Shown here: positions 1 through 64,000 of the stretch, in pieces
Numbering within the stretch: the stretch's first letter is position 1
Layout of the letters: every line of letters starts with the position of its first letter
Assembly: GCF_963921235.1 (NCBI RefSeq)
Contig: NC_086097.1
Location: forward strand, 113,586,001-113,650,000
DNA: 64,000 nucleotides
Source of the DNA: Mobula hypostoma
Taxonomy: Eukaryota
Reading direction: 5' to 3'
Translations under genes and position numbers: made by a program
Notes under the pieces: model-generated
Database searches by the model: none
What the model was told of the DNA's origin: nothing
The model's input: only the letters and a program-made list of their open reading frames with translations

Positions 1-38
1 AATGAATTAATTACTTTTGAACCAAAACAAAATTTATT

Positions 39-480
39 CTAAACATGACAAAGTCTGCAAATGCTGGAAACCCAAAGCAACATACACAAAACGCTGGAGG
101 AACTCAGCCGGTCAGGTAGCACCTATGGAAATGAATAAACATTCGATGCTTCGGGCCGAGACCCTTCATCAGGACTGAGAAGGAAGGGGGAAAAACACCA
201 GAATAAAAAGGTGGGGGGAGGGGAAGGAGGCTAGCTGGAAGGTGATAGGTGAAGCCAGGTAGGTGGGAAAGGTGAAGGGCTGGAGAAGAAGTTACCTGAT
301 AGGAGAGGAAAGTGGACCATAGGAGAAACGGAAGGAGGAGGCGACTCTGGGGGAAATGATAGGCAGGTGAGATGAGGTAAAAGGCCAGAATGGGGAACAG
401 AAGAAGAGGGAAAGGGGAGTGAATTTTTTCCCCCACCAGGAGAAATCGATATTCATGCCACCAGGTTGGAGGCAACTAGA
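39..480 (-). mobile_element. Penelope-like element (PLE) 3' end / pseudo-LTR fragment with decayed hammerhead motif
   Basis: Same sequence as the 3' end of the RT+GIY-YIG element at 31840-33474 (gctggaggaactcagc...gagacccttcatcaggact). Minus strand reads AGTC CTGATGA AGGGTCTCGGCCC GAAG CATC. Confidence 0.8.
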
Positions 481-1149
481 TTGTTAGAAATTTATTCTAG
501 TCTTTTTATAAGATAGAATATTGTGGGCCTTGCTGAATAAAGTTCTTCAAAATCATAAATGAGTTTTTGTATTTTGAAGTGATGACAGAAACAGAAGAGA
601 GAAGAGTAAGATTTTATTTTAAATAATGCAATGATTTGGAACTTGAGATCATCCTCTTAAGGGAAAATAAAATACCTTATTTACCTGCAGCCTTTTTGTA
701 AATAATAGGGAAAATAGATCAACTGGATAGGGTATTCAAAAGTAAATGTAAGTCACAAAAATTGGAGATACTGGAAATTTGAAATAAAGAAAAACACAGA
801 AAATGCTGGAAACATTTAGCAGGTGAGACAGCATCTGTTGAAAGAAATTGACAAGCTTTCAGGTACACAAGTAACTAGTTCCCTTCTGTGCTGTTATTCT
901 AATTGTTGCTCTCTGAGCTAATGTGGAGTGTTCTGTGGGGTCAAAGTTGGAAGCAGAGTTGGAAGCATTATATTTTTTGTTTATATATCAATCACCTGCA
1001 TGGATAAAAGACAATTCTGAGTACAGCACTAACACAAAGTAACAAATATAAGGTATAGAATGCAGGTGAATGGGATATGCAGAATAATAGTTCGGTACAG
1101 ACTAGATGGGCTGCAGGACTGGTTTCTGTGCCATAGTGTTCTATGACTC

Positions 1150-1845
1150 TAAGTCAGAATCAGAATCCAGTTAATATCACCAGCATATGTCACAAAATTT
1201 ACTGTTTTTGCAGCAGGACAATGCAATACATAATAATAAATAAAAAAATCTGAATTATAGTAAATATATATACAAGTAGTTAAATTTAAAAAATAGTGCA
1301 AAAATAAAAATAGCGAAGTAGTGTTCATGGGTTCAACGTCCATTCAGAAGTCGGATGGCAGAAGGGAAGCAGCTGTTCGTGAATTGCTGAGTGTGTGATT
1401 TCAGCTTCCTGCACCACCTTCCTGATGGCAGCAATGAGAACAAAGCATGACCTGGGTGATAGGGGTCTCTAATAATGGATGCAACCTTTTTGAGGACTAT
1501 GCATCTTGAAGATCTTCTGGATACTATGAAGATTAATGCACATGATGGAGCTGGCTAAGTTGACAACTCTCTGCAGCTTATTTCAATCCTGTGCAGCAGC
1601 CCCACCTGTGTCCGCCCCCCCAACACCAGATGGTAATATAACCAGTTAGAATGCTCTCCAAGGTCCATCTGTAGAAATCTGCTACTGTCTTCGGTGACAT
1701 ACCAAATCTCCTTAAACCTTTAAGGAAATATAGACGCTGTCACACCTTTTTTGTAACTGCAGCAATATGTTGGGGCCCCAGGACAGATCCTCAGCGATAG
1801 CGACACCAAGAAACTTGAAATTGCTCACTTTTCCCCTTCTAATTA
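1150..1845 (-). mobile_element. Rex1/Babar-like LINE 3' fragment
   Basis: Degenerate similarity to the LRKFG..ESIL region seen at 56876-57217; tail of (ATTCTG)n on the minus strand. Confidence 0.55.
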
Positions 1846-2849
1846 CTTCTGATCCATGACTAGGATTGTTCTTAGCAAATTTTTCTACAGAAGTAGTTTG
1901 ACATTGCCTTTACAAGACGAGTGCCCCAGCCATTATCATACTCTTCAGAGACTGCCTGGTGTCAGTGGTGGCACAACCAGGACTTGTGATATGTACCAGC
2001 TACTCAAACGACCATCCACCACCTGCCCCCATGGCCTCATGGGACTCTGATCGGGGGGGGGGGGACCACTAAGCAGGTGCTACACTTTGCCCAAGGGCGA
2101 CCTGCAGGCTAGCAGAGGGAAGAAGCACCTTACACCTCCTTTGGTAAAGACGTATCTCCACCCCACCACCCAATCCAAGTCATTACTGATTAAAATTTAA
2201 CACAGTGAAGTGTGAAATGAATAATTCTGGTAGGAAGCAACCCAGGAGAGCCAACATCAATAGAATAGTCCAAATTTAAAGGAAATGCAGAAAAATTGGT
2301 TGTGAGACTGAAGTTAAAACACATAAATCCCATTGGCTTCTTCTCTATTAGTGAATACATGCAGCAAGCATCTAAATATCTGTCCCACTGATAATCTGAA
2401 GCTATAATACCTAACTTCTGAAAAGGATATGCTTGATGCTTTGCAAAACTGATGACTTATAGTCTTCTGAAGCGGTAAGAATGAATGGATTCCAAAGGAT
2501 CAAAATATTTAAAGCCATATGAAGTTGCATTTCGCACAAGAATCCCATGCTGAAGTTAGATATTATGAATAATATTTGTCTGGTCTATATCAATTCAAAA
2601 TGAAACATGATACAATTTGAAAAAGGCAAGGCTCCCTTCAAGAGAGCAATTTAAAACTGAATTTACTGGAATTTTTTCCTTTTTTTATACATATAGAAGC
2701 AGAATTAGATATATTACCACTGACATAATATTGTGAAAGATTTTTGTGGCAGCAGGACAATGCAAGAACATAAAAGCCTGTAAGTGAAAGGTGAATAAAT
2801 ACTGCAGAAAATGGAAAAACTAGATAGTGTTCATGGATCATTATCCCTC

Positions 2850-3190
2850 TGGGTCCGTTCCTCCTTCCCTTTCTCCCATGGTCCACTTTCCCCTCCTATC
2901 AGATTCCTTCTTCTTCAGTCCTTTACCTTTTCTGCTAATCATCCCCAGCTTCTCAGTTCATCCTCCCTCTCCCATCCACCTACCTTCCCCATCACCATCT
3001 TGTTTGTATTTCTTCCACTTCCCACCATCTTATTCTGGCTTCTTGCCCCTTCCTTTCCAGTCTTGATGAAGGATCCCAGCCTTAAACATCGAATGTTTAT
3101 TCCTTTCTGTAGATGTTCCCTGACCCAAGTTCCTCCAGCATTTTATGTTTCTTACTCTAGATTTCCAGCATCTGCAGAGCCTCTTGTGTT
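2850..3190 (+). mobile_element. PLE pseudo-LTR fragment with decayed hammerhead (3059-3094)
   Basis: Pyrimidine-rich body followed by agtcttgatgaaggatcccagccttaaacatcg and ttcctccagcattt; reverse complement of the 39-480 family. Confidence 0.75.
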
Positions 3191-3224
3191 AAAAATTCAT
3201 GGGCCACTCAGCTACACAACAGCA

Positions 3225-3908
3225 ATGGATGTTCAAGAATTTGTGGCATGTCATCTGAAACTTTGACAATCTTCTACAGATGCACTGTGGAGAGTATCCT
3301 GACTGGTTACATCACGGCTTGGTATGGAACACCCGTGCCCAAGAACAGAAAAGCCTTCAGAAAGTGGTGGCTACAGCCCAGTTCGTTACAGGAAAAACCC
3401 TCTCCACAATTGAGCACATCTACAAAATTACTACCACAATAAAACAGCATCCATCATCAAGAACACCCACCATCCAGGTCATGTTTTTTTTTCTTGATGC
3501 TATTATCAGGAATTAGGTACAGGAGCCACAGGTCCCGCACACCACCAGGTTCAGGAGCCACAGGTCCCGCACACCACCAGGTTCAGGAACAGTTATTACC
3601 CTTCAACCATCAGGCTCCTGAGTCATCGCGGACATCTTTCCTCACTACACCACTCAACTTATCATAGAACACAATCTATGGACTCACTTATGGTCCCTAC
3701 AACTCACATTCTCAGTATTATTTATTTATTATTTGTTTCTTTTTTGCATTTGCACAGTTTGTCTTCTTTGGTTGTCAGTCTTCGTGTAGTTTTTCATTGA
3801 TTCTATTACACCTCTTTGTTCCAATGTGAAAGCCTACAAGAAAATGAATCTCAGGGTAGTATTTAGTGACATATATGTACTTTGACAATAAATTCACTTT
3901 GAACTTTT
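3225..3908 (+). mobile_element. Rex1/Babar-like LINE 3' fragment containing a 32-bp tandem duplication (3520-3583)
   Basis: ORF LTIFYRCTVESILTGYITAWYG; unit caggagccacaggtcccgcacaccaccaggtt occurs twice; tail aataaattcactttgaactt. Confidence 0.7.
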
Positions 3909-4804
3909 AAAACTTTCTGACTTTAAATGATGAAATTTATGCACACCCTTCATGTAACAGGGTGAGTACATGCACACACAGACAGGAACCAGTACTGTCA
4001 CTTCACTGAAAACACAAAGCGCTCACACAATGACTTAAAGGACTGCATATAAAGGTTGCCCCAAAGGCAAAGCTGTCAATAAGTGTTCAGTTGCATGCCG
4101 AATAGCCTATATCCATAAACACAGCTGCGCATACCACTAAAATGGAAACAGGGAGAAGTATTTTGACACTTCATAATACTTCTATTCATTGAGACCTGTG
4201 TGTCCAGAAAACTATATGAATTTTGCGACAAGATCAAATGGTCTTTCCAGATGATGCAGTGCTGCTTCACTGAAGCAGATTTAATTGTTTCCTGTGTACA
4301 AGTCACAATCAAATCTCTGTCGCAGAACTAAGCTAAGATGTGGGGAGGTCAGGGTGCTAGGGGTGTGATCTATATAATTTCAAGCAATCTTGGTTCCCCT
4401 CATTTGCCTGATCTCAACAATATTCTACACTGTTCTTTACTTTTAGCAGTACAGATCTTACATCAAGGCTTCTGTACTTTCTCATTGCCTCATCACAGCT
4501 AGACCCAACTACCCACTACATAAGAATAAAAATGGACAATAAAAGCTGCAGAGAATGACAGGGATCCTGTACCATCAATTCACAACTCTCCTGCATTCAA
4601 TTGTATTCTCCTCAATTGCACTCTTATTTTTCTAAGGGTTCTCAGGTCTTTAAAACATGCTGAGTTTCTGCCTCGACTACCCCTCCAGACAGTGAGCTCC
4701 AGACCCACACCACTCACTGAATGGAAAACTTCCCCTCTCCTCCAATCCCTTGACAAATTCAATGTTTTATGACCTCAGAGTTACTGATCACTTTGGCAAA
4801 GGCA

Positions 4805-5040
4805 CTAGATGATTCAATTCTTGCCGCCGTCTATAAGGAGTTTGTACGTTCCCCCCGCGACCCCGTGGGTTTCCTCCAGTTGTTTCAGTTTCCTCCCTCC
4901 ATCCAAAGATGGACCAGTTGGCAGGTTAATTGGTCATTGTGAACTATCCCATGAGTAGGCTTCAATTAAATGGGGGTTGCTGAGGGGCTAAGCTCAACAG
5001 GCCAGGAGGGCCTATTCTGTGCTGCACCTGAATAAATTAA
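4805..5040 (+). mobile_element. V-SINE (HE1-like)
   Basis: V-domain-like ggagtttgtacgttccccccgcgaccccgtgggtttcctcc...gtttcctccctccatccaaagat with an A-rich tail. Confidence 0.7.
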
Positions 5041-5064
5041 AAAAATGTATTATTTATTGAGAAA

Positions 5065-5350
5065 TAAATGTATTTATTTATTAAGCGCAGAATATGCCCT
5101 TCCAGCCCTTCGAGCCACACCACCCAGCAATCCCCTGATTTAATCCTAGCCTAATCACAAGACAATTTACAATGACGAATTAAACTACCAACCGGCACGT
5201 CTTTGGACTGTGGAAGGAAACTAGAGTGCCCAGAGGAAACCCTCAGGGTCACGAGCAGAACATACAAGTTCCTTACTGGCAGCAGTGGGAATTGAAAGCA
5301 GGTCACCTATACTGTAAAGCCTTGTGCTAACCACTACACTCCCCTGCCAT
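5065..5350 (-). mobile_element. V-SINE (HE1-like)
   Basis: Reverse-complement V-domain, tRNA-like head (gtagtggttagc) and (AAAT)n tail. Confidence 0.7.
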
Positions 5351-7511
5351 AATCTGTTCTATTTATCCATTTGTCCTAGTTAGACCTCGCAGTCTTCCAC
5401 ACCAAATTAAATCTCCTTTGTTTCAGAGATAACATTCCCAGTCTAGATAGCCTCTCTTTACAAAATTCTGATTTCCTAGCCTTAGCAACAAGCATATGAA
5501 TCTCCTCCTCTGCACTTTGTCTTGTACTTCATATGCCTCCTGTAAAAAGGGCCAAAAGCAGTCTGTGTTATTTGGCTATAATCTAATTAATGCACAGTAT
5601 AGTGTAACCAGGATCTCTCTACTCTTGTGTGAGAGATGTGTGATATTGTTCAAGCATCCCATATGCATTCTAAAATCAGTCCTTTCATTGGTCACACTAC
5701 AGACAGTGATTTGCAGACCCTGGAAGCATAAAAAAAACTGAAAAAGCAGAAATAGACCAAAGAGTATTGAACAAATAACAAGCACAAGTGGTGCATTCCG
5801 AGCTTGACCTCAATGTTTCAACATTTAAGAGAAGGTTGCTCAAGTACTTGGATGGTAGGGATATGGAGGGCTATTCTCCCGACGCAGGTTGATGGGAGTA
5901 CGCAGTTTAAATAGTTTGGCACAGACTGATGGGCTGAAGGGCCTGTGTCTGTGCTATACTTTTCTAGGACTCTAGGTAGACTGGTCACAGGCTGGGGAAT
6001 GGCCATTGAAATATGAATATTTTAATAGGAAGAATGGGAAGAGGTCTTATAACATTTCTAAAAGGGAGAGAGATTTTGGAATGTGTGCAATTTGTTCATT
6101 GAAAATGACATGTTCATTAAGAATGTGGTTTAAAAAGGGGGGGGGGGGAGAAGGCCAAGAAATCAAATGCAAGGAATTCATGATGAATCTTTGTAAAACA
6201 CTGGCTCGATCATGAATGGAGTATGGCATCCAGTTTGAACACCATTCTTGAAGAAAGATGGGAGAACTTTAAGGGGGCACAGACAAATAATATCGAGAAT
6301 GACTGTATGGATGATGGTGTTTAGCTTTGTGCATATAAAGAGGCTGTTATTATTCTTCTTGGAACAGAGGAGTTGGGAGAAGATCTGATGTATTTCAAAT
6401 ATAGACAACAGATAGAATCTGTTCGAATTGGCAGGAAGGGAGCATCAAGAACTAGAACAAAATTGACTAAAAAGCTGAAACTAAACAGGATTCTTTAAAA
6501 CCAAGATTTTAGCAAGTTATGATATTCTAGATGACACACAGGAAGTAGTTTCAACTGTGGTGGTTTAAAGGGAGCTGGATAAGCATTTCAGAAATGATAG
6601 ATTTGCGAGAAGAGGTTAGAGGAATGGGACTACAATTGCTCTTCAGGAGTTAGCACACACTTCAAGGGCCAAATCGTCTCTTCTCACGCTGGTTCTGTGA
6701 CGTGCATTCCAACATCTCTCTGTTCCTCTGCACTTGTAATCCTTCTATTGTAACATCCTTCCATACATTCCTTTACATTCTTCCCAATGTGATTTTCATT
6801 TGCCACTACTAAGAACACAAAATCAGTCCAATGAGATCGCCCTGAGGTCCAGCACTTTCTTTGTATCAATTACAGTAACAATTTTAGTATCATCAACAAA
6901 GCCTTTAAATTGCAAACCCCATGTTTGTTCGAAGCATTTATATGTACACCACAACATTCAAGAAACCTAGCAGTGAGCACCATGGAAAACCAAATACATA
7001 CAAATTTCCTTTTTATCAAATTTCCAATCAATCATTACTGTTTCCTGACACTAAACCAACTTACTATTTTCCCTTGGTTCCCAACAATCTGAGAAAATAT
7101 TACAGCAGACAGTATTCTGGCAGCCTTGCATTGGTTGCTATAGCGATGCTTTCAGTTCATTTTAGCAAACCAGTTTCCAATTAAATGGAGATTCAATTAC
7201 ATATGACGGACAGATACTAATGAAAGGGCTGCGATTAACTCTGAGCCATCCTCACATTTGTTTCAACATGCCTCATTCAATAGATGAAAAAGCCATGATA
7301 AGTGTCTCTGCTTCCCACTGCAGTGTGTACTATTCAGATTGGAAGTGCATTTGTCCATCTGTGTGACTGCATTACATAGAAACCTGCAACTCCAAGCCAA
7401 TGAACACAACAGCAGGTAATAATGGCACCCAGAGTTGCTAAAATCAGGGAACCTGAGGAGCAAAGAGAGGTTCACTTCAACAAACAATGGGTATTTGTAG
7501 TAATAGACTGA

Positions 7512-8735
7512 ACGTCGTCGCCGTGGCTATCCCTCGAGGTCGAGGATGATGGTCTTCGTTCTGTTGATCTACTTATGGGCTCTCAAGTGGCTTATGAGTC
7601 CAATCTTGGCTTTGAAAGTTCTTCCGCAATTTATCCCCCTCAGTGCGTAGAATGATTGCATTTCTTATTTGAATGGCAAAAAGATGTATTCTACAACATT
7701 GGAAGGAGATTAATGCCCAATTACGTTTTTATGGTTCTCTCAAACGATACTTTGTCTAAATTTGGAAAAAATCAGAAGTAATCTTTATGATACTTCAGTC
7801 AAATTTGAACAGACCTGGAGATCTTTTATTCAATATTTTCATTTAATGTAACATCTTTTTTTCTCTCTGATCATATATACACTCCCTTCGTGGATTTTAT
7901 CTGTTATTAGTGGAGGTCGGGTTTGAGGTCGTGATTGTTTAATTTGTTTAAGTCTACTATTTACCTAGTTAGCCCACTGCTTTGCTTTGTAGCTTAGTTT
8001 CACGGTAGTTTTTTTGGGGGGGGGAAGTTTTCGGGGTTTTTTTTCTCCTTATTGATATATATGGAAAACTAGCATACAACTATATTACCTCGTTATTTTG
8101 TAACTAACTTACGCTGTTTGCATTGTTTTTTTGTATTAATATTTCTTGTATATCTATATTGTAACAATGTATTGGTTTCTATATGTTTTACCTTTTGTGT
8201 ACTAATTCAATAAAAAGATTTAAAAGGAAAGAAAGTTCTTCCACATTCAGGACAGGTAGTTCCAGATGGCAGACTGGGCTCTGGTTGTTGCTGTTTCTCT
8301 TTCCATTTTCTTCTCTTTTCTTCTAATTCTGCACATCTGTTGGCTTCAAAAGTTGCTGTTCCTTCTCGGATGATGGCTTGCCAGAGTTTCCTGTCCTCGG
8401 CATTGGTTTCCCAATTGTTGATGTCGATGTTACATTTCTTCATGTTGGCTTTTAAGACGTCTTTGAATCTCTTCTGTTGTCCGCCTCTTTTATGTTTGCC
8501 TTCTTTTAAGCTAGGAGTAGAAGATTTGTTTCGGTAGATGTTCGTCTTTCATCCGAACAACATGACCACTCCATCTTAGTTGGCTCTTGATGACGTAGGC
8601 TTCAATGCTTGTTGTTTTTGCTTCATTTAGCACGTTGATGTTGGTTCTTCCATCTTCCCAGCTGATATTTAAGATGTTTCGAAGACAGCGTTGAAGGAAC
8701 TTTTCAAGTGCCTTCAGATGTCATCAGTATGTTGT
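7512..8735 (-). mobile_element. RTE-clade LINE 3' part, split by an L1 insertion
   Basis: Translation ...NWETNAEDRKLW...TCPECGRTF (from 8231) resumes as CGRTFKAKIGLISHLRAHK* at ~7628-7569, an RTE C-terminal C2H2-like motif. Confidence 0.85.
7629..8230 (+). mobile_element. 5'-truncated L1-clade LINE (ORF2 C-terminus, 3' UTR, polyA signal)
   Basis: Encodes MAKRCILQHWKEINA...LNLEKIRSNLYDTSVKFEQTWRSFIQYF; AATAAA near 8209; 15-bp TSD gaaagttcttcc(g/a)ca at 7614-7628 and 8231-8245. Confidence 0.85.
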
Positions 8736-9949
8736 CCAAGTTCCTGATGCATACAGGAGCATTGGGATTACCACTGCTTTGTACACTAACATTGGAAAGG
8801 TTGGGTACATTTTGAATCAAGGCAGTGGGGTCCAGGCTACAGAGTGTATCGAGACGACTAAATCCGAAGCTTGGATGACGATTTTCACGCTGGGCCAAGT
8901 TGGAAAGCTCGGTGTCCCAAGGCGAGGGACCAGCTGGTACAGCTCGTTGCTCCGTGAGGTTTACTCAGCTCCGCGCTGAACTAAGGGTTTGGGGATGGAC
9001 TCTCTGTGGACTTCATAGCCAGTACGCTATTAGCTTGTGTTTACTGTTTATATGATTTGTTTTTTTTTTTCTCTGCACATTGGCTGTTTGGCAATCTTTT
9101 TTATAAATATATGGGTTTTTTAGGGTCTCTGCTTCGTGGTTGCCTGTTAGGAGATGAATTTCAAGGTTGTATAATGTATACAAATTTTGATGATAAATGT
9201 ACTTTGAACTTACGGGAGTTGTGTCACTTTCCAATCAATAAAGTCACATATTTGCAAAGACTTCAAATAGTGTAGGTTGACCACACAAGAGAGCAAACTT
9301 CTGATTTTCTATACAGAGAGCATAGCCTGTTACATGTTGGCTTAATCTTACAGCTGAATGTCACTGAGACAGTGATCTGGGCAAATCAATTATAGATTCC
9401 ATTGTTAGTGAACAAAGCAAATGCTATTTACATATTACGAATGACCTTTATGTCAAACCTAATCATTCACTAAACATTTTGAAAGATGCTTTTGGCTTGT
9501 TTTATCAATGACAAAAATGAGTAAAATTTTGATTTAAAACCATTCAAACTTTTCTTTCGGAAATTTATCTAACCAGTTTTATGGTATTCCAAGGTCCACC
9601 AGTCTAAGAAGGAGCTACTTTTTCCCCCAACTGGTTCTTTCAAAGCCCCCTATGAACAGCTCTTTAATCTTCCTATTTAGCAACAACATCCGCAACATTT
9701 GGTGTCTTCATTTTTAAACTAAACTTGGAATCCCCGGTACCATTCCGGTAAACCTCCTTTCCAGACTTTCTTATTCTCCTGAAGTGTAGTCCCCAGAATT
9801 GGACAATATTCCAAATGATAAAAGCTAGTCAATGACTTTGTACTCTGACAAAGCCAAGGATCCAGCTTACTTTTCCTACAGCCTTCACGGCACCCACCAG
9901 GTGGAGATTCGAACCCATATATGCACAGATTTCTCTGATCCTATAACAC

Positions 9950-10232
9950 ATTTATTTATTTACTGAGATAGAGCCTGGAGTAAGCCCTTCCAGTCACAGT
10001 GTCCAGCAATCCCCCAATTTAATCCTAGTCTAATCACCGGAGAATTTACAATGACCAATCAACCTTCCAACCAGTGCTTCTTTAGACCGTGGGAGGGAAC
10101 TGGACCACCCAGAGGAAACTCGTGCAATCAACGGGAGAACGTACAAGCTCCTTACAGGCTGCAGTGGTAATTGAACTCAGGTTGCCTGTACTGTAAAGTG
10201 TTGTGCTAACCACTACACTACTGTGCTGCCCG
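9950..10232 (-). mobile_element. V-SINE (HE1-like)
   Basis: Homologous to 5065-5350, with tRNA-like head and (AAAT)n tail. Confidence 0.7.
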
Positions 10233-11614
10233 CAGTGCATTACCTCCATCCCATCCTTCCTATTGAAACGCATAAAGATATCCATTACTATCCTGGCACT
10301 GCTTACTACATTTTCAATATACCCATCATCTGCAAACTTGAACTCAAGGCACCCCAAATATACTATTCCGGTTCATTAGTAAATATAAAAAGTTATGGGC
10401 TACGACTTTTGATCCCAATATAAATAATGAAATCTGAAACAATTCCTCCCCATTACTTACAATTACATGATAGCTGTCCCTTAAACTCTCAAGCTTTAAT
10501 TTTGTTCATGTCCATCATGTGGCACTAAGTCATCATCAATTTATCTGTATTTTTCTAGAAAGAAAATTATTTTGTCTTGGACCACTCACTATCTTAAAAA
10601 GTTTCCTCACTGACATGAGCTGAGGGAGGTCAGAGATGTATAATGTTCGCAATCCTCCATTTAGCGCTGGTCCCACCTTTAAGACTGAGGATTTGGGGAA
10701 CAACTTGCTATTTCCAGTTTCATTACGATAGGCCTCTGAGGATGTATCTCACCTAAAATAATTATTTTCTACTTGCTAAGCTTTTAAATCCCTCTTTTTA
10801 TTTTGAATTCCTCAAAGTATTAATCCATACAGTTTCTCAAGCAGTACCACATTCAACATGAGCATATAAGTTCGAGAAATAAATGCGGGCGTAGGCCATG
10901 TGATCATGCAGTTAAGACCTTGGTTGGTCTTCTACCTCAGTGCCATCTTCTAGGAACCCTCAATTTCCTTAATGTCCTGAAATCTATCAGCCTCTTTTGC
11001 TTGAATATAATGGATCAATTTCCACAGCCAACTGGAAAGGCAACACCAAAGGTTCACAATCCTCAAAGTGAACAATTTCTTATCCTTCAAGTCATACAGA
11101 CCTTTGCCTTCTTGTCAACTAGGGGTGAATATATTCTTTGTAACTAGGCAGTCGAAACTTCCAGGAATTTTCTAAAGTCTGATGGCATCTCATCCTCCTC
11201 AAATCAAAGAGAATAAAATCCCACTCTACTCAATCACTCCCCTATAGCAAAACCAACATCCCTGCAAACAGTCTCATGAATCTTCACTGTATTCTGTCTA
11301 TAGCAAGAAAACCAGTTAAGATCAAAAATGTACATAACATTCCAGACACAGTCTGGGCAAGGCCCAATACAATTGCTTCCTCCTGGAATAAAAACTATCC
11401 TGTGTTAAAGAGAACTATCATCTGCCTTTCGAATTGCTTGATAGTCACTGGATACACCGTCCACTAGGTGGAGTTTTCTTAGTCACAGTTGAAGTCTTAT
11501 TGAAGATACTTGTCCAAGGGTACAACCTTCCCTCAACGATGAAATTGAAATAACCTGGATTTTTGTGCTCAAATCTTTCGCCTGGATCTTCCACTCATGT
11601 ACTATCAGATCAGA

Positions 11615-11797
11615 CAGAAACACAAAAGATTTTGCAGATGCTGGAAATCCACAGTAACACATACACAAAATACTGGATAAACTCAGCAGACCAGGCAGCA
11701 ACTATGGAGTGGAGTAAACAATCGGCCCAAAAGGTTGAGTGTTTATTCCTCTCCTTAGGTGTGCCTGACCTGCTGATTTCCTTCACCATGTTGTGTA
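11615..11797. repeat. Two oppositely oriented PLE pseudo-LTR pieces forming an imperfect palindrome
   Basis: acacaaaatactgg..actcagcagaccaggcagc..gagtaaaca is followed by its approximate reverse complement tgtttattc..gcctgacctgctgatttcc..ttgtgt. Confidence 0.65.
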
Positions 11798-12359
11798 TTA
11801 CATCAGACCACCCAGATACTTTAGAAATGCATACCATCCTGGCAAATTGCACACCTTGGGTGCAGATTCCAATGCAAACCCTGGTCCATAATCAAGGAAA
11901 ACAACAAAAGCTAACTCAAGTGAACGGAGCAAACATAGCAATGGGCAGACAGGGAGAAGAGGAAAGGAAAGAGGAAAGAGGTGAGATGCAGGCAGAGCTG
12001 CTGACAATTTCTGTGCATTTGGGAGCAAGTCCCGGAATTAGTCTGCTGGCATCATTTCTATCATCCAAATATAAAAGATAGCAGACCAAAGACAAACAGA
12101 ATATAGTCTTTATATTTTGACACTTCTATGCTCAAACTGGTGTTCAGTTCCACAGGTTTTGCATTTCATTTTGATCAGTTCGCATTCCCATCTAAAGCAA
12201 AAACCAGCAATAATTTAGTCTCACTGATGGCTCAGTGGCACCACATTCAACCATATCATACACTTACCAGTAGGTGTACCAGCCCAGAATTTCAAAGATA
12301 AAAACCTCGGACACTTAAACACCATAAGACATTAGAGCATAATCAGGCAATTCAGCTCA

Positions 12360-13300
12360 TCTTTGGAAAGTCTGATACTGTGCCATTATACACCTGCACA
12401 TTGGAAAGTCTGATCACCTGGTTGGACTTCTACTTGCGGCACACAGGCAGAGGCTAAAGACCGCAGTACCATTGGTGAGGTATGGCCAAGAGAGATGGAA
12501 AAACACTTACAGGGTTACTCTGAGTCGGTGGACTGAACAATATTCAGGTATTCATCTTTTAATCTGAATGAGTATTCTTCGGTCGTCTATTGAAATCCGA
12601 TGACGACGATGTCCACTCCTTTAACGGTGAGATCTTTGATGACTATACAGTCCTATCCTGGACCCACAAGCTCTATTGCAGGTGGGACATATATATGTGG
12701 TAGTGGTGGCAACCACGGCTGCATTTCTCCTGGTTCTCTTCTGCTGTCTTCTGGTTGTTCTTTCCATCTCCAGAATACAAACCCCGTCCCTACACAGCTG
12801 TCGCCAAGTGGTACGGTCAGCTGTGAATATGACATAGTTGTAACTGACTTCATCAAGACCTATATGGATGAAGTGTGCACCTTCGAGAACATACCGTATA
12901 TACCCAAACCAAAAGCCATGGATAAACGAGGAGATTCCTAGTCTGCTGACGGCAAGATCTGTGGTATTCAAGACTGGTGAACCAGAACTATACAAGAAGT
13001 TCAAGTATGAACTACAGAGGTTATTTTAAGAGTGAGAAAACAATCCCAATTTAAGTTAGAAATGGAATTAGATGCGCATCAGCTCTACAAGGTGAAAAGC
13101 ACCATCATGAATGACTGGGAGCTTCACTCCCAGATGAGTTCAATGCCTTTCATGCTCACTTTGAAAGGGAGAATAAAACTACACCTGTGTAAATCCCTGC
13201 AGCATCTGGTGACCCTGTGATCTCTGTCTCAAAGGCCGATGTCATCTTTTGAGACTCTTGCAAGATGTCAGGCCCTGCTAGTGTACCTGGTAGGACACTC
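12360..13300 (+). mobile_element. Rex1/Babar-like LINE internal fragment (end of endonuclease and linker)
   Basis: GKSDH motif (ggaaagtctgatcac), VTDFIKT and PNQKPW-like segments; homologous to 50815-51830. Confidence 0.7.
12576..12823 (-). mobile_element. RTE-clade LINE 3' end nested in the Rex1/Babar-like fragment
   Basis: ADRTTWRQLCRDG...YICPTCNRACGSRIGLYSHQRSHR*; flanked by tgagtat (12569-12575) and tgaatat (12824-12830). Confidence 0.85.
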
Positions 13301-13739
13301 AAAACCTGTGTGGAAATGTTCAAGGACGGGCTACGGGGGTCAGGGGGTATGGAGGGAAGGCTGGAGCGGGGTTCTGAGTTGGATGATCAGCCATGATCAT
13401 AATAAATGGCAGTGCAGGCTCGAAGGGCCAAATGGCCTACTCCTGCACCTATTTTCTATGTTTCTATAATTGATGCAATTATGAAGAAGGTGCAAGATCG
13501 GCTATATTTCATTAGGAATTTGAGGAGACTTGGTATGTCACCAAAGACTCTAATATATTTCTACGGATGTACCGTGAACAGCATTCAAATTGGTTGCATC
13601 ACCTTCTGCTATGGAGGGACCACTACACAGGGTCAGAAAAAGCTGTAGAAAGCTGTAAAATCATCCCGTTCCACCATGAACACAAGCCTCTCCAACACTG
13701 AGAATATCTTCAAAAGATATTTCAGTATTCAAAAGGCTT

Positions 13740-14395
13740 CAGTGAGATCCACCCTTCCCCGCCCACCGGTCTTCCAAACTCCAGCAAGTACAGGCCCAGA
13801 GCCATCAAATGATCCTCAGCTTAACCCTTTCATTCCCAGAATCCGTCTCGCGAACCTCTTCTGTATCCCATCCAATACCAGTAAAGCCTTTTAAGGATAA
13901 GTGATCAAAACGGCTCATAATCCTCCAAGTGCAGTCTGATCATACCTTATAAAGCCTCATCCTTGCTTTTATAACCTAGTCCTCTCAAATGAATGCTAAC
14001 ATTCTGTTTGCCTTCCTTACCATCCACTCAACTTGCATGTTAAGCTGCAGGGAATTCTAGACGAAGACTCCCAAGTCCCTTTGCACTTCTGATTTCTGAA
14101 TTTGCTCCTGTTTAGAAACACCTTTATTCCTCCTATCAAACGGCACAACCATACACTTATCGGTCACTTCTCTGCCCGTTCTCTTAATCTGTCCAAGTCC
14201 TTCTGCAGACTCCCTGCTTTCTCAACACTACCTGCACCTCCAACTGTCTTCGTATCTTCTACAAACTTGGCCACAAAGCCATCAATTCTATAATCCAAAT
14301 CATTGACATACAACGTGAAAAGAAGCAATTCCAACACTGACCCCTGCGGAATATCACTAGTCACAAGCAGCCAACCAGAAAAGACCCCCCTTTTG
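13740..14395 (-). mobile_element. CR1 LINE reverse-transcriptase fragment
   Basis: VTSDIPQGSVLELLLFTLYVNDLD...KFVEDTK matches the CR1 PQGS and FADD motifs. Confidence 0.85.
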
Positions 14396-15744
14396 TCATA
14401 GTGTTGAGGGAATACGGCATTTTTGCGGACACATCTTTCAATAGACATCAAACTGAAGGCTTGACTCTTTCATGTGCATTTTGAAGGTAAAAAAATTATC
14501 CTGTTAAATGGTTATCCCCAGTGCTGTGGCTAATATTTACTCTTGAATCAACATTCCTGGTGGACCATGGCCTGCGATGTCATTCTTCCTTCAACATTAC
14601 TGATGTAAATCAGATTCAGATTTATTTATCATGCCTACTTCAAAACATACCGTGAAAAGCATTGTTTGTTTAACAACCAACGTACTTAAAGATGTGCTGG
14701 GGGCAACCATCAAGTGTAGCCACGCATTCTGGCACCAACATAGCACATCCACGGCGTTCAACAGAACAGTAACAAGACAACCTACAGCAAAACAGACTGT
14801 TCTTCCACACCCCACTGCCCCCCCACCCCCACCCCCATCTCTCACACACACACTTCTAGTCCTTTTCCTGCTCTCACAGGGTCGCAGATATCAGGCTTCC
14901 AAGACTTGCCTATTACAGGTCTGACCTTCAGGCCACAATTTCCAGACCCACACGGACTTCCAATCCCAGTGACCAGGGATCTCGTGGCTCCTTTGGGCCT
15001 TTACCTTCTGTCTTCTATCTCAGCACTTGCCTTGCTTTGGACTTCGATCTTCTGCTTCGCCCTCCTGACTTCACTGACAACTGGGTATTGACCCCAGGGT
15101 TTGACCTTCGGGTCTCGACTTCCAGACTCCCACAGACCTCATTTGATCTTTGTACGATCCTGGAAATACCTGACCAACGGCACCAAAGGGCCATAACCAC
15201 AAAGGCTGTAATATTAACAGTTTAAGATGGCAATTCTCTGCTACCCTTTCAAAGGCAATTAGGAATGTACATTCAGTTGAAAAAAAATCAAAATTATTCC
15301 AGTGATAACCTTAAAAAGAGGTCATTTACTAAAAACACTGTCAAAAAAGTGCTCATGAATAAACATTTTCTTTTTTGCTTCATTCTTCCCACACAGATAA
15401 TTTGCCCAAGAGTACAGCTGACACACTCGACATGAGAATTAAGCAAATTCTCATCATTTCAATATTCCTAACAGAATTAGTCAACGTGATAACAGGTAAC
15501 AGATGCATCAGAATTTGAGAGTCAGGGTGATTCTCCAAAATCCAAAACGAAAGCTGTTTAAATGCTAACTTAATTTCACACAAGTTAAAGGCAGACAGAG
15601 CCAACTGTACTCAAGTCCCAATGGACAGTGTCCTATGATAGCAAAGAAGTGGCTGACGAGTTAATTGATGCATTGATTGTAATTTTCCAAAATATAGCAG
15701 ATTTGGGAAGGCTCCATATTGCAAAACAACAAAGACAGATGAGA

Positions 15745-15990
15745 TGGAAAGCTGGTGGCGTTGCCGTCTTGCAGTTACAATGACCTGGGTTCAATCCTGG
15801 CCTCAAACTGCGTGGAAGTTTTACACTCTCCCTGCAACTGCATTAGTTACAACTAAGTGCTTCAGTGCCCTCCCACATCCCAAAGATATGCGGGTTGGCA
15901 ACTTAACTGGTTACTGCAACTTACATCCAGTGCAAGTGGGTGATGAAAAATTCTGGGGGGGGGGGGGTGGAGTTTAGTGACACCCAAGGA
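15745..15990 (+). mobile_element. Degenerate V-SINE
   Basis: B-box gggttcaatcc and V-domain-like ctcccacatcccaaagatatgcggg. Confidence 0.55.
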
Positions 15991-17603
15991 CAATAAGTTA
16001 GAATATAGAACATAAGGTAGTGCAGCACAGGCATGCCGAGTGAAATGGCCAGATAAACTAATCCCTTATGACCATATCCTTCCAATTTCCTCACATTCAC
16101 GTGCCCATCTAAACATCGCTTAAGTGTCCCCAATATGTCTGCCTCTACCACCACTACATTTCAGGCACCCACCACTCTGAATCAAAAAACTTGCCCCTCA
16201 CATCTCCTTTGAAGTTACCTCTTCTCACCATGCCCTCTGGTATTAGATGTTTCAACCTGGGAGAAAAAAAGATACTGACTTATCTACTCTGTCTATGCCT
16301 CTCATGATCTTATAAACCTCCAGCAGATTTCCCCTCAACCTCCACTGCTGCAGGGAAAACAACCCCAGTTTGTCCAACTCAAGGTTGGGAGTAAAAAGGA
16401 CAGGAAAGGGAGTGATGGAATTGCTAAAAGCTGGCATAGCCTCCATAAGCCAAGTGTGGTCCTTTTATCTTGAGGAATACAGAGCAGGTTCAGATTTGTG
16501 CTATATAGGATTACACCTGCAGAGGTTTAAAGGCAGTGAGTTGGTTGAAACACAAGATCCCAAAGAAGTCTGGACAGGATATTTCCTGATGCCATTGTCT
16601 AGAACTAAAGGTATTCTTTAAAAATTGCCTAATTAAAATAGCTAAGGTGAAAGCATTTCCTATTAGAGGGTGAAGCAGACTATTTTTAAGGCAGAATTAC
16701 ATACATGCCTGACAAAGAAGGGGTGAATTTTTACCACAGGTAGAGAGGAAGGTGGAAATGGAAGTCACAATCAGATGCAGTGGAGTAGTCTCAGGAGTTA
16801 CAGTACGTGAACTGCTCCAGCTCCCAATTTGTACAGTCAAAATTACTTCGATGCATTTTCTTTTATTTATATATATTGAATATAAACCATTCAGACAGCA
16901 TTTGACAGACAGCGTTGTTAAGAAGTTAATAGGACCGAACTTTTCAAGTGATACATGTGGCTACAATTTTACCCACGCAGTTTTTCCACAAGTGATTGAG
17001 AACAATTTTCTAATTCAAACTCTAGTCCTCATTTTAAAAGCAACACTCCATAATGCTGTGTTTCACAATCTTTGTGCTGAATTGGACAGGTTTGAAATAA
17101 GCACAACAATGCAAGCCAGATGACAATATTTGTCCCTGACATCAGTGCAGCCTTTGAATTTGACATCAAGGAACCCAAGTAAAATTGACATCAATTGGAC
17201 TGGATGAGAAAATGTGCTAGCTGGAAGTATTATTCTATGCAAAAAAAAAATGACTGTGGCTGAAAGAGATAAATCACCTTTGCCACAGGTCCTTGCTGCA
17301 AGAGCCCAGCTCCCACCAGATAATTCAGTGGACTCCTTCCATTAAAACAAAGTGGGAATATTTGCTTACATTTGCATGATATTCATTATTCTCAACTCCT
17401 TAGATAGTGGACTCCTTGCAAACCAGGTATGGAGAGCTTCCAGGCTTCAGCTGTTAAGTAGCAAATAATGCTTACCACACAATGACCATCATTGCATACA
17501 GCAACCCTCATCAGGTGAAGGAATTCTAGCCACCTCTCTTCAAGTTCAATAGTGTTCCCCTTTAATTCAACCACCTCATGACCTCGTCAGTTTTGGAGTG
17601 TGT

Positions 17604-17908
17604 TGGTGCGTGGCCAAGTGGTTAAGGTGTCAGTCTAGTGATCTGAGGATCGCTAGTTCGAGCCTCAGCTGAGGAAACATGTTGTGTCCTTGAGCAAGAC
17701 ACTTAACCACACATTGCTCTGCGATGACACTGGTGCCAAGTTGTATCGGCCCTAGTGCCCTTCCCTTGGACAACATCAGTGGCGTGGAGAGGGGAGACTT
17801 GCAGCATGGGCAACTGCGGGCCTTCCATACAACCTTGCCCAGGCCTGCACTCTGGAAACCTTCCAAGGCGCAAATCCATGGTCTCATGAGACTAACAGAT
17901 GCCTATAA
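17604..17908 (+). mobile_element. tRNA-derived SINE with CORE-like central domain
   Basis: Pol III A-box tggccaagtgg and B-box gttcgagcc, then gtgtccttgagcaagacacttaacc (CORE-like). Confidence 0.75.
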
Positions 17909-19042
17909 AACTGATCAGGAATGCAACTGAAGCAGCCAATTAAACAGTGATTATAAAGGCAGATCAGATAATCCTCCAGTAAGCGATTTGACTCCTAACT
18001 CCCCAGTCCCCTTCCAAGAATATCAAAACTATTTGGGACATATCAAACTGCTTGACAGACACCAGCAGGAAATGTCAATTTTCTCCATCATGGATGTGTG
18101 TGCTATCTACACAGTACACCACGCCACCTTCTAAAACTTAATTTTTACCACGAAGATGGCACGTCAAAGACAGATGGTAATATTCTCTCTCACAAGCTTA
18201 TCTCCAAGATGTGTTCTGGCTCAGAAATGAATCACTATTCCTGTACTATCTGGATCAAAGCCCTGAACTGTAGATATTGGAAAATACTTAATATTGGTGG
18301 ATACAATAGGGTCTTTTAAGAGCCTCTTAGATAGGTACACGAAGCCAAGAAAAATAGAGAGCTATGTGCTAGGGAAATTCTAGGCAGTTTCTAGAGAAGG
18401 TTAAATGGTCTGCACAACATTGTGGGCCGAAGGGCCTGTAATATGCTGTAAATTTCTATGTTCTATACTGTAGGTGAAACACCAGATACTTAAGGTGGTA
18501 GCTAACCATCAGTATTAAAATTCGTCTGTCAGAAAATTCTTCTGCTAAGCCATCTATGAAATTATTGGCCACATTCCACATCCAAATTGATAACATCCAT
18601 TGCACTTCTTTCAACTTAGTTAATTTTTCACAAAACTCAATTAAACTGATCAGGCATGATCTGCAGTTCATGCTGAAATTTTTTTTTATTCTTTTCCATT
18701 TTAATACATTTTTTAATATAAACTTTGCTGACCACTAATTTTAGAGGAATAAATTTGTTTTCTTCGCAAGATGTTTTCATCAGAAAAGAGGTGTGAAAAG
18801 AAAGAGGAAAAAGCCTTACATAACATTACTAATAACACCAAAAACAACTTCAGTAGGAGGGACTTGCTACCCAGTAACAAGTATCTGGTGATACAAATAT
18901 GGATTATAGGTAAAAGCTAATATATTTAATTGTACTTTTGGTAATTAGGAAAATAGATCGACATATCAGCATTTTTCCCTAATTATTCACCTTTTATGTT
19001 AAAACACAGATGTAGAAGTGTATATATATGAACACAACCTAC

Positions 19043-19234
19043 CTCCATTGCAACGGCTGCAGTGTCCTGATCATAGTGCTCCAATTTATTGGGGAAAAAT
19101 GTCATATTATATGAGAGACCTTCGCACCGATGGAAAGTTATAGGCTCACAGGTGAATAGGCTGTGACCCTGGCTCCAAGGTATCACTAGCAGGATTAACA
19201 GACAGACGAGGATCAGCGATGAACTTTTCATCAT
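19043..19234 (-). CDS. FZD6: Frizzled-6 first coding exon (signal peptide and N-terminal cysteine-rich domain); partial CDS
   Basis: [64 protein letters not shown] matches the FZD3/6 N-terminus. SLFTCEP and YNMTFFPN are FZD6-type. The frame ends at a phase-0 donor GAG|GTAGGT, where FZD3/6 have an intron. Start could be 19234, 19231 or the in-frame ATG at 19273. Confidence 0.9.
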
Positions 19235-19451
19235 GAGGAAGCAACGAAGAACTTCGTCTCCAGAATCAAACATAATTTGATCCAGCTTAATGTCGAGAAA
19301 CAATGATAGTTTTCATCCACTTCTGATAATGAACTGCATCCTTCACTCTGTTGCTTGAACGTATTAACTGTACTGATCAATGCAAATTACTTTGCTTTAA
19401 GAAAATGTCCATGAAGTGACGAAATGCCAAATGTTCATCCTCCTTTCAAGC
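19235..19451 (-). other. FZD6: 5' UTR portion of FZD6 exon 2
   Basis: Acceptor tgttttatttccag|G at 19452/19451. Mammalian FZD6 also has a non-coding exon 1 with the ATG in exon 2. Confidence 0.7.
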
Positions 19452-20379
19452 CTGGAAATAAAACACCTGAAGTTAGAACACTGAAAACATTTTAACTGTG
19501 CACATCTACACCAGAGCTGGTTTTTCCACTATTGGACAGGGAGGAGCCGGTTTGGGTAAGGAAGCCCCTCGATTATTGTAATAGTGAACCACCCCAGGGG
19601 GCCACATGAGTGGCAACAGTGCCTTTGGTTTTAAGAAGTGTAATAGAACACTATTTATTGCAATGGCTATAAATGTAAAAATGAAAAAGCATTGCAGTTT
19701 ATTCTTGTAAATAATTTATAATGAATATTGCATATTATTCTTGTAAACAACTTATGAATAAAGGTAATTTTGATACACATTTTAAAAATTACAAAACATA
19801 CACCACTTCCAAAGGGAAAGATTCACGCAAAAAACTGCCTTTACTAAGGAAATTTTCCCAGGTCTCAAACACATGTGGAATTGGAATCCAGGAATTCAAA
19901 CTAGAATGAAACATTAATATAAATTATATATTTAAAGGTACTTGTTAATCATAACTTTTTTTTATAAAACACTTGGAATCAACTGACAGATGGGAGGGGG
20001 TGGGCGCCGAAAACACAACGTGTGGGAGGTCAGGCCATGAGATTCAGCGAGGCAAACAGCTTCGTACTGCTAACTATTTTCACACATATTCACTAAACAG
20101 AAGCTATATTTAAACGGTTCATATCTTAAAAAAACGTATTTGATGTCGTCTTTTCGTTAAAAAGTAGAAAGATCCTTAGCGAGCACCTGCAGCATGCAAC
20201 AAAACTCCTCAAATATTTCCCCAGACACTTGAAAGAAACGACTGGCGTTGGCCACAAGCTGGATATGAATTCTTGCTCCACCGACGAAAGGAAGTTGTAC
20301 TTTAATTTCCAAAGACTTTTCACACTCTGGGTGATGAGAGAGTTTTCCCCACTGTCCACAGGGTGACTGGGAGGAATGG

Positions 20380-20720
20380 GTTGCGGGAGCGTACCTCGTC
20401 CCTACTTTAGCCCACAGTGGACACACCGAGCCGGTACTCCTCACCCCCAGGGAGCAGCCGCTGTTTGTGCGCCGTTTCCCCAGCACTGCACCTCATGCCA
20501 GGGTTGGACCAGCGCCACCGGCCCGCCCCAGGCCCACTCCAACCGACTGCGGCGCCGATCATTGGCCGCACTCGCTCACCTTGTATCGCACCGGACGGAA
20601 TCCTCCGTGAGAAGAGTCCCGGCTCCGGGAGGGCCTGCCCGTGGGGATCCGGCGACGCGACCGCCAGCCGATCTTTCACAGCAAGCTGCAGCTTCGCCCT
20701 CCCCCGCCACTTTTTGCTTC
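20380..20720 (-). promoter_or_regulatory. FZD6: CpG island: FZD6 promoter and probable non-coding exon 1
   Basis: Most GC/CpG-rich non-repeat segment of the window, ~1 kb upstream of exon 2. GC box (cccccgcc, 20701-20708), CCAAT (20561-20565, minus) and donor CAAG|GTGAGC at 20580/20579. Confidence 0.75.
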
Positions 20721-20994
20721 CTGCGCCTCGGCAGTTGTTGCTGCGAGTGGGACTGAGAAAGGAATCTGGCCCGGATCACAACCACTCCCCTTCCCTTCCT
20801 TTCCCGCAGTAGTGAAGTATTCCAGCGAGCTCGACCACGGCACTCTCACTAGGAGATCACAACCAACAGGTGTGCTCCCAACTCCCATCCACCTACTTAC
20901 AGTCTGTGCTCACTTACTGAGATACAACGCCAACCCCTTTTACGTCCATCATATCCTACCTCGGGCTCTGCTCTATTTAACTCCCACGGGAAAT

Positions 20995-21600
20995 AACTTG
21001 TCTTGGTTGTCTGTCGGTTTCGACGATTATGATTGTGTTTGTGCAGCTCATCTGCGGTGTGTTTGAGGGTGACTGTAGAGGCCAATTCTTGAACGACACC
21101 GACGTTCACAGTGGGGAGGGGGACTTGTCCTGGTTCCTTGGGCACGGCCGTTGCTACTGCCTTCCTCTTCTTTTGAGCTGTCTCAGGTCTCCGTGATGCC
21201 TATCTTCTAAGTTGCTGTGAGCAAGTTTAATCAAGGCGCGCCACCTAGTTCTGTCTCGTGCCCTATGATCCAGATGCCGGGGAGCAAGACAACACTGCTG
21301 GCTTTCACGCCGTCTTCGTTCCTTTACAAGGTATATCACGTTTCTCCTTCCCTGTAATAACTGGTCATAGAGCATCAAGGAGTGTGAGTCTTCCGTGCGT
21401 ATAACGTGTCCGGTCCAACAAAGCTGTACTTTCAGGATCATAGCTTCAGTAGTCTCTGCCCTGCTGAAGACTTCCAGGTTTGTGATACGGCCATATCAGC
21501 GGATACCCATAATGGATCTTAGGCTGCTCATGAGGAAGCGCTCCAGCAGTTTGAGTTGCCTTTTGTATGCAGTCCCAGTTTCACAATCATACAGGTGACG
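20995..21600 (-). mobile_element. RTE-clade LINE 3' fragment
   Basis: ILKVQLCWTGHVIRTED...ARDRTRWRALI, with ETGTAYKRQLKLLERF-like sequence upstream. Confidence 0.75.
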
Positions 21601-22393
21601 AATGAGGAGTACAACCTCGTAAAAAAAAAGATCTTGTGGAGTCTACCCTGGAGAGAGTGGTCACCTTAAAAGTATTCTGTAGTGGTTGTCTAATGTGTGG
21701 TAGTTCATCCAACTGACTTGCAGAGTCAGTACAGCCACTACAAAGGCTCACAGTGCAAGGTCCAGTCACCTTCATTCTCTGAGGGACTAAGTCCTGAGTA
21801 ACAGCCTCTCAAGCACTTCATACCTGTATTACACAAACAAGAAACTTGAATGGTTTTGATGCATTGGTTTGATAGTGCAATGAATGATTAATTATTTAGA
21901 TTAGTTTATTGTCATACACACAAAAATGCAATAAAATTTCTTGTTCACATGAAGCTCACATACATTTTAACTCATCAGGCTACAATTATACTTATTTGTG
22001 TTGGGTGATGAACCAGATTTGATTAGGGAGTTTAAGGTGAAGGAACCCTTAGCAGTAATGATCATAATATGATAGAATTCACCCTAGTTTGAGAGGGAGG
22101 AGCTAACATTGAATGTATCAGAGTTACAGTTGAGTAAAGGTAACTACAGCAGCATAAGGGAGGAGTTGGCCATAATTGCTTAGAAGGGGACACTAGCAGG
22201 GATGACAGTATAGCAGCAATGGCTGGAATTTCTGGGAGTAATTTGGAAGATAGAGGAACAACTCGTCCCAAAGAAGAAGAAACATTCTAAAGGGACGATG
22301 AGGAAACTGTGGCTGTTGGGGGTTGTCAAGGTAGTATAAAAGCCAAAGAAAGGACATACAATATTGTAAAAACTAACCATAAGATGGAGGAAT

Positions 22394-23578
22394 TTAAGAT
22401 GTTGGAAAAGATTTGTAGCTCGCCGAGCTGGCTTGCTTATTTGCAGACGTTTCATTACTTAGCTGTGCAACATCAAATAAAATGTTGGTGCTCTACATTG
22501 TTCATCTTTTATGTGCCTCGTGATGAGTGAGTGAGTGTGTGTGTGTGTAAATGTGCCATTCCTATTGGTTACCAATTATCTAAACCACAATTGTTTGTTA
22601 AAATCCATTTAGGTGATAATTGTTGTCTGGGCTGTGTTAGTCAACCGTTATGTAGGATTAATGTCGCCCTCATTGATTGATATGTGTAATCAGGTGTGAA
22701 TTGGCTCTTGGCTCTTGACTGACGACTTGATGCTGAAGTGGGATGTAAATTGGGTTCATTTCAATGTGCTTGTTGATAGAATTTTGAGTGGAGAACAAAG
22801 CCTCGGGCTTGGTGTTGACGAGCTTGGCCTAGGATAGCAACATTAGTCAAGTTGAATTGAAGTGCTTCGCTGTAACAATGTATAGATATAAAGGAAAGTT
22901 GATCATGATGGTCTACAGCCAGTTGGTGTTCATGTACCGTTTATTGATAACTTCCTACCAGTCTGTCCAATATAATGCTTGTCGCAGTTGGTGCATGGAA
23001 TTTTGTATATGGTGTTCGTTCTGTACGTCATAGGTAGGGGGTCTTTTATTTTTGATAGACATTGGCATAGTGTGTGGCTGTAGGTTTGTATGCTACTGTG
23101 ATGTCAAATGGTTGTAGAAATCTATTGGTCATTTCTGATATGTTCTTGATGTAGGGTAGGGTGACCAGCTTGGTTGGACGTTGTGAGCTTCTTCGATTTT
23201 GTCGGTTGGACAAACAGCGCTGAACAAAATTCCTTGAGTATTCCTTGTTCTTGAAAGCTCTGAAGAGATGTTCTTCTTCACTGTTCCGTAGCAGTGCTGT
23301 GCTGCAATGTGCAGTGGCCCATTTGAATAATGTCCTGATGCAGCTTTGCTTGTGGATGCCTGGGTGGTTGCTGTGGAAATTCAGCATTTGATCTGTGTGA
23401 GTTGCCTTTTGGTAGACACTTGTTTGAAATTCACCGTTGACTTGTCATTCAACCACTACATCTAAGAATGGAAGTCGGCTGTTATTCTCCTCTTCTCTCG
23501 TAAACTTGATTCCGGTAAAGACGTTGTTGATCAGTTGGTGTGTCTCATTCAACACAGTGCGTTTCATAATGACAAATG
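22394..23578 (-). mobile_element. Penelope-like element, 5'-truncated (RT end and GIY-YIG)
   Basis: IKFTREEENNSRLPFLDV, LNFHSNHP, LPYIKNISE and NTIYKIPCTNCDKHYIGQTGR; TSD at(g/a)gaggaat at 22384-22393 and 23579-23588. Confidence 0.85.
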
Positions 23579-24605
23579 ATAGAGGAATAGGAAGCTTTTC
23601 AAAAACCAACAGAAGATAACTATAAACAAGGTTTAAAGGCACATGATAAAATAGGCCAAATTCAGTATGGTTTCCTTAAGGGAAAATCTTGCCTGACAAA
23701 TCTGTTAGAATTCTTTGATGACATAACAGGGCTATGTTAATCGACCGTTATGTGGGAGAGTCAGTGAATGTTGTTTACTTGGATTTTCAGAAGTCTTTTG
23801 ACAAGATGTTGCACATGAGGCTTCTAAACAAGATAATAGCCATTGGTATTACAGATATTAGAATGGACAGAAGATTAGCTGACTGGCAGAATGCAAAGAA
23901 TGGGAATAAAGGAGGCCTTTTCTGATTGGCTGTCAGTGAAATACGGTGTTCCACAGAGGTCGGTGTTGGGTCCTCTACTTTTCCCGTTTTACGTTAACGA
24001 TCTGGGTGATGGAATTGATAACTTTGTCGCCAAGTTTACTGATGATACAAAGGTAGATGGAGGGGCAGATAGTGCTGAGGAATCATGGTGTCTGCAGAAG
24101 GACTTGGACAGATTAGGAGAATGGGCAAAGAAGAGTCAGATGGAATACAGTATAGGGAAGTGTATGGTCATGCACTTTGATAGAAGGAATAAAGGTGTAA
24201 ACTATTCTCTAAATGGAGAGAAAATTCAGAAATCAGAGGTGCAAAGAGACTTGGGAGTCCTGGTGCAGGATTCCCTAAAGGTTAACTTGCTGGTTGAGTT
24301 GGTAGTAAGGAAGGCAATGCAATGTTAGCATTCATTTCAATAGGACTAGTATATAAAAGCAAGGATGAAATGCTGAAGCTTTATAAGGCATTGGTCAGAA
24401 CACAGTTTGAATATTGTGAGCAGTTTTGGGTCCCATGTCTAAGGAAGGATGTATTGACATGGAGAGGGTCTAGAGGAGTTCGATGAGAATTAACCCTTTC
24501 ATTCCTGGTATTATATATGAGGAGTGTTTGATAGCTCTGGACCTGTTCTTGTTGGAGTTTAAAAGAATGAGCAGTGTCTCATTGAAACTTATTGAAGGAT
24601 TGAAA

Positions 24606-25005
24606 ATACACTTGGACTAAGATGTTAACTGTCCTGTGCTATCACCAGTGGGATCATCAGTTGATCTGCCACCTGTCTTCAGGAGTTTCGGCCCACTTAT
24701 GATCAAGACTCCCTCAAGGTGGTGGGCCAGCAGTTCTAAAGCACCATCTCTCACTGGTGAGCTTAAAAACTTGGCATCTGCCTCTATCAGAGTTGTTGGT
24801 CGCTTCCATCCAACAGGTAGTCTACTCTTCAGGTGTCTATGCAACTACTGAAGGGTTTGCAAGATATGTATACACTGTCTGACTATCTGCCCCCTGGACA
24901 TACTTGGTCCACACCCATAATGATCCTCTCTCTGCTGCCTCAGCTACAGCCCTGCTGGTTGACTTGATCTCTCTTCTAGTGAAGCCAAGGTCACCTCGCC
25001 ACACA
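24606..25005 (-). mobile_element. Hero-like (restriction-like endonuclease, R2 group) non-LTR retrotransposon 3' end
   Basis: Minus frame VWRGDLGFTRREIKSTSRAVAEAAERGSLWVWTKY resembles the Hero C-terminal AAE.xS.W.W motif. It interrupts CR1 with an approximate TSD gaa(gg/t)attgaaa at 24594-24605 and 25006-25016. Confidence 0.7.
24647..24713 (-). ncRNA. Candidate permuted/pseudoknotted hammerhead-like RNA motif
   Basis: GGGAGUC UUGAUC AUA AGUGGG CC GAAA CUCCU GAAGACAGGUGGCA GAUCAA CUGAUGA U CCCACU contains all core nucleotides and three complementary stems. Confidence 0.55.
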
Positions 25006-26225
25006 GAATATTGAAAGGCTTGTATAGAGTGGGCATGGAGATGAAATGTTTAGGACCAGAGGGTAGAGATTCGATATACAAGAATGTCCATTTCGAACAG
25101 AGACGAGGAAGAATTTTTTTTAGCTGGATGATGCTGAATCTGAAAAGTTCATTTCCACAAACAACTGTAGAGATTAGGTCATTGGTTAAATTTAAAGAAG
25201 GGTTTGATAAGTTTTCCATTAGTAAGGGCATCAAAGGTTATGGGGAGAAGGCAAGAGAATAAGTTGAAACATAAAGTAAATCAGCCGCGATTGAATGGTG
25301 GAGCAGATTCATTTGTTTGAATGGCCTAAATATGTTACTATATCCTCTGTTCTTAATCTAAAACACCACAGTTATTTCTGACTCCTTTGGATCAATTATA
25401 TTATATGTAGGCAAGAGATCAAATGGGTTTAGAAGCCTTGCTTCTATGATTAGTGATAATAAATCTGGTGCCAGTCTTACAGGGCTGATGACTGAATGCC
25501 TCAAGCTTCCAAGTACAGGGTCATAGAGCACTGCAGCATAGACATGTGTCCTTCGGCCCATTTAGTCCATACTGTACAGTTATTCTACCTGGCCCCACAC
25601 ATGGACTAGGGACCACCTTATTTCTACTATCCATGTACTTATCCAAAACATCTCCTAAGTGTTCAAATTGAACCTGCATCCTCCACTTCCTTTGGAAGCT
25701 CATTCCACACTCTCACCACCCTCTGAGTGAAGCTCCCCTCTCAATTTCTCCTGAAGCATTTCACCCTTCACCCTTAATCTATGACCTTAAGTCTTAGCTT
25801 CACCCAACCTCAGTGGAAAAGCCTGCTTATATTTACCCTATCTATATCACTCATAATTATGTATACCTCCAGCAAATATCCCCTGATCCTCCTCTGCGCA
25901 AGATAAAAATGTCCTAATCTATCCAATATTGCCGTATGAGTCAGGTCCTTAGATACTGGCAACATCCTTATAAATTTTCTCTGTACTCTTTCAATTTTAT
26001 TGATGTCATTCCTGTAGGCAGGTGATCAGAACTGTGTACAATACTCCAAATCTGGCTTCACCATTGTCTTATAAAACTTCAACTTAACATCACAACTCTG
26101 ATTTATGAAGGCCAATGTTCCAAAAACTTTCTTTACATCCCTATCTACCTCTGATACTACTTCCAAGGAATTTTGATCAGTATTCTCTGATCCCTTTGTT
26201 CTACCGCACTCCTCAATGCCCTACT

Positions 26226-26545
26226 ATACCCTAGTATAGGCATTAATCGTGTGGATAGCCAGAGGCTTTTTCCCAGGGCTGAAATGGCTAACACGAGGGG
26301 GCATAGTTTTAAGGTGCTTGGAGGTAGGTACAGAGGGGATGTCAGGGGTAAGTTTTTCACATAGAGTGGTGGGTGCATGGACTGTAATTCCGGCAGTGGC
26401 AGTGAAGGCAATAGGGTCTTTTAAGAGACTCTTCAATAGGTACATGGGACTTAGGAAAATAGAGGGCTATCTGGAAGGGTAATTCTAGGAAGTTTCTAGA
26501 GTAGGTTACATGATTGGCACAACATTGTGGGCTGAAAGGCCTGTT
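26226..26545 (+). mobile_element. CR1 3' fragment nested in the antisense CR1
   Basis: acacgagggggcatagttttaagg, agagtggtgggtgcatgg and CR1 tail; short direct repeat ctact on both flanks. Confidence 0.75.
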
Positions 26546-27397
26546 CTACTGCTCACAGTGTAAGTCCTACCCTAGTTTGTCCTCCAAAAGTGCAATACCT
26601 CACACTTGTCTGCATTAAATTCTATCTGCCAGTTTTCAGCCAGACTTTTCCATCTGGTCCAGATCCCGCTGCAAGCTCTGATATCCTTCCTCACTGTTTA
26701 CCCACAATGGCCCCGATCTTGGTGTTAACCACTAATTTTCTGATCCAGATTACCACATTATAATCCAAATCATTAAAATAGATGACAGACAACAACAGAC
26801 CCAGCTCCAGTCCCTGCAGTACCCCACTAGTCACAGACCTCCAGTCAGAGAGGTAAACATCTACAATCACTCTCTGGCTTCTTCCACGAAGCCAATGTTT
26901 AATCCAATTTACTACCTGAATACCAAGCAACTGAACCTTCAGGACCTGCCTTCCATGCAGGACCTTGTCAATTGACAGCATCTACTGCCTTTCCTTCATC
27001 AAGTTGCCTTATAAACTCCAAAAAAAACCCAAAAGATTGGTTAAACACAACCTACTACACAGAAAAACACGTTGACTAATCAGTCTCCATCTGATCCAGT
27101 CTCCATCTAATCAGCCCCTGTCTATCCACATACTTAAATATTCATCCCTTAGAATACCTGCAGATAATTTACCCTCTACTGACGTCAGGCTTACTGGATT
27201 ATAATTTTTCAGCTCATTCTTTGAGCCTTTCTTGAACAATGGAACAACATTAGCTATCCTCCAGTTCTCCAGCACCTCAACCATGTTTAAGAATGTTTTA
27301 AATACCTCTGCCAGGGCCCCTGTAAATTCTGCACTAACCATCGACAAGGTCTGAGGGGATACCCCGTCAGACCCTGAAGACTTATCCATCCTAATTT

Positions 27398-28372
27398 GTT
27401 TGTCATATATATTAATGATCTGGATGATGGGGTGGTAAATTGGATTAGTAAGTATGCAGATGATACTAAGATAGGTGGTGTTGTGGATGATGAAGTAGGT
27501 TTTCAAAGCTTGCAGAGAGATTTAGGCCAGTTAGAAGAGTGGGCTGAAAGATGGCAGATGGAGTTTAATGCTGAAAAATGTGAGGTGCTACATTTTGGTA
27601 GGACTAAACAAAATAGGACATACATGGTAAATGGTAGGGCATTGAAGAATGCTGTAGAACAGAGAGATCTAGGAATAATGGTGCATAGTTCCCTGAAGGT
27701 GGAATCTCATGTGGATAGGGTGGTGAAGAAAGCTTTTGGTGTGCTGGCCTTTATTAATCAGAGCATTGAGTATAGGAGTTGGGATGTAATGTTGAAATTG
27801 TACAAGGCATTGGTAAGGCCAAATTTGGAATATTGTATACAGTTCTGGTCACCAAATTGTAGGAAAGATGTCAATAAAATTGAGAGAGTACAGAGGAGGT
27901 TTGCTAAAATGTTGCCTGGGTTTCATCTCCTAAGTTACAGAGAAAGGTTGAACAAGTTAGGTTTTTATTCTTTGGAGCGTAGAAGGTTGAGAGGGGACTT
28001 GGTAGAGGTGTTTAAAATTATGAGGGGGATTGATAGAGTTGACGTGGATAGGCTTTTTCCATTGAGAATGGGGGAGATTCAAACAAGAGGACATGTGTTG
28101 AGAGTTAAAGGGCAAAAGTTTAGGGGTAACATGAGGGGGAACTTTACTCAGAGAGTGGTAGCTGTGTGGAACGAGCTTCCAGCAAAAGTGGTTGAGGCAG
28201 GTTTGATGTTGTCATTTAAAGTTAAATTGGATGGATATATGGACAGAAAGGGAATGGAGGGTTATGGGCTGAGTGCAGGTTGGTGGGACTAGGTGAGAGT
28301 ATGAGTTTGGCACGGACTAGAAGGGCCGAGATGGCCTGTTTCCATGCTGTAATTGCTATATGGTTATATGGT
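27398..28372 (+). mobile_element. Young 5'-truncated CR1 with an uninterrupted RT C-terminal frame (~298 aa)
   Basis: YINDLDD..KYADDTK..WQMEFNAEKC..RPNLEYCIQFWSP..RRRLRGDL; (TATATGGT)n tail; taattt direct repeat at 27392-27397 and 28373-28378. Confidence 0.92.
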
Positions 28373-31049
28373 TAATTTACCTCTAAACAGCAAGCACCCC
28401 TCTCCTGTAATCCAGACATGCTTCATAACCTCGTGATTATTTTGCTTCAGTTCTATGACTTTACGTCCATCTCCCGAGTAAATACAAATGCAAAATTTCC
28501 ATTTAAAATCTTCCCATCTCTTTTGGCTACATCCATAGATGACCACGCTGATTTTCAAAAAAAACAATTTTGTCCTTGCTATCCTTTTGCTTTTAATGTA
28601 TTTGTAGAAACCCTTTGGATTCTCCTTCTCCTGGTTTGCTGGAGCAACCTCATTTCTCCTTTAGCTCTACTGGTTTCCCTCTTAAGTGTTCTCTTGCATT
28701 TCTTACACTCCTCAAGTGCCTCATTTGTTCCTTGCTGCCTATATTTACTATCTGCCTCCTCCTTTTTCTTAACTGGGGCCTTGATACCCTTCAAAACCTA
28801 AGGTTCCCTAAATCTGTTTGCCTTACTTTTTTTTCCAACTGGAACATATAAACCCTATACTCTCAATATATCACTTTTGTAGGTCTCCTACTTACCAAGT
28901 TGTCACCTGTCCTGTCTCTTTCCCGGGTAGGAGATCTAGTAATGTGCTCTCTCTCATTGGAATATCCTTATGTTGATATAAAGAAATTTTCCTGAACACA
29001 TTTGACAAATTCTCCCATCTTGTTCTTTTACAGTATATGAGTCCCAGTCTATATGTGGAAAGTTAAAATCATCTACTATCACAGCCTTATGTACCTCTCT
29101 ACAAATTTGCTCCTCTAAATCTCAGTGATTATTTGGGGGGGGGGGGGGCTGTTCTATAATATAATCCCAATAATGTGGTAACTACTTTCTTATTCCTCAG
29201 TTCCACCCATATAGCCTCAGTAGACAAACCCTCTGGTCTGTCCTTTCTGAGCATTGCTGTGACATTTTCCCTGATGAGTAATGCTAATCCTCTCCCTCTA
29301 TCATGTCTAAAACAATGGAACCCTGACACATAGAGCTGCCAGTTCTGCCCCTCCTGCAATCAAGTCCCACTAGCAGCTACAAAGTCATAATTTCATGTGC
29401 TAATCTATGTTCCAACCTCATCTGCCTCACCTACAATACTTCTTGCATTGAAATAGACACAACTGAAACCTTAGTCCCGTCACACTGAACATAAGTCCTA
29501 CCAAACCAGAAAGAGTGGCCAACTTTTAGTACACGTAAATCTGGGTTTTTAGAACCTTGTGTCAGTTTAAATTGGAGTTGGTTGGAGATACACAGTGGAA
29601 ATTGTTATTAGATATGAGGGGGTTAATGTAGTATTGAATTCCCCTTACAAAATAACCTGGCCATTCAAGTGACCAACACACTCTGAAATCACATTTAACC
29701 TGCTGAGAGAGCTCAATATAGTGATGTATGTGTGGACATCCTGGAGTCCACTGGCCTAATGCTGATGTTTTGAAGCTGGCTGATTTAGCTTATCTAATAT
29801 TCAAATCTGTTCTCTTTGCAATACAGCGATAGTTTGATTAGTATTTTTAAAAAGTCACTTGATTTATTGAATATACAAGAGATGCCCATGCAGGGTTTCA
29901 GCCTGGATGATTAACAATTCCCACCCCCCCACCCCCAACAGATGAGGCAACACCATCTGAATTCCTCCAGCAGATTGCTTGTTGCCCATTTTCCAATATT
30001 CTATCTCTGAGTTAAGGACATATATCATACAATTTCAATTCCTTTTAATTCTGATGGAACAGCATTTCACACTATGTGTTTTAATTTTCTTAAAGTAGCT
30101 CACTCAACTTTGATTTCTAACTATCAGTAGCTCCTGTAGGAGCCATGCATCAGCTTTCTATCTGCCTTGTATTCTGTGTTGTGCATTTACTATGGTAACT
30201 AGTCACATGGGTGGTGACATGGTAAAGTGAAGGGTTTAGTTATGTATTCGTGCTTTGCTCGTGGCAGTTTCGAGCAGGGGACCATGGGGTGTCATACCTT
30301 TTGTTGACTGCTCAACTTTGCTTAATTACGTCACTTAATTTCATTGAGCTATTTGCGCTTAACTTCAATTAAGTCCGCTTAAGCATGTTTAATATCGCTA
30401 TTTGAAGTTTCCTAAGTTTCATCGGTTCAAAATTGTAGGTTTTACTAGTTGCTAATAAAGAATCTTTGACTTTTTGGAACATCTTTATTGGACAGATCAT
30501 AGGGTGTATCATACAAGATAACCAACCACCCATGTGGTCACCAGCAGAGACATTGGTTTAGCCATTACACCTCCTATCTACACCTACATCTGCAGATTAT
30601 TTATCAATGAACAATTTTCTAAAAAGTATCATTCTTTCACAATATTAAAGCACACATAATATAATACTATTTCCATATTCATTTTGCATCACAATTGAAT
30701 GTAGACTTAATAGATAATGGTTAGTTGGTTAATTGGTCATTGTAAATTGTTCTATGATTAGGCAAAGATTAAATTGGAGGTGGCGCGGCTTCAAGAGCTG
30801 GAAAGATCTATTCCACTTTGTATCTCTAAATAAAACAAGTAAAATAAATAAATCTTGAATCACCACCAAATTACACCTACACTCTATACACCTACACCCC
30901 AGTATAGTTATCCCACACATTCACCCACACAGATTCCCATCCCACCACCACATACACCTCTCCTTCTTGTACTATTACATACATGCATAGATCTAGACAC
31001 TCACTGAAGGATCTAGCTTGTCAATGACCAGTGAAGTGGATGTTTTCTA

Positions 31050-31380
31050 TAGAGGGAAGATTCTAGGACCCAAGGTCATAGCCTCAGAATAGATGGGTGG
31101 CCCTTTAGAAAAGAGATGAGGAGGAATTTATTTAGTCATAGGGTGGTGAATCTGTGGAATTCATTGCCACAGGCGGCTGCAGAGGCCAGGTCAGTGGGTA
31201 TATTTAAAGTGGAGATTGATAGGTTCTTGATCAGTAATGATGTCAAATGTTACAGGGAGATGGCAGGTGAAAGGGGTTGAGAGGATAATAAAACAGCCAT
31301 GATGGAATGGAGGAGCAGACTGAATAGACCAAATGGACTAATTCTGCTCCTATGTGTCATTCATGGCCTAATGGTCTTAC
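31050..31380 (+). mobile_element. CR1 3' fragment
   Basis: gagatgaggaggaattta..gggtggtgaatctgtggaattcattgccac and CR1 tail ctaattctgctcctatg. Confidence 0.75.
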
Positions 31381-31839
31381 GTTTTCCCTCTTTCTTTCAG
31401 AACAAGGAATCAGCAAATCAGAGGGAGGCTACTCACAAGCCCTCATATGCCCAACACCTCAGAATGATGGAGGAGAGAAACATGATGCTCATAGGCACAA
31501 TGCCCCCCCACACACAACTCCAAACTGAGGTCAGGCCACAGGAGCTTCGAAATACCTTGTTGATTGTAGCCTAGCATTTTGTTCTCAAGAGTGCAATAGG
31601 ATTAGAAAATAGTGCTTCCTGTTTTCTGCAGACCCGGGATCTGGTTCAATAGCTAACAATTACAATGGCAGAACTTAAAAGGTTAGGTAGGTATAGGGAT
31701 ATCAAGTGGTAAAGTCACCAAGTGTTTTTTTTTCTCTTAAAGAAAGTGAATAAACTAAAGCACAGCTAAATATTTTTACATGTGACCATGACAATATTAG
31801 TTTATTTTTAAAAACACAAAGCAAATATATTACGATCAT

Positions 31840-33474
31840 AAACACAAAATAATCTGCAGATGCTGGGGTCAAAGCAGCACTCACAACACGCTGGAGGAAC
31901 TCAGCAGGTCGGGCAGCATCCGTGGAAACAATGAGTCGACGTTTCGGGCCGGAACCCTTCATCAGGACTGTAGAGGGAAGGGGCAGAGGCCCTATAAAGA
32001 AGGTGGGGGGAGGGTGGGAAGGAGAAGGCTGGTAGGTTCAGGTGAAAAACCAGTAAGGGGAAAGATAAAGGGGTGGGGGAGGGGAAGCAGGGAGGTGATA
32101 GGCAGGAAAGGTGAAGAAGGAATAGGGGAAAGCACAATGGGTAGTAGAAGGAGGCGGAACCATGAGGGAGGTGATAGGCAGCTGGGGGAGGGGGCAGAGT
32201 GACATAGGGATAGAGGAAGAGAGGAGGAGGGAATTACCGGAAGTTGGAGAATTCTATGTTCATACACAGGGGCTGGAGACTACCTAGAAGGTATATGAGG
32301 TGTTGCTCCTCCAACCTGAGCTTAGCCTCATCATGGCAGTAGAGGAAGCCATGTATAGACTTATCTGAATGGGAATGGGAAGCAGAGTTGAAGTAGGTGG
32401 CTACCGGGAGATCCTGTCTGTTGTGGCGGACAGAGCGGAGGTGCTTGACGAAGCGGTCCCCCCATCTGCGTCGGGTTTCACCGATGTAGAGGAGGCCGCA
32501 CCAGGAGCACCGGATGCAATAGATGACCCCAACAGACTCACAACTGAAGTGTTGCCTCACCTGGAAGGACTGTCTGGGGCCCTGAATGGTGGCAAGAGAG
32601 GAGGTGTAGGGACATGGGTAGCACTTATGCCTACAGGGATAAGTGCCGGGTGGGAGATACTTGGGGAGGGACGTGTGGATCAGGGAGTCGCGGAGGGACC
32701 GATCCCTGTGGAAAGTGGAGAGGGAAAGACATGCTTAGTGGTGGGGTCCTGTTGAAGGTGGCGGAAGTTGCGGAGGATAATGTGCTGGATCTGGAGGCTG
32801 GTGGGGTGGTAGATGAGGACAAGAGGAACTCTGTCCTTGTTGTGGTGGTGGGAGGTTGGGGTGAGGACCGAAGAGCGGGAAATGAAGGAGATGCGTCATC
32901 ATTGATGACGACGGAAGGGAAACCACGATCCTTAAAGAAAGAGGACATTTGAGATGTCCTGGAATGGAAAGCCTCATCCTGGGAGCAGATGCGGCGGAGA
33001 CAGAGGAACTGGGAATGGCATTTTTGCATGTGGCGGGGTGGGAAGAGGTATAGTTGAGGTAGTTATGAGACTCAGTGGGCTTGTAGAAGATGTCAGTGGA
33101 CAGTCTGTCTCCAGAGATGGAGACCAAGAGATCGAGAAAGGAGAGAAGTGTCCGAGATAGACCAAGTGAATTTGAGGGCTGGGTGGAAGTTAGAAGTAAA
33201 GTCGATGAAATTGACGAGCTCAGCATGGGTGCAGGAAGCAGCACCAATGAAGTCGTCAATGTACCGAAGGAAAAGTTGGGGAGCAGTACCAGAATAGGTT
33301 TGGAGCACAGACTGTTCCACATAACCAATGAAGAGGCGGGCATAACTGGGGCCCATGTGAGTGCTCATAGCTACACCCTTAGTCTGAAGAAAGTGTGAAG
33401 AGCCAAAGGGGAAGTTATTAAGTGTGAGAACCAGTTCCGCCAACCAGAGGAGGGTAGTGGTGGTGGGGAACTGG
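31840..33474 (-). mobile_element. Penelope-like element, 5'-truncated: RT, GIY-YIG endonuclease and pseudo-LTR
   Basis: LQTKGVAMSTHMGPSYARLF..FLRYIDD (RT), FLDL..TDIFYKPTESHNYL, and GVIYCIRCSWCGLLYIGETRRR (GIY-YIG); frameshifted. Confidence 0.92.
31934..31969 (-). ncRNA. Minimal type I hammerhead ribozyme of the PLE pseudo-LTR
   Basis: AGUC-CUGAUGA-A-GGG UUCCGG CCC-GAAAC-GUC|GACU: stem I AGUC/GACU, stem II GGG/CCC, palindromic ACGU in place of stem III. Confidence 0.8.
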
Positions 33475-35099
33475 CGATAGAACGAAGACTGTAAGTCTTA
33501 AGTGGAGTACCACTACCCTGTCTGTGAGACTCGTGTTCCATCCTCCCTTGATCCATCCTTTGAAATTTATGAAAAAAACACCTCAATTTGTACGTGCACT
33601 GCTACATTTCTCCAGAAGCACCAGGCATACAACTTAGTTCTCACCTCTACTGTGACATTTATTGCAAAATTTTCTGAGAGATGGCTCCATACCATTAAAA
33701 CCTCAAACACCAGCACAAGGGAAGCAGAAGGGGTGAAAGATGTGGCAAGATGAATTGGCAAAGAATAGTGATGATGGAAGGCATATAGTACCATTGTACC
33801 TAATACTATAGTGTCAGACACTGTTGTGATTGACTTTGAGGGTCAGGTGAAACTACGCTGCACTCTTCAGATACAGGCGCAAGAAACCTGGTGCCAATGG
33901 CAACAGAGATGGCTGACAGATTGCCAGATTTGCCTGACTAAATCCTGGAGGTGGCAAAGACCATGGAAGAGTCTGGCTTCCTACTCCTCTCATAGGAGCT
34001 AGTTCAGCACCATTACCGTTTTAGTGACGTGCGCTTCTGTGCGAGAGTCCATTGACAATCCCATTTTACAGCACTTATTGGCTTTTCTTTTACACTATTA
34101 ATTTTATTTTTACTATATCTCCTTCCACCATAGCCTTTCTTCAGAAAACGCAGCTGGCAAGCTGCAGATTCCCCGATGGTGACCGTTCTTTTGAAACTAT
34201 TGTGCTTGCCGACTACTCTGACAACTCACACTTGTTTCCAATCACACTTTGTGTGCTTGTGCACAAGGAGAACAGCATGACCCCTACAACCAAACTGCTC
34301 TGAAGTTTGAACAATGAAATACCATTTTTAGAGAGAAATTGACTGGCTCAATACAGATAATGATCTGATAGAAATTTTGTGCGATTCTGAATCCTATCAT
34401 TTGCAGATTACATAATTCATATTTAGCTGTTAATAACCAATTAAATCTACATTAAAGGCCAATAATACTTGAGAAACTGTCCCAATAGTGAGAGTAGCTC
34501 TAAAATCCTTCATTTGCATCCTTATCTTTCCTTGGTGTGCCTGCTGACCTTGATTCCCAGGGCTCAAGCAGAAAGGTTGTACGAAGGAGAGTTCGGCTTT
34601 CAAGAGCCGTGTTCAGCCTGGGTGACTGCACCATGTCTGGACACTGTCTCTGTCAACATATCATCTTGACTGTTGCCTTACTGTACTTGAACACATAGAA
34701 GGGGCAGTATAAAGTATCTGTGCTCAGTTCCCTTTTAACCCTTCCATACATTTTAACTTGCTGCAACTTCTATGCAGTACCTTGCTAGAGGAATAAGTTC
34801 TTCTGGCAACATAGAATGCCCACAATGCTTGGCAGAACAACACAGAACATAACAGAACAAAAGACAATAACAGCGAAACAAGCCCCATCCCTCCCCGCAA
34901 CACACCAACCCATGCACATACACAGTATTTCAAACCCAGGGCAGGCATTCTCTTGCGGATTCACAGACATTAGGCTGTGGTTTCCCCAGTGGACTCGTGA
35001 ACTCAGGGATTTGGCCACCAGACCTCAATTTACAGACTTCTGATCGATCTTATGGCTTCGAACTTTGGCATCAACCCCAGAACTCGCTGATGATGACAA

Positions 35100-36320
35100 A
35101 GATATAGAACAGAGAACAGTACAGCATAGGGACAGGCTCTTTTGTCTACAAAGTTGTGCTGAACCAGCTAAAAAAACAAATCAAAAACTCCCAAACACTA
35201 ATCACCCCCACCTACACCATGTCCATATCCCTCTATCTTCCTCACATCCATGTGCTTATACAAACGTCTCTTAAAAGCCTCCAATGTATTTGCCTCTGCC
35301 ACCATACCAGGCAGTGCATTCCAGGCATCCATGACTCTCTGAGTTAAAAGGCTTATCCCTCACATCCCCTGTGAACCTAGCCCCTCTCGCCTTCAATGGA
35401 TGCCCTCTGCTATTAGACATTTCAACCCTGGGAAACAGAAACCTTCTGTCCACTCTATCTATGCCTCTCATAATCTTGTAAACCTCCATCAGATTTCCTC
35501 TCAGCCTTCGCCGTTCCAGAGAAAACAACCCAAGTTAACCCAGCCGCTCATGATAACACATGCTCTCTGAACCAGGCAGCATCCTGGTAAACCTCTTCTG
35601 CTCCCTCTCCAAAACCTCAATATCTTTCTTATAGTGAGGTGACCAGAAAGGTATGCAATACTCCAGATGTGGCCTAACCAGAGTTTTATAAAGTTGCAAC
35701 ATTGACTTTTGAACTCAATGCTTTGACTAATAAAAGCAAGCATTCCATTAACCTTCTTAACCACCCAATCGTCCTGTGTGGCCACTTTCAAGAAGCTCTG
35801 AATTTGGATCTCAAGATCTCTCTGCTCAGCAACACTGACTTAAACAATGTACTGTCTCCTTGCATTTGCCCAACATAAGTGCCTCACATTTATCTGGGTT
35901 AAACTCCATCTGCCATTTGTCTGTCCATATCTACAACTGATCTATATCATGCTGAGTTCCTTGCCAATCTTCCACACTATCGACATCTCCACCAATCTTG
36001 GTATCATCGGCAAACTTAGTAACCCACCCATCTACATTTTCATCCTGGTAATTTTGAAACATCACAAACAGCAGAGGGCCCAGCACAGCTGCTCGCACAC
36101 TAACTTCAGAGCTCCAGTTTGAATAAATCCCTTCAACCAGCACCCATTGCCCTCCCTGTGCAAGCCAGTTCTGAATCCAAACAGCGTCTTAATCTTCTGA
36201 ATTAGTCTCCCATGAGGGACCTTGTCAAATGCCTTACTGAAATCCATGTTGACAACTTCCACTGTCCTATCCTCATCAATCTCTTTTGTCACCTTGTCAA
36301 AAAACTCAGTCAAGTTGGTA
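35100..36320 (-). mobile_element. CR1 LINE RT and 3' region
   Basis: DFSKAFDKVPHGRL, KFADDTK and FSLERRRLRGNL motifs. Confidence 0.9.
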
Positions 36321-38109
36321 AGGCACAGCCCGCCACACCAGGACTCAATGACGGGACCCCGAACAGTAGGCCTCGAACTCTCGTCTCACCAATCCAATCT
36401 CAGAACCTGCTGGCCTAGGAGGGGCCACCAACCCTCATCCTCACTAGCTTGCTGGCCCGATCTTTCACACCTATCTTGAGAACAATAACTAATCGACAAC
36501 ATTGATGTAATAACTTATATTTAATTTCAGTCTTTTATATTTGATTTAATATTCATTTAATATTTAGAATCTGTTAACAAAAGCTTTGTTTTAATTCATC
36601 TTTGGCCAGGCTTGAATGATCTTGATATGAATAATTCGGAAGTAGCCTGTGACTGATGATGCAGTCCCCGGAGGGATTCACTTGGATGATTCAATCAGGA
36701 ATAATAATTAATAATTACAACCAACTCTCACTAATCTTATTTGTGTGAATATTAATGACTGTAACTTGCAGAAAGGTAGTCCTCATGAACATGGTCTTGG
36801 GAAGGACCTGTAGCTGGTCTGTTAATGTAGGTTAAATGATACACTAGGATTCTCCAGAGTCAGACCATACTTGTTTAATCTATGATACCTTATAAAACAT
36901 TGGGTAGCATTTACAATGCAGCTTCTATATATTGGATGAATATGAAGAGGTTAATCATTTTGTTGCTCAGAACAGTAGGCTGTTGATATCTTGATTTGTG
37001 CAAGTCACAAAAACTGTATTTGCATTTTTGGCCCACTTCACTTGTATTTATTTATATGCATACCGACTTGTGGCCAGCTATCCACACAACAAAAAGTGAT
37101 GGATACTGCCTAGTCCATGACAGGAAAAACCCTCCCTGACCATTGAACACACCTGCAAGGAGCGCTGTCTCAAAAAAGCAACATCCATCATCAAGGATCC
37201 CACCATCCAGGCCATGCTTTCTCGTTGAGTGGGATCTGGGATCAGCCATGCTGGAATGGGGGGAGCAGACTTGATGGGCTGAACAGCCTAATTCTGCTCC
37301 TATATCTCATGGTCTTATGGACTCCTGGTAGCCCAAGCCAGAAAGGCCAGCAGGGTGGTCTGTGGGTGGTATCTTAACTTCCACCAGCTGGTTGCTATTT
37401 GCTACCTGCACCACCATGCAGAATGACCATAGCTGTGAGACTGGCAGGATGTTACATATTCCATATGACTACAGCTGACCATTCAGCCCACTGATGTTAA
37501 GCCGACATTCAGTGCTTGTCCATCAGTCCCTTTGTCTTCCTGCAATCTATTCTATCACATACTGTATGTCCATTAACGTGGATGGCATAGAGGCACGGCT
37601 CCGGATATCCGGTTACCTGTGCTCAATCCTGATCTCCAGTACTATCTCCATCAAGTTAACGTGTTCTCCCTGAGACTGCATGGACTTCCAGCCACATCCA
37701 GAAGATGTGTCGTTGATAGTAGGCAATGAACAGGACACTGCAAGCTACCTCTAGTGTGTGGATGAGTAGCAGAACTAGTGGGGAGAGCAGGGCTGATGGG
37801 CACGAGGAGAAAATGAAATGGAATTAGAACATAAAATATTAAACACAGTACAGCACAGGCACTTTAGCCCGCGATCTTGTGCTGACCCTATAAGCTAGTC
37901 CAGATCAATCTAACCCTTCCCTCCTACAGAACCCTCTACTTCTCTATCATCCATGTACTTGTATAAGAGTTTCTTAAATATCCCTAATGTATCTGCCTCT
38001 ACCACCACCTTTGGCAGAGCGTTCCACACACTCACAATTCTCTGAATAAAAATAAATTTCTGACATCACCCCCCCTGCCATGCTTGTCTTCAACCACCTT
38101 AAAATTATG

Positions 38110-38660
38110 CTCTTGGACCCTGGCACCCAGGAGGCAACATACTATCTGGGAATTTCATTCTCACCCATGGAACCTCCAGTCTGTTCCCTAACTAACGAAT
38201 CCCTTATCACCACAGTGTGTCTCTTCTTTCCCCTTCCCTTCTGAGTCACAGAGGTAGACTCAGTACCAGCGACCTGACTACTGTGACTTTCCACTGTTAA
38301 GTCATCCCCCGCTGACAGTATCCAAAGTGATACACCTGTTGTTGAGGGAGATGGCCACAGAGGTACTCTGCACTGGCTTCTTAACTCTTTTCCGCTTCCT
38401 CTCGCCTGGTTTCCTGTGCCCTCACCTTGTGTGTAACTACCTCTGTATATGCTTTACCTCTCACCCCTTCAGCCTTCTGAATGATCCAGAGTTCATCCAT
38501 TCCCAGCTCCAGCTCCAGCTCCTTAACACGGTTCATAGGAAGCTGCAGCTGGATGCGGTTCTTGCAGCTGTAGTGGTCAGGGATACTGGATGTCTCCCTC
38601 CCTTCCCATATCCCGCAAAAGGAGCATTTGAACTATCCTGCCTGACATCTCTGTTGTCCT
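38110..38660 (-). mobile_element. CR1 ORF1 fragment (zinc finger / SGNH esterase-like)
   Basis: Minus strand reads VCCLLGARVQ, homologous to the ORF1 piece at 40200-40900. Confidence 0.6.
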
Positions 38661-38999
38661 AGCTGAACAGATATAAAGAAGAGAAGGAAAAATCTTGAAC
38701 TTTTCTTTTTTTGCTTTCTCTGTGTGAAGCCTCGAAGAGCTAAAGCCTTAATTTCACTACTCTGATTATGTCCACTCAGATGATGGCCGCTGTGCTAGCT
38801 CGTGCCTTCCTTTAAAATGCTCTTACTAATCAATTCCAAACGCCAACTGGCCGCTGATCACAGCTCTATTACACTGCCGAGACCCACTCCTGCCTTTTAT
38901 CCTCAGGCAGTGGACCTGATTGAAGTCCCCTCCTCTCCAATCTTCCGATGTCTGGATTGGCCACTGGTCAAAGCTTTCCTAAATGTTCCTTTAGCTTAA

Positions 39000-40900
39000 G
39001 ATCCCTTTTCAAAACTGGTTCATTACACAATGCCCAATCGAGAATTGCCTTTTCCCTAGCGGGTTCAACCACGAGCTGCTCTGAAAAGTCTTCTCACAAG
39101 CATTCTATAAATTCCATTTCTTAGAATCTAGCAACAACATGATTTTACCATTCTACCTGCATATTCAAATCCCCCATGACTATCATCAACATTGCCCTTT
39201 TTACATGCCTTTTTATCTCCCCTTGTAATTTGTACCACACATCCTGGCTACTGTTAGGAAGCTTGTATAGCTCCCATCAGTGTCTTTTGACACTTGTATT
39301 TTCTTCCTCACAAGGATTCTACATCTTCCAATCCTTTTTCTTCTTAACCATTACCCTGCTGGGACGTAGGTCACTGACAGCAGCTCACTAGAATACACAC
39401 TCCTGGGCCAGTCTCCCATGTTATCCCCAGGTATAGCCCATATCCTTCCTCTCCTGTGGATGAGGTCTTGGGAGCTTCTGTTGGTGTTTCTGGGTTTTTT
39501 CAGGATGGGATTGCTAGCCCCATGCCCAATTCTTCTTTGCAGCCGGGCTTAGAACCGTCCACACTGGAGTTATCTTCTGATCCTCTTTCTAACGATTTCA
39601 TTTCAATTTTTACAGCAGAGCCACTCCACCCTGTCCAGCTACCTCCCTGTCCTTTTGATACAATTTGTATCTTTGGATGTAAAGCTCACAACTCCCAACT
39701 GTGATCTTCTTTCATCCATGACTCAGTGATGCCCACAAGGTCATACTTGCCAACCCCTAATTGTGCTACAAGATCATCTATCTTATTCCATATACTGTGT
39801 GCATTCAGATGTAACATCATCAGTTCTGTACTCGTCACCCTTTCTGATTACACTTACACTTACACTTACACGTTACACTTCAACTCATCCCACACTGACT
39901 GCAATTTTGCCCTGTCATCTGCTTGTCCATCCTCACAATCTCACTACACACTGCAGCTACTTGTATACCTACAGCCCCAACCTCATCCCTATCATTCCAG
40001 TTCCTATCGCCCTGCCAAATTAGTTTAAACCCTCCCTAACAGCTCTCACAAACCTGCCTGCAAGAACATTGGTTCCCCTCAGGTTCACGTGTAATGGGTC
40101 CTTTTTCTACAGGTCATACCTTCCCTGAAAAGATCCCAATGAACCAGAAATCTGAAACACTGTCCCCTGCACCAATTCTTCAGTCACGCATTCATCTGCC
40201 AAATCATCCTATTCTTACCCTCACTGACAGCAGTCCAGAGATTACTGCCCTGAAGGTCCTGCTTTTCAGTTTTCTGTCTAACTCCCTATATTTTCTCTTC
40301 AGGACTTCCTTCCTTTCCCTATCTATGTTTTTGGTGCCAATATGTGCCACAACTTCTGCCTGTTCACCCTCCCCCCTGATGTAACCTGATCTGAGACATC
40401 CCTGATCCTGGAATCTGGGAGGCAACATGCCACCAGTGTGTCTGTTTCACATCCACAGACTCTTTTGTCTGCTCCTCAAACTATCCCTTATCACTACTGC
40501 ACTTCTCTTCTACCCCCCACCCCCAACCTTCTGAGCCACAGAGCCAGGCTGCTTGCCCGAGACCCGTTTGCTGTGACTTTCCTTGTTTGGCTGCCCATTC
40601 AGCAGTATCCAAAGTGGTATACTTACTATTGAGGAGAATTGCCACAGGGGTACTCTGCATTGGTGGCCTATTTCCTTTCACTCTCCTGACAGTCACCCAG
40701 GTACCTGCGTTCTGCAACTCAGGGTTGACTATCTCCTCATTCTCCTGTATAAGCCAAAGGTCATCCAGCTGCAGCTTCTGTTCCTAGCATGCCTTCTAAG
40801 GAGCTGCACAGGAGCTTCTTGATGCAGCTCATGCACATGTAGTTATCTGGGAGACAAAATGTCTCCCAGAGTTCCCACATATCACATAAAGAACATACCA
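39000..40900 (-). mobile_element. CR1 5' half (ORF1 and endonuclease) with an internal SINE-like insert (~39335-39570)
   Basis: VVAHIGTKNI..LKSRTFRAVISGLL (ORF1 SGNH), WVTVRR, and a MGDLN-like endonuclease motif. Confidence 0.75.
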
Positions 40901-41977
40901 CTAACCCTGGACCCCTTTTCACTGCACTAGCTATGTTCTAACAGCCAAACAAAGAAAAAAAAAGCTTACCAGAAACTTATTTAGAGCCTTTGTCCCTTCT
41001 CATGTAAGCCTCTTCAGCAAAGCCTGACCGCTCTAACACTGGCCCACTCATACAATGACCGCTCCCAGATGGCCACTTTGCTCATGCCTCACTTCTTTGC
41101 CAAGTGCCTAATAGACCATTATGATTGAAGCCCACTGAACAGTTCCAAAAGGCCCCAAGATCTTTTTAAACCTCGTGCCACCTTTTCCACAAGTGAATTC
41201 TCCCGATGATTGAAGCTTGTCATTTAACATAAAACCAATGCATCCCAGAGGGAGCAGAGGAGGCTTGGGGGCAGATGGGGGGGGGGGGCGGGAAGTGTTG
41301 GACCTAATTTAGGTATACAAAAATGTAAGAGCCATGAAGAGAGTAAATAGTAAGAAACCTTCCCCCATAAAGCTGGCATCTAAAACTAGAGGGCATAGAT
41401 TTAAGATGAGGAGTAAAAGGGGTTGTGGGATCTGAGGAAAAATTGCTGTACCTAGCAGGTGGTTGCAATCTGGAACATACTGCCTGAGTTGGTGATATGG
41501 CAGGTTTTCATACATTTGAACAGTTACTGGATGAACACTTGAATTGTCAAGTTGTAGTACAGGTACTTGCTGGTTGGAATGGATATGATGGGTTGAACAA
41601 CCTGTTTTCCTGTGAATGACTATAACTCTGTGACCTGTTGTGTGAAATGAATTATTCTGTGTTGAAAGTTCTATTTGAATTTTCACAATATGACATGCAT
41701 TGTAAAGTGTAAAGGGCACTGCATATTACCATAAAATGTCCCTTGCAGCAAACACAATGAATATGTGATTTAAAGCTCTAACAAAATAACTTGAACCAAA
41801 TTCTTTGTTTTACTGCACCTGTTGTATTTCTTGCTGCTCGATTGCATTTCATTATTTTCCTGTGAAAGCCTGCAAGGAAATGAAACTTGAAGTAGTATAT
41901 GATGACATACAGGTATATATACTTTGACAATAAATTTACTTTGACTTTGACTCTGACAGACTAATAATGCTTTAGAA

Positions 41978-42056
41978 CAGAGGTTTCCAACCTTTTTTAT
42001 GCCAGTGAAAACACCATTAAGTAAGGATTCTGTGGTCTCCAGGTTGGGAACCCCTG
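41978..42056. mobile_element. 79-bp hAT-type MITE
   Basis: TIRs cagaggtttccaacct / aggttgggaacccctg; 8-bp TSD ctttagaa at 41970-41977 and 42057-42064. Confidence 0.85.
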
Positions 42057-42362
42057 CTTTAGAAAACTTATTTCATTCCTGGCGTTTGCAGGATTCCCTA
42101 TGAATGTGGAGCTGAGTATATCGGCCAGATGGGATGCACAGTGAAATCCCGCATCAAGGAGCACAGGAGGTCTATCTGTTTGAGTAATCTGGAGGAACTG
42201 GTGGTAGCAAAACTTTGTATTCACAATGGCCCTAGGATTGACTTTGATGGCACAAAACTACTGTGCCGTGCCAATGACTTTTGGGACCGCCTGATAAAGG
42301 ATGCCATTGAAATAAAATTAGAGGAAAAGAATTTTAATAAAGACGAAGATCTTGCTCTAAGT

Positions 42363-43669
42363 TAGTGGTCGCCAACTGGTTGATCGCGATCGACTGGTCG
42401 ATCTTTGAGACTTTCCCAGTCGATCCCGAAAAAAATGAAAAATAAATACACAAATACTGTTGTAATACGAGCATTATAAAAGTAAGTAATACTAATTAGG
42501 ATAATGGTAATATAGCAATACTTCCGCTACTGAAAGCTGTTTGTAAAGAGAGATTGTTTCTGTGTTGCGGGGTTTAGTTCCGTTCTTTCTGCCCAGTGCG
42601 CATGTGTGTAGCTCCCCCGCCATGCACCACCATAGAAAAGACCGGAAGTAAAACCCCACAACGGGGAAATACTATGATAAATTGTATTACTTATTTTTGT
42701 AATGCTCACATTACAACACCTTTAATTCTATGTTTCATTATTTAATTTTATTTCAACACAAAAAATAAATGAATAAAAATTGACTGTTGCACTCAGTGTG
42801 ATGACTGGAGCTGAATACTTTCTGCTAGTTCCCTGAAATTTGGCTCATAACTACAGACAGCCAGTTTGAGACAGTCTGTGAGGTAAGACAGCTCCTGTAC
42901 TTAGATTTCATAATTTTCATCTGTTGCAGCTCAGCGCCCTCGCAGACCTCCTGACAGACTGAATATTTGAATGGACAGTTTCCTTTGTTAGACTGAATGT
43001 TGAATCTGCCACTTTTTTCAGGTGTTTTGTATTGGTAAACTGTTATTGAGACACTGGTATAAGTTTCAGAGGTACGCAAGATAATGACACTACTGTTTTT
43101 TGTTTCCCAGTTCTTTAACATTTGGGGAATGTTGGAATTTAAAGGGGGAGAAGTGTTGTAATGTGAGCATTATAAAGATAAGTTAATACCAATTAGGATA
43201 ATGGTAATATAGCAATACTCCCGCTACGGAAAGCTGTTTGTAAACAGAGGTTTTTTTCTGGGGTTGCGGGGTTTTACTTCCGGTCTTTTTTGTGCATGTG
43301 TGTATAAGCCCCTCTGCCGCATTGGTTTTGCTGTCCCAGATAAAGTTGTTCCTTTGAACATGAAGTTGTCAAGTGGCCCTTTTTCAAAGTAGAGGTTACT
43401 ACAAAAGATATGAAGTATTGTAATATTCTTAAAGAAAGACAGCTATGGCCTGTTTGATATGCTAGGTTACAGTGTTTTCTTGGTTGAATTAATTTGAAAG
43501 TTTGACAAAAGCATTTTATGTAATTCAAATACAATTAGCCCAAATCAAAGGCCTCAAGTTGGAAGTACAATCTGAGTTGTTTTTTCTCTAAACGATTTAG
43601 TGGGTAGATCTTGCCTTTCACTAAGGCCGAGGTAGGGGATCTTGGGCTTTAAAAGGTTGGCAACCACTA
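42363..43669 (-). mobile_element. Non-autonomous hAT (Charlie-like) DNA transposon, 1307 bp
   Basis: TIR tagtggt(c/t)gccaac; 8-bp TSD ctctaagt at 42355-42362 and 43670-43677; transposase dimerisation remnant MKIMKSKYRSCLT / TDCLKLAVCSYEPNFRELAESIQLQSSH* at ~42793-42920. Confidence 0.9.
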
Positions 43670-43800
43670 CTCTAAGTAAAACTGAATTCGATTGTGAACA
43701 AGATGGGAGAGAGAAAACTTGATTGTATGAAGACTAACCAATCAGGATGGATGGACTACGGGGGTATAAATACCATTGGACTAGACATGCCCAGGTATCA

Positions 43801-43842
43801 TCCCTGATGAAGATGGCAGAGTTTGTCATTGAAACGTTGGTT
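43801..43842 (+). ncRNA. Hammerhead motif of a second PLE family (long stem II)
   Basis: CC-CUGAUGA-A-GAUGGCAG AGU UUGUCAUU-GAAAC-GUU|GG; stem I is short. Confidence 0.65.
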
Positions 43843-44439
43843 ATAATCAATACTTGTACCCGGCTGGAAGCCTGACAAAGGTTTATTTGACTTATTTCAT
43901 TAATTTACAAATGAAATGCTATATTGAGAAAAGATTTTAATGTTTCATTTTAAAACAAATCAAATCTAAATTACAAGGATCTTTTTGAGTGGTGAGTTCA
44001 TTGTGGAGATGAGGTCAAACAGTTGGCAGGCAGTAACAAACAGCACCTGTGACTTGAATCAGAATCAGAATCAAGTTTAAAATCACTGCATACGTCGTGA
44101 AATTAGTTGTCATTTTGCAAAACTGAGAACATGAGTATGGGTGAGTTGTACTACTTGCCAAATCAGTTTTTCAGTGAGACATTTGGGGAAAAAGATTGCA
44201 TTTGCTACTGCAGGACTGGCGGTTAAACAGAAAACTTGCTGTGTGAAGAGAATTACAGAAAAATTAATACACCAGTATAATGAACGTCTGGGTTATTTTT
44301 ATTCCCTCTTGAACAAGGCTACAGAAATTTAAAAAGCAAGGATTTTTACCCAGAGTTTGACATTGTAAGAATTTTACAGTGATCTTCATATTTATACAGT
44401 TTTTACCTGTAATTAAAGTATGCAACTGCTGCAATACCC

Positions 44440-44820
44440 TTTCACACTGCTTTGACAGGCAAGCTAAACTAGGTGAGGGTAGAGGGTCTGCCTCAAATCC
44501 TGGTGAGTTAGGGATATGCCTATCCTAGCAGCAAAGTCAGTTTCAATAGACTGGGTGAATGAGATCACCGGTATGATCCAATGGCCAGGAAGGCTGTTCT
44601 GCAGTGCCCCGTAGAGAGCTAAGGGCATAGTGAGGTACAGAAGATGCTGTGGCCATCTGCTGCAACCAAGGAGGTCTTCAGATGTGACAATCACTCATAC
44701 CACTGGAATAGGGCTTCTGCGGTTGAGAGAGTGGAACTGCCCCAGTGCAAGGGCTTTGCCACTTTAAAAGCTTCCCCACACAGGTTCTCACTGTCACAGT
44801 TGAAATCGCCGGACAACCAT
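44440..44820 (+). mobile_element. Non-autonomous retroposon, probably RTE-derived; related copies at 51830-52147 (-) and 60975-61505 (+)
   Basis: Shared with 60975-61505: aggtgagg..tag, gagagagtg..cccagtgca..g..actttaaa..ccacacagg. Confidence 0.5.
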
Positions 44821-45329
44821 CACAATATTTGTACAGGCATCTAAATTCATCGAAGGAGGAACTGAGGATTTTTATGACAAATATGATAAATGATATCAAC
44901 AACAATCAGAATATATGCCCACAAATGCATGCACTTAGCGTATATTAAAATGGACCATTCTTCAATAAGTTTTAGATTGTTGTAGAATATATTTAGTGCT
45001 TATGCCACCCCTTTACCTCTCCTCAGACCTAATCTACTACACAGATCTAATCCAGGATAAAACCATGCCTGTTTATTCCCTGCCTTGACCTATCACCAGC
45101 CGCTCTGTGTTCCAGTGCATTCAATTAAAGTCCTTATTCTGACTTGCACATCTTCATGTCCTTGCTTTGCATGGCTCTCATCATATCCTTCCCACCTTGT
45201 ACTTTAGCTATTCTGGCCTGGAGAACTGCCACTCCCCACCATTGATTACAGCATTACAACTTTGCACTCTCAAATCAGTCCTCCTTGTCTGATCCATCAT
45301 TGTCAAAATTGTTTTCAACACCTTTAATA

Positions 45330-46020
45330 ATGGTGCTCTCAATGTGGGCTCCTCTACATTGGTGAGACTCGAGGTAGATTGGGAGACCGCTCTGTGGAGG
45401 ACTTTTGCTCCATCCTCATAAAGCAGGAGTTCCCAGTGGCCAACCATTTTAACTCCCATCCCCCTTCCTATTCCAACATGTTAGTCCATGACCTCCTCTT
45501 CCGCTGCAATGAGACCACTCTAAGATTGGAGAAGCAACACTTCATATTCCATTGAGATAGCCTCCAGCCTGATGGCATGAACATCAATATCTCCAACTTC
45601 CAGTAATTTTTCCCCTCCCCTTGTCCTCTTCTTCAGTTCCGCACTCTGGCCTCTTACTTTTTCTCTGCATTTGCATATCATCTTCCCCTGGTGCCCTGTC
45701 TCCTTCCCTTTCTCCCATGGTCCACTGTCCTCTCCTAACAGATTCCTTCTTCTCCAGCCCTTTTCCTTTTCCATCTATCAGCTCTTGGCTTCTTATTTCA
45801 TCCCCCTGGTTCACCTACCCAGTTTCATCTATCACCTTTTAGTTTGTACTCCTTCCTTTCCCCCATCTTACTCTGGCATCTTTCCCTATCCTTTCCTGAT
45901 GAAGAGTCTTGGCCCAAAACTTCAACTGTTTATTCTGTTGTCAGATCTGCTGATTTCCTGCAACACTTCGTGTGTATATGTGTGTTGCTCTGGATTTCCT
46001 ATATTTGCAAAATCTCTTGT
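45330..46020 (+). mobile_element. PLE 3' part (GIY-YIG and pseudo-LTR with decayed hammerhead at 45892-45928)
   Basis: CSQCGLLYIGETRGRLGDR; cctgatgaagagtcttggcccaaaacttc. Confidence 0.8.
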
Positions 46021-46609
46021 GCCTCAACAATTTAGGAACAGCTTCTTCTCCTTACTTATCGGATTTCTGAATAGTCAATGAGCCATGAACACCACCTCAC
46101 TATTTATGCTCATATTTTGCACTTATTTAATTTTTTTAATAAACTTTTTTAAAAAATTGTGATTTATAGTATATTTTATGTATTGCACTGTACAGGTGTC
46201 ACAGAGACAACAAATTTCACACATTATGTGAGTGATAATTAACTTCATTCTGATTCTGATTCATTCAGTTCTTTCACCCCACCAGGTTTACTGACTGAAT
46301 TAAAGTGTGAAACAACAGGGTCTCCAGCTCAGTTTGTGACTCAGGCACTGGGGAGAAGTTCAGGTTGAAGGAGATGATCTGGAAGATGAGAGAGGTCTTG
46401 GGGGAATAGGACAATGGGCAGGGATAGAATACCAGTGAATGATGTTGATGCCTTTCAAGAGAGGGTAAAGCCAAGTTGCAAAATGTGTTCTTATACATTT
46501 TAAATACATTCAGATGCTTGAATTGGTAAAACTGGCCGCTCTTCCTCAGTCATGTCCTTTTCAGGGTAGACATGGTATGAGGCCACTCTAAATGAAGATG
46601 AGACATAAG

Positions 46610-46935
46610 GAGCACACACAAAATGCTGGAGGAACTCAGCAAGTCAGGCAGCATCTAAATGAATAAACTGTCGACGTTTTGGGCCGAGACCTTTCTTCAG
46701 GACTGAGGAGGATGGGGAAGCTGACAGGATCATAAAGGTCGGGAGATGGGATGGAGGCTAGCTGGAAGGTGAAGCCAAGTGGGTGGGAAGGTTCAAGGGC
46801 TGGAGAAGAAGGAATCTGATAGGAGAGGAGAGTGAACCATAGGAGAATGGGAAGGAGGAGGGGAGCCAGGTGATAGGCAGGTGAGAAGAGGTAAAATGCA
46901 AGAGTGGGGAATAAAGGAAGAGGGAGGGTGGGGTT
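46610..46935 (-). mobile_element. PLE pseudo-LTR with hammerhead variant (46669-46704)
   Basis: Minus: AGTC CTGAAGA AAGGTCTCGGCCC AAAAC GTC GACA. Confidence 0.8.
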
Positions 46936-47619
46936 GGCATTTTATTCAAATAGAGGCATAATTGAGATACAGCTCTGAATGTTTCAATTGCACTGGAGGA
47001 TCCAGCAGTAACTAGTCACATGGCCTCCCCTGCTGGCTGTTGAATGGTAAGAGGCACGGATTTTGTTCTTAATCAGGGTTTCAGCAGCTCCATTGGCTTA
47101 ACAGGTAATAGTGCATGTGTTTAATGTAAATTATCAATAACTCAAAGGCAGATGTCCAATTGGATGATCCAGCTTCAGGAGTAGTCAGTTTAATTTCCTG
47201 GTTTTCTAAAACAAGCAACCTTCAACATCAGTGGTCAATCCACTCTTCCAGTTTAATACAGTGGGAAATATTTTTTGAGTTGGCTATAAGAATTTAATTG
47301 TGTTATAAGGTGGTTCTGTATTGTTACACCATTGTGTGAATTTCACTCAGCAATGATGTACTCACTAATTCTCAGTTTAAATTCAGCTCTAAACTATGCA
47401 ATATATTCACACTAACGATGAACAATTGAATTCCTTATGAGAATGTCTGTCCTTAATGTTTGATTCATATTCAGATTTATATTTATTTGTCATATGTATA
47501 TTAAAACACACAGTGAAATGTGTTATTTGTGTTAGCAACCGGCACACCCAAGGATGTGCATGGAGCAGCCCACCAATGTCACCACACATTCCAGCAGCAA
47601 CACAGCATGGCCACAGTGT

Positions 47620-47870
47620 TCAACACAAGACAACACAACATGACATGATACGACATGACACAACAATACAACAACATGACACAACAATACAACAACACGA
47701 TACAACACAATACAACACGACACAACACAGCAACAACATAACAACACAACGACATAACAACACAACATAACAACAACACAACACAACACAACAACATAAC
47801 AACACAACACAACAAAACCACAACACAACACATAACTCAACACAGAACAACATAAGCAGCAACAACAGGA
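47620..47870. repeat. Degenerate (ACA/ACAAC)n microsatellite
   Basis: Visible low-complexity run; it is the source of the spurious Cys/Val-rich ORFs. Confidence 0.95.
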
Positions 47871-47924
47871 ACAGGACAAAACAAGTTCCTTTCCCAGCCT
47901 CCCTCTCAACCACAATATTTGACC

Positions 47925-48026
47925 AACTAACACACACAGAATGCGAGAGGAACTTAGCAGGCCAGGCGGCATCTATAGAAAAGAGTCAACAGTTGACGTT
48001 TCAGGCCAAGATTCTTCATCAGGCAT
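47925..48026 (-). mobile_element. Short PLE pseudo-LTR remnant with hammerhead core
   Basis: Minus: CCTGATGAAGAATCTTGGCCTGAAACGTCAACT. Confidence 0.7.
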
Positions 48027-48809
48027 TGACTGTGTGTTTTACCAATTAGCAGTATAGTAATATTAGTAATATGTGTTTTACTAGGTGGTGGTTGGCATCT
48101 TTCTGTCTTGAAATCATCATCATGCCTGGGTACAATATATGGGGATCCTAAGGTTTCCAGTCGTCAAAATCCCCCTTTCAAAAAAATACAAGACTGAAAA
48201 ATGTCTGTAGTCCAAGTCCATATCCAAAACGCAGAAAACCTGGCTAATCCTCCAGGCATAGGAACAAGCCTTTCCCTCTCCTGCAGTGAACAATCCCACA
48301 GTGATCAAAAAGCAGTCACCCCTCTCCATTACAGAACAATCCACCAGTGATCAAAAAGTAGTCTTCCCTTTCTGTAGCAGAGCAATCCCACAGCAATCAA
48401 AAGGTAGTCTCCCTCTCTAGCAGCAGAGTGGTCCCCTAGCAATAGAAAGGCAGGGAGCAGGGTGCTCACCTTCCGCATTCGCCTTAATGGTTCAATCTCC
48501 CTTGTTGCTTTATTCGGCAAACAATAGAAGCTTTAATTGGTGAAATGGAGTTGAACATTGGCTCACACCCCATCCCGCAACCTTCTTGCCACAAGGTTCC
48601 TGCACTCTGCCTCTGTCCCCCGGAACTCTCTTGGAGACTGCAGAGCACTGAAACACCCAAAAAATCTCCTAACTGCAACTCACAGGCTCCAGCAGCTCCA
48701 GAATCACAAACAAGACAGAAAAGAAGTGAAATATATGGTTTCATGATCTATCCAGAAGATGTCGACTGAAGCAGTGTTGTACGCAGGCACCACCTTGACT
48801 GGAAGTCCA

Positions 48810-50810
48810 GTTAGAAAGAGGTGACATAGGATTGGAAAATGTAGAATCCTAGTCAGTAGAGTTAAGAAACTGTAAGGGTAAAAAGACGATGATGAGAGTT
48901 ATATACAGGCCCCCGAACATTAGCCAGGATGTGGGATGTAAGCTTCAACAGGAATTATAAAAGGCACCTAATAAGGACAATGCTACAACGATCATAGGGG
49001 ATTCAATATGCAGGTGGTTGGGAGAAGCAGGTTGGTGCTGAATCCCAAGAGAGGGAATTTGTAGAACATTTATTAGAAGGCTTTTTAGAGCAACTTGTGG
49101 TCGAGCCAACTGGCGAAAATTAATTCTGGACTGGGTGTTGTGTAATGAGCCAGATTTGATTAGGGAGCTCAGGGTAAAGGAACCCTTAAGAGATAGTGAT
49201 CGCAATATGATAGATTTCACCCTGCAGTTTGAGAAGGAGAAAATAGGCCAGATGTATCTGTATCACAGTGAAGTAAAGAGAGTTACAGGAGCATGAGAGA
49301 GGAGCAGGCTAAGGTTGACTGGAAGGGGACACTAGCAAGGATGACGGCAGAATTGCAATGGCTGGTGATTCTGGGGACAATTTGGAAGGCTCAGGAAAGA
49401 TACATCACAAATGTAATGCCCTGGTTAAGATATCTACTGCTAATGCTGTGGGGTATTTCATTCAGTAGCCTTTTGTAACAGCAGTGTGTCCTTCTGGTGG
49501 AATGTTTTGGTTTCAGCTAAAGATAAGGGGCTATGGTGTTCAACTTAGGAATGTTGTGTCAGCCAATCAGGATGGTGGAATTGGGAGAAAGTTCCAGAGA
49601 GAGCTGGGTGGAAAGAGATTTGTGATGACTCTGGAGGGGTTCATGGTCTTTTTGGGGGAAGATGTGGAGAAGAAAACAATCGGGAGAGACGGCCGTAGGA
49701 TTTGATCCAACTGGAAGACACGATTCACAGGAGTGCTTTGCAAAACAAAGGAGTTCAAGATGGAAAGCTCTACAGGTGATTGGTGATGAGAATTCAGCTC
49801 CATGAGTAACAGACATTTCCAGCTTTTGGAAAATGCGCGTGTATATTTAGACGGGTTTAACTGTAACGGGTCCTTTTATTTTTTTCCTTTTTTTTTCTCT
49901 TAATAACTGTTTGATAAAGCTGAAATTAGTAAATACGCTTTCTTTATAATTTTAGGCAGTGTATGATCTGTTATTTCTTGCTGTCTGATAATTCTGTATG
50001 GTCAGTATCTACACAGTATTCACTCAAATATAGGTTTCTTTAACTGGAACATCACAACATTCCTGTTTGGTTGAACCCCAAATCATACCAACCCTAGACG
50101 TATATGACATAAGAACATAAGAAATAGGAGCAGGAGTAGGCCATCTGGCCTGTCGAACCTGCCCTGCCATTCAATAAGATCAGGGCTGATCTGTCTGTAA
50201 ACTCAGCTCCATCTGCCTGCCTTTTCCCCATAATCCTTAATTCCCCTACTATGTAAAAATCTATCTAACTGTATCCTAAATATATTTAGTGAAGAAGTCT
50301 GAACTTCTTCCCTGGACAGAGAATTCCACAGATTCACCACTCTCTGGGAAAAACAGTTTCTCCTCATCTCCGTTCTAAATCTTTCTCCCCTGAATCTTGA
50401 GGCATGTCCCTATTGTTTGTCGAAGATGGCCTGCTCACCGCTGAGTAATGTGGCTGTTAGCAGAGCCGGCTAATGAGTCAAGTTTGCATTCGAGCCCGGT
50501 GATGGCAGACAAGGGACTTTAAAGGCAGCGCTAAAGTAAAATAGGAGGCATATAATTTAGCAAAGAGTAATGGAAAATTGGAGGATTGGGAAGCTTTTAA
50601 AAAACAACAGAAGGCAACTAAAAAAGCAATAAGGAGAGAAAAGATGAAATATGTAGGCAACTTAGCCAATAATATAAAAGAGGATACCAACAATTTTTTT
50701 CATATGTATTAAGAGTGAAAGAGAGGCAAGGGTGGATATTGGACCACTGGAAAATGACACTGGAGAGGTACTAATGGGGGAACAAAGAAATGGCGGATGA
50801 ACTTAATACA
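48810..50810 (+). mobile_element. CR1 endonuclease/linker fragment hosting an LTR-like insert
   Basis: VELRNCKGKKT..VIYRPP, IGDSI, ILDWVLCNEP and SDRNMIDF motifs; homology resumes after 50507. Confidence 0.8.
49412..50507 (+). mobile_element. Probable solo LTR, itself containing a CR1 3' end (~50107-50412, minus)
   Basis: Begins TGTAATGCC and ends TGGCA; CCAAT motif; interrupts CR1 homology; TSD not clean. Confidence 0.45.
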
Positions 50811-50814
50811 TTTT

Positions 50815-51830
50815 TCTGAATGACAATGCCACAGTTGTCATCGACTTCATCAAAGCCTTCATCATACCAGACATACCCAAATTAAAAGCCATGGATGAAC
50901 CAGAAGATTCATAGTCTCCTGAGGGCTAGATCTGTGGCATTCAAGACTGGTGATGCAGAACTATACAAGACATCCAGGTACAACCTACAGAAGGTTATCT
51001 TAAGAGCAAAAAAAATCAAATCCGATGGAGATTAGAGATGGAATCGGAAGCACATCAGCTCTGGCAGGGTTTGCAGGCCATTATTTCCTACAAAGCAAAA
51101 CCTAATATCATGAATGACAGTGATGCTTCACTCCCCAGTGACCTCCATGTACTTTATGCATGTTTTTAAAGCAAGCGTAAACCCTGCTGCATCTGGTTAC
51201 CCTGTGATCTCTGTCTCAGAGGCCGATGTCAGAATATCTTTCAAGAGCGTGAACCCTTACAAGGCGTCAGGCCCTGAAGTTGTACCTGGTAAGGCTCGAA
51301 AAACCTGTGCCAACCAACTGGCGGGAGTATTCACAGATATTTTCAATCTCTCACTGATGCAGTCGGAGGTTCCCACATGCTTCATAAGGGCAACAATCAT
51401 ATCAGTGTCCAAGAAGAGCAGGGTGCACTGTATCAATGAATATTGCCCAGTGGCACTCACATCTGCTGTAATGAATTGTTTTGAGAGGTTGGCCATGGCT
51501 AGAACCAACTCGTGCCTAAGCAAGGTTCTGGAACCACTGCAATTTGCCTATCGCCTCTATAGGTCTACAGCAGATGCAATCTCACTGGCTTTCCACTTGG
51601 CCTTGGATCAAATAGACAATAGAAATACTTATGCCAGGCTGCAGTTTATTGACTAGTTCAGATTTCAACAGAATTGTGCCCTCAGTTTTAATCAACAAGC
51701 TCTAAAACCTGGGTCACTGTACCGCCTTCTATAACTGGATCCTTGACTGACTTACTGGGAACTACAATCTGTGTGGACCAGTAAAAACATCTCCTCCTCG
51801 CTGACGATCAATACTGGCGCAACTCAAGGA
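50815..51830 (+). mobile_element. Rex1/Babar-like LINE RT N-terminal fragment
   Basis: KASGPEVVPG..CANQLAGVFTDIFNLSL..PVALTSAVMNCFERL..PLQFAYR..RSTADAI..NTGATQG. Confidence 0.85.
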
Positions 51831-52149
51831 AGTGTTGCAGAACAGCTTTTTGACCGTTGGACCTCACTGTTGATCTCATCCGCCCAGTCTGCTGGAGCTG
51901 ACTTCACCTGCTTGGACAGGAATGTCCCTACTTCACCGGGGTACGAAGGCTGCCGACTGCCCTCGCGTGGCTTAGCCCACCTGCCGAAGTGGTATACTAA
52001 GGTGTGGCCACAGTCACATGCAGACAGCTACTTAAAGCCATAGGTGAGAGTTAAGTGTCTGGTGGAGATCTAAAATGTGTGAGCTGCCCTATAATAGACA
52101 CAAGTCCCTTCACCAGAGGTTCTACCCCTCCCTGGATAACCCGTATACA

Positions 52150-52393
52150 GCAGCGTACACTGGATGAATTTCTCCATTGATAACTATTAGGAACTAATAC
52201 ACAGTTTTATAGTACTGTAGTATCATTGGAACTGTTGTAATTTGTTCTGTATTTCATTTAAATACATATTTTGTTAGTTAAAGGGCATTTTGTCTTTTTA
52301 TCTATTTCCAAGAAACTTTGATTAATTGGGACAGCCACTTAATTGGGCCAAAATGTACTGGTCCCAATGTCCAAAGTAATCAGAATCCACTGT
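52150..52393 (+). mobile_element. pogo/Tigger-like DNA transposon end
   Basis: Reverse-complement similarity to ~59070-59290; terminates aatccactg followed by TA. Confidence 0.6.
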
Positions 52394-52399
52394 ACATAG

Positions 52400-52402
<3 letters not shown>

Positions 52403-52453
<51 letters not shown>
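52403..52453. repeat. (CA)n microsatellite
   Basis: About 25 perfect AC units. Confidence 0.98.
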
Positions 52454-52457
<4 letters not shown>

Positions 52458-52850
52458 GCACATACAGTATTGTATATCTCAATATATACTGTATATCAAT
52501 AGATATATATATAGTGCTGTATATCAGTATACCGTACTGTATAGAGGTACATAAATAAAATGAATTCTGTGTTGTTATGCTGAGCATTTAAACATCTTGC
52601 CAAGCATTGTGTACCTGCTATGTTGATGCCAGCATGTGTAAATGACACACCCTTGCAGTCTGCCTGCAGCACACCCTTTGCTGTGTTGGTTGTTTACGCA
52701 AACGACACATTTCACTGTTTCTACATGTACATCTGATAAATAATCGATTCTTGAATATTGTAGCTTATTACTGTGCAAGCTTTCCGTGTCTATTCCTCCT
52801 GCATGGACATAATACCTTGTGTATATTGGACAAAATTAAATATTATTAAA

Positions 52851-53395
52851 TTTATAGATGCACTGTAGAAAGCATTTTTCTAGGGTGCATCACAACCTGG
52901 TATGGAAGTTATCCTGTCCAAGACCGGAAGAAGCTGCAGAAGATCGTGAACACAGCCCAGCACATCACACAAACCAATCTTCCGTCCTTGGACTCACTTT
53001 ACACTGCACACTGTCGGAGCAGTGCTGCCAGGATAATCAAGGACACGATCCACCCAGCCAACAGACTTTTCGTCTCTCTTCCCTCCAGGAGAAGGCTCAG
53101 GAGCTTGAAGACTCGTACGGCCAGATTTGGGAACAGCTTCTTTCCAACTGTGATAAGACTGCCGAACGGATCCTGACCCGGATCTGGGCCATACCCTCCA
53201 AATATCCAGACCTGCCTCTCAGTTTTTTTGCACTACCTTACTTTCCATTTTCTATTTTCTATTTATGATTTATAATTTAAATTATTACTATTTACTATCG
53301 ATTAATACTCTAGGGAGTGCGAAGCGCAGAATCAAATATTGCTGTGATGATTGTACGCCCTAGTATCAATTGTTTGGCAACAATAAAGTAAAGTA
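52851..53395 (+). mobile_element. Rex1/Babar-like LINE 3' end (young copy)
   Basis: Near-identical to 57026-57570; TARFGNSFFPTVIRL; aataaagtaaag tail. Confidence 0.85.
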
Positions 53396-55899
53396 AAATA
53401 TGAAAGAAATCATTTTTTGTTTCAGAAAACACATAAAAATAATCACATTGGGTGGGACGTGGGTGTGTCACCTGTAAGCTAAACTAACTTTAGTATTTTG
53501 ACCAAAAAGACGTGGTAATTTCACCCAAAGAAAGTTTCCTTCCCCAGAAGACATTAATAACAAGAGGGGAGGGGGATTTTGAAATAGTCCGGTAGTTTTT
53601 GTGATACCTTCCAAAACTGCTTTTATTTTATTATATAGCATAAAATATGAACGGATTCTTCCTTGGCCCTTTTCCTGCTTAATAGTCATTTCTTCTCTGA
53701 TGTACGGATTTGTCAATACTAGTCAATTGTCTTTCAATAAGTGGCCGTGATTCATGTGAAAGTTTTGACAGCATGATTCACAGGCTGTTCTTTTGGGGCA
53801 AGCAGGAACTGCAGATGGATTTGCAGTGGAGCCTAGTTTCTTCCTTACCAGTCTGTGATGCAATTGCACTTCCAGTGGGGCTCACTGGCCTTGGGACGTC
53901 CAAGCCAGTCTGAAGCAGTCACACTGAGCTCACCTGACAGCACGGGGAGGAAACCTACTTTGTGCAGAATTGCCGAGTCTTTTGGTCAAAATACCAAATA
54001 TATTTTCTTCATTATCTTTCTAATCCATTTGAGGGATTAATATTTACTATATAAAGTGTTATTTCCCAGTCATTTTTCTGTAATTTTCTCCTTTCCTGAA
54101 GGTGTTTGGTTTATGTAAGATTATAAAACTAAGCTGAACATCCCAAAGTTCCAACTCACCAACTTTCCTTCCCGATTATTTTACTAGGAGGTATCACAAG
54201 CAAGCCCACTGTCAATTAGTAATTGTATATATTCAGTTCTAATGAAATATCTCTTCATTTCAGAACCATGAATGAACTTGTTGAATGCTTCTATTATTTT
54301 CCTTTATGACTCACAGATGGAGACTTTCCAGCACAACACATATAACAAAATTGTTATGATTAGTGGTCCTTCCTTACAGTTGTTCTGTACTGTTGCATTC
54401 TGATACAGTACAAATCTTTTTGGATAATAATCAGAGTTTTATAGGATTAAAGTCAATATTTCAGGACTGCCGTTGGAATCCTGAAGGATTGAAATCGATG
54501 TTTTTGCTTTGCAATCAACAATTTTTCTTCACTGGATTGCAAGCTAGATGTTTTGTAAAGCACTATATTACAATCTGAAGATTTTTTAGGTGCCAAGCTG
54601 AATTTGAGCATGATTTTAACTTCATCACTGGTTTGATTTTTTCCAAAATAGCAACTTATAATAGTTTTCCTTCACTTAAATTTCCATTAGATGATTTTCT
54701 TAGAAATTAGAAGGAGATCTTTCTTTTAAGTTTGCACACAGACGTTTTCACCTCATTTGGCATTGTTCCGAGTCCTGAACTCTTTGCAATCATGCCTGTG
54801 ACTGTGCCAAAATTGCTGGGTTCTGACGTTTTTGATCTGAGGTTATACAGAAGTCAAGTGTCAAGCACAAAGCTTGTTACTCAGGGCCATTCATTAAGCA
54901 CTAGGAGAACACAGGACTTGGAAAAGGAGACTAGCAAGAGCAGAGGTGAGTAGTGATTGCACAAAAGAACGAAGAAAAGAGACGGAGCCAACGTGTTCTG
55001 CTCTTATACCAGTTTGCTAATTCCATTGGATTTCTACAGGTAATAGCCATTCTGTTCCAATTTTTTAGATAAGTGTTAACCAATCAGATAGCCTCTATTC
55101 AAATAAAATGATTACCAAGAAGCCTCCAGAATACAGAGGAACTGTAACCACTCGGAAGCACACTGCACAATTGCATATACACAGGTAATTATATAAAAAC
55201 ACAAGCAAGCATAAGAAAGCTAAACTACAAGGTAATAACAATTATACATTCTAATCCAAAAGGAAGATAGATATATTTATGAAATAAAGATCTACCTTTT
55301 TCCATCTCGCAAAAGCAAGTTCCGGTTTGGTGAGATCTAAGATAATACAGACCATAACCCATGGGATTTTCTGACTTTTGCAGTTTATTCTCACGCAGGT
55401 TAATGTATATAATTAAATTTATAGGCGGAGTTTGGCTCTGAAATTTTAAACCTGAACACTATCAGCTGTGCTGCTTTGCATCTGAGTTTCGGAATATAGA
55501 TAAAGTGTGCTAAGTGCAGGGCAACATAAAAAGAAAATTTTTTCTAGTAATCATTATAAGGACAACATAATAATATAAAATATAAAATCACATTAGGAGC
55601 TTACATGGTCACTATTGAATTGCTCTTGCATTGTACTACGTATACCACCAGTTGTTTGCAAGATATCACATGTTAAACTGAGGATAATACTTCCTATACA
55701 ATGCATCAAATATCGATCATTTACAAGATTCTTAGTAACAAATCTATCTTGGCTTTGTCTTGAAACTAACGGGGCTGTACCATCATGAATAGAAAATTCA
55801 TTTAATATTAGCAAGTTCAATAATAATGAGACTACAGGCCCAAAGTTTCCCTCGATAAATCTATGACTTGGAGTCGGGGGTGCAGATGACACAAACGTG

Positions 55900-56326
55900 T
55901 GTCACAACCATGTATTCGGCAGCACAGCAGATACAGCAATTGCGCTCATGAATATGCACGTATCAGCTAATTATTATTTCATTGTGATAGTATTTAACTC
56001 CATTCTTTTTGTTGTAGTGCTTGTCGAGATTTGGGCAAAGCGCAGCAACTTTTCACCGCCTGCTTGCATTCAGCCTCGCCTGAGAAATTGGACTGTTGAG
56101 TCAACTGACTCTGAAGACTAGTGGTATTCATTTTTTATTTAGTTATTCCTTTCAGCCATATGTTGGCTTCATTTTCTATTTGAAAGTTTTAGTTAAAAGC
56201 CCTGTTTGGCCTAGCGTTTATTGTTTTCTTTTCCCTCTAACTCTGTTCCTATTAAAGTCTGTGAACTATCAACATGCTTCAGTGTCTCTTGCTCCACACT
56301 TGGGCCATGTCCGAACATAGCGAGCA
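55900..56326 (+). mobile_element. Probable Gypsy-type solo LTR
   Basis: Begins TGTCACAAC and ends GCGAGCA; ATTAAA at ~56251; 4-bp flanks cgtg/tgtg differ by one CpG transition. Confidence 0.55.
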
Positions 56327-56875
56327 TGTGTACCTGTAGTGAACTCCGAGGTGGATATCAACATGCAGGTGGAATGTGTGGATAGGTGGGAGATGAAATT
56401 TACTGCAAGAAATGTGAAGTGATCATTTTGTAGTGCAGGAGCAAACTGAATTAGCACACGGAGTTGGGCTCTGAGGTTTATTAAAAACTGCTGCACACCA
56501 GGAGGCCAGTCAGAGCTGATCTAAATGGGCATGAATTTGGTGCTGTTTTTGCATTCTCAGTTGACTAGATCACTAGCAGAACTACAGAGTGGTGGCTACA
56601 GGAAAACCTAATGAAGAAGCAGGTTGATTACAGAATAAAATGATTATCCATAGGCCTGCAGTAAATCCCGTTTCCTATTACAACAATGGGTGAATGCTAT
56701 AACAGAATCAGAGATATTCCAGAAACTTGGGTATCATTGCTACTGCATTCCACATCTCTACTTTTGTCTGCAGTTCCCTGTTACCACATTAGCACAATCC
56801 ACGCTCCTATTTACTAGTTATTTGCCCTACAACAGTAGGAAGAATTAGACAAGGCAATAAATTTGGCAGATATTT

Positions 56876-57585
56876 GTGAAAAGCTTTAAGTTCCTCAGGG
56901 TCAATATCACAAATGACCTGACTTGGTCCAACCAAGCAGAGTTCACTGCCAAGCAGGCCCACCAGCGCCTTTACTTCCTGAGGAAGCTAAGGAAATTTGG
57001 CCTGTCCCCTAAAATCCTCACTAATTTTTATAGATGCACCATAGAAAGCATTCTTCTGGGGTGCATCACAACCTGGTATGGAAGTTGTCCTGTCCAAGAC
57101 CAGAAGAAGCTGCCGAAGATTGTGAGCACAGCCCAGCACATCACACAAACCAATCTTCCGTCCTTGGACTCACTTTACACCGCACGCTGTTGGAGCAGTG
57201 CTGCCAGGATAATCTAGGACACGACCCACCCAGCCAACACACTTTTCATCCCTCTTCCCTCCAGGAGAAGGCTCAGGAGCTTGAAGACTCATACAGCCAG
57301 ATTTGGGAACAGCTTCTTTCCAACTGTGATAAGACTGCTGAACGGATCCTGACCCGGATCTGGGCCGTACCCTCCAAATATCCAGACCTGCCTCTCGGTT
57401 TTTTTTGCACTACCTTACTTCCCATTTTTCTATTTTCTACTTATGATTTATAATTTAAATTTTTAATATTTACTATCGATTTGTACGCCAGGGAGCATGA
57501 AGCGCAGAATCAAATATCGCTGTGATGATTGTACGCTCTAGTATCAATTGTTTGGCGACAATAAAGTATAAATTATAAAGTATAA
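56876..57585 (+). mobile_element. Rex1/Babar-like LINE 3' end (young copy)
   Basis: FKFLRVNITNDLTWS..QRLYFLRKLRKFGLS..FYRCTIESIL. Confidence 0.88.
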
Positions 57586-59069
57586 AAGGGATGCAAGAAC
57601 ATCGTTTGTTGAATGGGCAGGTTGGGAAAGTGACAAAATAAACATATAGGATCCTTATCTTTAAAGAGCCAAACAGGACAGGAGCAAGGACATCATGAAG
57701 CAGCTTTATAATGGATGATGAAAGAATGTGTCCATTTCTGGGTGAATTGCTTTAAGAAAGATGCAAAGATTTTAGAGGGAGTGTTGAAGAGATTATAGCA
57801 CAAAGATTCCAAATGAGAAACTCTCATTATGTGGACAAACATGAGATGCTGGATTTGTTCTCCTTCACGAAATGCTGTTCTGAGGGGAATTTATGCTTGT
57901 TTTTAAAACTATTAAATTTTTAAACATTACAGCACAGTACAGACCCTTCGGCCTATAATGTTGTGCTGTCCTTTTAGCCTACTCTAAGATCAAACTACTT
58001 CTTCCTTTCCAAACAACCCCTGCCATTTTTATCATCCATGTGTCTATCTAAGAGTCTATAGACAAAATAGATAGAAATTGTTTCCAATTCAATGTAATTT
58101 ATGGAACATATGTTGGCAGGTAAATCAATATCAGGTACCTGTCTTGTTCCGTTTTGAGGCAGCAAGGGAACAGTTGTGATTTAGTAACAAAATCCCTATT
58201 CAAGGAGCTACTATCCAAAGAAATGTATAGTTGTTTACTTATGCAAATTTGTCATTACATATCTCCAGTACAATGATCCATGGAATTCAAACTGAAAAAT
58301 AACTTTATAATCTGGATTTGGAAATTAAGAAAATGTGCTTACTTCAAAACTAAATGTAGATCAATAAGGTAGAAATAAATTCTGTGAACTAAACAAATAT
58401 CCCATGGTTTGTAATTCATCTTTGTTGCTGTCAGGGTGAGTAAAGCACCATTTTGCTACACTTACTGGGTGCCAGTGCAGGACATTTTGGAGGCAACTTT
58501 CCAAGTTTGCTCTATTGTGGGCTGTCTAATCTATGGAATACATTTTGGATGTTTAGAACCTCACTGTGCATGATTTTCTAACAATTGGCTTAAATAACAC
58601 CTTACATACTTTGTTGCTGGTAAATGATCCCGGAGTTAGAACATTTGCCCCTTGATGATAACTGTTGCAAGATTCAAATGACAACCTTGGAGATATAGAG
58701 TTATACAGCACAGAAACAGGAGCCTTGGCCCAACCTGTCTATACCAATTAATTACCCTACCTGAAGCTAGATCCACTTGTTTGCATTTGGCCCATGTCCC
58801 CCTAAATCAGTAGTTCCCAACCTTTTATATACCATGGACCCCTACCATTAACTGAACAGTCTATGTCCAAGTGTCTTTTAAACTAATTAAAATATTACAT
58901 TAGATCCCTGTATGCTATTGAATTACTGTTTGTGGGAGCTTGTTTATAGAGACTAGATGTTGTTTTTCAGAATCGGAATCAGGTTTATTATCATGGTACA
59001 TGTCATGAAGTTTTTTGTTTTGTGGTAGCAGTACGGTGCAATACGTAAAATATACTATAAATTACAATT

Positions 59070-59878
59070 TTGTACATTTTGGCCCAATGAAGCGGGTACC
59101 CCAATTAGCCAAATATTCATGGAAATAGTTTAAAAGGTATAAAAAAAAGACAAGCTACCATTTAACTGAGTAACAATTTATTATTTAAATGACATACAGA
59201 ACAAATTAGAACATAACTGAAACCACTACAGCACTATAAAACTGTGTATTAGTTCCTAATAATTATCAACAGAGGAATTTATCCATTGTACGATCCCATG
59301 TTCTTTTAATTGGCTGTAAATGAACAAAATTAGTGCAGATACCTAATGTAGATAATAGACTGTCTTCAAACAATGCTTTCAATAATTGCATCCTCCAAAT
59401 CTTCATTTTCACTGTCCCATTTAAGATGGTTGTCAATACCTTCAAATTTTTTATTATTCCTAACTTGTTGAAGTAGTGAAATAGTTCATTTTCACTCCTA
59501 GCTGTCTTTGGCATCTCCAGGCCTGAAGGCTTGAAACCGCAGTGAGCAGAATGGTTTTGAATTATCTCACTCCTTGTTTTTTGCCAACTATCAGTGACAA
59601 AAATCACTGCTTTTTGAACACAAACACATGCAGGTGACGCTATTTAAAAATTATTTGCTCTAAGCACAGTGCAGTGTCCAACAGCCACAGGACGTGCACA
59701 TGACTGATGTTGGTTAGAAACTGTTTGGCAAAACAATCTTTTGTTCTAATTAAGTGGCATAGTGTCCCAAATATATGAAGGTCATCTCAGCTATTTCCTT
59801 GATTTATTTTTCTTATTTAAGAGTTGTCACATGTAAGCAGCCATCCCAATTAAGCCACAGTCCAATAAATCCACTGTG
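59070..59878 (-). mobile_element. pogo/Tigger-like internally deleted DNA transposon inserted in the TA run of a LINE tail
   Basis: IFVTDSWQKTRSEIIQNHSAHCGFK resembles the Tigger DDE C-terminus; terminus aatccactg; host LINE tail at 58968-59068 continues at 59890-60170. Confidence 0.65.
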
Positions 59879-60974
59879 TATATATATATATATATAAATA
59901 AGTAATGTGAAAAGAGAGAAAAACATAATGAGGCAATGTTCATGGATTCATTGTCCATTCATAATTAATTCATAAATCTGACGGTGAATGGGAATAAACT
60001 ATTCCTAAAATATTGAGTACATATCTTCAGGCTCCTGTACCTCTGCCCTGATGGTAGCAATGAGAAGAGGGCACGTCCTGGGTGATGGAGATTCATAATG
60101 ATGGGTGCAGCTTTGAGGAATCACCTTCTGAAGATGTCCTTGAGGGTGGAGAGGCTAGTGCCCATGATAGAGTTCTAATCACTGCAATGATTATAATTTA
60201 TATAGTAAGCCCTGTATATGTTGTAAATTGCTATGGAATATTCAAGACAGGATGTGAAAGGGATTTTTTTTTCTGAACTACACGGTGAATTACTGAAATC
60301 TGGACTAAAAGTCCACTACTTTAAGATGTTCTCCTTCCAGGAGCAGTACAAACTTCACCAGATCCTTGTTGGTCCAAGGACAATATTGGTGAGTTTGTCT
60401 TGTGGGGAAAAAAAAAGAGTCTGCAATTTGCTCAGCTAGGTTTTTTTAGCATGGGAAATCTCACCTCCTCATTTTCAGTCAGGTCCCACTATTAAATAGC
60501 AGAATAACGCATATTCTCATTGGTCTAGGTTAGGACTTGGAGCTCACAGAGAAGGGCAGAAAAGTAGGAGGCCAGATGTTTCCTCTCTTCCCCAGTTTGA
60601 CTAAGTTCAGTCAGTATTTTGAGTCTGTTAATGTTGTCAATTCTGACCTTTCAATGTTTTAGGACAATGGGTACATTCGTTTAATGTCTATGTCTCAGAC
60701 AAATATTGGTTTATAAGTCATTAGATAAACAGTCTAAGGACAACTTCATCAGTTAGTCTCCAAAAGCAGAGTGGTGGTAGTCGCCAAGTAACATCTAGTC
60801 TTCTTGCTATCACAATATATTTGCTTTGCACTTTTAAAATAATCAAATATTATCGTGGTAACATGAAAATACTTAGCTGTGTTTTAGTTTATTCACTTTC
60901 TTTGAGAGAAAAAAAAAGATATTTGGTGATTTTGCAACTTGATATCTCTGTATATACTTTCTTTTGTGGGGAGG

Positions 60975-61505
60975 GGTGTATGGAGTGACCAGGGAGGGTA
61001 GCACCTCTGGTGAAGGGGCTTCTCGTGCCTATCCTGGGGCAGCTCACTCACCTTTGGTCCCCACCAGACACTCAGCTCTCATCTGCAGCTCCAAGTAGCT
61101 GTTTGCATGTGACAGCTGCCACAGCCAGGTACACCACTTCAACAGGCAGACAAAATCAGGTGAGGATAGCCGGTAGCCTCATACCCCGGTGAGACAGGTG
61201 CATTCCTGTCCCAGCATGTGAAGTCAACTCTGGCGGACTGGGCAGATGAGATCTACAGTGAGATCCGACAACCAGGAAGGCGGTACTGCAACGCTCCGTG
61301 GAGAGCAAAGGAAATGACAAGGCACAGAAGACGTCATGGTCATCCACTGAAACCAAGGAAGACCCCAGTTTGTGATGCTTGTTTGTACCACTGGACCTGG
61401 GCTTCCGAGGCTGAGAGAGTGAAACCACCCCAGTGCAATGGCTCTTCTACTTTAAAGGCTCTCCCACACAGGTTTCCTGTCATCATTGGACACAATGGAT
61501 AACCG
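60975..61505 (+). mobile_element. Non-autonomous retroposon, probably RTE-derived
   Basis: Homologous to 44440-44820 and 51830-52147. Confidence 0.5.
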
Positions 61506-62249
61506 CCTTATACTTTTTAGTTCAGCCAGAGTAATTCTTAGCTCTTAAACTTGAATTTGGGCCAATAGGAAGTAGAATGCACTTTTGAAAATACACAGCG
61601 AATACTTCTAGTCCCATTCCACTGATGAGAATAAAATGCTAGGCTGATACTCTCGTGTGCTGCTGAGGGAATGCAGTTCTATCCGAGGTGACTGGTTGGA
61701 GGGTAGGTATTGAATGCAAGCTCCATCTGCTCTCTTAGGTGGACATTGAAACAGCCCGCAGCACTGTTTAGAAGACAATTTGGGAAGCTACTCCTTTCCT
61801 GTTGACCAGAATTTGTTCCTCATTCACCATTTCTAAAGTGGTCATGATCTCTCTGCAGTGAGTTGGAGCTTCCTGTGCAAAAATTGACTGCAACTTATTC
61901 TATATTTCTAAAGTATTTACTTGGTAAGAAAGTACTTCGGGATTTCCTGAAAGATAACCACAAGTTGAAAATAATACTTGTGTCAGTAAGCTCTTCACTC
62001 TATCTTCCTTTTTTTTTCTGTTGGATCATATATTTAACATACAACATGATTCCACAACACAGTACTAATCTGTTGCAAAGACTGCATCACCCCAACAGAT
62101 CCTTTTTGCTTTGTTAGAATTATTTTTTTTTACAAAAATGTAAGATTAAATGAAGCACAAGCATTTGAACTGAGGGGAGTGAGAAAAGCTATAGCAAAGC
62201 CTGATTCTACCCTTTTGCATCTGATACACATTCAGTTCAAATAATAACA

Positions 62250-64000
62250 GCATAAAACCATAAGACATAGGAGCAGAATTAGGCTATTTGACCCATTAAG
62301 TCTGCTCTGTCATTCAATCATGGCTGACCCTTTTTTCCGCTCCTCAACCCCATTCCCTGGCCTTCTTCCCATAACCTTTGATGCCGTGTCCAATCAATCT
62401 CTGCCTTAAATGCACCCAATGACCTGGCCTCCATAGCTGCCTGTGGTAACAAATTCCACAAATTCACCACCCTCTGGCTAAAGAACTTTCTCTGCATCTC
62501 TGTTTTCAATGGATGCCCCTCTATCCTGAGGATGTGCCCTCTTGTCCTAGATTCCCCCACCATGGGAAACATCCTTTCCACATCTAATCAATCTAGGCTT
62601 TTTGGTATTCAAAAGCTTTCAATGAGATCTCTCCTCATCCTTCTAAATTCCAAGCAGTACAGACGTAGAGCCATCAAACATTCCTCGTATGATAACCTTT
62701 TCATTCCTGCAATCATCCGTGTGAACCTCCTTTGAACCCTCTCCAATGCTAGCACATCTTTTCTTAGATAAGGAGCCCAAAACTGTTCACAATATTCAAG
62801 GTGAGGGACTCATCAGTGCCTTATAAAGCCTTAGCTCACACCCCTGCTCTTGTATACAAGCCCTCTTGAAATGAATGCTAACATTGCATTTGCCTTCCTC
62901 ACCACAGACTTAACCTGAAAGTTAATCTTTAGAGTGTTCTGAACAAGGATTCCCAAGTCCCTTTGCATCTCAGGTTTTTGGATTTTCTCCCTGTTTAGAA
63001 AATTGTCTGCACATTTATTTCTTCTACCAATGTGCATGACCATGCATTTTCCAATATTGTATTTCACTTGCCACTTTCTTGCCCATTCTCCTAACTCCTT
63101 CTTCAGCCTACCTGTTTCCTCAACACAATCTGTCCCACTGCCAATCTTCGTATGATCTGCAAACTTGGCAACAAAGCCATCTATTCCATCATCTAAATCA
63201 TTGATGTACAGCATAAAAAGAAGTGGTCCCAACACCGCTCCCTGTGGAACACCACTAGTCACTGACAGCCAACCAGACAAGGATCCTTTTATTCCGACTT
63301 GCTGTCTCCTACCAATCAGCCAATGCTCTAACCATGTTAGTAAGTTTACTGTAATACCATGGTCTCTTAACCTGATAAGCAGCCTCATATGTAGCACTTT
63401 GTCAAAGGTCTTCTAAAAGTCCAAATATACAACATCCACTGCATCCTCTTTATCTAACCTACTTGTAATCTCCTCAAAGAATTCCTACAGGCTTGTCAGA
63501 CAAGATTTTCCCTTAAGGAAACCATGCTGACTTCATCCTATCTATTCTTATGTCACCAAGTACTCCATAACCTCATCCTTAACAATTGACTCTAACATCT
63601 CCCAAACACTGAGGTCAGGCTAAATAGTCCATAATTTCTTTTCTGCTGCCTTCCTCATTTCTTAAAGAGTGGAGTGACCTTTGCAATTTTCCAGTCCTCT
63701 GGCACCTTGTCAGAGTCCAATGATTTTTGAAAGATCTTTTCTAATGCCTCCATATTTTCTACTGCTACCTCTTTCAGAACCCTAGGGTGCAGTTCGTCTG
63801 GTCCGGGTGACTTATATACCCTTAGGTCTTTAAACTTTTTGAGCACCTTCTCCCTTGTAATAGTAACTGCACTCACTTCTCTTCCTTCACACACTACAAC
63901 ATCTGGCACACTGTTAGTATATTCGACAGTGAAGATTGATGCAAAATACTCATTTAGTTCACCTGCCATCTCCTTGTCCCCCATTATTATCTCTCCTGCC
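62250..64000 (-). mobile_element. CR1 LINE RT and 3' UTR (continues beyond the window)
   Basis: KSPGPDELHPRVLKE, EDWKIAKVTPLFKK, GVPQGAVLGPLLF, KFADHTK and SRTRGH motifs. Confidence 0.92.

Follow-up and report, generated by a model that had tools for sequence, protein, structure and literature searches.

The window, that is the whole 64,000-nucleotide stretch of Mobula hypostoma DNA that was analysed, holds on its minus strand a 5'-truncated copy of an RLE-type (Hero-like) LINE at 24599..25002, which comprises the end of the ORF and the 3' UTR and was recognised by its genome copies, RVT_1 and the RLE motif. The remnant of the ORF C-terminus (..LGFTRREIKSTSRAVAEAAERGSLWVWTKYVQ..) spans 24893..25002, with an approximate lower boundary, and was located by comparing the window ORFs with the ORF of locus L031 (P0001). 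Copy alignment places the 3' terminal tail of the LINE at 24599..24646, downstream of the putative ribozyme motif described below. This tail shows few differences among related organisms, and the 3' end of the copy is a short CAATYC-type tail; genomic copies agree up to ..GTGTATTTT and then continue into CAATTC- or GTAACTC-type ends.

A genome search of the 3.48-Gb assembly revealed at least 1638 candidate copies of the LINE, the best 29 of which share 95-97% identity with the window copy. The 5' ends are variable and the longest copy extends over at least 3.35 kb. ORF pieces of longer copies match RVT_1 (E = 1e-19) and, weakly, zf-RVT, and encode a C-terminal CCHC together with an 'RPDIIVW..ELTVPWE..K' motif representing the restriction-like endonuclease. 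In an alignment of 33 endonuclease homologues, E187, E193 and K203 are invariant and R170-P171-D172 near-invariant; the nearest named homologues are uncharacterised proteins from Amphiura (brittle star) and Branchiostoma (amphioxus) at 58-65% identity. Locus L041 retains an intact ORF of 1145 amino acids. Thus, the element has the makeup of an RLE-type LINE, namely a single ORF with RT followed by CCHC and a PD-(D/E)xK endonuclease, and variable 5' truncation. It should be noted that this typing is based on RT and endonuclease, and that 'Hero' is a label carried over from the first-pass annotation. In L031, the ORF stops at 7575 and the 3' end lies at 7866, that is 291 nt further on, so the motif sits in the 3' UTR, and the original claim that it belongs to the 3' UTR of a Hero-like retrotransposon is borne out by RT, RLE and an ORF stop about 290 nt from the end.

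The shared part at first looked to stop at 24994, which was the source of the idea that the 400-bp unit is a SINE. This candidate was rejected: 27 of the 29 other copies run on upstream together, and the window copy is 5'-truncated near 25002. ARAGORN found no tRNA-like head on the 400-bp unit. Further, no tandem arrangement was found among the sampled copies in the ray genome; their flanks differ, and L031 and L032 are without upstream tail sequence.

The surroundings of the LINE copy contain remnants of other retroelements. It is inserted, in opposite orientation, in a CR1/L2-like RT remnant (window 23879-24620 and 24995-25262, plus strand). Both flanks translate to the same CR1/L2-like protein part (KLIEGLKIHLD and RILKGLYRVGME, respectively), so that either a target duplication, long and diverged, or two separate fragments may be present here. 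A 304-aa open frame of a CR1/L2-like LINE (RVT_1, 2e-06) is found at 27378-28292 on the plus strand, and the region from 25800 to 27500 contains several further RT fragments in a decayed state, on both strands.

Anatomy of the minus-strand motif

Re-reading of the letters from 24713 to 24647 gave a minus-strand RNA identical to that of the first-pass annotation. From 5' to 3' it consists of GGGAGUC (24713-24707, a stem III strand and the cleavage site), UUGAUC (24706-24701, stem I), the linker AUA, AGUGGG (24697-24692, stem II), CC (24691-24690), GAAA (24689-24686, core), CUCCU (24685-24681, stem III), a 14-nt linker, GAUCAA (24666-24661, stem I), CUGAUGA (24660-24654, core), a single U (24653) and CCCACU (24652-24647, stem II). 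These segments can be grouped into three blocks. Block S (24701..24713) contains GGGAG as the 3' strand of stem III, U16.1, C17 and the UUGAUC of stem I, with the predicted cut at 24707/24706. The linker AUA (24698..24700), as read from the window letters, leads in 3 nt directly from stem I to stem II. Sequence and relatives define block G (24681..24697), with AGUGGG of stem II (most copies have AGCGGG), CC, GAAA and the stem III strand CUCCU, as well as block C (24647..24666), with GAUCAA of stem I, CUGAUGA, U and CCCACU of stem II.

Two additional strands take part in pairing. An upstream strand, GGCCC-A-CCACC (24718..24728), was identified from the MFE fold and from a two-part strand in relatives. 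Its CCACC pairs with GGUGG (24669..24673) to give helix P, by which stem III is extended distally; GGUGG was assigned as the 3' strand of this helix from pairing in relatives. Its GGCCC(AC) can form a helix with the G-rich strand of stem II beside GAAA and therefore competes with stem II.

Within the window, a scanner for any block order on both strands found this site as the sole match, and the 20-mer at the core occurs once, compared with 0 expected in shuffles. The chance of finding such a motif was estimated by first-order Markov simulation of 44 Mb on both strands, allowing any block order and the slack seen here. The product of per-core frequencies amounts to 0.1 motifs/Gb with perfect stems and 1.5/Gb with one stem II mismatch, corresponding to 6e-6 to 1e-4 per window and to between about 1.6 and 24 per 16 Gb. 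A single occurrence is thus within chance at the scale of ~16 Gb, although the expectation per window is negligible. Rfam gave no match for the whole window at the gathering score, none for the hammerhead models around the motif at E<=10, and none at E<=1 in 10 motif-bearing related loci. Neither the nested three-way junction of classical type I, II and III hammerheads nor the corresponding Rfam models describe this site.

The MFE fold of a 101-nt stretch (-31.5 kcal/mol) is ordinary with z = -0.75. It pairs UGGCCCAC with GUGGGCCG, includes the upstream strand pairing and hides CUGAUGA in a local hairpin. Compared with the sum of the hammerhead helices, about -16 to -20 kcal/mol, this nested fold at -30 to -31.5 kcal/mol is more stable by about 10 kcal/mol.

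The genomic copies are young, so that their differences represent decay, and those in the ray genome are too alike for the fold to be judged from them. Close-species variation was taken from assembled contigs of four runs (X9, X12, X14 and X17). No covariation was found in the genomic copies and close-species contigs, where changes are mainly CpG decay. In 18 of the 29 other genomic copies and in most contigs of the four runs, the stem II strand reads AGCGGG, which places a C.A mismatch opposite CCCACU. The perfect 6-bp stem II claimed earlier is consequently correct for the window copy, which represents a minority state; most copies carry the mismatch. G12 is replaced by A in part of the related-organism contigs (e.g. 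24.2 of 37.6 depth in X12) which, given that this is a CpG site, may be explained by decay of dead copies. In both X9 and X12, one contig near window position 24649 carries a 3' UTR variant minus the CUGAUGA stretch and part of the linker, which may be a deleted copy common to both species.

With respect to the predicted cut, 605 exact genomic copies of the core region keep the uncut junction and 0 begin at the cut site. The absence of a pile-up of copies starting at the cut site (0, against a chance expectation of <1 per truncation site) indicates only that this position is no hot spot. The assembled contigs of X9, X12, X14 and X17 gave sequence variants, with neither ends nor joints at the predicted cut site.

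Recurrence and covariation in distant relatives

Starting from the alignment of 33 endonuclease-domain homologues, 80 metagenome loci were collected, representing relatives at 28-77% protein identity. The closest 3' UTR similarity is illustrated by L079, whose 3' UTR is 81% identical to that of the ray element. At 40% protein identity, L048 yields a weak nhmmer match just after the ORF, where it keeps CUGAUGA, GAAAC and a GU-H site. Its stem I reads GUGGU/ACCAC, compared with UUGAU/AUCAA in the ray element, and its stem III GGGCG/CGUCC, compared with GGGAG/CUCCU.

A simple pattern, GAAA followed after 15-45 nt by CTGANGA downstream of the ORF, is present in 22 of the 80 loci. When U16.1 is set by stem III alone, stem I forms 5-8 contiguous pairs at fixed anchors in 19 of these 22 units. 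The letters of stem I differ widely among units and include GCAUGG, UGAUGU, GCAGAUG, CUGGAAA, CCAUCGGU and CGCUCGGC, among others. H17 is A, C or U in 21 of the 22 units with no constraint set at this position. In one unit, L082:3493-3551, the cleavage site is occupied by G (UG in place of UH) and the stems are otherwise intact; this unit may be an inactive copy.

An S-G-C descriptor requiring exact cores, a stem I of at least 5 and a stem III of at least 3 pairs matched 20 of the 80 loci when applied to the ORF strand, and none of the 80 when applied to the opposite strand (210 kb each). Generally, the matches follow the coding region closely, with 18 of 20 located 67-718 nt past the point where the endonuclease match ends. 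When one core mismatch was tolerated, one more locus was obtained on the ORF strand and three on the other strand, which corresponds to noise level. The S-G-C unit at L059:5042 is found as far as 1.6 kb past the endonuclease match, in the same orientation, and probably belongs to a neighbouring copy.

MAFFT was used to align 17 units, that is the ray element and 16 relatives, at a mean column identity of 57%. All share the S-G-C block order, confirming that the strand order differs from the type I, II and III circular permutations as first proposed. Across stems I and III, 98.8% of cells are paired compared with 61.8% in shuffles (0/500 reach this value), and slid-partner controls gave 29-54%. 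Changes on both sides occur in 73 cells compared with 22 in shuffles and involve 10 of the 11 pairs, with 0/500 shuffles reaching the covariation score. The A15.1-U16.1 pair is found in 17/17 units. The core columns are likewise invariant in 17/17, it being understood that the finding pattern itself fixed CUGAnGA and GAAA; at N7 of CUGAnGA, U, C, A and G all occur. Because the units were picked by patterns that fix the core and require the stems, core invariance and the percentage of paired cells are partly the result of selection. Compensatory changes, strand asymmetry and the constant place after the ORF are free of this effect. The covariation called for by the first-pass annotation is therefore found for stems I and III, in relatives down to ~30% protein identity, and the hammerhead core, which in the window copy lies within three helices as first read, recurs there along with these two stems. 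The linker that leads from stem I to stem II reads AUA in the ray element, as originally described; in most relatives it is 0-4 nt long and often UA or AUA. We accept the motif as real on the basis of this recurrence and covariation in distant relatives and not on the single case in the window.

Stem II as drawn is the helix with the least support. In the ray element it is not flush with the core, with U intervening on one strand and CC on the other, and the gap after A9 varies among relatives between 0 and 7 nt. L075 has a flush stem II (GACCC/GGGUC), and the gap is also 0 in L083. Pairing with the own partner (5.00) is hardly better than with non-own partners (4.41), a test that fails to separate stem II because the strand beside GAAA is G-rich in all families. 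The same test gives modest support to the upstream strand (5.81 own, 4.80 non-own), to helix P (6.0 own, 4.5 non-own) and to the long flanking pairing. A two-part strand like GGCCC-N-CCACC is kept in relatives with other letters, its first part pairing flush beside GAAA. Comparing L044 (GGCGGC/GCCGCC) with L045 (GGUGGC/GCCACC) reveals a compensatory change between the upstream strand and the strand beside GAAA. Helix P also occurs in different versions, namely CCACC/GGUGG, CCUCCC/GGGAGG, and CCACAGG/CCUGUGG as compared with CCAUGAG/CUCAUGG.

Proposed working and competing readings

We consider it probable, at roughly 0.65, that the motif is a true type SGC hammerhead ribozyme and an inherited part of the 3' UTR in a clade of RLE-bearing LINEs, a reading based on sequence comparison. 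The RNA would fold through pseudoknots into a three-way hammerhead junction and cut itself after C17 (24707/24706). The predicted cut lies 107 nt from the 3' end of the element and would leave the coding RNA with a terminal 2',3'-cyclic phosphate and release 107 nt of RNA containing the remainder of the ribozyme, blocks G and C included, and the tail. The caveat raised at the outset, that cleavage removes the tail, thus stands.

The conserved competitor strand suggests that cleavage may be gated. In the hammerhead structure reported by Martick and Scott in 2006, stems II and III point in opposite directions. The two parts of the upstream strand are joined by 1 nt, and given the opposed stems the upstream pairing would exclude the active fold. 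It would then represent a competing and probably pseudoknotted state, which would be the first to form because block C is transcribed last. Since transcription reaches the CUGAnGA block at the very end and the stem II strand can by then be paired with the upstream strand, cutting is probably held back, and the uncut RNA would stay available as template for target-primed reverse transcription. Held-back cutting would agree with the sampled genomic copies, all of which go back to uncut RNA.

Three roles of the cut are candidates: processing of read-through or tandem transcripts, control of the share of template RNA that keeps its tail, and a fold that doubles as recognition site of the reverse transcriptase. 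With regard to the first of these, L041 (L041:1-300 and L041:241-3678) contains the ribozyme motif and ~75 nt of tail, followed head-to-tail by the 5' part of the next copy. The tail sequence is that of L042, and the intact downstream ORF begins ~200 nt past the cut site. In tandem or read-through transcripts of this kind, the ribozyme would free the downstream copy, which recalls, by analogy, the HDV-like ribozymes reported at R2 5' ends (PMC13725137).

A more far-reaching reading is put forward only tentatively: the structure may be an ancient and obligatory 3' UTR module of an animal RLE-LINE clade with two states, in which RNA in the upstream-strand pseudoknot would be copied to DNA, and release of that strand would allow the CUGAnGA block to complete the ribozyme and cut. 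If this two-state reading were true, the element would choose between template and processed RNA molecule by molecule, for example by releasing the downstream copy from tandem or read-through RNA, and a non-circular RNA permutation would for the first time have a natural function and a host.

The ribozyme reading has to be weighed against findings that point the other way. The predicted cut removes the tail needed for reverse transcription, the nested fold is more stable, stem II is irregular and G12 is changed to A in part of the contigs. In the main rival explanation, the fold is conserved without useful self-cleavage, the hammerhead-like junction or the competing pseudoknot serving as a recognition structure for the RT, as in R2. 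R2-type elements are reported to bind pseudoknotted 3' UTR RNA (PMC12222951). Such a recognition-only fold is compatible with the conservation of the upstream strand and helix P among relatives, where the joint of 1 nt is typical of H-type pseudoknots, with the upstream strand and the G-rich strand changing together between L044 and L045, and with the irregular pairing of stem II to block C. Likewise, genomic copies all derived from uncut RNA and the low variability of the last ~115 nt among related organisms are in line with it. We nevertheless regard it as less likely: 11 of 11 fixed core letters, A15.1-U16.1 (17/17) and a non-G site (21/22) are retained while N7 varies freely, which is the pattern expected of catalysis. 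Tolerating a single core mismatch gave just 1 more unit on the ORF strand against 3 chance matches on the other, and RNAs of the same layout are reported to cleave in vitro (PMC10085705).

A chance likeness in one repeat family, with helices that do not form, is very improbable. The simulated 0.1-1.5 motifs/Gb would allow several such sites in ~16 Gb, the fold z-score is just -0.75 with no Rfam match, and the copies in the ray genome are too alike to reveal covariation. Chance would not, however, be expected to place a unit of the same order with other stem letters at the same position in 20 of 80 relative loci with 0 on the opposite strand, or to produce compensatory changes in 10 of 11 pairs, and the mean column identity of 57% means that the relative loci are not near-identical copies.

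Relation to known ribozymes

For the preferred reading, a type SGC hammerhead ribozyme, the layout class is already known (2023), and the host and genomic context are new. The hammerhead can be split into blocks S, G and C, whose circular orders are types I to III (Eckert, Friedrich, Weinberg & Weinberg 2023, Nucleic Acids Res 51:2850, PMC10085705). As described in the same paper, the non-circular 'type SGC' order occurs in nature, cleaves in vitro and includes the HRIMA-1 motif as well as 'type-SGC variants'. The examples given there come from metatranscriptomes and metagenomes, with organisms unknown, and often lie beside hairpin ribozymes on RNAs that the authors presume to be rolling-circle RNAs. 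The first-pass annotation knew of no described pseudoknotted hammerhead in Hero 3' UTRs; the layout itself had, however, already been published as type SGC. In the main text of PMC10085705, the only links to retrotransposons or eukaryotes are one reference and one protein name; in the text of its supplement, 'transposon' occurs 0 times and 'eukaryot' once, in a cited title, and four related contig names from our 80 loci are absent from that supplement. In the literature searched, no other paper uses the term 'type-SGC', and a search of titles and abstracts found no LINE-borne permuted hammerheads.

Non-circular permutations of an RNA fold have been known since 2023 from environmental RNA, with origin and role unknown. 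The type SGC layout is now tied to a defined element, a LINE clade with RT and RLE, which would be its first known biological home. It occurs in a cartilaginous fish genome, with the 605 exact core copies mentioned above, and in many other eukaryotic contigs. Experiments can thereby draw on a host, a genomic context and a large number of natural sequence variants. Both the ribozyme class and the 3' UTR position are unreported for LINEs in the literature searched, and standard covariance-model scans are shown to miss such motifs. Further, the question arises how an element carries a ribozyme able to sever its own priming tail.

The ray motif and type SGC, as far as the latter is described in PMC10085705, share the order of site, GAAA and CUGAnGA, the same core letters, three stems that cross as pseudoknots, and covariation of stems I and III. 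The type SGC linker between stems I and II is 'typically three nucleotides', and the ray motif has AUA. Unlike the type SGC examples described there, the ray motif is encoded in DNA and forms part of the 3' UTR in a clade of animal LINEs, and differs in a stem II that is not flush, a long distal extension of stem III and a competing upstream strand.

Two other groups of retroelement-borne ribozymes are comparable. The type I minimal hammerheads of Penelope-like elements and retrozymes, as reported by Cervera & de la Pena 2014 (PMC4209133), resemble the ray motif as a hammerhead core carried by a retroelement. In contrast, their order is the classical nested one, they frequently function as dimers, and the elements that carry them are of another class; Rfam-type models detect them and miss the ray motif. 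The HDV-like ribozymes that R2 and other non-LTR elements carry at their 5' ends (Eickbush & Eickbush 2010; Ruminski et al. 2011, as cited in PMC13725137) represent, similar to what is proposed for the ray motif, a small self-cleaving ribozyme on an RLE-type LINE. Roles in co-transcript processing and translation initiation are attributed to them in the same source. They differ in ribozyme class and in their position at the 5' end of the element, where the cut spares the 3' tail, whereas the ray motif lies in the 3' UTR. HDV-like ribozymes are described as cutting at their own 5' edge, so that the ribozyme is kept on the downstream product, and the same is predicted for the ray motif.
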